64,000 bases of DNA from Lytechinus pictus (taxonomy: Eukaryota), in contig NC_087245.1 of the NCBI RefSeq assembly GCF_037042905.1, positions 18,230,001-18,294,000 of the forward strand. Reading direction: 5' to 3'. Both the position numbers and the translations under genes were made by a program. Shown in pieces: positions 1 to 64,000 of the stretch (positions are counted from its first letter, which is position 1; the number at the start of each line of letters is the position of its first letter). The notes below the pieces were generated by a model. That model was not told where the DNA came from. It made no database searches and saw only the letters and a program-made list of their open reading frames with translations.

Positions 1-670
1 CTCTCCTCTATTTTCTCATCTCCTGTCCGCTTATCCGCCTTCCTACCGGTTATTTGTTTACGGCATCAATCATATTTTTTGTGCATTATATTCTTTCCAG
101 GTTATTTTATATATTTTTTCTCCTTTTATACACATCATTGAATCCAGTTTGCTTGAGGCATGTGTTCTATCTACGTACAGCAGCACCCATCCATCTTCTC
201 AGGGCATTCTCCCCTTTTTTCTTCTCTTTTTCGGGGGGGGGGGGGGTGGGGAAGGGTAGATATTGAGGACGGGTTGTTTTGTCCTTTATCAAACTATATA
301 TTTTTGATAACTTTGTATTTATTTTGTGAGTGTTTCCCTCTCATTTATTCATTTTTTCTCATTTGATTATCTGTATTTATACGTTGTTATTTTGTTATTT
401 GTTGTGTTATCTATTTCTTGAGGGGCCCACATTGTACAAGCATTGCTTTTTAGTGGGTCCCTCCATTTCCATCTTAATTTAATTTCTATTGAAAAATAGT
501 ATACATATTTAAAACCTTCAATGTGTTGCCCAAATTGTCTAAGTGTTTTTTTCACAACAGATGTATCATTAATTTTGTTTACAACGGATACAAAAATTTA
601 TGTTTATATATGGTACACAATTTGTTTTTGTTTGATGGAAGTAAAATAAATAAATTTGAATTGAATTGAA
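1..670 (+). mobile_element. 3' UTR/tail of a CR1/L2-type LINE
   Basis: Stem-loop AGGGGCCCAC...ACAAGC...GTGGGTCCCT (421-462) and tail AATAAATAAATTTGAATTGAATTGAA. Confidence 0.5.
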
Positions 671-671
671 A

Positions 672-961
672 CAGTGGCGTACCTAGAATTTTCCACAGGG
701 GGGGTGCAAAAAAAAAAAAAAAGTATTCAATCACCGTGAAATAAAGAACTTCGTACCTGAAAAAAAAAATTGACAAGCAAAAAAAAAAGGGTCTTCAAGC
801 TCAAGCTCGTCAGGGGGGGGGGGGCAATAAAGGTCTTCAAGCTCGTCAGGGGGGGGGGCAAAAAAGGCCTTTCAATCTCGTCAGGGGGCCAGGATACGTC
901 CTTTGCATGGGTTGTGGCTCGTCAGGGGGGCAGACTGCCCCCCCCCCTTAGATACGCTATA
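672..961. mobile_element. hAT-like MITE (CAGTGGCGTA end)
   Basis: CAGTGGCGTACCTAG...CTTAGATACGCTATAG termini with poly-G/poly-C subtermini; internal AAGCTCGTCAGGGGG repeats. Confidence 0.55.
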
Positions 962-1020
962 GTGACTTTAAGATATTTACTTCTTAATACTACAGCTTCT
1001 AAATAAAAAAAATCACAAAC

Positions 1021-2062
1021 CAGTGGCGGATCCAGGGGGATGGCGCAGGGGGCGCGCTCCCCCCCCCCTAAAAAAATAAAAGAAAAGTAAAAGAAAGAAA
1101 AGGCGCTGCTTGAAAAAATAAAAATAAAGGAAAGAAAAGAAAAGGCGCCGCTTAAAAAAAATATACACTGATATAATATTAGCGACAGTAAAGGAAATAC
1201 TATCCCCCAGCAAAGCACAATAATGTCATATCATCTTCCTTATCTTTTCTTTTAACTACCCTTTTCCCAACAACTTCGCCGGTAAAAAATTATCAGCTGT
1301 GCGCTGCCAGCATATAACTGGCACCAATCAAGAATAATCAGCGCTACCTAAATCTAAATCGGCGCCGGACAAGAATAATCACCGCCATTTGGTTATAAAT
1401 CGGCGCCAAGAAAAATCGACGCTACCTGTGTTCTTAACCGGCGCCAATCAATGATAATCAGCGCCACCTAAATCTAAATCAGGGCCGGACAAGAATAATC
1501 AGCTCCACCTAAATCTAAATCGGGGCCGGGCAAGAATAATCGGCGCCATCTGGTTATAAATCGGCGCTGGTAAAGAAAAATCGGCGCTGCCTGAGTTCTT
1601 AACCGGCGCCGATCAAGGATAATCAGCGCCATTCTAAATCGGGGCTGGTCAAGAATAATCAGCGCCATCTGATTATAAATCGGCGCTGCCTGAGTCTTAA
1701 CCGGCGCCGATCAAGAATAATCAGCTCCACCTAAATCTAAATCGGCGCCGGACAAGAATAATCGGCGCCTCCTGGTTCTAAATCGGCGCCAGTCGATCAT
1801 TTGCCGCTGCCTGAATCTTACGTGACGTCTGGACGTCGGTAAAAATAATCAGCACTACTTGTTCTAAATCGGCGCCGGTCAAGACAAATCGGCGCTGCCT
1901 TTGTCTTAACCGGCGCCACCTAAATTTAAATCGGCGCCGGTCAAGAATAATCAGCGTCCCCTGGTTCCAATAATTAGGCGCCGGTAGAATAATGAAGAAG
2001 GGCCTATTGCCAACCAAATCTAGATCGGCGCCGGTCAAGAATGGTCAGCGGCACCTGGTTAT
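1021..2062 (+). mobile_element. hAT-like non-autonomous element, left part, with internal GGCGCC minisatellite
   Basis: CAGTGGCGGATCCAGGGG end; near-identical shorter copy at 12954-13310. Confidence 0.6.
1315..2062. repeat. Degenerate ~20/40-bp CpG-rich minisatellite (AAATCGGCGCCGGTCAAGAATAATCAGCGCCA)
   Basis: Directly visible tandem units. Confidence 0.85.
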
Positions 2063-2863
2063 ACATTTTATTGTTGAATGGTCATAACAAAGCTTATCAC
2101 ATGCCCTTACAGAGTGGACTGGGGCGGGGGAGTTTCACACAGATGTCATAAAATCTAAACTTTTGTTATTGAAAAATATCCCAGAATCATACAAGTAGAG
2201 CAAATCCTTTAATTTTGATCTTATTTTCCAATGCTTTGATAAAAAAAGGTCAGTCACTTTTCTTCTTTACACATTCCACGTTGTGCCACCTGTATGGCCT
2301 TTAGTGTAAGACAGCTACTAAAGTGTTTTATGAAGATGATTCGATATTTTAGTCCAAAACTTTGCTAAAACCCGTTGCTATTACAGGGAGTGTATAATTA
2401 CGCAACCAGACGTATATTCGTTAGACCTTAAACCACTAAATATCATTTTCAATGTATTAATACAGTTTGTCAATATCTTTGTTTTAACGTTTAAATGTTT
2501 ACGCCACAAAATTTGATTTATTTTCATCTTCCATTAAGTTAAATATTATTCATCTGATCACTCAGGAAGAAGTTAAAAACAAAGATAACGATACCTGTAA
2601 AACAGGAGAACTATTTCCAAAGCTCTGTCTTGAAGGATCTCTTTCTGAATTCAGGTCATAACCATCATATCCAGTTTCATCAAATTAATTAGATAAAATT
2701 ACTCATCATTACAAATTGCATTAGATTTAGTGAAAAGCATCACAATATATACTAAATTCTGTACATGATGTATACATCATGTACATGAAAATTGAATGAT
2801 AATATATAAACCTGGATTGGTGATGTATTCCGAATGATTCATGATGTAGTATCATTGTATATA

Positions 2864-3628
2864 CAGAGGCGTCGATCATATATCGTTTTGCCCACCCCCT
2901 CCTCCCCCAATAATTCCGCATGTACAAAAATAAAATAAGATGGTAATGTTACACAGAAATCAGCAAGCAAGATTGAGCTACACAACTCGTTCTTTGTTTA
3001 AAATCGTGCTCAAATTGTCCGCTTTTCAAATTGCAATATAAAAATTTTCAGCTCGCGCTTCGCGCTCGCACCATTTCTGTAGCAAAACCCCATACTTTTC
3101 ATGATTACATAGGTGAATAGAATGTCCCGTTCTCAGTTCTAAACCTCAAAAGAAGTCCCGCTTCGATTTGCAATAATCTTTTGTTGGATATAATCTTGTT
3201 CTTTTTTAAAAACGTCCATTAAACTCATTTTTTCAGATCGAAATATTAAAATTTTAAGCTCGCGCTTCGCGCTCGCATCTATTGTCTTTTTTAGATACCC
3301 ATCTTAATCATTGGTACCAAAATGCATATAAGATATCAAGCTTTCTGGTCAGAATATAAAGAAATTTCAGCTCGCCCTCGGCACTCGCATTATCTGTGTA
3401 GTGATATATGTATTCTCCTCATGAGTTACTACAAACAGTCTTTAAAAGGCACCTTTTTCCTGTTTTCAGGTCAGTATACTAAAAAATTTCAGCTCGCGCT
3501 AATATATATATATATATATACACATATGAGTGTGTGTGAGTTTGTTTTGTGTGATCGAGCGCCTTTGGAAAGTTGATTCATGATTTTGCCCCCCCCCCCC
3601 AATCTGAAAAAAGGATCGACGCCCCTTT
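2864..3628. mobile_element. hAT-like MITE with GCTCGCGCTTCGCGCTCGC internal repeats
   Basis: CAGAGGCGTCGATC ... GATCGACGCCCCTTTG inverted termini. Confidence 0.55.
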
Positions 3629-5904
3629 GTATATATAGTAAAAAAAACCTTGTATCTCAATTAATATACACAAGTATTTGCCTCATCGCAATAAAAGGGT
3701 TAGTACACGAGATTTTGAAATCGCACATAACATGCATAATTTGTTTGTTTCTTTCTTTAATAAGTTTTTCAATCTCTCTCTATATATGTCTTAGAAAGAT
3801 TATATGTTTATATTCATGTATATTTTCTGTTATAATGATATATGTTTAAGTGGACTTCAGGGAATGTTCGTACGCAGCAAGGGGGAAGGGGGGGGGGGGC
3901 AAATTCCCGATCAGTTGTTGTGAAAACACATTTTTTCCCTTAACATTTCATGAAAACTATGAAAAATGTGCAAATGTGAGATGTGCACCAAATACTTTTA
4001 TTACACTTGTAAAAAAAATAATCGCCCCATTGAGCAGCTCGGTCCGTTTACTCTATCGTTTTTATTTTTTATTTTTTCAAAAATATGTTCGAGTTTCCCC
4101 CCCCCCCCCCGGAAATATTATCTGCGTGTGGTCATGCAAAATGGCATGACTGAAAATCCTACATTTTGAAAAGAGCATTTGACAGGGTCAGACTTTACCC
4201 CTTTTTCAACATTTTCTTTTATGGCGCCGGTGAAGTGCAAAAATAATTATGTGCGCCGCTCGGCAGTGTGCCCCCCCCCTTTCGCCAAAAGCTGGATCCG
4301 CCTATGCAAACTACATGTAAAACTTACACTGCAATGGAATAGTTACTAGCAATTTAATTAACTGGCAAGTTACATGTAGATCTGAACACAATGCTCTTTC
4401 ATAATGGCTGCAAAAATATATTTCATAAATACTGTACTTCAAATGTAATGAGAAAAGGTGCCTTTATTTATCGAAGAGGCTTCATGTACATCATTGGCAA
4501 TATAATTTCCTGGCGGCTACATGTAGCTAGATTATAATGTAGCTGAACAACAAAAATAATTGTACGCATTATCTAGATGTTCATGTAAAGTAAATAAATA
4601 AACTAAAAGTTCCAAGGACAACTGCAAAGATTTTCTTCCAAAATCTGATGCACTGCACGCATCAAAATCCGCATACAAAATTTTTGTGAGCCTGAGATTA
4701 ATCTACTTTTAAAAATCATTAATGATTTTTTTCTGTTTTCCTTATCCCTTTCACAGCTCTGTAATCTGTACAAAGTACATGTACTTCTCAACCCTTTTTG
4801 TCATACTCTCTGACAGTGAAATATGTGAAGAAGACATATATTTACAAGTGCCCACAGTAAAATGTACCGTGATGTGATCCATTCACAAGAATGAGAGTTT
4901 ACATTTATGAGTCTTAATTTTCATTCCCATACTAAGACAAATTACCTCTATGTAATTACATGTGTAGATGAAGAAGAATATAAAATATATCATTCAAACT
5001 TGTATATTAATTATTCCATCTGAATAAAGTGGAAAAACTAGTCTGTATTGTTTTGAAGTTTGAAATTTGGTACATTAGCACCTTCTTTCATATATCATGA
5101 TGGTAACATCATACCCACAGATTTAACCAAGATATGCACATTGAGTGAAATAATTATAGGCCTATGCATGTTACAGTAATTTCCCAACAATGAAATGTCT
5201 ATTTGTAGCCTTAAAAATAATGAACTATCTCAAACTTTCGTATGATACGTGTACATGTATTCATATCACATAGATCTACTGAGTATTACATCAATCCCAT
5301 GTGTACAATGCATGCACACAGCTGATAACACGTGCAAAACGTAAACAACGTTGCACTGTTGTTCGGCGCGGCGAGATTGACAAGTAACTCATGCATATTT
5401 ATGAAGCACTCGTCCGTTGACCTTTGACCTCTGACGTCACCGCAGAGCAACTGGTCTAGACGATTTTTCCTCGGAGTACAGGTTCTCGGTTTTGCGCGCA
5501 CACTCGGCTGGGCGTACGCACGGAATAGAACGTATTATATCGTGGTGCAAATAGATTCGTTTAAAATCGTCTAGAACTAGACTATTGCCTGTCCTGCTCC
5601 ATCGTTTCCTTCATCACCTAGTCCTGATGCAGATCCATGTTCTCCTCAATTCGTGGCTCGGTGTAATCATTTTCATGCTTTTCTCCACCTCGCAGAGGAT
5701 CCGTCGACTTTGGAAAGGAAGATTCCGATGTCTGTGCCTCACGAAAGCAGATACCAGTGATCTTTACAGACTCCGAGAATCGTCTGGTAGCGGAAAAAAG
5801 GACATGACTGCTTGATAAAAAGGGTGCAATAACATTCTTTTGTTAATATGATGCTTAGAGATTAGAACCAATCAACCAACCAACGAATCGATCAATCAAT
5901 AATG

Positions 5905-6310
5905 ATTGTGCTCTTACTTGACTTTTATAAAGTCGGCAGTAGACACCTTTGATCCCTCTGTACCGTTGCTTGGATTATAATCTGACTTCTTGTCCTGTTT
6001 GAAAGGCCTCCTAATTGGTTTGAGTCATATTTCGATGATCGATCATTTAGAGTGTAAATTGTTTACAAATTATCTCATAGAGTTAAATTGTAATATAGTG
6101 TTCCCCAGGGTTCCATATTGGGACCTTTTTTTTCACTGTGTGTTTGAGGAAACTAGGGAAATTCTGAGGCATAGTACTGATGAAGGTCAATTATACCATT
6201 CTTTCTGCAACTGGTTTTCTTAATGCCATTTCTCAGAGGAATATGCTCGAGAAGTTGATGCATGGATGATAAGAAATAACTTTCTCTTGAACTAAAAAAC
6301 AGAACCCCTT
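5905..6310 (+). pseudogene. Decayed CR1/L2 LINE reverse transcriptase fragment
   Basis: Broken translation WFESYFDDRSFRV*...YSVPQGSILGP...DEGQLYHSF...EVDAWMIRNNFLLN*KTE. Confidence 0.8.
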
Positions 6311-7061
6311 TCGATCTTATTTCTTAGACTTGGACACTACCTAGCCATGTTCATTAGTTTGTGATGATATCGTAAGCCTGTAGGTGTTTAACTGGACTCG
6401 TCACTAATGATGTTTAAAATAGGTTAATTCCTTTTGCAAAACGCTTAATCTTTTGTGCAATCACTGACGTACAGATGTGGGCTTGGGGGCCATGGACACC
6501 CCCCCCCCCCATTTCTCAACAAGGAAAAAGGGTAAAAAAGAAAGAAAGGGAAAAGAAAATTTGTGAAACATGATACTATTTTCTGCCTTAATAACTTATG
6601 TCGAAGTGGATCACAACATTACATTTTTGTATTAAAAAGGTTATTTTTTGGCTCGCTTCGCTAACTCTCATCTTTTAATTTTTTTTTCAAAGACAAATAC
6701 GCTATGTCTGAATCCCTCAAGATTGTTTTAGTCACTACGCCACTGTATACAATATATGTAGGGTAAGGATGACGGATGAGGTTTGCCATCTTGTATGCTC
6801 GCTGATGTTAAGCCATCTGGATAATGCTATTTCTCATTTAACATTATATTAGTTTTACGGATATCTATAGGCAGAATACAACGAATTCGAAATCCTGCAG
6901 CTCGTATCATTTCAATAGCCAGAAAGGGTGTCTCCCTTGTTCAAAGAATGGTTACCGGTCCAATAAAGACACCGCAGTGCATTTTAATGATTATTTTCTC
7001 TGTCCGGCTATCAATCTTACTATATTCATTACGTTCTACAATGTTCTAGAACATTTCCCCT

Positions 7062-7087
7062 TTCTTCTTTTTTTCTTTTTCTTTTTT

Positions 7088-7147
<60 letters not shown>

Positions 7148-7195
7148 TTTTTCTTTTTTTCTTTCTTTCTTTCCCTTTCTCTCTTTCTCCCTTTT
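7062..7195. repeat. (TTTC)n microsatellite
   Basis: Direct observation. Confidence 0.95.
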
Positions 7196-8482
7196 TTATT
7201 TTCCGGTTTTTATTATTTTCCCGGTGAAATCTGCCAGGGGGAGCTTGACCCCCCCTGCCCCCACCGCCTGTTACGCCACTGGTGAGGGAGGGGAGAATGA
7301 AATAATCTACAAATGTAAGGCAAGTACCTAAATACACAAAAACACGCACATGCGCAGTGGCGGAACAGGTGGGAGGGCAAGCTCCCCCCCCCCGGCAAAT
7401 TTCACCGGGAAAATAAAGAAAGAAACGGGAAAAGGAGAAAAGGGAGAGAAAGAGGGAAAGGGAAAGGAAGAAGGAAAATGAGGAAAGGGAAAGGGTAAAG
7501 AAAGAGACAGAAAGAAAGAACATAAATAGGGAAAACGGAAGAAAAGAACAAATTAAAAAGTTAATATCTTAAAATACTAATACATTAGCAGGATTAGCAA
7601 GAAAGGGATATGAAATTAAAAGATATAACTCAATGGCACGGGCAAGAATGGTGGGAAAATGGAAGAAAGAGGCAAAAAGAAACGGGAAATGAAGGTAAAG
7701 CCAAAAGCTATATTGGAAAATCAGAATAAAGAAAAGGTACAAGAAAAAAAAAACACAAGAACTTAATAACAAGACTGGGCTGCCGACGATTGAAAAATAT
7801 ATAGAACGGGAAAAAGGTGGATGGCGTCTATTATAATAAGCTTGCTAAATGTTATGCAATAATGGTCACAATCAGGACAAAACATCCTTAGCCACGGGCA
7901 CGTTATATCCCCCTATAACCTAAATGAAGCTAGATTTTACCGTAAAAAACTCTTAATGTTTACTTTGGGGCACATTTGCCCCCAGTGATTTGCGCCCCCC
8001 CCCCCTCCCCGAAATTTTGAAGAAAAAATGTAAATGTAAATGTTGTCATAAGCATCCTACTAACATGACTAAAGCTGCAAAGTGCTCCAAACAGCTTTTT
8101 CGTTCTTTACATTTTGAAAATTTTCTCATCTATTCACTGTTAGCTCCCAACAATTTTTGTCACTAACATAAGTCTTTCAGGTCATTATATGAAATTCAAA
8201 ATTTCGCTAAGTGTTGACAGAGATAACTAAATTATCTGTTCACATGGAGCTTAGAAAATCCAAGGATCAAGTCAATATGCTTCTCGCGATTAGATTTTTC
8301 ATTATTCAATTTATAGCGAGAGCTGCGTATTCATAATTTACATAAATAAAAAATGTTCAGCTCTCACTACGCGCTCGCATCAATTGTTTAATTAAAATAG
8401 CTATATATGTTATATCACAAAAAAGGTTTCTCAATGTGTTGGTATAATTAACCATTTAAAATTTGTTCTCCCTCTTCGCATT

Positions 8483-9572
8483 TTGTTTATGTTATACAAT
8501 GCTTTCATCTTGCCATACATTATGTACTGTAATTCAGTCTGGGCAATGAAACATCCTTCTAAACTAACCAAGTTACATAGACTTCAGAAAAGGGCATTAA
8601 CACTCTGTTCAAACGCTTCTTATCTTGCTCCTTCACAACCTTTATTTAAAAAATTCAATACTTTAAATATTCATGACATCAACAAATTACAAATTGCCTC
8701 ACTGATGCAGCGTTTCTTTTCAGATTCACTGCCTCCTAACCTCCAACTTCTATTCAGTCTTAACAGCTCTATCTACAGTTATAATACACGAAGCTCTGAT
8801 ATGTTCCATCAGTGGAAAGTTTCGTCACATTTGTTACATTGTTCTCTCCGACATGTTGGTCCAAAAATTTGGAATACTTTACCTTCTTCTTTACAGTCTG
8901 TACGTTTTAATAATGCCTTTAAGCATGTTAAGAGGCTCTATAAAAGATATCTTCTCTCTTTTTATGATGCCTAATTGTAAATACGTTTAATTGTTAATAT
9001 CCCTTTCTTTTCTCAGTTTAAATGTCATCAATTATATACATTGCAGAGAGTACTATACCGGTTTTTCTGTGGATTCAATACTCGGACCTTTGTTTGGCGC
9101 TATAATGCGCAGGTGAATCTGTTCACCCGTCGGGAGCGGCTGCATATTTCTATGGTGGTGTGTAGATCGCGCGTTTGGCTGTTGCTACGTCGGGTGTCTT
9201 ATGCTTGACGTATATAGTAGCAGCTTTTATGTGCGTTCTGCATACTGCCTGGTATGTGCATTGGCTCCCGGCGGGTGGATGGAGACACTATGTCCCGCGA
9301 GGCGTTGTTCATTGCAAAGCCTGTATACATGTAATCATGATTGTTGTGCGTTTTGGTGCATCCAATTAATTACGCCTTATTGGCTTATACGGATGCACCC
9401 TTTCCATTCTTTTTAATTATATTTCGTACTTTATTATTTGTATGCTATGTATATTGCATTTCCTATTAGTATCGTTTTAATCAATTCGATATTTCCATTT
9501 TTACTTGTATATATATATATATATATATATGTATTTTTGATGGAAATAAATAAATAAATGAATGAATGAATT
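8483..9572 (+). mobile_element. 5'-truncated CR1-type LINE (ORF2 C-terminus 8483-8974, 3' UTR, tail)
   Basis: LYNAFILPYIMYCNSVWA...LQKRAL...YNTRSS...GPKIWNTLP; AATAAATAAATAAATGAATGAATG tail. Confidence 0.85.
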
Positions 9573-10304
9573 AATTTATTTGCAAAGATATCATCTTCAT
9601 GACCCAATGCAAACACCTAGTCCTTAACAAGTCCCTTTTCAAGTCAGTAGGGTCTACTTTAAAAAAAAATAGCTCGCACTTCTCGCTCGATTTTGTTAAA
9701 TAGGCAAAATATTTGTGCGTTGCCCCAAAAATATTCTTTTGCCTCCCCCTAGGTTAAAAATCCTTGTGGCGCCATTACCCAGGACCCGATCAACATAGCA
9801 CTGGCCCCCAAAAGTTCTACAACCGAGAACAAAAAAGAGAAGATGAAGGAAAAGGAAAGGAAGATGTAAGACATGATGTTATTTTCTGAATACCATGTCA
9901 AAATCAATCTTAAAGTTAGATTCTCATGAAAAGGTGATTTTTTTTTCTCGCTCGCTTCGCTCGCTCGAAACTTATATTAAGCAATTTTTTTTTTGCCGCG
10001 CGCGCCATGTTGTGCCCCCTCTTTTTTGTACTTATCACACATTGAGCTTCGCCCTAATGCTCGGGCACAATCATAAAAAATCCTGTTCATACCATGATAT
10101 GACCGGGAAATTTTTTGCTCTTCCCCCCTCCCTCCTGGCCACCCACCCCTGTTACGCCCGTGCACATGCGCATTAATGCACATGAGCTACTAAGAGAGGT
10201 AATAATAAACATGATAAATTAAAATATACATTAAAAACTACATACAATATTATAGGCAAGACAGAGAAACATATACAAAAACATACAAAACACGTACAGT
10301 TCAA

Positions 10305-11200
10305 TTAAAGGGCAAGTCCTCCCCAACAAAAAGTTGATTTGAATAAAAAGAGAAAAATCCAACAATATATTGCGCACATATCCACCTCGTTAGGTGCTCA
10401 AGACGCTCCTATATTACCCGGCTAAGCTAGGCGTTCATTGCGCACACAGCTTTTTAAGGAATTACTTCCTACCGGTACCCATTTACCTCACCTGGGCTGA
10501 GTGCAGCACATTGTGGATCAGTTCTTGCCGAAGTAAATTACGCCATGGCTGGGATTCGAACCCACGACCCTCTGTTTCAAAGTCCGAAGACTAATCCACT
10601 GGGCCACAACGCTCCACAAGTATAACACTGAAAATTCCATCAAAATTGGATGTAAAATAAGAAAGTTATGACATTTAAAGTTTCGCTTAATTTCATAAAA
10701 CAGTTATATGCACATCCTGGCTGGTATGCAAATGAGGAGACTATGACGTCATCCACTCACTATTTGTTTTGTATTTTATTATATGAAATATTCTAATTTT
10801 CTCCTAATTGTCAAGTGATACGATTAATTCCTCCCTGAACATGTGGAATTAGCATTGTTTAATACTATATGGTTCAGTCAAGTTAGTCCTTATTGTCAAA
10901 TATGTAAAAAATGAAATATTGTATAATTCAAACAATAAAATACAAAAGAAATATAGTGAGTGATGGACATCATCGACTGACTCACCTAGTTGTGCATATC
11001 ACTGTTATGTGAAAAATAAGCGAAGGTTTAAAATGTCATTACTTTCTTATTTAAACCTTAAACGCTTAAAATAAGCGAAGGTTTAAAATGTCATTACTTT
11101 CTTATTTTACATCCGATTTTGATGAAATTTTCAGTTCTATGCTACTTGATTTTTCTATATTTATTCAAGTCAGAATTTTCCTGGGGGACTTGACCTTTAA
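10305..11200. mobile_element. TTAA-flanked Kolobok-like MITE (family A) containing a SINE
   Basis: TTAA-AGGGCAAGTCC...GGACTTGACCT-TTAA; long imperfect inverted arms; related copies at 21133, 31637 and 32242. Confidence 0.75.
10366..10617 (-). mobile_element. tRNA-derived SINE
   Basis: A box TGGCCCAGTGG and B box GGTTCGAATCC on the minus strand; near-identical to 44216-44499. Confidence 0.88.
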
Positions 11201-11221
11201 CAAGTTGTATAAAAAAGCAAT

Positions 11222-11572
11222 TTACAGTACATATCCTGCCAGCAAGGAGGACTTGTTCTTCACCTTAAATGTGGATAATTTACCGGTAGATGCAATATCA
11301 GAATTTATGACATACCAAATACGGGGGCCACTGTGACGAATAGAATTCAAACTAAGTTGGGTTTTTCTATAAAAAATAGTGGAAATTTCTGAGAGGATTG
11401 GGTATTATAAGCTGCAAACAGTCCAAGGATATTCATAGGGAGTAAAGTATTCAATTTGCGGGACATTGGGATAGCAGTTTGCAATTTGTGAATATCATAG
11501 ACAGTAGGTGTCATAAAAAATGATTGAAAATTGGAAGAGATGGGGCTTGATAGTGGGAGAAGATTGAATGTT
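11222..11572 (-). pseudogene. Decayed CR1-type ORF2 C-terminal fragment
   Basis: Broken translation HYQAPSLPIF...TVYDIHKLQTA...YNTQSS...SIRHSGPRIW...STFK, similar to the 8483-8974 ORF. Confidence 0.72.
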
Positions 11573-12953
11573 TCTGATTATCACACACAGATACACACTG
11601 TGTTCACATTATCCCCCGCTTCACGGGACATCACCCGGATGCTTTGTGTGTGGCTGTGTGATTGTTCCAGTCATTCAAAAAAAAAAGATTATTTCATAGT
11701 TTCTTTGTGATTCAGCCAATCACTTAAACATGCCTGTGAAGGACATGTGTGATAACGTGGGAAGTTTGTTTAAACCCATCTCATTTTCATTGGTCTTTCT
11801 TTTGCCATTTTGTGACTTTGGGTTCTGAAACCAATTGATGTGAGGGGCTATAGCCTTTCTGTGATTAAAGAATCTCTTAAATATTGACATGTGCTTAATA
11901 AAGATCATTGAAACTAGCATGTGAAATATATTGTTCATTTTTTTATTGAGTTGAATTTGTGCAGTACCCCTTATAAAAGTTTGATCAGTTTCTTTTGGAT
12001 CCCATAAGTCCCCATCTCAAGCATGGAATGGACTGACAATTTTGAAGGTATAATCTTTGTATCCAATAATCACACTTAAAAGGTAAGTACTCAAATTTGT
12101 ATTTTAAGAGAGGACACTAGATGCTAAATACAGGTAAGCAGGAAAATTATAATCACGACAGTGAATGAGATGAACATAGACATGAGCTTGAGATGATTTG
12201 AATTCACATTACCTTTCATTTCAAATTTTTTTGGCCCACATATGAATCAAATGAAAATTACAGGCATATGTCATGAATATGATATTGGGAACAAAGGCTT
12301 CCGAAATTCTAATAAAAAGAAGAATAAGGCGACGAGAGTATGCCTTTTAAAAGTCTTTAAGTTGAAAACGAAGAATAAAATGGAAGTAGTTGAAAATAGC
12401 GAGTGTGAGAACAGAGAGCATATGAACAAAACAATTCATGAGGCGTAGCCATAGAAACATCTACGTTAACTCTGGCAGGATTCTGTCAACGTTTTTAAAG
12501 ATATAAAAATCTAGGAAAGGAAATTTTACTATTGTCATTGAATATTCACATTCAACACTTTTATCCGCTCAACTATAAACAAGATCAAGGGAATAAATCT
12601 CCGTGTTGTAAAGCAAAGTGTCCTTTTTCGCTTGTACAGTACAGAAGATACAATCAGTCACAATGTTATCAAACCACAAACTAGTTGATGATTTTCGGAG
12701 AATTATATTTCTGCTTTCATGTTACAAATAGATAAGACCCTAACCCCCAAGAGAGAAAGAGAGAGGGGGAGAGGGAAAGAGAAAAAGGATCATCGATGGG
12801 GAGGGGAAGGTAAAGAGAAAAAAAGAAGGAAAGCAAAAGTTAAAAAAAATATAATTCCTGTATCTAAAGTATATATCTCTAACATTTGAAAAGGAAATGG
12901 ATTTATAATGTCTATATAATCCGACGTCGTTATCTGAATTATAGAACAGTAAT

Positions 12954-13310
12954 CAGTGGCGGATCCAGGGGGCACAGGGGGCGCACGCCTCCCCTAATAT
13001 TTGAGCGGCGCCTTTTTTTGGCGCTGCTCCAAAAAAAATAAAAGAAAAGTAAAAGAAAGAAAAGGCGCCGCTTAAAAATAAAAATAAAGGAAAGAAAAGA
13101 AAAGGCGCCGCTTAAAAAAAAATACACTGATATAATATTAGCAACAGTAAAGGAAAGACTATCCCCCAGCAAAGCACAATCATATCATCTTCCTTATCTT
13201 TTCTTTTAACTACCCTTTTCCCAACAACTTCGCCGGTTAAAAATAATCAGCAGTGCGCTGCCTGCATATAACTGGCGCCAATCAAGAATAATAAGCGCCA
13301 CCTAAATTCA
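12954..13310 (+). mobile_element. Truncated second copy of the hAT-like element at 1021
   Basis: Near-identical to about 1021-1360; breaks off at the start of the minisatellite. Confidence 0.75.
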
Positions 13311-14219
13311 ATTCAAATTAGAATACCCACATCTTTTATGATATTCTGCTCTCGATCAGTATAGCATCCCCAGCTCTTCGTCCTAATCCCTAATTATCAT
13401 TTTCGATTTCCTCTCTGCTGCCAAAACACACCCCTCTAACTCTTCTCCATATACTGCATGTTTCCAATTTGTTTACGTCAAATACGAAACTTTGAGGCGT
13501 GTCTAAGAAATTTAAGTTCCATTTTTCCTAATAGTTGAAACAGTGGCCTTTATGAATCCATCCATTCTCCGTGTGGGTGTGGTTGTCATATTTTCGGAAG
13601 ATTTCTGTCTACATGTAGACATTCTGATCCCTTTTCCAGCAAATTGTTTTTGTGTTTAAAGGAGTCTCTGCTTCAAATGCTTTCGAATTCATTCGCAATA
13701 GATTTGGCATATCATTTAATTTGCCTGTGCCATACAGTCTGCCATGGCAGGAGTTGCCTATACCGACCTCGCCTACTATAGTTATTATTAAAATCCATTA
13801 ATTGACTATTATATTCTTTGAATGTGTAAAATTTTAGTGTGATACAAAATTAATAGCTGCGATCACTTTTCAGTCACCTGCCCCCGGAAGCCTCAAAAGG
13901 ACAATCGTTCATAATATTACTAAGGTAAGTTTATTATATTTTCTAAATCTTTCATCAAGAATGCAAATCCTCTTACGTAGAAAACAAAAGAAATACCATC
14001 TATCTTGACTAAAATGGCAAACAATAATAATATGTTCAACATATATCAAGAGGTTTTATCATTCATGCATGTTCTAGACCCAATACATAAGTGCTTAAAA
14101 TTTGTCTAACTACCCCGTCACTTACATGTATATATAGGATCTACAACCATATCAAATTCTTTTGGATGATATCTCTTTATATTTTTCACTTGGCAAAAAT
14201 TTTAATTCATGTCCATTTC

Positions 14220-14819
14220 TTAAAGGGATGGTCCGGGCTGAAAATGTTTATATCTAAATAAATAGAGTAAAATTCACAAAGCAAAATGCTGAAAATTTCA
14301 TCAAAATCTGATAACAAATAAAGAAGTTATTGAATTTTAAAGTTTATAAATATTTTTGTGAAACCAGTTATATGCACATCGTCATGAATATTCATTAGGT
14401 GGGCTGATGATGTCACATCTTCACTTCCTTTTTCTTATGAAATCATAAATGTTCAATTTTGTTCTTACATGTGTAAATGATGTGTCTCCATTATGATGCA
14501 ATAAGTTGCAGCAAGAAATAACTAATGCACTTAATCAGTTGTCAATCCAATTGTTTTAGTTCTTGGTAGAAAACTTTTGAATAAACCTTATTTTATATAA
14601 TAAAATACAAAAGAACAAGTGGGGATATGACATCATCAGCCCACCTAATGAATACTCATGAAGACATGCCTAGAACTGTTTCACCGGAATAATTATAATT
14701 TCGATATTTGATATCGATGATACCGTATCCGATTTTGATGACATTTTCAGCATTTTGCTCTGTGAATTTTACTCTATTTATTGAGATACAAATATCTTCA
14801 GCCCGGATCATCCCTTTAA
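14220..14819. mobile_element. TTAA-flanked Kolobok-like MITE (family B)
   Basis: TTAA-AGGGATGGTCCGGGCTGAA...TTCAGCCCGGATCATCCCT-TTAA; related copy at 34013-34563. Confidence 0.8.
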
Positions 14820-15001
14820 GTATTGTTGTACTGAACCTAATCAACTTTGCTTTCAATAATACACTTTCTACTACTTCCTGCATCAAGGCACATCTTCTAC
14901 ACGAATATTGCATTGTCACAACAAATGATTCAGTCGTTTTTGGAGCAGCTAAGAAATATCTACATCTTGACAAATACATCTGGGGGTGCTTCATAAGAAC
15001 A

Positions 15002-15104
15002 ATGAGGGTCCAAACTCTTCTCATTCTATATTGGACAATCTCAGTGTGCTATTGCGACAACCCCGACCCAACACCAGCAGTATCATACATGCCTCCATGG
15101 ACCG
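15002..15104 (+). CDS. Gene 1 coding exon 1: signal peptide of SMB-domain Methuselah-like (class B3-type) GPCR
   Basis: ATG with A at -3; MRVQTLLILYWTISVCYCDNPDPTPAVSYMPPWT looks like a signal peptide; strong donor G|GTAAGT at 15105, phase 1 matching the acceptor at 22141. Confidence 0.8.
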
Positions 15105-15223
15105 GTAAGTTTGAATTCACCTTTTACTACAACATTTAATAGGCCTACCAATACGGAAATACGACGTTGATCATTTTTGTAACATAAACTACGAGGTAAA
15201 ACGTAATGCGTATTAGGGTGACC

Positions 15224-16610
15224 CATGGCCGTAGCCAGGATTTTCTAAGAGGGGGTTCCGAATTATAACGAGTGAACTGTTTATTTTATGATCAGTTCCG
15301 TTTCTTCGCGAGACGAATCCAACTTTCGCAAATAGGGGGGGGGGAGAAAAAAATCATCTACATTTTCCCCGATCGGTCGCTTAAATAAATAATGCAAGGG
15401 CATGCTAATTTTGTAATATTATTTTATAATATTGTATGTATTTTGAAAAAAAAAACGTTCAGAACAATTTTGGTAATGGTGATCAAGGTGGGTATGTAAG
15501 TAACTTAGATCTAAACAATTAGCGCGCGCGCGAAGCGTGGGGTGAGATTTGTAGTATACTGATCTGAAAACAGGGAAAGGGACCTGTTTAGGACTGTTTG
15601 CAGTGACTCATGGAGAAGGTACATATCTCACTAACCAAATGATGCGAAAATAATGAATATGTTTGATATTCTGATGTGAAAACTTCACATTAAGCATTTT
15701 ATTGTACCAATATTCAGGCCTGTTATCTGAAGAAACAATTGATGCGAGCGAGAAGCACGAGCTGAAATCTGTAATATTCTGACCCGAAAACATGAAAAGG
15801 GACCTGTCAAGGACTGTTTGCAGTGACTCATGCAGAGGATACATATCTCACCAACCAAATAATGCGAGCGCGAAGCGCTAGATGATTTTTTCTTATTTTC
15901 TGACCTGAAAGCTTGAAATTCTAAGCACTTTTTGTACCAATGATCAGGATGGGTATCTCAATGAACAATTGATGCGAGTGCAAAGTGCGAGCTAAAATTC
16001 CTGATACTTCGTTTTTAAATAAATTGACACTAATTAGCGGACGTTTTTAATAAAGAACAAGATATATATCCATGAAACAATGTGAACGCGAGCTTATTTA
16101 GGTTTAAGCCTAAAACAGGACGTTCTATTCAGTTTTGTTTTATCATGAAAAGGAAGGTTTCAGTCTGTCTTGCTAAAGAACTGATTTGAGCGCGAAGCGC
16201 GTGCTAAAATTTCAGTTTTCCAATCTGAAATTCGGACATAATAAGCACGCTTTTACATAAAGAACGAGCTCCGTATCTCAATAAGCACATTAATGCAAGC
16301 AATAAGATCGAGTTAATAAAATTAAGCACTGTTCATTATCTAGGACCATTGTGAAGAGGACATTTTTTGTTACTATAAATGTTGAAAGCGCGAAGCGTGA
16401 GCTGAATTTTGGCGAGGATTTAGATCTAACAACGGGTTATTCTAAGCACCTATTGTAATCACCGTCACGTATAGGATGAGTATTCGACTAAACAACTAAT
16501 GCATAGCGAATGCAAAGCGCTGAAAATTATTGATAGGCTTATACTGACCTGAAAAGTGGAAATTTCAAAGAGTGGAATTCAGGAATGGGATACATATCTT
16601 GCTAATCAAA
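15224..16610 (+). mobile_element. hAT-like element with periodic GCGAGCGCGAAGCGCGAGC repeats
   Basis: CATGGCCGTAGCCAGG end; ~110-120-bp degenerate internal tandem units. Confidence 0.55.
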
Positions 16611-16612
16611 TA

Positions 16613-17224
16613 TTTTTTTAAGCCACCGCAGACGAAGTCCGGAGGGGGCATTGAGCGTTGCCCCTGTCCGTCCGTCCGTCCCCCACTTGGTTTCTGCGCA
16701 ATAACTAAATATATATATATATATATTTAATGGATTGCAAAATTGTTTGGTGTGTTGGTAGATGACACAGGCTAAGTTCGAATTCTGAGTCCGCAGGTCA
16801 AAGGTCACAGCTCATTAAATATGCGAGTTGGTTTCCGCATGATAACTTATGAAATATTCACCAGATATTAAAAATGTTTGGTTTAAAATATTTAATGGAT
16901 TTTAAAAAAATTTGGTGTGTAGGTAGATGGCACCAAAATACAGGCTAAGTTCGAATTCGGAGTCCGCAGGTCAAAGGTCAAAGGTCACAGCTCACTGAAT
17001 ATGCGAGTTGGTTTCCGCATGATAACTTATGAAATATTAAACAGATTTAAAAAAGTGGGTGTGTAGGTAGATGTCACCAAAATACAGGCTAAGTTCAAAT
17101 TCGGAGTCTGTAGGTCAAAGGTCACAGCTCATTATATATGCAAGTTGGTTCAATCATATTGAATGAATTTCTGATCGCTTTAAGCGGGGGCGTCTGTGTC
17201 CTTTGGACACGTCAAATTTCTAGT
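16613..17224 (+). mobile_element. Helentron/DINE-1-like (HINE) element with three internal tandem repeats
   Basis: Starts in a T-run; (GTCC)n microsatellite near the 5' end; 3' hairpin GTGTCC-TTT-GGACAC followed by CTAGT; repeats contain AGGTCAAAGGTCA. Confidence 0.6.
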
Positions 17225-17970
17225 TATATTCAGCACTTTTGTAAGCATGAACAGGATGTGTATGCGTAATTGCATATCTCACTGAAACAAAATTATGATA
17301 CTCGAATCGCATGCATAATAATTTGTGCATATTGACTTAAAGCTAGATATTGGGGACGATTAATGAGCTAGCCTCAAGGGTTTCCGAACTTCATCCTGTA
17401 CGTTGTACTTTGAATGGTCATCTGTACCACGTCTCGATCTCCTCTCCATGGCGGAGTTATCACAGTAAATCAAAATATTAAACACTAAATGACATATAAT
17501 GAAGATCAAAATCCAGGTAGCATGTATGTTCACAAAGATAGTTAAGGTCGCTGACGAAAAATAAAGATGAGTAAACTGATGATACTGCTGTAATTCTGCA
17601 CTCAAATGAATCAACAGACGAGCTAAAATCGCATACGTCCGTCCATGGCGGCGTCAATGAATTATTTTTAACTGACATAATTTTTTTTTAAACAAATTTC
17701 AGATATTCAGATATAGAGATAGATATTCAAAATTTATTGTCATGCTCAAAATAAAAATTACATTGGCACAAAAATCATATTCCGGCTGTTGGTATACAAA
17801 GAACAATATATAACATATAATAAATAATTACAAAAATAATGGCATTAAATAATATACAAAGCAAAAATTACACAAAGACCTAATACTAACCCAGAACAAT
17901 ATGATACCCTGCAAGGGCAGCTTTGAAGAAACATTAGAAAGATTTCATTCTTTAAAAGAAAGTGAGCACA

Positions 17971-20309
17971 CACTTAGAAATAAAGATGCACAAAGGGTGC
18001 AATCCTATGCGAAAAGATGCAATCTAGAGGGAAAAATGCAATTTTGCACCCTGAAAATTTAAAAGGGTGCAACTTTTCACATTTGGTAGTTTATATTGAA
18101 ATGAAATATCTTCATTACCGCCCTAAAACTAGTGGAAACTAGTTTAAAGTGTAATGAGAACGGTCGAAGCGGTCTTGGAAGCGATCTTCCAAACCAGTTC
18201 GGAAAACCTCCTTGCGATACATTCCTAAAACTAGTTTACTGGAAACTAGTTTAGTGGAAACTAGTTAACGCGTAGTGAGAACGGTCGAAGCGGTCTTGGA
18301 AGCGATCTTCCAAACCAGTTCGGAAAACCACCTCGCGATGTATTGAAGATCGCTTTGCCTCGGTAAATTGGTTTTAGCGCAAGTGAGGACACAACCGTTC
18401 TTCGTGAAGCGATCTTCGCACATTTTGAGCGCGCTACTCCACACGACAGGTGTAGAATTCCTACGCTGCGGTTTCGAATTTCGCGCGAAACGTGTCACCC
18501 CACTGATAGCGTTTCCATAGCAACAAGAGCGCTTTATGTGAAGTGATTTTGAAAACCACTTTCGTGTTGCTAAGAGGCTGTTCTCACTACGTTCCTAAAA
18601 CTAGTTTACTGGGAACCGGTTTAGAAAGCCAGTTTGGAAGATCGCTTTGATCACACGAAAGTGGTTTTCAAAATCACTTCACATAAAGCGCTCTTGTTGC
18701 TATGGAAACGCTCTCAGTGGGGTGACACGTTTCGCGCGAAATTCGAAACCGCAGCATAGGCATTCTACACCTGTCGTGTGGAGTAGCGCGCTCAAAATGT
18801 GCGAAGATCGCTTCCCGAAGAACGGTTGTGTCCTCACTTACGCTAAAACCAGTTTAACGAGGCAAAGCGATCTTGAAAACTGGAGGCCGTTCTCATTACG
18901 CTTTCTAAAACTAGTTTACTGAAAACCGATTCAGGAAACCACTTTGGAAGATCGCTTTGCTAACGTTCCCACTTGATCACACGAAAGTGGTTTTCAAAAT
19001 CACTTCACGTAAAGCGCTCTTGTTGCTATGGAAACGCTCTCAGTGGGGTGACACGTTTCGAGCGAAATTCGAAACCGCAGCATAGGCATTCTCCACCTGT
19101 CGTGTGGAGTAGCGCGCTCAAAATGTGCGAAGATCGCTTCCCGAAGAACGGTTGTGTCCTCACTTACGCTAAAACCAGTTTTACGAGGCAAAGCGATCTT
19201 GAAAATTTCATCGCGAGGTGGTTTTCCAAACTGGTTTGGAAGATCGCTTCCAAGACCGCTTTGACCGTTCTCACTATGCGTTAAACTAGTTTCCACTAAA
19301 CTAGTTTCCAGTAAACTAGTTTTAGGAACGTAGTGAGAACAGCCTCCTACATCGCGAGGTGGTTTTCCAAACTGGTTTGGAAGATCGCTTCCAAGACCGC
19401 TTTGACCGTTCTCACTACGCGTTAAACTAGTTTCCACTAAACTAGTTTCCAGTAACGCTAGCAAAGCGATTTTCCAAACTGGTTTCCTGAACCGGTTTCC
19501 AGTAAGTAGTTTCGCTTTGCCTCCAAATAGTGTATGGAGCACGCGCTCAAAATGTGTGAAGATCGCTTCCCGAAGAACGGTTGTGTCCTCACTTACGCTA
19601 AAACCAGTTTAACGAGGCAAAGCGATCTTCAAAATTGCGAGGTGGTTTTCTGAACCGGCTTGGAAGATCGCTTCCAAGACCGCTTCAACCGTTCTCATTA
19701 CGCTTTCTAAAACTAGTTTACTGGATACCGGTTCAGGAAACCAGTTTGGAAGATCGCTTTGCTAGGTTCCCATTTGATCACACGAAAGTGGTTTACAAAC
19801 TCACTTCCCGTAAAGCGATCTTGTTGCTATAGGAACGCTCTCAGTGGGATGACACGTTTCGCGCGAAATTCGAAACAGCAGCGCTCAAAATGTGCGAAGA
19901 TCGCTTCCCGAAGAATGGTTGTGTCCTCACGCTAAAACCAGTTTAACGAGGCAAAGCGATCTTGATTCTACATCGCGAGGTGGTTTTCTGAACTGATTTG
20001 AAAGATAGCTTCGACCGTTCTCACTACACGTTAAACTAGTTTCCACTAAACTTGTTTCCTGGTAAAAGCTCAGTCGGGAGAGCTTGCATGGGACTCGTAA
20101 CAGGCATGTCTCAGGTTCGATTCCCGGCAGGTCCGCTTCCACGTTAATCTACTGGTTGCATTCATAATAATAATTTTATATTTCACTTTTTAAATTGTGC
20201 AAAATTACACCTTGGTGAAAAGAAGGAACATTGCATACTTAAAGGTGCCCCCAGTGCCGCATGTTTTTGCACCCTCAAAGGTGTAATGTTGCATCCTTAT
20301 TTCTATGTG
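17971..20309. mobile_element. CACTA/EnSpm-like non-autonomous element hosting a MITE array
   Basis: 20-bp TIR CACTTAGAAATAAAGATGCA / TGCATCCTTATTTCTATGTG (2 mismatches); subterminal GGGTGCA/TGCACCC repeats. Confidence 0.6.
18122..20064. repeat. Mosaic tandem/inverted array of a ~460-bp Harbinger-like MITE
   Basis: Five copies of core AAGATCGCTTCCCGAAGAACGGTTGTGTCCTC (one inverted); perfect 39-bp inverted repeat 18574-18612 / 19308-19346; near full-length unit about 18883-19346. Confidence 0.85.
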
Positions 20310-20385
20310 TGATGCGATTCCAAATTGATTTCATACGTAATGTTATAGCTATGTAGTAGGGTAGTGACAACTTTTCGATTCTCTC

Positions 20386-21070
20386 CAGTAAAGAAAATGA
20401 CTAAATTGTACACCCCTGATAGGGGTGTACAGTGTGCACCCCTATTTGGGGTTACCATCTGCACCTTAGAGGGTGTACACGTCTACCCCTTAGGGTGCAT
20501 AATTATGTACCCCCACCTAAAATAACAAAAAGATTGTCTAGGTTTCCGGTCCATTCACTTCCTGTATCGATTTTTTAGTTACATTAGTTGAGATTCGAAC
20601 TCATCTCGTTTTATCTGTAGTCAAGCTTTTTCCCGCTATGCCAGCGAGAAGCGCTAAGAATTGTCGAGTCTATAGCGATATGATTCGATACTTTTTGACT
20701 TGTGCTGATAGTTGTGATTCAAGTATCTCTACTGTTTCTCCAAAAGTATATTAATCAAATGTTTGTTTGAAACAATTATCACATAAATATTAAATTTTTT
20801 AAAAATTATTTCACTTCGGTAAAGTGTGGCGTAAGTGCATTGCTATTTCGGGTAATCTTCAATCACAAATCAACTTTATCTATACCAGACGTCTATCAGC
20901 GAGACTGGTGGGGTGCACGAAAAGAGTACATGGGTGTACAACCATAGAGCTATTAGCTCCATGGTACAACAGACATGTATTCTCGCAAACGAGCTAACTT
21001 GCACCTCGATGGTATTAAGGGGTGTATGCACGTATCGTACACCCCATTTGCACCGGGATTTCTTAATGTG
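20386..21070. mobile_element. Second CACTA-like non-autonomous element
   Basis: Degenerate ends CAGTAAAGAAAAT / ATTTCTTAATGTG; many subterminal TACACCC/GGGTGTA repeats at both ends. Confidence 0.5.
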
Positions 21071-21369
21071 TACAGTAAAATTTATCTCGGAGGCTGGGTA
21101 TTGCAGTACTACCATCATTCCCATGTCACAGTTTAAGGACAAGTCCACAAAAAGTTGATTTAAATAAAAAGAGAAAAATCCAACAAGCATATCACTGAAA
21201 ATTGTATCAAAATCGGATGTAAAATAAGAAAGTTATGACAACTTAAAGTTTCGCTTAATTTCACAAAACAGTTATAAATTATGCACATCCTGGCTGGTAT
21301 GCAAATGAGGAGACTATGACGTCATCCACTCACTATTTCTTTTGTATTTTATTATACAAAATATGAAAT

Positions 21370-21646
21370 CGCTGATGTGGTTTACGGTACACCATGTGAA
21401 GTGTTATAGAAACGGTGGATAGAAGAAGAGAAGAAATGGATAGGCGAGAAAGTGGAGATTTGAGAGTAGAGTATTCTTTCTTGAAAGTAGTCCTGAAAAG
21501 GACTGTAAACCAGGAAAGATTGATGAGTTGAGAACAGCTTGAGTAGTAGAGCTAGTGAGGAGATGCTGGCTTGAGTCGGCGAGTAGAGATGATGAGTAGT
21601 AGAGAGACTCGACGTTTCGGGCAGGTTGACTGTCCGTCTTCAGGAG
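21370..21646 (-). mobile_element. Short Penelope-like/retrozyme-like insertion in a MITE
   Basis: Interrupts a MITE that is uninterrupted at this site in the 10305-11200 copy; TGAAAT repeated at both junctions (21364-21369, 21647-21652); carries the hammerhead and an AGTCCTGAAAAGGACT hairpin. Confidence 0.75.
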
Positions 21647-21647
21647 T
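21607..21647 (-). ncRNA. Minimal type I hammerhead ribozyme (Penelope-type)
   Basis: Minus strand reads ACTC-CTGAAGA-C-GGACAG-TCAAC-CTGCCC-GAAAC-GTC-GAGT: CUGANGA and GAAA core, stem I ACTC/GAGT, stem II 5 of 6 bp, GUC cleavage triplet, stem III reduced to palindromic ACGT. Confidence 0.8.
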
Positions 21648-22140
21648 GAAATATTATAATTTTCTCCTCATTGTCAAGTGATACAACGATTAATTCCTCC
21701 CTGAACATGTGGAATTAGCATTGTTTAATATCATATGGTTCAGTCAAGTTGGTCCTTATTGTCAAATCTATAAAAAATGAAACATTGTATAATTCAAACA
21801 ATAAAAAACAAGAGAAATAGTGAGTGATGGACATCATCGACTGACTCACCAAGTTGTGCATATCACTGTTTTGTGAAAAATAAGCGAAACTTAAAAATGT
21901 CATAACTTTCTTATTTTACTTCCGATTTTGATGAAATTTTCAGCACCATGCTAGTTTGATTTTTCTCTATTTATTCAAGTCAGCATTTTCCTGGGGTGGA
22001 CTTGACCTGTAATACTGAAAACAACTTTTCAATGAAACGAATAGCTTAATCTCTATACTGTATATTGATGTCACAGAATAATTATCCATACAAAAACGTA
22101 ACTGATAGAAAATTATATCTTTTTTTCTCATTTCAATTAG

Positions 22141-24614
22141 GTACTTCGAACACTGCCCAGGTTGTATTCTGCAACAATACACATTTCTGCCGCTCAAGAA
22201 ACCCTCCCTGTGTTGATGCCCCCGTTAACGAACACTTGGCTTGCTACTGCGACACACTATGTCTCATCTTCGACGATTGCTGTAACGACTATGAGGAGAC
22301 GTGTCTTCTCGAATATGGAACAACTGCTACAACGGCCACAGACGAACCTTCCCTTAGTATAGATGTTGAAGATAGTTTGGGATTGCCTCTCGACAGGTTT
22401 GAATGCAACACAATTTCTTACGCTCCCAAACGTTCTAATACAGGTTTTTGGGTAGTATCAAAATGTCTGTCTGGTAAAGAGGAGAGTTTGAAGTCCCAAT
22501 GCGAAGATACCCTTCAGCTCCCTCCATCGAAAATGAGCGACGAAGATTTTAAAGCTAAATACGTACCCGTTACTTCTAACAAGACGAATGTGGCCTACAA
22601 AAATCAGTTTTGTGCTCAGTGCAACGATGATTATGGTGATGTGTACTGGTATCTTAAGATTGTTGACAACATTAATGCTAGTAAGGACTTAGGTAATTAT
22701 GCCCTAGAGAGAATGTTTTATCTGTATGTCATGTCGTACAGGAGTTTAACATGGTACCCTCCAAGCAATGTCTACACGAAGCTCATCAGAACATGTATCA
22801 ATCTTGAGGTTACTGACAACGCTGATTGTGGAGATTCATTCACAAAGCAAGAAGGAGATGACTGCAATAGTGTCACTGCTTATGTTCGAATAGATAATGC
22901 ACGACCCGATCAAGAACATTTCCAAAAGTCATTTTGCCAGGGCTGTGCAACCAATAAAGCCTACGATGTCTTGTGCACCCAGGACATTCCTACTGCTTTG
23001 TATGTCATAAATCAGAAAGAGACTGCATTAAAGGAACTACATCTCGTGCCAATATCAGTCATTATTGATTTTACGGGCTCCTCTAAAATCATCGAAATGG
23101 AGGAGAGACAGGAGGAGATTGTAATTAAGTGTCCATCTGGACATGTGTATGACCCTAATGCAAATGTGTGTATACAGCTATCCTGCTCAGAAGGATTCGT
23201 CATGGCCATTGATACCTGTGTTCCAGAGATGGGTCCTCTCAACCAGTACTGTCCTGATCAGGTTCAAGAGTGGTCTTGGGAATTTTACCCTGATTCCCGA
23301 AAATCATGCGAAGGCAAGTTCTCTTTATTACTGGGATGTCTCCAGGAGAAAGGTATCTCTGTAGATGTGATAAAAATCTTAGCAACCTATAGCAAATCAT
23401 ATTTATATTGCCACTACAATTTTCTGGCCAACGTGTCTACGAATGAAAGAGAGTCTAATTGGACAACGCTAGATGACTATATGGTCCAAAGCATTGCGAC
23501 TCCCAAATCCCACTTTTATGATCAATGTGTCATTCTTGATGCAGAATTATATAAATCATGCAAGAGCGCTCTTAAAGACCGTTGCACTATTCCGCTGCGT
23601 ACATTTCCCCTAGGTGCTACTCAGCTCAGTCCAACCGGAGTGAAAAATTACTATGTAAGTGAACTTGAAAAGTGGTATTCTGAGTACATGGCTGTTGAAC
23701 GAGTCACTTACAATGCAAACTACACCAAGGTGACATCTCTATTTGTTTGTACCGAGAATATGCTCCATTGTCCGTTTGTAACACTTAATCAATCACTGTT
23801 CTCTGAAATTCGCAATGGAACCAGAGAAATTGAATACAAACCAACCGGTAGAATTTTCTCCCCAGGAGAATTTTTACGAATTGATAGCGGATACATCCGT
23901 GTTTGCAATTTCTTCGGTAACGTAAGAGTCGAGAACAAAACTTCTGTGACTACCTATATATCATTCTCTCTAAACCAATCAATTGTCAGCACCGTGGGTT
24001 GCTCACTGTCGCTAGTTGCGTTATTTATGACTTTCTTAACGTATGCGCGCTTTCGAGCTTTGCGCCGATGCGTATGCAACAAGTTGATCATGTGTCTCTG
24101 CGTTGCTCTTTTCACTGGGCAATCATTGCTCCTCTTGGGTGGACTGGCTAAATTCAACGTCACTCTCTGCACCGCAGTTTCCTCGTTGACGCACTACACT
24201 TGGCTTGTGGCTTTTGCATTGACTTTCAGCCTGGCATACGACCTCAACCGCACATTCGGCTCTAAGACGATCAGCCGAACAAGCGAGAATGGATCAAAGA
24301 TTCTTCTTATGTACCTCTCCAATTCATTCGGAACCCCACTTCTTGTCGTCATTCCTTGTCTGATCATCCAAATTCAGAAAAGAGAGACTGTTATTTATGG
24401 CCGTGATGGTATCTGTTGGCTTTCTGGATATGTTCCACTGATGCTATCATTTGGTGTTCCTGTGGCAATCACCCTGTGTCTCAACATGGTTCTCTTCGCC
24501 CACACAGTGTTCTCCATCTTCAAGGCCAAGCGTCTGTCAAGAAAGCTACTCCTCCACCATCTGCGTAAGCCAACCTACACTGAAAATATGAAAGAGCTGC
24601 TTATCTACTTTAAG
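22141..24614 (+). CDS. Gene 1 exon 2 (2474 nt): somatomedin-B-like domain, Cys-rich ectodomain, TM1-TM5
   Basis: Within the 863-aa ORF; polypyrimidine acceptor ttttttctcatttcaattag; CYCDTLCLIFDDCCNDYEETC (SMB-like); PVTSNKTNVAYKNQFCAQCN; TM3 HYTWLVAFALTFSLAYDL; donor AAG|GTAATT, phase 0. Confidence 0.92.
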
Positions 24615-25115
24615 GTAATTATCCAATTGCTGTATTTGAAAACGTTATTATGCTAAATTTAATTCTAGTATATGCAGTCAAACAGTACACAGTACTTTTC
24701 GAATAGACTATATAATGTACACATTTCACTCGGAGTGCTTTAATATTTATGTTTGATATAATACCGAGGAATTCGATATGTACATGAAAAAGAATGAAGA
24801 TATACGAAAATATGAAATGAAGACTTTGCAGTGTTGTTTCTTCCATGAAGGGAAGTAGAAACATCGACACGCAACGATGTGTTGATATTAAACTCAGCCT
24901 GAAATCGATCGCTCCGAACCATGATGCAAATTTTACCAAATACAACTTAATTAGAATTTTGGATGATCTACCATTCGCTACATTCTAATGCTATATTTAG
25001 GACCTACACTAATAAACCGACTCTAAATTGGCCGATTGTATATCGTTTAAAATAACGTAATAGAATCGGTTGGTCTGAAGTCGGTTTGCCTGCGTGTCTG
25101 TGCAATCAACAAAGC

Positions 25116-28100
25116 GTCCCTGTTTTCACGAAGTGACGGATACGAGAACAATCGATTTTTTTTTTCAATTTTGATTTTTTATGCATTTTTGGAGATCTTT
25201 AATTCATATCTCGAACCTCAACAAGTTTCAGATCACAAAAATGTATAATTATGTTGCTATGACAACAGTGCACACACGAAAATACCCAGATTAAGGATTT
25301 CTTGTTTTTACGAAGTGACGGATAAGCAGCCGTCAATTCGTGAAAATAAACGAATACGCTTTATCACTCAAGAGTTTTTTCACGAAGTGACGGAAGGCAA
25401 ATTTTTACAGTTTGGAACAGCTGAAGACCATGAAATGGTGAGTTTTTTGTAAATGTAGGAAAGGAAATAAATGTAATGCAGCTTTTTAAGTCATTTCGAG
25501 TAATTTCAACCCTTTTAAACGTCTCTGATTGCAAAAATCCTTAAAATAACGTCCAATCATTCCATACATTGCCCCACATATTTATTTTCGTGTCAGTAAA
25601 AATTGAATGGAGTATTGCGTGTCATTTGTTGTCCTCAATTGAACTTGAATGTTAAGTTTAGTCAAACTATAAGGGTAAGAATATTTTTCCAACATTAATC
25701 AAGACTAAATAGATTTAATGAAGGCTGAGGATTTGGTAAAATAATCATATAGGGGCATTAATTTAGGCCTAGATCTAAATAAATTTACACGAATTGCATT
25801 GCCATTGGACTCCAAAAGAGTCCAATATTAACTCGTTATGTTCCAACTTGTCTTCACAAGTGCCTATAAAGGCTATATAACTAGTATTTGCAATAAATTT
25901 TCACCCAAAAAAAATTGAAATGAATACATATATTATATTGTCTTCCTTAATGTAGTGTTAGTTAACTCGTCATTTAAATTCCTAGTAGTATTAATTATGT
26001 AATGGAAAGATACACCCTCCCCTGGGGAGGGGGGTGGGGGGCTTTCTATAGTATAAATGACAGTGAGAATGCTGAGATCATGAATTAATTTGGTTTAGTT
26101 AGTGGCCAACCCATGTTTGCAAATAAGTTGAGTCCTTAATTAAACTGAGGATTACTGGAGATTTCTGTTTTAAATAAATCATCTAAAGTCAAGAGTCAGT
26201 CTACATCTAATGTAGATAGAGCTTTATACTTTGTTTTTTGATGATCACTCTCTAGCCCTTATCTCTATGACATTTTACAGAAAATGAAAGAATCTACATA
26301 AATAAATTGCACCTCGGTTCTGATCATAATCATGATGAAGATATTTTCATTTCTTTTCAGATGCAGTATATACAGTAAGCAATGTTTCAGAGAACAAATG
26401 AGAGAAGTCCTGGAACAAGTACACTCGCTATTTGACAATGCGGATGGTCAGATACGATTCCAGGTGAGAGTTTTCATAGTGTTATAATCCAACATGACAT
26501 CCTGTCAGTATCAGCCATCCATTCATTCGCACTCACTACCAACATTAATTTCAATTGCAAATCTAGTAAATAATGAAGTTATAAAAATACATTGACTCAA
26601 AGTTATAATAACCAGAAAATATTAATTTGGGAATATGTTAGCATTTAGCAGGTATAAATGTATTTCTAAGTTGTAAAAGAACATTATTCCCATTTTGACA
26701 AATGCGTCATGTACTGCCCTAGAGCATTGAAATTTGACATGTGATCATATTTTCAGCTGAAACTTTTTTATAAATTGGAAACATTTAATTGGAATATTTG
26801 CTGTAAACATGCAGTGGTAAATAGAGTGTATAAAATATATTCTTAATAATCTTGTAGTACCATACTGACTGGGCAGGCTTTTGTTTGGTAAGGGCAATTT
26901 AAAATATTGAATCTGCTATCAATTCTACAAATTCGATATTGGATTGACAAAAAACTTTGAAAACAAACAGTTGATTTGTATATTATTTCATTCGACATAC
27001 TTAGGTTGGATCCAGGAGCCAACATGCTTGTCAGGTGGGTCATTGATAATTCCCTGAGCACCGCAGATGTGATCTGATTTGGTGACATGACATGACAATT
27101 GGTAGTGACTGGAGTTTAACAGTGTGCCCTGGTTTTGAATTGTTGAAGTAACCAAGCTAGAAACATCTTCTGAGAACTCTGACTGCGAATCTGATGATGA
27201 AACTCTGTCTACACTTGTAAAAAGTATGAAGGAATTGGCTTTGCCCCATGGCCTGCTATACTTACCACATGTTTAAATAGCTTATAAATACACATCGTCC
27301 GCATATGGATGCAGAAGAATTACCCTTCTTTATTAATTTTGTTTGGCATGTTTTCATTTTGCTTGGTGCCATCTAAAAAAAAAATACTGCATACGTCTAC
27401 ATTTTTTGTATAACAGAATGTTACTAGCTTTGTTGTGCTTAAATGTATTGTATTAATACTTCATACTTTCTTATAATAACATAACCATACAATTTAGACT
27501 GACATGCATTGTGAAACTCGATTGTTACAGGATATATTACTTGTAAGGGTGAAAATCATATTAGGTTTTCATGAATTCATTTTCAAAAGCCAGATGTGTT
27601 AATACAGACCCCCCCCCCCCTTCTATCAGGGGTGTGAGAATTCTTAAGCTGATTTCAGCTATTTTTGTTTTTTATTTTCAGCTTGATGTCCCTTTTTGTG
27701 TACAATAGTTTGAGGGCTCATTCAATTTCATCCCCTAAAACTCTTCAGCATTTTCAGCTCTTTATCTTTCATTCACACACCTGGTTAATGCAGTTTTACA
27801 GTTGACGTGTCATCATTTTATTCCAAAATACCCAACTGTTTTATTTTCCTGTTTATATTCAGGAAAGAAATAATACATGATTATTTTTAGCAGACATTTT
27901 ACATTAGCTTGAGGTTGAATATACATTGCAGCACATGTTTTTCTGTATATTTGTAGTAAGAATTTAACTTATTCGTACATGATCCCACTAATTCAAAGAT
28001 GTTACTTGCTAAAATCGTGACAATTTATTGTAAAGTTTTCAGAGTTGGAACTAAGGTGTATTTTAATGTATCTTTCTGTTTTTGGACTCGAGCAATAATT

Positions 28101-30400
28101 TGCTATTTAAAAAAAACAAGTGTTTGATTGGAAAATGTATTGATGAGTGTATTTAGCCAATAACTTGAGAATGATGGAAAAAAATACAAATCTACTTAGT
28201 CATTCGTATTTTTATCACTGCATTTTTTTTTTTGCTTTTGACGCTGTCGTTCGGGATTTTGATCATAAATTTGCTAATAAATGATCCTGTTTGATATGAA
28301 GTTAAAAAATTGATTTAAAATTATATTTCCTTGTTTGAGTTTCATTAGTTGATACATGTAATTGTTTATTCAAAGGTTTATATGTTTCCTTTGGTAAAGA
28401 TTAGCTTTTAGTTCTAGTAGACGTTTTAGTACTTGACAGTGTGTAAAAAGATGAAATAACTCTCAAGGCAACTGTGTCGACTGATTTAATTATGACATTC
28501 TTTAAAAAAAGTGTAGTGAATGTAATAAGTAATGGTGATTATGTTACTTCTATTTTGATGGAAAAGAAATATACCATTTTACTTGAATATGTGTATGTCA
28601 ATACAAATAGACATAGAGAATACAACTTTCCTGCACCACTTGCATTGATTATATTCCAGTATTGTGATGGAAAATTTATTCATTTGACATTGGAATGTTT
28701 TGAATGTAGAGTAACATATTGAATTAGGTACCTGTTAGCAATTCTGTATTTCAAAATGTGGCATTCACAGACTAGGATTGCTGATTGTGTTAAGCAGGGC
28801 ATGATATACAAATAAATATATTGTCGCATATATTAAAGTTTTATTTAATGTATAAAATGACAAAATTCTGTCAATGTGTACCTGATAATTCACTTCCTAT
28901 ACATTTCACAGTGCAATATTAGATTCATTATAATAATTATGAATGTCGATGTGTTTGTCACTAGCGATTATGGTCCGATATATTATTGAATTAAAAATAT
29001 ATTAAATTGTTAACATTGTATGGAATTGATATTTTAATGAATTTATTAAGCATAACCATTATCATAATGACTGATATGAAAAAAGTTATATTTTGCTTGT
29101 CTATTTGTCACTTGCTGCTATGGTTTCATATGTTATAAAATTAAAAGAGTTCTTCTAAATTTATTTACATTGCTAACTTTGTGAAATATATTTTATATAG
29201 TTAGTATTTTCAATGATTTATGACAAGTCATAACTCTTATTTTGCATGAAAAAATGTATTTTAATATGATGTTCAGGAGAGAATACATGACCATTTTGAT
29301 AGAGGAAAACTTGATTAGAAAGAGAAAGAGGAAGAGGGCAAGAGTGGTTTTACTCGAAATTTGCTCGCTTTATTTTTACAAATTCTTATTCTTCTATTCT
29401 TTTTTGTGGGGGGGGGGGTGGCAATCAGTCATAATTTACCAATTCTTGTTGCCGTTTTGACAAGTTAGTTCCACATTTAGTTTTGTACCATTTTCGAGGT
29501 AATTAAGTCTCAGAGAATAATTTTGAATAGCTAACTCGGTCTTAACAGAGAATACCTTTAACATTATAAACAACATTCAAGAGAAACTTAATTGGGATTT
29601 CATATTTTTAGGGGGGTAGGGAGGTTAGTAAACTGACAAATATTTGTAATGTTGCATTTTCTACTCCAACGGAGTCAGTGCTTAATAGTCCTTTCTCAAA
29701 CATAGAATTACAAAAAATCTCTTGTAGTCATTTTATTCATATCCTGTTAGGAATTTTCCGTAAATCAGAGTTCATCTCTCAAAAATGAAGATAATATTGA
29801 AATGAAATAGGCCTAAGTATAACACGTGTGTCTATTGGTCTTCCTGTTATTTACTTGAAAAATTAAATAAAAGTATTTAAAGTGATTTTTTTTAATTAAA
29901 AGAAGTAAATGTAGGCCTAATTAATCTGACATTTGGAATTGATTTTTCTTAACATAGCAAATAAAGAGATTATGTATATCTAGACCCTATTTATCGAATT
30001 GCATCGACAAGGCTATACGTGGGACTAAGGCGGAGCTTCTTTCCGTCACTTCGTAAAAACAAAATTGAAGCGCGTCCTTGAATTTCGGATTTTCACGAAG
30101 TGACTGTTATGCGCGCAGAGCACTATCCGTCACTTCGTGAAAATAAATCTAAGCGTGTACCGTAATATATTTTTTTCACGAAAATATGGTTCTGCTTACA
30201 GCTCATTATCTTCTTAAATATTTAAGGAAAATGCAAATGATTGGACTTTAATATTGTCCAGAATATGCCCAATACGAGGATATGACATTTATCCACCCTG
30301 CATACGTGGAAGACGTTGAGATTGAGGTCTAAACCTTTGAACGCGATTTACTCAAAACTAACTTTTTAAAAGTTCCGCGCTCATCCGTCACTTCGTGAAA
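25116..30400. mobile_element. ~5.3-kb TIR DNA transposon remnant (possibly Sola-like) filling intron 2 of gene 1
   Basis: 18-bp inverted repeat TTTCACGAAGTGACGGAT (25124-25141) / ATCCGTCACTTCGTGAAA (30383-30400), repeated subterminally about four times at each end; no intact transposase ORF. Confidence 0.7.
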
Positions 30401-30798
30401 TAATTAAGAAAGACGACTCGAAACCGACATGTTGTTTATCATTTCAAGTAACATAATAGCTTTCGTCGATCTGTGTCCCTTAATACAAAGGCAATCGATT
30501 AATCGTATGCTTGATTTTCACGATTAATTATACATTGAACTCAATGCAATCAGTCGTAAAAAAATGTTCTACGATGATTGCTAAGCTATGTGTTACGGAC
30601 CCTTGGAGTCGATTTCACCGGTGAGACTGTAGCGTTACAGTAATATTACACCTTTTGGAACTAAGGCATTTACTCTCAATTCGTATATGCATGAAAACTT
30701 GTTCTCTTCAATAATTTTTCATTGTCAATACGCTAGAGTGATTTATCTAACTTTATGGGTGAATAGATGAATTTTCTCTGGCTTTTTTGTTATTTCAG

Positions 30799-31125
30799 AT
30801 TTCGACTTTAATGGGATTTACGTGGGTGATTGGATTTGTCGCTGCCTACGTTAGGACTCCGGTGGTCTGGTATATCTTCGTTGTCCTCAATTCCCTCCAA
30901 GGTACCTTCATCTTTGCGGCATTCATGTGCAACCTGCGAGTCTGGCAACTGTGGATTAAGGGCATGCCGACGAAATCTTCCTCTATCATGTCCATCCCGA
31001 AGTCGTCCAACGGCTGCGTGGAACCGGCTGCCAATGCGCTACATTATACCAGCACCGATGGGGAGGTTAATCGGACCATCGAAAGTTATGAAAGCAAGAC
31101 TAACAATGTTATAACACGAATGTGA
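30799..31125 (+). CDS. Gene 1 exon 3: TM6, TM7 and C-tail
   Basis: Acceptor ttgttatttcag, phase 0; ISTLMGFTWVIGF...VLNSLQGTFIFAAF are class B TM6/TM7 motifs; TGA stop. Confidence 0.92.
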   Translation: MSTLMGFTWVIGFVAAYVRTPVVWYIFVVLNSLQGTFIFAAFMCNLRVWQLWIKGMPTKSSSIMSIPKSSNGCVEPAANALHYTSTDGEVNRTIESYESKTNNVITRM

Positions 31126-31636
31126 AATGATCCGGGGTAAAAACAGTCTCTGCACACAGAGGGAACCTTAATGTCATATAAACACAGAGGACGAGGGGAC
31201 AACTGCCCCTGTGGCATTTCAAGTGATACAAATTAAAATAGGAGAAAACAGATGAAAGAAAAATATTATTTGAAAAAATGTTCCATGACCAAGTCAGAAG
31301 TGTCACTTTGATATCAATCTAAAAAAAAAGCAACACTAAATTTGTCAAGTGATGGCACAAATTACATTACCATATGCATTGACGTCATTGTGCCGCCATC
31401 TTAGAGGCTGAAGTCATTACCTTTGCATGCGCTGGTGATCCGCAGCTGGCGCATCTCTGACAACTCTGTTTACGCGTATTGCTATATCCTCCGAGTGAGG
31501 GAGCTATGTGACATCATAACGTTAAAACACTAGAAGACACTAAAAAGGCTACTTTCACCCATTTACACTCGCAAAACAGGAAAAATAGAAAGCGATATTC
31601 AACAAGTATAAGATGCTGTTTTGTGGGTACCTATAC

Positions 31637-32823
31637 TTAAAGGTCATGTCCACCCCAGAAAAATGTTGATTTGAATAAATGGAGAAAAATCAGACTAGCA
31701 TAACGCTGAAAATTTCATCAAAATCGGATGTAGAATAAGAAAGTTATGGCATTTACATTTTCGCTTATTTTTTCACAAAACAGTTATGCACAACTCAGTG
31801 ACATGCAAATGAGTCAATCGATGATGTCCATCACTCACTATTTCTTTTGTTTTTTATAGTTTGAATTATACAATATATCATTTTTTACAAATTTGACAAT
31901 ACGGACCAACTTGACTGAACCATATGATATTAAACAATGCTAATTTCACGTGTTCAGGGGGGAATTAATCGTTGTTTCACTTGGCAATGAGGAGAAAATT
32001 AGAATATTTCATATTTCACATAGTAAAATACAAAAGAAGTAGTGAGTGGATGACATCATCAGTCTCCTCATTTGCATACCGACCAGGATGTGCATATAAC
32101 TGTTTTGTGAAATTAAGCGACACTTTAAAATGTCATAACTTTCTTATTTTACATCCGATTTTGATGAAATTTTCAGTGTTATGCTTGTTGGATTTTTCTC
32201 TTTTTATTCAAATAAATTTTTGGTTTGGGTGGACTTGTCCTTTAAAGGTCAAGTCCACCCCCAGAAAAATGTTGATTTGAATCAATAGAGCAAATCAAAC
32301 AAGCATAACGCTGAAAATTTCATCAAAATCGGATATAAAATTTAAAAAAAGTTATGACATTTTAAAGTTTCGCTTATTTTTCATAAACAGTTCTATGCAC
32401 AACTCAGTGATGTGCAAATGAGACAGTCGATGATGTCCCCCACTCACTATTGCTTTTGTTTTTTATTTGAATTATTCAGTATTTCAATTTTTACAGATTT
32501 GACAATAATGACCAACTTGAAAGAAGCAAACATGTTAAAACAGTGGTAGTTCCACATGTTCAGGGAGGAATAAAACGGTAACCGAATAAAACTCTGTTTC
32601 ACACGACAATGAGGAGAAAATTGAATGAGTGATGGCGTCAGTACCCTCATTTGCATACTGACCTGGATGTGCATATATTGTTTTGTGAAATTAAGCAAAA
32701 CTTTAAAATGTCATAACTTTCTTATTTTACATCCGATTTCGATGAAATTGTCAGTGTTGTGCTTGTTGGATTTTCCTCTTTTTACCCAATTTAACTTTTT
32801 GTTGAGGTGGACTTGTCCTTTAA
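31637..32823. mobile_element. Two head-to-tail Kolobok-like MITEs (family A) sharing one TTAA
   Basis: TTAA-AGGTCATGTCCACCCC...GGACTTGTCCT-TTAA(32242-32245)-AGGTCAAGTCCACCCC...GGACTTGTCCT-TTAA. Confidence 0.82.
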
Positions 32824-33065
32824 CCACTGACTTTGGCAGTACCCCCAAGACAAAGGGAAATTAAATAATGTTTTTCTTTCTCAACACACTTTCATATTTA
32901 TGAACAATGTCCATGCATAAGACATTTTGTAAATCAAGAATTTAGTCTTAATTTTCACACACTATTCATTTTAAAGTAGCAAACTATTATGGTGTCGTAT
33001 CAAAATTTTTATCATTTTGTAGACATATAATTGATGAAGGAATGTCATAAGGAACAAAGTTATTT

Positions 33066-33790
33066 TGGGGCAAGCCCAACAATCAAAAGGACCGCTAGTC
33101 ATAACGTTTCTATTACCAAAGGTCCGCTTGTCACAAAACTGAAAGGAGTCTCTATATGGTTACAATGACCAAAAATAATTAAGTACGAAAATCCTAGGGT
33201 GATATTCATAAGAGTCGCTGTTCATAATTGACCATTTTCAATGATTATGGTAGGTAATCGTAAGGAACACTATTCATAGTCCGAAATCAGGATTATTATA
33301 AGGCCGAAAAAACGGTCGATATTCATCACATGGGCCCCCACATTGGGAGAAAGGGTTTCACTGTGTAATCAAAGAAAAGCGTCTTTTGCTATAATTGTTA
33401 GAATATAATCGCTAGTCTTACGAATTTGTTTATCCAATTCTGAATATAATTATCCCTTTTCATTATTAGAACTATAAAAACGAGCCCCTTATTCACGTAT
33501 AAATAGCGACTCGTATGAATATTGAACTTTATGAACGCTGATACTTTTCCATAATTACCAATAAAATTATAGACCCTTCTAATTAAAGACCCCTCTTTCT
33601 GTTTATGACTAACGACTCACTTCTTCTATTATGAATCCATTCCCGGTATTATTGATAGCGGCCCTTGTGAATAGTTTGTCATATAAAGGTCTCGGATAGC
33701 GGTATAAATATATATATACCGGACCTTACTCACAATATATGACTAGCGGTCATTACGAATAGCAGTCCTTTCGACTAGAGAGTGGACCCA
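33066..33790. mobile_element. Degenerate foldback-type element with ~20-bp internal repeats
   Basis: AAAGGACCGCTAGTCATA-like units on the left, inverted TGACTAGCGGTC-like units on the right. Confidence 0.4.
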
Positions 33791-34012
33791 AGCACCTCAG
33801 AGACACGTGTAATGTTGATTTCTGTGAGAAAAAATTAATTGTTTGTAATTGAATATACAAGATATTATACGCAACCTGTAAATATGATATTCAGCCAACA
33901 TATATGTACTGCACACTTCTCAGAATGAGCATGATTAGGGCTCGACGTGATTTGAACGTAAGATAACAAAAAAGTGAAACCGCTTTGTACATGCAGCTCC
34001 ATGTCATATTCG

Positions 34013-34563
34013 TTAAAGGGATAATCCGGGCTGAAAATATTTATAGCTTAATAAATAGAGTAGAATTCACTGAGCAAAATGCTGAAACAAATGACAAAGT
34101 TATTGAATTTTAAAGTTTAACAATATTTTGTGAAAACAGTCGTCATGAATATTCATTGGGTGGACTGATGATGTCACATCTCCACTTGTTCTTTTGTATT
34201 TTATTATATGAAATTAGGTTTATTCAAATTTTTTCCTCCAAGAACTAGAAAAATTGGATTGACAACTGATTTAGTGCATTATATATTTATTAATGCAACT
34301 TATTTCATTACAAGGGAGACATATTATTCACACAAGTATGAAATAATGAAAAAAATATGATTTTATGTAATAACATAAGAAAACGGAAAGTGGAGATGTG
34401 ACATCATCAGCCCACCTAATGAATATTCATGACGACTGTTTTCACAAAATATTGCTAAACTTTAAACTTCAATAACTTTTCAAGAAATTTTTGGCATTTT
34501 GCTCAGTGAATTCTACTCTATGTATTAAGATAAAAATATTTTCAGCCCGGACCATCCCTTTAA
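34013..34563. mobile_element. TTAA-flanked Kolobok-like MITE (family B)
   Basis: TTAA-AGGGATAATCCGGGCTGAAAATAT...ATTTTCAGCCCGGACCATCCCT-TTAA; long inverted arms. Confidence 0.82.
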
Positions 34564-34975
34564 GCTTTAGATGCAGTATTAATACATTTTTTACATACAT
34601 ATACATTTATATTTATGATATAATCAATTCTATTTGATACCATTTTCAAGCTTCTACAAACATGGATCTTTGTTGGCAATTTTCCTTTGTCCGCTCCTGA
34701 GAAGCCAAGTAACGTGTTACGAGAGACGTCGCCAGCTGAACATAGCTCGAAAGGGGTATAGCTGGATGGGATGGTATCCTCAATATTGATTTTGAAGATA
34801 GCTTTTGGATGAGACATATGACGAAGTTATATGGGGATAGATGATTAATCCAGTATTCTATAGGGACTCTGGGCATTTATTTTCCCCTCTGGCCCAGTGA
34901 TGACCAGTCACCAGGCAGCTCAAATGAAACATGTGACAGGACAAAGTCCACAGGAGTGGACGAAAGTTTGCCTTA

Positions 34976-35388
34976 AGGCGACCGCACACCTTACGACTGG
35001 TCTGCGACCCGATTTCAGAATAAAATGTAGTAGAATTTGATGCTAATATTGAGACTTGGAATATCTTACTGTGTAATGTTCTAAATCATCGTATGAATAC
35101 CTATGATCAAATATGTGACTATGCTATCATTCTTCTTAGAAGTAAAAGCGAATTTAATATCTAGTCGTAATGACGTCATCGCAGTCGTACGATTGGCTAC
35201 GATTTGAAACTAATTTGGCCTTTACTCCAAAATAAAGGCTCGAAATCTTTCAAAATGGTTATAATATTCTTTTAATTAATTTTAACCTCAAATAAAATGT
35301 TATGTTCCATTCACATCTTCAGAAAATGAGCAAAATGCGATTTGTTCCAAAATCGGATGGCGAACAGTCGTAAGGTGTGCGGTGGCCT
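34976..35388. mobile_element. PIF/Harbinger-like MITE
   Basis: TIR AGGCGACCGCACACCTTACGACTG / CAGTCGTAAGGTGTGCGGTGGCCT flanked by TTA; second copy at 62319-62636. Confidence 0.75.
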
Positions 35389-36149
35389 TTAAAAACTCCA
35401 AGTTCGTAGTAGCGTCATCTTCTTTTTATATATCTTATGCGATCATCCACAAATAAGTCTTCTGTTATTGAACAAGCTGATGCACAAATAAATGTGATGC
35501 TTCAACATGTTAATGATGTATGACAGTCGTGCTTTCTCACGATTGTGTGGCGGTGGGTAAAAGAAGAAAAGTTATTTAAAAAAGACGCGTCTTGAATTGA
35601 ACCGGAAATCATAAGATGGATGTCACACTATACTAAGCCGGATCCGAAATGAAGGTATTGCTTACCGAAAACATTTATCCATTTCCTTTGTATGGTCATA
35701 TTGCTTACATAGTTTATTGCCTTGTATTGATTTGTTGTTATTTATTATGTTATATTTGTGTAATATGTTGAGTCAAAATGAAATAAAGGAAACTTGAAAG
35801 GGTTTCTGCCGCTGACTTATTTTGTTCTTTTTATCCTTGTGACCCGTATGATCTCATGCCTCCTTGCACGGAAACTATTTCTTTTTTATTTAACTGCCGA
35901 TGTTCAGCGCGACCAACAAAACGGGACAAGTGATAAATTCCCAAAATCATCAAAAAATATTCTAATTTCAGATTTGCCACTAATAGTGATCGCTTTTTTT
36001 ATACTTGGACCAATTTTTATACTTGGACCAATAGCTCCATGCTTGGACCAAATACTTGGTGGTTTTGTAAACCATTGCAAATTTAAACCCATAAAAGCTG
36101 AGGCAGAGTTACTCCGACCTTCCCTCAACCAAGAAACTTCCTACATTCC

Positions 36150-36300
36150 AGGAGTATCTTGTTCGGGGGAAGGTCGGAGTATCTTGTTCGGAGGCCCGGT
36201 TCGGAGGAAGGTCGGATAATCTTGTTCGGAGGAAGGTCGGAGTGTCTTGTTCGCATGAAGGTCGGAGTGTCTTGTTCGCATGAAGGTCTGAGTATCTCTG
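36150..36300. repeat. ~23-25-bp minisatellite GAAGGTCGGAGTRTCTTGTTCG
   Basis: About 6 tandem units; inverted TACTCCGACC units flank them. Confidence 0.8.
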
Positions 36301-37753
36301 TCCAGACGGGCACTATGTACTCCGACATTTCCTCCGACCCTTCATCTGACCAAAACAGCCTTTCTCTTGGTAGTGATAAGAGAAATATCTTTGGAATTTG
36401 AATCCATGCAAAATAGAATTTTACTCCGACGAGGACCCAACGTTTTCATAGGGGTTCACTGCATGGAGTACCATACGACCCATTCCTTTTGAAGGCATGT
36501 TTGATGTTGCAAGTTTAGAATATGTTAGGCAAATGCTTCTTCGGATTTTTCTTGCGGATTGGATATAAAAGATTCACCTCCTGACTCCAGATTTTCTGGC
36601 AACTTACAAAAGTAAAATTTGCTTTTGTAATGATTATTGTTTGCTTCGTCTAGTCGGATAATATGAACAGTAGATATTGTATATGGTTACAGAGACAGTG
36701 AAAATAAATGCTAGTCATCATGGTCATGTGAGTTTTATTTTTTAAATGTGATTTCAAATTACGCATTTGCATGCCCGCGGCTTGACACATAGCATCACAA
36801 ATGTATTCTAATACAATGTGCAATAGCTGTCTATTTTTAAAAGCATGTGAATGTCTGTCAAAATGCCGCTTAAAAATTGTAAAATTGTCAGGGTTTTCTT
36901 TTATCATTGAGAATATTTATTTACTTCATGAATTATTCTTACCAAAAGATAACGAGCTTTCTAGAAAAAGACAATTAAAGCATTTTTAAAGATATCATTA
37001 CATGTTTATTTACATCATAACAATATAGTACAAATTATCATTTCCATATCAAGAGAAATGACATGTTTCAGCTTATATTGGCTTGTTTGAACGAATTAGG
37101 GCTCTTCAGAGAAGTTATCAAAACTTAGACCCAAATTTGTCATCCTTCGTGTAACACAACCGATAATATTGTTTCGACATTGCTTCAAAAATTTCATACC
37201 TGGCATCTTGAGATCCTTTAAAAAGTATTTTTTAATCTCTTTGTTGACTTAAAATCAAAGAACAGTTTGAACCATAACCCCTATCCATGTACATGTAGTA
37301 TTGTAACCATTTTTGTACATATAATATTGTAACTATTTTTGTTTAAACTCCTTGCTTATTACTTTAAATTGAATTTGTATTTAATCGAAATGTCTACACT
37401 ATTTTGATGAAAAACAAGCGCATATATAATCTAAAACAGAATTACGATGGTGGGGTTATGGATACAGTTGACAAATTTATCATCCATTGATATTACTGCA
37501 TTTTTGTAAAAATTTTATTATTCGTAATCTTTTGATGATTGTTAAATCTATCTTTCATATCGAATACAACTACAAAAGAGAGAGAAAAATCAGATACGTG
37601 ATTCAATAAGTTTAAAATTACTTTGATACACTAGTTTGGAATCAAACCGATGTTGTTTTAACACTAATTGGTGTTGTATAAACACCTATCTGGTGTTAGA
37701 CCAAAACCAAACTGGTGTTGTTTAACACTTCTCTGTTGTGGACATATTTTATG

Positions 37754-38665
37754 CAGTGCGTATAAAAAAAGTTTACACTTAGAAACAATCCTGTAAAATT
37801 ATATATTTGTAATATCCAGAAGTTTTTTCCACATTTAAACATTGGTACAGATCTAACCTTTCCGCTTGGGTGAGCACCGCTTACTTTTAAAAAGTTCGTG
37901 AAAAATGATTTGCGCAGAACTTGGGAATAGTTATATGAATAAAAGTAGACCTTGATCATAAAGAACATATGTACTTATGCTCGGGAGATTGATTTGAAGA
38001 TATATTTAACATTTTTAACTTGTTTCCTTGCCCCAAAACATTACATAAAGCACCATTGCAACCCTTAATCCCCACACACCGAGGCCATCGTGATGATATC
38101 AGCTTTACACGGAGCTGTGATTCACATGAAATGGCTTAGGCTTGATTTTCGTTTTGTTAATCATTGTCAAGCTTGGGAAAAGTGTGGAGAAACAAGTATT
38201 AAATAAAATATGAAATGTAAACCCACTTTAAGTGATAAGAACTTAGTGAAAGAATAACCTATTGTTTACACTCACTTATGTCCTCAGATCCACCTGCCAC
38301 AAAAAGGAAAAGGTTGTGTTTACCTAGGGTTAAAATGTTAATTTGGGTGGCAAAGTTGTTACAAAATGTTTAAGTGAATCTGATTTATTTCGAATTAAAA
38401 ATGCAAAAGAAATGTATGAGAAATGTTCCGCACGGTCAGTTTGTTTTCGCCTTTTTTCCCTTGACACAGCGTGAAAATTAGCATATCTGCGCAAACCGAT
38501 TTCTGTGAGCTTTACAAAATTGGACTGTGCTCACTTAAGTGTAAAATAATGTAAAACTTTTTACCTTCATTTGATAGATGAGACCCAAACTAGAAATATA
38601 CGTGAAAAAATTATCCCCATGATGTATATTTTTAAATTCCCAGGACTTTTTATTGATACGCACTG
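37754..38665. mobile_element. Tc1/mariner-like non-autonomous element nested in a CACTA-like element (~37630-38710)
   Basis: TIR CAGTGCGTATAAAAAAAAG / CTTTTTATTGATACGCACTG followed by TA; host end AATCAACACCGGAGTTTTTGCAGTG matches CACTGCAAAAACGCCGGTGTTGATT at 58350. Confidence 0.6.
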
Positions 38666-39371
38666 TATATTCCGGGCTGCTGTTAAATCAACACCGGAGT
38701 TTTTGCAGTGTAATGGCTGTTATTTTGGAAGTTGGCTATTTTGGATTCATGAGACATCATTGTGTGATGATAATCATTAATGAATTCAACTTCAGAAAGA
38801 TACTCTCTCAACATAACCTTATATTTTGAGATTTATTTTAAGAGCGAGTTTTTATCAATTCATATTTTTATCTTTTCTTTTTTTAAAAGTTCAATCTGAT
38901 TGCAGATCACACAGTTTCATACCATACAAGATACAAAAAAAAGTAAACACACCAAAGTTTTTAGACCTACACCATTACTATTAGTATTACGGATATTGCA
39001 AGATCCATGGGAAGAGCCTATATACGGCATGGCTTACTTTTAAATTGATTTATATACATATAAGAAATTCTTCCCTGGAAATCAGAATCAACATAGAATG
39101 GTGAAATAACTCTTATTATAATATTCCTAATCAGCATAGTAATGTGATGAATTCATTTCATAATGCTTGTTGTATACAGGATTTTCATATTATGTCTAAT
39201 TTGGCTAGTATTACCCGAGACACGTCTGTATTTTTTTTAAAAAATCTAATAGCCCGGATTGCATTTATCACGGAAGCTGCTCATGGCTGTATCATTTCTT
39301 TTTCAAGAATCTCTTTCCCTTGGAATAAATATATTTACATCACTTTCTTCTGAGCTTCCTGCTTGGACCTG

Positions 39372-39818
39372 TCACCAGCCATTGTTAATCTTGTTCGTAT
39401 TCAGAGCGCTTGCGCTAACGCTGTAGGTAGCGATCCTTGACTCGTCGCTATTGGCGCTGTCACGAAACCTCTGTTTGTTAGCATGAAGATATGCGTCCAA
39501 CCCAGGAGCATCACCCCAGTCGATAACGCAAGGGCCGTTCCACGCAGACTCCGAGTTTGCATGGTAGCTTTTCTCCTTGACGCGGTAAGACTGACTGCGG
39601 ATGTTGCACTCGATGATGGAGAGAGAACTCCAGGCGCTGCGGACCTCTTTGGACCGGATGCAGAACAAAGCGAAGATGATGAACCCTTGGAAGCTGTTGA
39701 AGATACAGAAGAGTAGCCGGAAGGCGAAGGAAGCATCACCAACGGCTAAGAAGCCAAATGACCATGTCAATCCTAGCAAGACGGACATGCAGACAGCGTT
39801 CTGAAGCCTTGATATTAC
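39372..39818 (-). CDS. Gene 2 last exon: TM6, TM7 and C-tail
   Basis: Phase 0; VISRLQNAVCMSVLLGLTWSFGFL...LFCIFNSFQGFIIFALFC; TGA stop. Confidence 0.95.
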   Translation of the reverse strand, partial: VISRLQNAVCMSVLLGLTWSFGFLAVGDASFAFRLLFCIFNSFQGFIIFALFCIRSKEVRSAWSSLSIIECNIRSQSYRVKEKSYHANSESAWNGPCVIDWGDAPGLDAYLHANKQRFRDSANSDESRIATYSVSASALNTNKINNGW

Positions 39819-40128
39819 CTGTAAGTTGACATGATTTGAAGGAGAGAAAAATGGGGAAAAAGGGTGAATTAAAATTAGTCATATAACCCCTATATATCAA
39901 GGTTGCCATACTTTCGTGTGCTCCCAATGTGCAGACAGTGTACTTCATATTTGTGATTGATTCGAATCTCACTAAGACAGTGAAGTACTATTCATTATTT
40001 TTTTTTAAACACCACATAGACAAATATTATAAGTAAGCAATGCTCACTTAATTATTAAAACATGTATTGTAGCAATTGAAGACGAATGCCACAGTTTTAA
40101 AACATTTTTGAAACCATTCGCCACCTAC

Positions 40129-40285
40129 CTGCTCTCGTTTGGTTTTATTGACGGAGTTCCCACTCATATCAGAGCAAAGCAAGTTTCTAATGGCTAGACT
40201 GAATGTGATGATGTTGTGCAGTAAGATCACACCTATTGGTAAAAGCAGCCCGTAGTACATCACGTGACTTGGCATCAGAAAACAA
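40129..40285 (-). CDS. Gene 2 exon: TM5 and ICL3
   Basis: Phase 2-0; YCFLMPSHVMYYGLLLPIGVILLHNIITF. Confidence 0.93.
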
Positions 40286-40663
40286 CTGAAAAAATAAAAT
40301 TCAATAGAATGATTGCAGTGTACTGCATATGAATCATATCGACTTGACATATTACTTGATATAAAACACACTATAATATTGCTATCAGCATAGATAACTG
40401 CTCTAATTAACAATGATTATTTTGCATGCGCTCTTCCCAACTAACTACATTAGTTTGTATTTTGATCATTGCAATGTACACACTCATACCTAAAGGTAAG
40501 TGTCCACGTGCAATTGCTCACATAATCATTGTAGAATACATATTTTACAACTCCCACTCGTAACATTGTCTGCATATCAACGGGTCTTATTAAAAACTCT
40601 AACATTCACGCAAAATTTAAATTTCATAATCAAGCGGCGAAAAACAGGACAAATGAGACTTAC

Positions 40664-40730
40664 TATGCTGTATTTTTATAGCTATCCATAGACAATCCCA
40701 CTGCAATTGTAACAGGGATAACCGGAATAC
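40664..40730 (-). CDS. Gene 2 exon: rest of TM4 and ECL2 (67 nt, absent from ORF track)
   Basis: Phase 1-2; GIPVIPVTIAVGLSMDSYKNTA; acceptor ataacag, donor GTAAGT. Confidence 0.9.
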
Positions 40731-41294
40731 CTGTTATGAAAAAAGACATTAAAAAGAACGAAAATTTGGCCAAATATCTTTTCAAGAATATTAAAATAAG
40801 TCAAACATGCTGAAAAGTGAGTAGAATATTTTTACAATGATTGGAGTGTTATAAGTGGATTCTATTTCTATTTTGAATATGAGGCGTTTTAATTTCCGTG
40901 AAAATGCTTTCAATGTCAGTTCGATTTTTTTTATGCATTCACTTTTAACTATGGATCATCATTTTTCACAGACACTGGAAAATCAATACTCTGTTGCACT
41001 GGAGACTGGGAAATGGTGGCATTTGGCAGGATTTATTACCAGAATCGTCACTACATTATATAAATTCCATTCTCTGGTATTGGGTTATGGAAACAGACAT
41101 GATAGAGGAGTTGATGATCCCAGTAGCGTAGTGAGCAAAAATGTTTGAGGTATTTTAGTGTAGGTTGTTTGGTGAAGGGTTAGTTAAGTACGTAAGACTG
41201 CTGGAGAAATTACTGATTGGTGGCTAGTTTTCACAATTGGATGTGTCATTGGTCTGGCTATTCATGTCATAATTTAATATCAGATTGTACATAC

Positions 41295-41557
41295 CCCAAG
41301 CGATGAGGGCGGCCTTGATGACGAACCTTGATCTCTCACTCTTGAAGACTTTGACCAGCATGACGTACATGTGACGCGCTTCTACTCCCATCCACATGAC
41401 AGTTACCAATACGAGGTAATGTAGCAAGGCAGCCACCACCAAGCAAGCGTACCGGATGCGAGTCGCTACAATTCCACAGATGAACACCACGTAAAGGACG
41501 AGGAGCGCGAAACAGAGGTGGATAAGGATTTGACGAGACCGATTCGTACGGAGGGAT
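41295..41557 (-). CDS. Gene 2 exon: TM2-TM3 and start of TM4
   Basis: Phase 2-1; QILIHLCFALL...CLVVAALLHYLVLVTVMWMGVEARHMY...IAWG. Confidence 0.95.
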
Positions 41558-42803
41558 CTGTGATAGAAAATGATATCAATATATTTCTGATGAAAATAAC
41601 GTTCATTGAAAAAATAACCACCTTAAATAGGTGTTGCCGGACGAATTTGAAAGGGGCGGAATATGCATAATATTACAATCTGATTATCATTTCCACGTTT
41701 TTGTACGGGGGGGGGGGGGGCTGAAGTCCCTCGAATCCCGGTTCCGCGGCCCCTGCTAAACAGGTGGCACCAAAGCTCTAACAAGTTTGCATTATTAACG
41801 AACAGAGTGAGGGGGTATGTACAATTGGAATTTTGACATGAAATGAAAGACCTTCCAGTTCAGCATGTATTTTATGAAAACTATTCATTTATCTTCCAAA
41901 GTTTCTCAAAAGCAAGAACTTATACAAATAACAATGAAACGTGAAAAGTTTACGAATTGTATCTGAATGGATTGTAGCGGGGTTTTTTTCTTCAATTTGA
42001 GTCGCTAGCATACACAATTCTCACAAAACTGATTTAAAATGTGGGTCATATCGATACCAATCTATCAAGTAATCTTATTGATCTGGTGTAGATAATTTAT
42101 TTAATCTTTTAGAGTGTTTTTTTTTTATCTGTGCCGGTTGAAAAATATCATTAAAAAGCAACTGCAGATATTCTGTTAATCCAAGCAACGAAAGGTCAGT
42201 TAATTCGGAAGGTTTTAGGAAGCAAGTGTATGGATTGCACTTCCCCCACAATGGATCTAATAAAATGATAACATTAACCTAAAAATCGAATACTCAGTGC
42301 ATGTGTGAACGGTATGGCACTCATCCCTGGTACTTTTAATAACATCGACGAAACGTAAAAGCGTTGGTTGTGTGAACAGAATGTGATTATGTGACCGAAG
42401 TGCATTGTATATGCAGGGATATACTAAAGTGTCATGGTGGTTTAAAATCTAATGAGATAAGCACCAACTTTGATGTCTTGATTATTCATATATTCTTTTG
42501 AATTGTGTTTTTTATTTACATCCACGAAAAACAACAATGCGTCCACGAACGACTGGTATTTCACAGTTTGCCAAGTACATTGTGCAACAAGCTACAATTT
42601 GCATTTAAATTAGAAATGCAACAAATACCTTCATAAAGTGTTCATTGGTGTGCTATTCTAGTCGCCTGGTCTATTCAATTTCTTCATCCTGCTATGTAAG
42701 GCATGCTACGTAATATCTTGCTTTGAAATCTGCCTATCATAATGAAAGAAATGAAAGGTCATTTGACCAAAATTGTCCGTGAAGTAACTACGAACTGGTC
42801 TAT

Positions 42804-45800
42804 TAGTCCAGGATAGGCCCCATAGAGAAGGGGTCGAACCTTGTTTTTTTAGATATACAATGTTTTTTAATGGTTTCTTGTCATTTCGAGGGTGCTGATT
42901 CCAAATCTGAATGATGCCACTCTTGTAACCTTGAGCATTTTCCGCAAATTGGCAAAATCCAATATGGCCGCCAAAATATGCAAATTACCCATGAAAATCA
43001 TAAAATTGCCCACACATTAGCTATAAAATGCATGTAGTTGTTGTGCAGAAACGAAATACCCGTTGTAAAAGCGATATTTGATAAAATATTTATTTTATTG
43101 ATATTCAAAATGGCCGCCATAACCCCTGTATACTTTATTATGTAGAATATGAATGGGGAAAATATTTTTTTAAAACAAGATCACTATTATTGCATGTGAT
43201 TGTGACCTGCGAGTGGACTACTGTCTGAAAACATGACTATTAACAAAACTATGTCATTTGTATACTATCTAATGTGATAAATGCTGTATTATGATATTCA
43301 AAATGGCTGTCATAGACCCATTATACTGTGTACAATATATAAAAGGGGACAAATAATTTTCACAACCTTTGAATTTGTTTGACTTTAAAATGCCAATAAC
43401 TGCGAAATATTGGTGTAACACTGTCTGACAACAAGGATTTCTAACGAAACATATTATTTCCCTTGCAATTTCGGTAATTATGTTGCATTTTGACATTCAA
43501 AATGGCTGCCATAGGCCCTATCTGTATTATGAACAAAGCGAATGAAGAAACTAATTTTCACAAGATTAAAAACAGTAAAATGAATGTAATTGTAATCTAC
43601 GAGTGAAATATTGTCTAAGAACATGTTTTCTAGCGAAACATATCATTTCCTTTTTCATGCATGAGATAAATGCTGTATTGTAAAATTCAAAATGGCCCCT
43701 ATGGGCCCTTACAGTATTAACTACAATGTAAATGGGGACAAATACTTTTGAAATAATTAGGATTTGCCTGACTATGAAATCCATATAATTCTGTTGTATA
43801 AGAAAAATATTGTTTGAAAACGTGATTTTTTTAAAATGAAATATAACATTTCCTCTCCCATGTAGGTGATAAATGCTGTATTTTGACTTTCAAAACGGCC
43901 GCACAAGCCCTTGTAAATTCTGTAACATGCGTATAGGGAAACTAATAATCACCAGAATGAGAACCAAAAACACACGTAACTATGTGATGTATAGGTAAAA
44001 TTTGGTCTTGAACATGATTTCTGATTAAATACATCACATAATGGTTGAGAAGGTAATAAAGGCCTTACTTTGAAATTCAAAATTGATGCCATAGCCAAAA
44101 GTAGTATGTACATTGTAACTGGGGACAGATAATTACTATGAAAATGGCTTAATTTTGATATAAGTGTTAAGTATTGTCTAAACCCAATGATTTCTAACGA
44201 AATATATCATAGCTCGTGGAGCGTTGTGGCCCAGTGGATTAGTCTTCGGACTTTGAAACAGAGGGTCGTGGGTTCGAATCCCAGCCATGGCGTAATTTCC
44301 TTCAGCAAGAAACTGATCCACAGTGTGCTGCACTCAACCCAGGTGAGGTAAATGGGTACCGGTAGGAAGTAATTCCTTAAAAAGCTGTGTGCGCTATGAA
44401 CGCCTAGCTTAGCCGGGTAATATAGGAGCGCCTTGAGCACCTAACAGGGTGGATATGTGCGCAATATAAATACCCTATATTATATTATTATTATTATAAA
44501 GGTGATGAATGCTGCCTTTTAAAAATGAAAAAATGGCCGCCATAGTCCCTTATCTTAATATGTAAAATTTGAATGGGGAAAGATAATTTCCACACAAAAA
44601 ACATATTGCAGCCATTTTGAATTATAAATATAGCATTTATCACCTAAATAACATAAGAAATTATCTATTTGGTTAGAAATAATATTTTCAGACGATATTT
44701 CACTCATACATGCAACACCATTTTAGTCAAGCAAAGCCAAATTCTGTTTAAATTTTATGTTCCCATTCACAAAGTACATAATAGGCCTACCGTTAGGGCC
44801 TGTAGCGGCCATTTTGACTTTCAAAATACATTATTTATCACCTACCTGGCAGAATGAATGATATATCTTGTTAAAAAATTATGTTTTCAGACAATATTTT
44901 ACTCTTAAATCACAATTATATGCATGTTATGGTGCTGACTCCTGTGAAAATTGGTTTCCCAGATCGATTGTACATAATACAGTCAATGTCTTTTGGCGGC
45001 CATTTTGAAAGTCAAAATGCAATTTTTAACACAAATATGAAACCCGAATAATATATTTCGTTGCAAATTATATTTGAAGACAGTATTCCACTAATTTACC
45101 ACAAAAAATGCGTTTTAGTGCTCACCTTGTGATTGTTTTTGTCCTCTCTCACATCGTAAATCATAATTCTAGGGCCTTTGGCGGCCATATTAAATATCAA
45201 AATACAGGGTTTATCACATACATAGCATGTTAAATAATAAATTTCGTTAACAATAATGTTTTTAGTCAGTATTCCACTCGTTTATCTTAACAAAATGCAT
45301 TTTAGTGCTCACTCTTGTGATTTTTTTGTCACCATTCACATTGTACATAATAGTGTTAGGGCTTTTGGAGGCCATTTTGAATATCAAAATACAGGATTTA
45401 TCACATAACTGACATAACAAATGATATATATCGTTAGCAATCATGTTTTCAGACATTGCTTCACTCATAGATTATAATTACTTGCATTTCAGTGCTCAAT
45501 TTTGTAAAAATTAATTTTCCCCATTCATATTGTACAGGGGTCTATGATGGCGGCCATTTTGATATCAAGAAAATAAATATTTTGACAAAAATCATTTTTT
45601 CAGATATGATTTCACTCCGGCAGCACAATTGCATGTACTTTATAGCCAATGTGTGGACAATTTTATGATTTTCATGGGTAATTTGGATATTTTGGCGGCC
45701 ATATTGGATTTTGCCAATTTGCAGAAAATGCTCAAGGTTACACGAGTGGCATCATTCAGATTCGGAATCAGCACCCTCGAATTGACAAGAAACCATAAAA

Positions 45801-45851
45801 AAACATTGTATATATAAAAAAACAAGGTTCGACCTCTTCTATCCTGGACTA
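42804..45851. mobile_element. ~3-kb foldback element with long TIRs (Academ-like)
   Basis: TAGTCCAGGATAG...CTATCCTGGACTA termini flanked by TAT; over 200 bp of inverted similarity; left arm CAAAATGGCCGCCAT tandem units mirrored by ATGGCGGCCATTTTG on the right. Confidence 0.8.
44216..44499 (+). mobile_element. tRNA-derived SINE (full length, (ATT)n tail)
   Basis: GTGGAGCGTTGTGGCCCAGTGG (A box)...GACTTTGAAAC...GGTTCGAATCCC (B box); core CACTCAACCCAGGTG..AAATGGGTACC; TATTATTATTA tail. Confidence 0.9.
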
Positions 45852-45928
45852 TATTGATCTCAAATCCGTTGGTGGGATGGCTCCCGTCCTCTTTCATTGC
45901 AAAGTCACTATTATGAACATGATCTTAC

Positions 45929-46053
45929 TTGAATAAAAGAAACGTCAGGATGGTAAAAGATAGACCAGCAATGGACAAGAAGCAGCCGATTCTCGTAATA
46001 AGATCCAATGCAAACTTCTCCTTCTGGTTGATGTCTAATTGACCATGAATATC
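45929..46053 (-). CDS. Gene 2 exon: TM1
   Basis: Phase 0-2; ALDLITRIGCFLSIAGLSFTILTFLLF. Confidence 0.93.
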
Positions 46054-46952
46054 CTGATGAAGATTCAGAAGAAAAAAAAAAGGATATTTAATGTTTATTA
46101 GACAGATTTGATAACTTATAGTATCAAACAAAATAGAATACAAATAAAAAAGAACTGATCGAGTAAGAAAAAATGTGGAATTGGTCTTACACAATTTCAA
46201 GTATAAATATGGAAATTCATTTTTATTAATTACATAATGTTACCATACACAATAGTATAACCGAAGGAATTGACGGAAAGTTGTATAATTTCGACGTACA
46301 TATAAAACCATACGGAACATGTGGGTGTGTGTGTGTCAATGACCTACTTCTGGGGAACATTTCTTCCATTACACCAATGCATCAACCAGGGACGTCCCCG
46401 GTTCACACCCCAAAAAAAACATGCCAATCAATTCATCACATTATTTCTAACTATTTCATTTAGTAAAAGCAGGATTTGTAAAGAGTCCGGCCAATTAAAC
46501 TCAAGTTTTTGTGTGTAGGGGTATAGGAAGCGTCCCCGAATAGCGAGCTATATGATCATGATGATGGTCACGTGTTGGAAAATGAGCCCGGTAAGTGGAT
46601 GATTTAATTTTTAAAATAGATTACGAGACTGCAAACACTCGTCCCCACTGTGAAATTACAAGAATGTGTGTGTGTGGTGTAGAGGGTGAGGTAGGATGTA
46701 TTTGTATGTGTGTGAGAGAGGGCGGGGTGTATGGATGTGCGTGAGAGCGTTGCCAGTGGTGGCCATTGTTGTTATTAGTATGTAAAAGAATGTGATATTT
46801 ATATTATATTGGATGGCTCAGAATGGAATACCAGAAATATTCCAAGAGTTTGGGAAAATATTCCACGAACAAGGTACAAAGTCTAGTTGTAATGTTGAAA
46901 AGGCAAGATCAAAGAGCTTATAAATGTTGACTTCCATACATTTAATACCTAC

Positions 46953-47111
46953 CACTAACACAGCAAAATTTGTCAAATGGTTGCAGTAGCAGATAATATT
47001 TCCATCATTGCGACGCCCTGCAAATTGGCATCCCTTGTCCGACCAGTCTCCTCTCCCTTGCTCCAACGTGAAATCCCAAAACACACATTCAATGTTGGAA
47101 TAATTTAAACC
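46953..47111 (-). CDS. Gene 2 exon: GPS autoproteolysis motif
   Basis: 159 nt, phase 0-0; CVFWDF...GDWSDKGC...ICYCNHL|TNFAVLV. Confidence 0.95.
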
Positions 47112-48366
47112 CTGGGGTAAAAAACAATTAGGAGGATATGTTTTATAATTTGGCTATAGATATATAATTCGGCGCTTATTTTATGAACCGGAACAGGTCT
47201 ACGAACTCTCGTGATGCGAAAACACGTTTCCTCGATAAACGCGTCGAAAGACTTGGATAATTCTGAATATTAATTTGAAATTTTGCTCATTATGTTACTT
47301 TATAGAAGAAAATCGTATGCCGGTTCGATAAAACAACGAGGAAATGTTGGACTTTATTAGGCAAACGTTTAATTATCATGATTATAGCTTAAAAATAAGA
47401 GAAATTAACATATTAACACTGTTCAAATTTCGAGAATGCCATTCTACTTTGCAAATGATGCAGGAGGATTAGGGGGTGCTATTTTGAAAAAAAAAGTATA
47501 TCAGTGACTGCCTGTTAAATGAATACGGCCAATTTTGTGATTCGAATGGTTGCAAAAAATGAATCTCTTTGCAACGAGTCATGTGAACATATCAGTCTAA
47601 CAGAATTCGTGCCATTATCTATTTTTCAAAATAATACAGTAAATCGGCGCCAGATGAGAGAAAAAATAGCTGATTGAAACCACTATGTAATCGTAAGAGG
47701 TTTATCTTCCGATATCAACAGATATGGAAATAAGGCCATTATCCTGGATCTAGCCTCACTGAAACTATGGTAACACGATTGCGTTAGGCGACAGTCAAAT
47801 CTCTTAATAAACCTATAAGTTTTGTATTGCCTTGGGATTGATTGACTTCCCTTTAAATAATTTAGTGAAAATGGTTTCTTCTGATTTTTTTTTCCATTAG
47901 GCGGGGCTGACAAGTGGAAAATGGAAATCCTTCTCAGAAAATGAATACATTTTAAACCTCAAACTGATGAAAGGAGCTGTATAAACGTAAATTATATATT
48001 GTATTGTATTTAGATTGCATGTATGAAAAAAAAACTGTGCCGTTCTCCAGAAATAATTTTTCATATAGGAAAGGAATGAAAGAATGCATTTATTCTTTCT
48101 TCTAAGTATCTTAAATTTATTCTTAAAATCTGTTGGACAAAATTTTTTTAACAGATCAACATCAAGTTTCGCAGTCAGCAAAATTATTCAGACACACCGT
48201 ACATTAATTTTTCATACATTACCTCTCTTATTCATGTTTTTTGCTACTGTCTTGCTTTGAATAAATTCTGAGCAATCGTTTTGTTTATTTGATAATTATT
48301 TGCAGTTTCTTCACATGCTTTGCTTGGTCACACTGTTATTATATACAAGTTATATTTTATATTCAC

Positions 48367-48641
48367 CTCCTCAGCTCCGAATTCAATAACAACCGGATCA
48401 TTCAGATTGACAATTGTCATACCGCCTGCGACCGATGCTGACAATACTGGTCCCAGCACCTTGGTTATTCGAGGGGTCTGTGGGGGTACGTTTCCATCAT
48501 CACCATCAGGGGGCCAAGTCGTTCCATGGGAGAAGCTCTGTGTATAGTTCTCTTGTCGACGACGAAGGCGCTCGGATGGGAAGAGGGTGTCGTCTTTGTA
48601 AACAACAAAGCTAACTGGGATGGCACTCCCGTTGAAGGCAA
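48367..48641 (-). CDS. Gene 2 exon: GAIN subdomain B (absent from ORF track)
   Basis: 275 nt, phase 1-0; PVSFVVYKDDTLFPS...GPVLSASVAGGMTIVNLNDPVVIEF. Confidence 0.9.
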
Positions 48642-49166
48642 CTTAAGGAAAATAAAAAAATAAAATTATACCAATGGGACCCACAATGTAGGAGTCACTT
48701 GATAATGGATATTCAAAATATAAATAAGAACATGAAAGATTTTCAATCTATAGTAAGAAATTCATTAAATGAATACATACGTCACTACGGAAGCAATGTT
48801 TCGAATATGTCATCCATGGAAGTGACATAACGGACTTAATTGCTATCTCAGAATTGAATATAAAAAAAAACACGGGGTCACACTTTGACGATTACAATTT
48901 ATGATATATCAAAATTATAAAATCAGTACTGCTCAGCTTGTTCGTTTTACGAAGAAAAATACAAGGGACCAATTTTAAGAAAATAAAACGGTTTCACATT
49001 GAAATTAACACAGGACTCTAAGCAAACAATCCTAACCAACAACAAAAAGTGATAATCAATTTTAGTTGGTTATTACAACAAAACAAATGGTTTATGGCCT
49101 GGACCATGGCAACTGTTTTAGGCTTCTTTATTACATAGGAAGTTGTTCAGACTATTCAAATATTAC

Positions 49167-49542
49167 CTTCAAAGACTTCAGAAGGCAGTTGAATAGATGC
49201 TTCCATCTGCAGGTGTTTCTGCATTGGACCTGTATCATTCTTGATAATGGTCCTGAGAAATATTTCTTCTTCCTCCCCTTCCCCGCCATTATTGTCTTTA
49301 TCAGATGTCACAGGCGCAAACGTCAGTCCCATTGTGACATCATCAGGACGAAACGACGCGGTTCGGACCGCGATGAAAGCGGTGGCGATGTTTAGTGTCT
49401 TGTCGCAGTGGGCGCTCTCCATAATCTGCCTGTCGAGAGCTTGAAGAATAGTGCCGAGTTCATGCCCGACCTCTTCCCTTGTAGCTGTCGGTATGTCAGA
49501 CTCAGCCACTCGGCCAACTATCTCAACGAATGCATTGGAAAC
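49167..49542 (-). CDS. Gene 2 exon: GAIN domain
   Basis: 376 nt, phase 0-1; VSNAFVEIVGRV...ILQALD...IAVRT...EASIQLPSEVF. Confidence 0.88.
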
Positions 49543-49629
49543 CTGGGAAACATTTGAGTAAGTGAAACACGTGCATGAACAATGTTTTCTACGAATATTT
49601 AAGATAATGATTATGTACCAAATAGAACT

Positions 49630-50070
49630 AAAAGGGGTACTCCGGTTTGAAAATTATTATCATGTCTATGTAAATAAATAGAGCTAAATTCACGTAGCAT
49701 ATTGCTTAAAATCTCAACACAATCTGATTGAAAATAACGACGTTAGGGCCTATTGAATTTTGAGGTTTAGTAATATATTGTGGAAACAGTTTCATACACA
49801 TTGACATGAATATTCATTAGGTGGGCTGATAATGTCACATCCCCACTTTCCTTTTTCTTATGTTATTACAAAAAAAATCATAATTATTTCATATTTTCAT
49901 ATATGTGTGTATGATGTCTACCTTATAATAAGAGAAGTCGCAGCAATAAATATTGTTTTGAGAAATTAAGCAAACTTTACAATTTCATAAATTCCTTTGA
50001 TACTGTATATCCAATTTTGATGAAATTCTCAGCATTTATCTTATTTGATTTTTTTCTCTTTTTATTTATT
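49630..50070. mobile_element. Degenerate partial Kolobok-like MITE (family B-related)
   Basis: Shares CATGAATATTCATTAGGTGGGCTGAT..TGTCACATC and TTTTGATGAAATT with 14220-14819. Confidence 0.6.
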
Positions 50071-50117
50071 GGGAATTGGGATTAATCAAATAAGGTTGTC
50101 AAGTAAATAGCACGTAC

Positions 50118-50264
50118 TGTTTTGGAAGGGGATTCCACATCGGCCATGTTCTGCAGTGTGTCAGATAAGAACATAATGTCCTCTCGTTCAAATTCAGTTT
50201 GATTTACAACGACAGCTTCTACATATTTCGCTACCTCTTTCACGTTGTACTTCGAAACAGGGAC
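50118..50264 (-). CDS. Gene 2 exon: GAIN subdomain A helices
   Basis: 147 nt, phase 0-0; VPVSKYNVKEVAKYVEAVV...DIMFLSDTLQNMA. Confidence 0.85.
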
Positions 50265-50972
50265 CTGTATAAAAATAAAAACAACCTGATTGATTATTGA
50301 AATATTATACGAACCCTCATCCAAATATTGATAGTTGATATCGTTAAGATTTTACACCCCTCGGAAAAGAGGAAAGTGATGTAAAGAAAAATAATGGGAC
50401 CTAGATTTAAAAAAATGGATTCGGCACATTCTAATGCTGCAGGAAACGGAACAAAAAACATATGGCAGGGACTGAAAATGGCGTACAGTTAGAGGGCCGA
50501 GGACTACGCCCCCCCCGAAAAAAAATTATACGATTAAGGGAAAAAATGAGAAAATGAAAGAAAGGGTAAATTGTGGCGTTATTTTGTCAGGATTATGTAA
50601 AAATTCTATCACAAGATTTTATTTTTCATTTTAAGAATGTTCTAAAATTGTTCTCCCTCGATTCGCTCGATCGGGACATTTAAGAAATTGTAGCGCCCAA
50701 GTCATGTTGTGCTCACTCGGGTTTTTCGGTCATTATTATGCCACTAGGCTTCTATTTCTCCTCCATCCAGGAGACAATTTGGTTGTCCTTACCTCTCTTT
50801 TGAAGAATGTCAACAGGTAATGTCCAACAATAGGGTCGGGTTTGAGGTTCGGATGCTATACTATTACAAAGAAAGGCAATAATGTATAGTCTCATCGAAC
50901 GGCATGATCAGAAAGTGGGAAATAGGATTAGGACTTAGGAGGGTCAGAAAATTAATTAGACATTCAACTTAC

Positions 50973-51097
50973 CATACTGAGATCCCTGAAATCAAGCGGG
51001 GTGATGTCTCTGCCACATGTTCGGATCTTCACCCTTTGCCAAATTCCCACATCAGTGTAGTCAAACTGACAGTATCGGACAGCCACCGGGTGCCCAC
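50973..51097 (-). CDS. Gene 2 exon: HormR-like domain, second half
   Basis: Phase 1-0; GGHPVAVRYC...GIWQRVKIRTC...; donor ATG|GTAAGT. Confidence 0.88.
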
Positions 51098-51589
51098 CTG
51101 TAACATTAAGATATAGAAAAAACTGTATTTCATAATCACCCTTTAAAATTTCATAAGTCATAACGATTTACGTTTTAATTCAAGAGGATACATTTTGACG
51201 ATCAACTCCTCACTTAGTTCTACCCTACGGGTTTGAAACATGGGCAAGAACCAAGAGAAAGAAATTGAATTAAATGTTTGTCAGAAGCGATTGTTCATTT
51301 TGCCCAAAATGTCATAGATGATGCTCAGCATCACATCTGCAGAAATATAGAAAAGAAAAACAAGACAGAGAAGACTGACACTGGACAGGCACTACTTCAG
51401 GAGGGAATGTGAGCAATTTTTAACATAACAGTATATACAAAATTATTCATACTTATCAATACAATACTTGATACAAGTACACCTCTTACAGTCTCGTCTG
51501 CATTACGCGATTAATTATAGCACTGACTTTGAAAACAACAAAGATGAATAATCGTTTGAAAATTTAACATTCATATGATAATAAAATAC

Positions 51590-52065
51590 TAGGTTCGTTG
51601 ACCCTAAATGACCTTTGAGCTTGATCATGTGACCTTAGAATAGGGCAAGACGATCAGATATGATGGTATTTTAACAAATACCTCCAACTCGGTCAAGGTT
51701 CATTGACCCTAAATTAACTTCGACCTTCATCATGTTACCTGAAAATCATGAAAGACGATCAGTGATACTTGATTACTCTTACGTCCAAGTTGAACTAGAT
51801 CCACATACTTAAGTTATGATGGCAATCATGGCATTTTCAAAGTTCATTGACGGTAAATGACTTTTGACCTTGGTTATGTGACCTGAAACTCAGAAAAGAT
51901 GTTCAGTGTCCAATTTTCATGAAAAGGGTGTTTATACTTTCTAAGTAATAATGACATTTAATAAATTTAATCTTGGTCAAGATTTCAAAATTGACGACGC
52001 CGCAGCGTCGCCGTCGGAAAAGCGCCGCTACAGTATCACTCTGTTATACAGGCGAGAAAGAAAAC
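51590..52065 (-). mobile_element. Helentron/HINE-like element remnant with TGACCT(T)TGACCT repeats
   Basis: Three ~110-140-bp units CATTGACCCTAAATGACCTTTGACCTTGGTCATGTGACC, then GACGCCGC/GTCGCCGTC. Confidence 0.45.
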
Positions 52066-52153
52066 AAGTTTCAATGTAGCTATTATGTTTATCGTATAGG
52101 CCTGCAGTAAACAATACCCTGAACCCAGATCCTCTATCAGTGATGATGCTGGG

Positions 52154-52727
52154 CCCGGGGAGGGGGGCCACTTACATTGACGAGTGGATACCATGCGCGA
52201 CCAAAAAAACACGCAAAAAGGATGTCTTTTTCAAGATAGGGCACGTTACGTACGTAACGTGATAAGGGTGTCAAAAACACAAAAAATAATGAAAAAAAGA
52301 GTATCTATTTCGCTAGGAAAGCTACGTGTTTAGGGTCAAATTTGCGGGGATGATGAAACAAAATTAAAATGTTGTATAAATGATGTCCTTTTTGCCCCAA
52401 CACTACGTGTTTAGAGTCCCGATTTGCGCGAGGTGAGGAAAGTGGGGCCGTATAAACCAAATGGTGTGTAAATTAGGTAAAACCGACGACCGACGGACAC
52501 GTGACACAACAATAAAATATCGCTGTTTACTTGTTTAGGGGTTCATTTCAGGGAATACTTGCCAAGAGTATAGTTTTGTTTCCAATACTTGTTAAGGGTA
52601 GGGTTTCAGAAACCAATACTTGTTAAGGGGTGCATTTTCAGAATATGGAAAATACGTGTTTATGGTGCTTTTCGAGACCCCGTGGTCGCGCATGGTATCC
52701 ACTCGTCAATGGAAGTGGCCCCCCGGG
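52154..52727. mobile_element. MITE with CCCGGG ends and 8-bp TSD
   Basis: TIR GGCCACTTACATTGACGAGTGGATACCATGCGCGACC / GGTCGCGCATGGTATCCACTCGTCAATGGAAGTGGCC; perfect TSD ATGCTGGG (52146-52153, 52728-52735). Confidence 0.9.
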
Positions 52728-52895
52728 ATGCTGGGCTTGTCGATTGCAGCCATCTATCGATAAAACAATGATGACGGATGGCAAAAACAATGGACATAAT
52801 GGCTTTCAAGGTATCATGCATTTTTTGACAGGATTCCTAAGTTGGTGGCAACAATGAATACAGACATGTACACAACCACCGCTGACCACACTTAC

Positions 52896-53009
52896 CGTAA
52901 GCAGTATTAACAGGACATCGTTCGGCGGATTCAGCCTGAGTACTGGTCATCGCTGATGACCACGTGAAATTCTCTCCTCCTATCGTGGTCCTTTCGGATG
53001 GACATCTCG
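52896..53009 (-). CDS. Gene 2 exon: hormone-receptor (HormR)-like domain, first half (absent from ORF track)
   Basis: Acceptor aatttcag, donor G|GTAAGT, 114 nt, phase 1-1; ARCPSERTTIGGENFTWSSAMTSTQAESAERCPVNTAY (C...W...CP pattern). Confidence 0.85.
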
Positions 53010-53191
53010 CTGAAATTACCCAACATTAGCACAAAAAAGCTATTATTTTTCCATAATGTGAAAATAATGAAATTGTCACTATTGTAACAGGGCTCTGAGG
53101 TAAATCAGAATCTAGGTAATTGCCATAAAAGGCAAGTTCATACTAAACTGCTAAAGGGAAATCTTTATGAAACAGGCACCATGAAGGTGGG

Positions 53192-53311
53192 CAGTGGCGG
53201 ACCGTGACCCGGAGGAGACAAAGCATTGGGGGGGGGGGGGGACAGCATTTTTCACAAACAATACAGTGCCCCTCCAATGCTTTGTTTCCTCCGGGTCACG
53301 GTCCGCTACTG
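53192..53311. mobile_element. 120-bp hairpin hAT-like MITE
   Basis: CAGTGGCGGACCGTGACCCGGAGGAGACAAAGCATTGG / CCAATGCTTTGTTTCCTCCGGGTCACGGTCCGCTACTG; TSD AAGGTGGG/AAGGGGGG. Confidence 0.88.
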
Positions 53312-54492
53312 AAGGGGGGGGGGAGAACTTCCCTGATTTGCGTTTTGTAAGGTTGTTGATAAGTTACCCACTACTGTGATCCAGGCAGGGAGGTGTTTTA
53401 TAAAGCTGTTCGTAAGATACGACTGGTGAACCTCTTTTGCGCTAAATAACACATAAGAACATGTTCTCGACATGCGTAAAAGTGTGCGTGGCTTTACAAA
53501 CAGCTTTATGAAATGCCCAACCCGTCCGTCTATTAAATGATTAAGAGACACACCAGATATAATTTCCTACAACTTTTATTTATCAAATTCTGGGCAAATG
53601 ATTAACTCTGGATACAGATTTTAACAAGCATAAGAAAAAGAACTCAACTTCAGCTGATGAAATCAAAATTTATTAAGAATGTGAATATGCTCTCACAGGT
53701 CACTAGTATTAACCATGAGTCAAGAGCATCTTTACAAAACGGCCACAAGTGTGTTTTGAAGAAGAAATTAATCGGAAGATTTCAAGGTGGACAACGTGTA
53801 TATGAAAGGCTACTCTGATATTCTAGAATCGTTCTGAAAGTATTTTTGTAGATGCCTTATAAAGCATCTTTAACTAGGAGAGCTCAGTCGACGGTGACCC
53901 GGGTTAGATTACCAGTATAAGTGCACCTATGCCCTTTGATATAAGTTATTTATCTTCATTACTACACACATCGAAGAGGACCTCACCCCGTTTGTCATTT
54001 GGTTGCTTACTAACAAGCAGTTATGCTTTATTAGCAATTTGTTTAAATAGGGAGTTTTCACAACACTACGTAGACGCTTTCTGGAATGTTGAGAATCTAT
54101 CGCCAAAAACCGTTTACAGAGCAGCATATGTTGAAAATCGGTGAATCAAAGCAGTAGTGTCGTCCTGCACTCTGGAAAAACGACATATTTGCAATTTTTC
54201 GTCAGCTCTGACCCTAAGAATATCTGCTGTCCATGTTCACCAATTTTCGACAAAGACCTTTAAGCTATTCATTGTGATTTGACGGGCATTTTCAATCATA
54301 AATCTACTAAGTTTTAGAAGCCGTTCCCGTTGCAAATATTAAAAAAACGCTATTAACACTACCACAACCAAGGTACCAACATCTACAAGAGGAACAGGTA
54401 TATTGTAAAATAAAACTCTTTCACTTAAAATATATGATACATCAAGGAAAGTGATAGATTAAAATTGATCCTAACTACGTCACTGTTCATAC

Positions 54493-54744
54493 CTTCAATG
54501 ACAGAAACCACAAAGTCACAACTGACGTTATTTCCTGCGAGGTCATTGACTACGTACGAGACATGGTGGTCACCAACAGCAAATCTTGTTCCAGGTTTGT
54601 GTGACCTGTGCCATGGCCATGAGATTCCAACGTTATCATCAGCTATTGGTTCATCCCACTGGACAAAGGTCGTATTTTCCCGAGAGGTTTCGATGTAACG
54701 ACGAATGCTGCGTGGGCAGTTCATGAAGCGTGGCGGTTCCGAAT
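54493..54744 (-). CDS. Gene 2 exon: HYR domain 4
   Basis: 252 nt, phase 1-1; DSEPPRFMNCP...VQWDEPIADDNVG...PGTRFAVG...DLAGNNVSCDFVVSV. Confidence 0.93.
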
Positions 54745-55561
54745 CTTAGAACAGAATGAAAAGTAGGATTAATCTGTGCATCATCAGATTCAAAGACCAA
54801 AAGATACAACCATAGAAGGAGAATATGATGTGATATCACTTGATCATTATCCTATAAAATATTTTTAAAATACCTCCTTATTGTATAGGGGGACATAGAA
54901 GATGGCAAACAAAATAAACAGTAGCCAACGAGCATATTCCTTTATAACATTTTCTATTATGCTGACAGTCCTTAAAATGCTGGGACTGGCAAAATCATGT
55001 TTGTCTGTAGACATTAGGAGATATTCAGAAACTTTGTAGGGTTGCTGAGGGTTTACCAATGTTTGTCTAGTGTGTGATGGTGTCTTTGACTAAACGTTGC
55101 TTCATGCTAAGACCCCTTTGGTCCTGATCTGATTTCTAATTTCCACCTATTCGTTCCTTCTCTTTTTTCTTTCCAGTATACGCATATATGATTAAGTCGA
55201 CAATTAAAAAAAAAAATCATTTCAAAGGGGTATCCACACTTTACAATCATTGCTTTTAGTGGACCCCATCATTTCCACTTATGCTCAAGTTACACTGCTT
55301 TTATATGAGGTAAGAATGTTCATCTGTAAAATTGTATCAGGTTTATATTACTTTGTATTATTTTGAATGGAAATGAAATAAAGAATTAAATTGAATAATT
55401 ATTATGTAACCAATAATAAACGATGTGTAGCTGGATCCTCCATGGCACCTTGAAGCTTTACGTGGTGATCTTTCCAAGACACGAAAAAATTACGAGTCTT
55501 ATAACAGTCTTCAAACACACTTAGGAGGGAAATAAACTAAACAATAGAACTAGAGCATTAC

Positions 55562-55801
55562 CTCTGACCTGAATTGTAAAGGTGCAATTCCCGATGTTAC
55601 CCGTGCCATCCCGCACAGAATAGGTGCGATTGGAGATGCCATAGATGAACACGCCATCTGTACCAGGATCTTTCATGATGATAGTACGACCTGAGTTGTC
55701 TGTTACAGTAGGACTCGACCAGGTCGCACGGGAATGCGAAGCACCGGGTATAGTATCCACAACAATGTCATCAGGGCATGTCACTTGAGGTGGTTCCCTG
55801 T
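55562..55801 (-). CDS. Gene 2 exon: HYR domain 3
   Basis: 240 nt, phase 1-1; DREPPQVTCPDD...TWSSPTVTDNSG...YSVRDGTGNIGNCTFTIQV. Confidence 0.93.
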
Positions 55802-55998
55802 CTGCAACATGAAAAAGATAATTCACATTTCTCGACCACTCTTTTTTAAGATAGCTTGAAAGGAATTTATAAATTTTCTTGTCTTGTTGATTTCTTGGAG
55901 ATCATCCCCAGATGTATATGGGGCTCGTTGTGTAGAAAATCTATTTAATGAATTTGTACTAAGCATGTAAACCAATACTGTCTTTTGAAGAATCTCAC

Positions 55999-56241
55999 CT
56001 TCAATCATTATACTGAACGAGCATGTTGCCTCATTGCCCGCTGAATCAGTTGCTGTGTATGCAATCGTGAATGACCCGATGCCATAGTAGGTACCAGGAA
56101 TAGCTTTGGTTGCTAGATCAACTTGACCAGAGTTGTCGATTGCAATAGGATCCACCCAGGACACCTGGGCCATGGCTCGACCAGGGTCAGTCGGAACGAA
56201 CATGTCGTCAGGGCATCCTTGAATGGTAGGAGGCTCCACAT
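55999..56241 (-). CDS. Gene 2 exon: HYR domain 2
   Basis: 243 nt, phase 1-1; DVEPPTIQGCPDD...VSWVDPIAIDNSG...YTATDSAGNEATCSFSI. Confidence 0.93.
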
Positions 56242-56686
56242 CTGACAAGAATAAGAAAAAAGACAAAGCCAAAGATGATTAATTCGTATACTGGTTGATC
56301 GTTTCATATATCAAAATTCAGTTGGGTACTTTTAGCTGGTTGCTTGCTTTGCAAGCTGTTGTGCTGATTGTTTGAATAGTCGAATGGTTGATATTAATTA
56401 TTTATGTTGCCTAGAGATTGATTTGTTATTTATAACACACAATATATTCATAGAAATGATATTTAGACCCTAAATCTACTTTTGATTATTTATTTTTATA
56501 TTTAATCATTTATCTATTTATTCATCTACCTTTTCAGGAGGTGGTCGATTGTACAAGACTGTTTCCATCATTTTTTCATCACCTTTATTGTATTTCATCT
56601 CTATGATCCTGACATAAACATTTCCCCTGTAAATTAACGACACCTTAAGACCCAATTACATTCGAATAGCATGAGCAATCCATCTT

Positions 56687-57186
56687 CCCGGGGGGGGGGC
56701 ACTCAGTACATTTTTAATTTTAATTTCCGTTCCAAGGCATAGCATTTTTGTCTTATTGAGAAAAAGAACAAAGAAAGCCGCTCCAAAGAATAGCATTTTC
56801 TTCTTATCGAGAAAAAAGAAGATAGAAATCCGCTCCAAAGCTTCGCATATTTTTCTTTACGCCGTTCCGGTTGCATTGATCTGCTACAATGAGCTGCAAT
56901 TTTGGTGAAAAGCGGCAGCAGAGCGCTGTCCGACCATCGCCTCTGCGCGAGCGCACCCGGCTCGCGGCCGGGCTAGCTGCATCATGCACGCATGCCCGTT
57001 CCATATATGCATACGCACTTACACGCTGGCGATCCGTTCCAAGGACCCCCGTTTTCACAAACATTTGTAGTTCCAAAGCCCGTTCCGAGGACCCTCCTTT
57101 TTACAATAAGCCCGCTCCAAGGCCCCCGTTTTTGTCTCGTCCGCGGCACACCCCTACCACTTTTTTGGTCGAGTGCCCCCCCCCGG
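56687..57186. mobile_element. MITE with CCCGGG-type ends and 8-bp TSD
   Basis: CCCGG(G)nCACTC ... GAGTG(C)nGG; perfect TSD TCCATCTT (56679-56686, 57187-57194). Confidence 0.88.
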
Positions 57187-57282
57187 TCCATCTTCTATCA
57201 CATCAATTTGATTTCATCCCTTTGGTCCTGATATACACATTTTTTCCCCTCTGAGAATCAGAGAAAACACCTTTATCAGACC

Positions 57283-59505
<2,223 letters not shown>

Positions 59506-59605
59506 ACAGACCCCATTACATTCAAATGGGATGCGAAATCCGTCTATGATATTATCAAACACTTAGAAACACTAGCCTTCGACAGTTACACTTGCAAATA
59601 CTAAC

Positions 59606-59848
59606 CTTCGACAGTTATCGTGAATACGCAAACTTCGGCCATTCCAAGCAGATCTGAAGCGTTGTACACGACATCTGTTTTCCCGAGGTTGAACCGATTG
59701 CCGGGTTCGTAGTATGAAAGCAAATGAATATCGCGTTGGTTATTGACCAGTGATGGCTTTTCCCATGATACCGTCGTATGGGTAGAGTTGAAGTCGGTAG
59801 GTACAGTTATATCTGATGGGCAAGGATCCTGGAGCGCGTATCTTTGAT
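59606..59848 (-). CDS. Gene 2 exon: HYR domain 1
   Basis: 243 nt, phase 1-1, GT-AG; CPSDITVPTD...VSWEKP...G.RF.LG.TDVVYNASD..G....CVFTITVE. Confidence 0.9.
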
Positions 59849-60231
59849 CTACGTAAGACAACAGACAAGACGATTACTGTATTTTAGGTAATCATCTTAT
59901 TAATTTTAGAATACTTATTACATTTCATATTTACTATGTACAAGGGCTGTTCAGCTTAATTATGTTTGAAACGTCACGGATTTGTGGATATAAAAACTAC
60001 GTGACATTAAAAAAGAGAACTACGTCAAACTACCGTCCTTCAAAACGAAACCATCTACAATTTTTCCTTAAACCCAAACACATTATCCGAGGACTATACT
60101 TCTACTGGCTCTAGAAACTTATTTGATTTATTGTATCTACCTATTTTCATGTATGCAATTTTACTGAATTAAAAAAAGAAAACGGTTTCAAGTTTCAAAT
60201 ATCATTTTAAAAAAATGACCAGCACTCTCAC

Positions 60232-60558
60232 CATCAAAGACCACATCAATAGAATGCATTTCATTTGCCCTGCTCAAATCAACGCAGGTGAATGTCCCGC
60301 CATCGGACGGGACTGGAGATGTGATCCTAATTTTTGTCATCTGTCGGCTTCCGTCCACTTCGTTCAGAATCACATGACGAGGTGATGTCTCTGAGATTTG
60401 ATTGGCCACCAACTCGGGCCTTCCACCTTGGTTGATGATACAAGAGATATCAACACTAGTGACGTAAGAGGTAAGATAGATGGCGTAAGAACCGTCACTG
60501 GTCGATGACTGCGGGAGACGTGGTGTCGTCGCCACCACTAACTGGACCTGCGTAGTTT
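60232..60558 (-). CDS. Gene 2 (adhesion GPCR) exon: Ig-like domain; most 5' exon confidently found
   Basis: Acceptor ccttttttccag, donor G|GTGAGA, phase 1-1; VDISCIIN...KIRITSPVPSDGGTFTCVD (Ig DxGxF/YxC pattern). Confidence 0.78.
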
Positions 60559-62318
60559 CTGGAAAAAAGGATTTTGAAAACCCAAATACATTAATAAATA
60601 CTGTTATGTAATTACAGCACGATAGTTTTATAAGACTCTGTTATTTTTCTTTCGTAACAGTAAGAGAATGTTACATAGAATGTTACATACACACACAACA
60701 ATAACAAATGGATTACGATGCTGACAAATCCCCCCCCCCCATTTTTTGGTTTGTAATATAGTTGTCACGATCTTCCCATTAGGCATCACGTTTAAAACGG
60801 ATCTCAGAGTGCAATATTCTGAAGAAGTGAGTAAGGATAATAATCAGGTGATATTTACGGTGCTTAACATTCTCAAGACATTTACGTATTGTTATGATCG
60901 AAAAGGGTTTTCCACATTTCATACGGTTTGCGAGGCAAACTACATTGAATTTTGCGTACTTTGGGGGTCTCCTTGAACCCTTGGATGGCGAGTAGTAGAT
61001 GGAGATGACTGTATTCAAGGACATCAAGGTTGTGGTGGGGATTCAGACTTTGATCCACAACGCCATTATCATCACCAAAACTGATAACTTCCCAGTTTAA
61101 GGCATGACGTTCAATTATAGAATGAATTATATCAAGTAATCTTGAAAGTAGTAAGAACTACATGTATACATCGATTCATTAAGTGAGTATCAACAAAAAA
61201 GTCATGTATCGATTAAGAAAATGTGTCTTTGGCATTGGACCTGACGTAGCGACAAGAATATTCATTCTAAATGTAGGAGATGTGAAACATACATCATAAA
61301 TAACATATTTTAACCCATGTCTGTATTATCCATCCCCTTTGATCAGTTCATATCATCAAGCTTATCCTTTCTGATGCAAGTTGCCCCAAATGACCGTAAT
61401 TGCTTGTTGATATTTAGACGCTCATTGAACGATTGGTGAAGCGGGAAACGTAATAGGTCGGAGAGTAATGTTTCAAGAAACATCCTGAAACATCATCCCT
61501 ATGTTTACACATTGACCTAGTAGTAGTTCCATGGTTTACCAAATCATTGCGCAGATGAAATGGCGAAATGAGTTTTTGAAAAATGGGGGCGGGGCAGAAC
61601 AGATCTTTCTTTCAAGAAAGATCAAGGCGACTGAGCCAAATATTTGACGGCTTAAAATTTAAAGTCTTAGTCGTGATAGTTGTGCAGAATTGAATATTAC
61701 ATATCCACAAAACATATTTTTTTATTTTTCCCTATTTCCTTTTATTTCCTCTCCTTTTACTCGGTTATGAAATTTGGTATTGCTATTTTTTCTATTCGTT
61801 TTCATTTTATGCCCCAAGCATTCCATCTGTACGCCAGATGGGCACTGTACAGATACATCTTTACGGTTTCATTACCATTGAATAGGTAGCCTGATGGTAA
61901 GGTCATTATGTTCACTGATTAATGGCACATACACCCTCTGGCTGACACAAACGAATCGTGAAAATATGAAAAGCAGATATTGCCATTTTCTTATTATCTT
62001 GAATTATAAACAAAATGTCAAACTCTAGAGAAATGGCTAATACCGTATGGATCCAAGCCCAGTGGCGTATCTAACATGTCTATAAAGGGATTCGGGCACG
62101 AACTCCGGGCGGCCAGGGCGATGATTCTTCTCAGAATCGCATAAGTTTACGTCGCTATAATATTTCTAATTCCAGAACTTTGGCGTATGTTGAATTTCAT
62201 AATGGAAAATGGATAGAAATCACCCAGGAGCCCTCCTCCCAGAAAACACATGTGTTCAGACACTTCAACGATATCTGTGACCTAAAACTAGTCAATTTCT
62301 TATAGCCGGGTACTCTTA

Positions 62319-62636
62319 AGGCGACCGCACACCTTACGACTGGTCTGCGACCCGATTTAGGAACTCCTTGCAAGCCCTTATTTTGGAGTAAAGTCCAAAT
62401 TAGGTTCAAATCGTAGCCAATCGTAAGACTGCTATGACGTCATTACGACTAGATATTAAATTCGCTTTTATTCTAAGAAGGATGATAGCATAGTCACAAA
62501 TTTGATCATAGGTATTCGTACGATGATTTCGAACATTACACAGTAAGATATTCCAAGTCTCAATATTAGCATCAAATTCTATTACATTTTATTCTGAAAT
62601 CGGGTCGCAGACCAGTCGTAAGGTGTGCGGTGGCCT
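62319..62636. mobile_element. PIF/Harbinger-like MITE (same family as 34976-35388)
   Basis: ~40-bp TIR AGGCGACCGCACACCTTACGACTGGTCTGCGACCCGATTT; flanked by TTA. Confidence 0.78.
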
Positions 62637-63674
62637 TTAAGTACTCTAACTGTAAAACTTGTAGTGGATAAAATCAAACCGGGTTGGTGTTTTTTTGTTG
62701 CAATTTTTAACTTTTTGAAGCACATTTTCCAGGACTTTTAGTTTTATAACATATCACAATCAGAAGTATTAAGACCTCGAAGCTCTGATTTCAAGCAAGC
62801 AAAATCAATGCTAACCAAAGCCTTTAATCGGCACCCAATTTGAGTTAGGAAGTCATTACTGTCATACAAAACTTATGGAGACTTCAGGAACGCTGGAACT
62901 GGAAAAATTCTCGAATATCGGAAGTTATCAGGTACATATTACAGAGCTAATCCTCTCGACTGTAACTTGACTATTTCCTGGACCAATTTTAAAACAATAA
63001 ACACGGGGTATTCATCGCTACCGTACAGGATATGAGCAGTCTATTGTTTGTAAAAAAAGTCACCCCAAGTTGGGCTCAAATTAAAGATAAATCAGAGAGA
63101 AGGCATCCATATTATTGTTTAAAGGGTACCCTCGAGTAAATAAGTGGGAGTACCATGTCATGATCTTGGCAAAATTTATCCGACATTAAGTCGATATTTC
63201 TGGAAATTGTAGGGATCGCTTAACGTCTTCAACAATAATCTATTTTGGTCGAAATAATTTTCACGTAAAAGTGAGGACACAACTGTAAGCTTGCCAATTG
63301 TTTTCCGGTGTACCCCTTTCACCCCACCTACTGACCACGAATGGACGCCCCCTATGCGTGACTCAATTCTAGAGGAGTAACTGGGTCTCTGATACCATGC
63401 CAGAAACAGTCAAGGTGATCTTTGCCTCAGAAGATTTAACACTCAGACGATAACAACCTTTGATAGTGTCGTGGCGGAAACGAGATTTAGGAGGGAATGC
63501 ACATTCGCTTCTTGATACTTTTATAAGGGTAACTACCATTACCAAGTTGGTTTTGAAAGAGAAGGAGAGCTTTAGTAAAATGGTACGATTCGGAAACCTC
63601 ATGGTGTATCAGAAGTAGGGGAAAAAAATAAAGGCATGCAGGAGTAGTAATAACTGCAAAAATATTCTGGATGA

Positions 63675-63920
63675 TAGCAATGGTAGTCATGATAGTAGTA
63701 GCAGCAGCAGCAGCAATAAATCAACAATCAAATGATATTTCGTAATAAAAGAAAAATCATCGACAAAAACTGCGAATGCAGCCATTTCAGTAAACAATCA
63801 TGATCATGAAGATGGAATTTGATACCATCGAATTCCATCTGTTTGGTAGGATAAGAAGCAGCAATATCAGTAGCAGAATTAGAAGTAGTGGCAGCAGCAG
63901 TAGATGTAGACATAGTAGAA
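63675..63920. repeat. Degenerate (AGC/AGT)n low-complexity tracts
   Basis: GTAGTAGCAGCAGCAGCAGCA and similar runs. Confidence 0.6.
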
Positions 63921-64000
63921 ATAATATGAAAATGTAGGGAAGAAATATAATACAATATATTTAATAGATGCATGACTAATTCATTGGTAACTGTATATTT

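Follow-up and report, generated by a model that had tools for sequence, protein, structure and literature searches.

A 277-bp insert in the 64,000-nucleotide stretch of Lytechinus pictus DNA analysed here (the window) is very probably a solo pseudo-LTR whose parent is a young, autonomous retrotransposon of the Penelope/Poseidon type, and between its minimal hammerhead ribozyme and its 3' end it carries a stem-loop and a downstream box of the histone type. Hammerhead-bearing Penelope ends have been known since 2014. The element type, the ribozyme, the tail and the solo repeats are already known, and the hammerhead-bearing pseudo-LTR that a sequence-only reading of the window had flagged is in itself ordinary. 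The histone-type stem-loop with the host box in a Penelope repeat is the new element of the finding, and it is absent from that earlier account. The features are given below in window coordinates; positions marked q run along the minus strand from window 21652 to 21370, and the RNA data comprise one raw RNA run and three contig sets.

21133-22012 (no strand assigned): host repeat with terminal inverted repeats (MITE-like), the target of the pseudo-LTR; ends approximate
21364-21369 (plus): TGAAAT, copy 1 of a 6-bp duplication, from flank comparison
21647-21652 (plus): TGAAAT, copy 2 of the 6-bp duplication, from flank comparison
21370-21646 (minus): probable solo pseudo-LTR of a retrotransposon of the Penelope/Poseidon type, equal to its 5' UTR in the untailed form, from 98-100% identical full-length copies and ORF continuity
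21645-21649 (minus): initiator-like TCACT, putative transcript start at or near 21647, from copy starts and from 78 reads whose loose ends fall on the same base
21607-21647 (minus): minimal type I hammerhead with a 4-bp stem I, a 6-position stem II and the palindrome ACGU for stem III
21511-21519 (minus): pyrimidine stretch predicted to pair with 8 of the 9 bases of the CAAGAAAGA box
21489-21504 (minus): histone-type 6-bp stem-loop with a UUUC loop and a basal pair A-U, not G-C, from motif comparison
21475-21483 (minus): CAAGAAAGA box, 5 nt after the stem (10 nt in host histone genes)
21370-21396 (minus): 3' block that the sister family also has, its end being the upstream (untailed) site at which reverse transcription starts, from family comparison
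22140-24656 (plus): long open frame with Somatomedin B and 7tm_2 (GPCR) domains in Pfam and an acceptor-like 5' edge

No upstream exon of the receptor frame at 22140-24656 was identified in the window, so that the insert, earlier placed in a GPCR intron, may lie either in an intron or in DNA upstream of the gene. Many paralogues of this receptor, each a single open frame of 780-920 aa, occur in the genome (G000:C1, C6, C12 and others). Scattered frames on the minus strand at 39372-60640 resemble, by eye, the exons of a second, adhesion-type GPCR, whose last coding exon ends far from the insert, and about 2 kb at 18100-20060 consist of rearranged direct and inverted repeats of higher G+C content.

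The host of the insert belongs to a MITE-like inverted-repeat family with more than 2000 candidates in the genome, and flank comparison bore out the description of a 277-bp insert standing between two TGAAAT and missing from the sister copy in the window. The junctions were taken from BLAST; a MAFFT alignment of the filled and empty repeats was discarded as misaligned because the sister copy carries an insertion of its own. By eye that insertion is SINE-like, with a tRNA-like box, and the sister copy also has a 55-bp tandem duplication (the two features together at window 10370-10620 and 11010-11110). On the minus strand, the ATT in the first TGAAAT is also the 3' continuation of the parent element, and the TCA in the second is also the parent's 5' end, the initiator-like TCACT. 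We infer that the overlap at 21364-21369 is a priming microhomology, and that at 21647-21652 would then be a joining microhomology. Since both halves of the duplication match the parent, an insert of 277 bp with a 6-bp duplication and one of 283 bp with none are indistinguishable by sequence. Beyond the insert, the filled site is 7 bp longer than the sister copy; the duplicated 7-bp unit occurs at the same place in other copies of the host repeat (window 32073-31962 and L078) and was seen in 1 of 12 fetched copies. At window 21340-21363, an 8-bp inverted repeat is completed by the extra 7 bp, its other half lying 6 nt upstream; a template-switch change is therefore possible.

A first search of the genome with the insert gave 1173 candidates, and the full-length matches that were scored are 98-100% identical to it. 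Its last 20 bases have 564 exact matches in the genome (control 0), against only 12 candidates for an N-terminal stretch of the ORF. In L075, L076 and L031 the pseudo-LTR runs without a break into an ORF with RT and GIY-YIG domains, and in five further loci (L002, L014, L016, L005 and L009) such a frame lies upstream of the repeat on the same strand. L076 holds an intact RT/GIY-YIG frame of 894 aa with its ATG 15 nt after the end of the repeat, L031 an open frame of 750 aa, and L075 a repeat-ORF-repeat arrangement with a unit of 3158 bp. Because the repeat is continuous with the ORF, whose ATG follows at 15 nt, the insert corresponds to the element's 5' UTR, which forms the pseudo-LTR; the label 'non-coding' given to it earlier holds for the 277 bp themselves. 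[quoted passage not shown] The repeat is 96-99% identical to the repeats of ORF-bearing copies. Folding of the whole insert gave an uninformative z = -1.71. The copy in the window is most likely inert.

The element protein matched Pfam RVT_1 at 45.1 bits, above the cut-off; GIY-YIG scored 22.3 bits in L031, just under the cut-off of 22.6, and was not reported for L076. The motif GVY..PCDCGKVYIG is present, and by eye two cysteines lie between GIY and YIG (the CCHH motif), with no CX2-5CxxC linker finger as defined in PMC8557442. The closest named proteins in a homologue listing belong to sea urchins, sea stars and a crinoid, and identity to an unnamed 836-aa Anolis protein is 39% over 828 columns. 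No relatives were found in viral contigs or prokaryote genomes, and no informative match among solved structures. The copy and ORF data thus uphold the suggestion of a mobile sequence with many dispersed copies, of the Penelope pseudo-LTR kind and with an RT/GIY-YIG partner. They do not uphold that of a separate small non-autonomous family, as the insert is the terminal repeat of an autonomous element, joined to 3' UTR upstream and to the ORF downstream. Elsewhere in the genome, G000:C10:11884867-11903402 holds an array of a 55%-identity sister family in head-to-tail units of about 2.8 kb, first on one strand and then on the opposite one, with several open frames of about 858 aa, and is a candidate source locus. 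L078 is a near-full-length element broken by a 1.8-kb insertion that includes the same MITE-like inverted-repeat family.

The hammerhead lies on the minus strand where it had been reported, with the palindrome ACGU as its only stem III and the same predicted cut. Its parts are the 5' strand of stem I, ACUC (21647-21644), CUGAAGA (21643-21637), one bulged C, stem II (21635-21619), GAAACGUC (21618-21611) and GAGU (21610-21607). After stem II the order is GAAAC, GUC and the predicted cut at 21611/21610 (q42/43). The core had been called complete, but stem II contains an A.C mismatch and has 5 of 6 pairs. The perfect A-U form of stem II occurs in 3 of 56 de-duplicated cores, all of which are intact because they were selected by pattern, so that the count is no evidence of conservation. 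A minimal-hammerhead descriptor gave one match in the window, this motif, versus none in 100 first-order Markov simulations of the window. The proposed Rfam check did not recover it: there were no matches at gathering in the window and no hammerhead family among five weak matches, the snoRNA and lncRNA matches being discarded as weak.

Compensatory changes had been predicted for other copies with a conserved core, and these are present: four families in the genome keep the hammerhead fold with different letters, which argues for selection on structure. Stem I varies among families as ACUC/GAGU, UCUC/GAGA and UCAC/GUGA, the 55%-identity sister family has a different and perfectly paired stem II, and families at 38% identity (L097-L101) have U3-A8 cores; in one of these the palindrome is AGCU and a direct repeat follows downstream. 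In all, covariation was seen across the four families of the genome and three metagenome loci. The dimeric hammerhead was not the minimum in a two-copy cofold, and among the molecule ends listed from one RNA run none lies at the predicted cut. In L055, a 10-nt deletion starts exactly at the cut site.

The motif resembles the minimal hammerheads of metazoan Penelope-like elements (PMC4209133) in having no helix III, a palindromic 15-16, a bulge between 9 and 10.1, the CUGANGA/GAAA core, G10.1-C11.1 and a 4-bp helix I, and likewise in occurring mostly as single motifs from truncated elements, with U3-A8 variants in sister families. It differs from the forms described there in its helix II, which in most young copies has an A.C mismatch among its 6 positions. 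Minimal hammerheads are described as weak on their own (PMC4209133, PMC11167929), and an action on the host by a lone antisense or intergenic copy with a mismatched stem II is unlikely.

The ends of copies bear on how these repeats were generated. In a sample of 30 copies, 18 start at q4-12, a 9-nt zone at stem I, three run upstream, and nine start at q29-62; one copy starts within 2 nt of the hammerhead cut. These copies were chosen on q63-153: of 519 candidates 40 were scored, and the 30 copies come from the 41 exact matches that these gave. Both arms of six pairs are included as well, and the sample is therefore not random. The 5' end of the insert had been placed almost exactly at the ribozyme, which is right for the 5' edge of the hammerhead but 36 nt short of the cut site, so that self-cleavage did not make that end. 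The edge would fit a transcript start rather than a ribozyme cut. Sister families have TCAYT at the matching position, and by eye a TATA-like box stands 31-34 nt upstream of it in two of them. Loose read ends in the RNA run at q6, q282 and q320 fall at the same three boundaries as the copy ends, and no pile-up of molecule ends is listed for that run. Its depth is several hundred over the repeat versus at most 10 just upstream, with both strands alike, which fits repeat copies inside host transcripts and is uninformative on the element's own RNA.

At the other side, 87 de-duplicated ends extend past q283 by 0-9 nt in 46 cases and by 30-40 nt, forming the tail, in 36; one of the remainder extends by 47 nt and four run into the ORF. 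There are thus two fixed 3' ends about 37 nt apart, bracketing the ATG, and the 30-40-nt tail is absent from the window copy. Head-to-head pairs obey a rule: all 29, of which 28 are independent, consist of one tailed and one untailed arm (p = 4e-9 versus a coin toss), and four further pairs agree. Of the 32 minus/plus pairs found, L076, L072 and L074 had been dropped because one of their ends is an internal repeat-ORF junction. The accompanying duplications measure 12 bp in 16 pairs, 13-17 bp in 12 and 8 bp in one. Among single-arm copies, three of 15 have an adjacent duplication of at least 6 bp; that of the window copy is 6 bp, not 12. In L044 the second arm is the tail alone. Direct and inverted pseudo-LTRs and 5' truncation are all present in this family.

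Two other origins of the solo copy were weighed against these data. The repeat could belong to an independent non-autonomous, retrozyme-like family propagated by dimeric-hammerhead excision, circularisation and reinsertion, as the lack of an ORF in most copies might indicate; retrozymes are reported to derive from pseudo-LTRs (bioRxiv 10.64898/2026.07.22.740005), and the repeat is like non-LTR retrozymes (PMC7229834 and the same preprint) in being short, non-coding, equipped with a type I hammerhead and related to pseudo-LTRs. In the one RNA run, 11 reads also contain a short go-back joint by which a stretch of the hammerhead region is doubled, but this joint is not at the cut site, and no cut-site joint is among those listed. 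The ends of the copies match the parent's start and priming sites and not the cut, the repeats of ORF-bearing copies are nearly identical (96-99%), and the parent ORF is attached elsewhere. Tandem copies of the 277 bp, which had been expected, were sought: abutting head-to-tail units occur in 0 of 30 loci and a spaced direct copy in one, so that the retrozyme or circular RNA reading is unsupported here, and we regard it as most improbable. It is also very unlikely that the copy was left when the two direct repeats of a full-length insertion recombined, the way solo LTRs form. Direct repeat pairs do exist (L075), and recombination or deletion has been suggested for some solo pLTRs (PMC3846280), but both junctions of the window copy combine a 3-nt microhomology to the parent with an adjacent duplication, and head-to-head pairs sharing the 5' edge cannot arise by direct-repeat recombination.

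For the solo pseudo-LTR as a direct product of the autonomous element, the following course of integration is proposed. The transcript would start at the initiator-like TCACT. Both strands of AT-rich DNA would be cut by the element protein with an offset of about 12 nt, and each of the two DNA ends would prime reverse transcription at its own site within the 5' UTR, the cDNAs extending to the RNA 5' end. Two cDNAs would give a head-to-head pair with one arm tailed, and a single cDNA joined by microhomology would give a solo copy. In the window copy, the untailed site would have been used with the ATT microhomology and the joint made through TCA. The hammerhead of the RNA template would be uncut. 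An RNA that ended in the downstream repeat, whether cut by the hammerhead or processed in the histone manner, could be a template for pseudo-LTR copies only, since both of these events would lie upstream of the priming sites; such RNAs would, speculatively, explain the excess of pseudo-LTR over ORF copies.

The pairing of one tailed with one untailed arm, mostly with 12-bp duplications, suggests two-strand priming. The protein of the Anolis element prefers ATT and both cleaves and extends the two strands, two internal initiation sites define the tail, and uncut RNA is the main substrate (PMC11167929). A tail on one of two inverted pLTRs, a TCACT initiator and solo pLTRs have been described (PMC3846280), the one-arm tail in qualitative terms (PMC3846280, PMC8557442), and head-to-head pairs were ascribed to a differing mechanism, self-priming on an antisense template (PMC3846280). 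The one-tailed, one-untailed rule together with the 12-bp duplication leads to the prediction that each integration uses both of the in vitro start sites reported in PMC11167929, one per strand.

In its general plan the element agrees with Poseidon of Anolis carolinensis (PMC11167929) and Pen2a of Adineta vaga (PMC3846280): a single ORF with RT and, at the C terminus, GIY-YIG, direct and inverted pseudo-LTRs, a hammerhead in the repeat, ATT at junctions, a 30-40 nt tail on one arm covering the ORF start, and a TCACT initiator-like motif. It differs from these in three respects. The hammerhead stands at the extreme 5' end, about 255 nt before the ATG, whereas the ORF of the Anolis element starts at stem II; the duplications are mostly 12 bp, compared with 8-10 in A. 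vaga; and the 5' UTR contains the histone-type stem-loop and box.

The hairpin at 21489-21504 has a stem closed by U-A under a UUUH-type loop, as histone hairpins do, and it is followed by CAAGAAAGA, which we take to be the sea urchin histone downstream element, the site of U7. Among 10 host histone genes fetched, nine have the stem-loop; the CAAGAAAGA box stands at 10 nt in six and at 11 nt in one, and a one-base variant of it stands at 10 nt in two. The 5' flank of the window hairpin is TTTAC, and the A-rich flank of the host histone genes is absent. Rfam Histone3 (RF00032) gave 15.9 bits for the window stem-loop and 16.9 bits for the sister family against a gathering cut-off of 34. The sister family, at about 55% protein identity, is closer to the host arrangement, with a G-C based stem-loop and CAAGAAAGA at exactly 10 nt, again with no A-rich flank; three bases of the spacer between hairpin and box vary among its subfamilies. 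Its hairpin and box pattern has 1457 matches in the genome, histone arrays included, and none in reversed control, and its 16-nt hairpin is identical to the Drosophila H3 hairpin printed in the methods of PMC5435866.

Three exact blocks common to the 5' UTRs of the two families are longer than any other, one of 14 nt at the hairpin, one of 13 nt at the box and one of 12 nt at the hammerhead core, and hairpin plus box arose by chance in none of 200000 simulated inserts. In both families the hairpin lies within a larger predicted stem, and intact sister copies mostly have 3-5 box bases predicted to be paired in cis. Neither AATAAA nor ATTAAA occurs in the 537 nt of 3' UTR plus repeat. By eye, the hairpin is not visible in three 38%-identity families (L096, L097-L100 and L101), and in three sister copies (L135, L140 and L151) it has been lost by short deletions with the box kept. 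Metagenomes scanned for a hammerhead accompanied by the hairpin yielded 11 loci, from three data sets; this shows occurrence and not frequency because the pattern required the hairpin. One such repeat contains a 20-nt hairpin-bearing stretch identical to that of the window family and likewise placed between ribozyme and tail; CAAGAAAGA is absent from the 11 loci, and their flanks gave no ORF match. By eye, the metagenome repeats (L123-L133) appear to end at two places separated by about 30-35 nt, much as Penelope ends do in their tailed and untailed forms.

Traces of processing were sought in several ways. Of 20 sister copies, from 28 without the exact pattern on two contigs, none starts at the predicted histone-type cut, a blank that a degraded downstream product would also give; arm starts form an apparent cluster at query 150-200, near the hairpin, in a biased sample. 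The one RNA run has no pile-up of ends at the stem-loop. A U7 snRNA gene was not found, one search giving a single match below the cut-off and a pattern of U7 motifs two unconvincing ones. Separately, non-histone open frames whose ends bear a full 3' signal of the histone type, with an A-rich flank, a G-C hairpin, ACCA and, at 10 nt, the box, were noticed at L105:1-510 (+), L106 and L107:1-495 (+), with genome positions in G000 on C3 near 5966101 and 5970752 and on C2 near 2938836 and 45897015; two frames of this type form an inverted duplicate 4.6 kb apart, and the two that were scanned have no Pfam match. A link between Penelope elements and a histone 3' signal was not found in literature searches, subscription papers, Repbase notes and some supplements being outside their scope. 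The word 'histone' occurs 0 times in the main texts of PMC11167929, PMC4209133, PMC8557442, PMC7229834 and bioRxiv 10.64898/2026.07.22.740005, and three supplements of PMC11167929 make no mention of it.

As to what the signal does, it is possible, with somewhat less than an even chance, that stem-loop and CAAGAAAGA recruit the host SLBP and U7 snRNP in this lineage. The outcome would be a histone-type, non-polyadenylated mRNA 3' end in the downstream repeat, or attenuation in the upstream one, and expression of the element would be tied to eggs, early embryos or S phase; such a role is compatible with the solo pseudo-LTR explanation. The likeness to histone pre-mRNA 3' signals (RF00032 with the downstream element; PMC5435866, PMC1924863, PMC5054213) extends to the 6-bp stem, the UUUC loop and the host box, and in the sister family to the 10-nt spacing, the rule in most host histone genes. 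The identity of the sister hairpin with the Drosophila one, the rank of hairpin and box beside the hammerhead core as the longest exact blocks, the empty simulations and the lack of both polyadenylation hexamers also favour recruitment. Unlike the signals described in those sources, however, this one sits in the 5' UTR and terminal repeat of a retrotransposon, where cutting would destroy the mRNA, and the window family has an A-U base, a 5-nt spacing, no A-rich 5' flank and a box of which 8 of 9 bases are predicted to be paired in cis. With the low Rfam scores, the hairpin-less 38%-identity families, the box-less metagenome loci, the missing U7 snRNA and the blanks among RNA and copy ends also counting against function, the motif is not classed as a working histone 3' end.

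About evenly balanced, in our judgement, is the possibility that the element acquired or imitated a histone 3' end in the distant past and that this is now co-opted as a structural site for the element protein, or is vestigial; SLBP may then bind, but U7 would not cut. [quoted passage not shown] Co-option nevertheless leaves unexplained the exact host box and the 10-nt spacing of the sister family, which persist despite a varying spacer, and the metagenome search, having required the hairpin, gives it no frequency to draw on.

We therefore put forward only tentatively, as an idea that is on balance doubtful, that this Penelope/Poseidon lineage has hijacked the histone mRNA pathway. SLBP on the stem-loop and U7 snRNP on the host-matched box would create a poly(A)-less mRNA end with histone-like timing, and together with the hammerhead this would decide between translation and full-length copying. 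Histone mRNAs have been described as the sole messages cut by U7 snRNP (PMC5054213). If the proposal is true, a retrotransposon with the host stem-loop and box would be an exception to histone-only U7 cutting, and it would offer an answer to how a Penelope RNA that here has no poly(A) signal comes to its end; the sister family, with its canonical spacing, would provide a direct substrate for testing.
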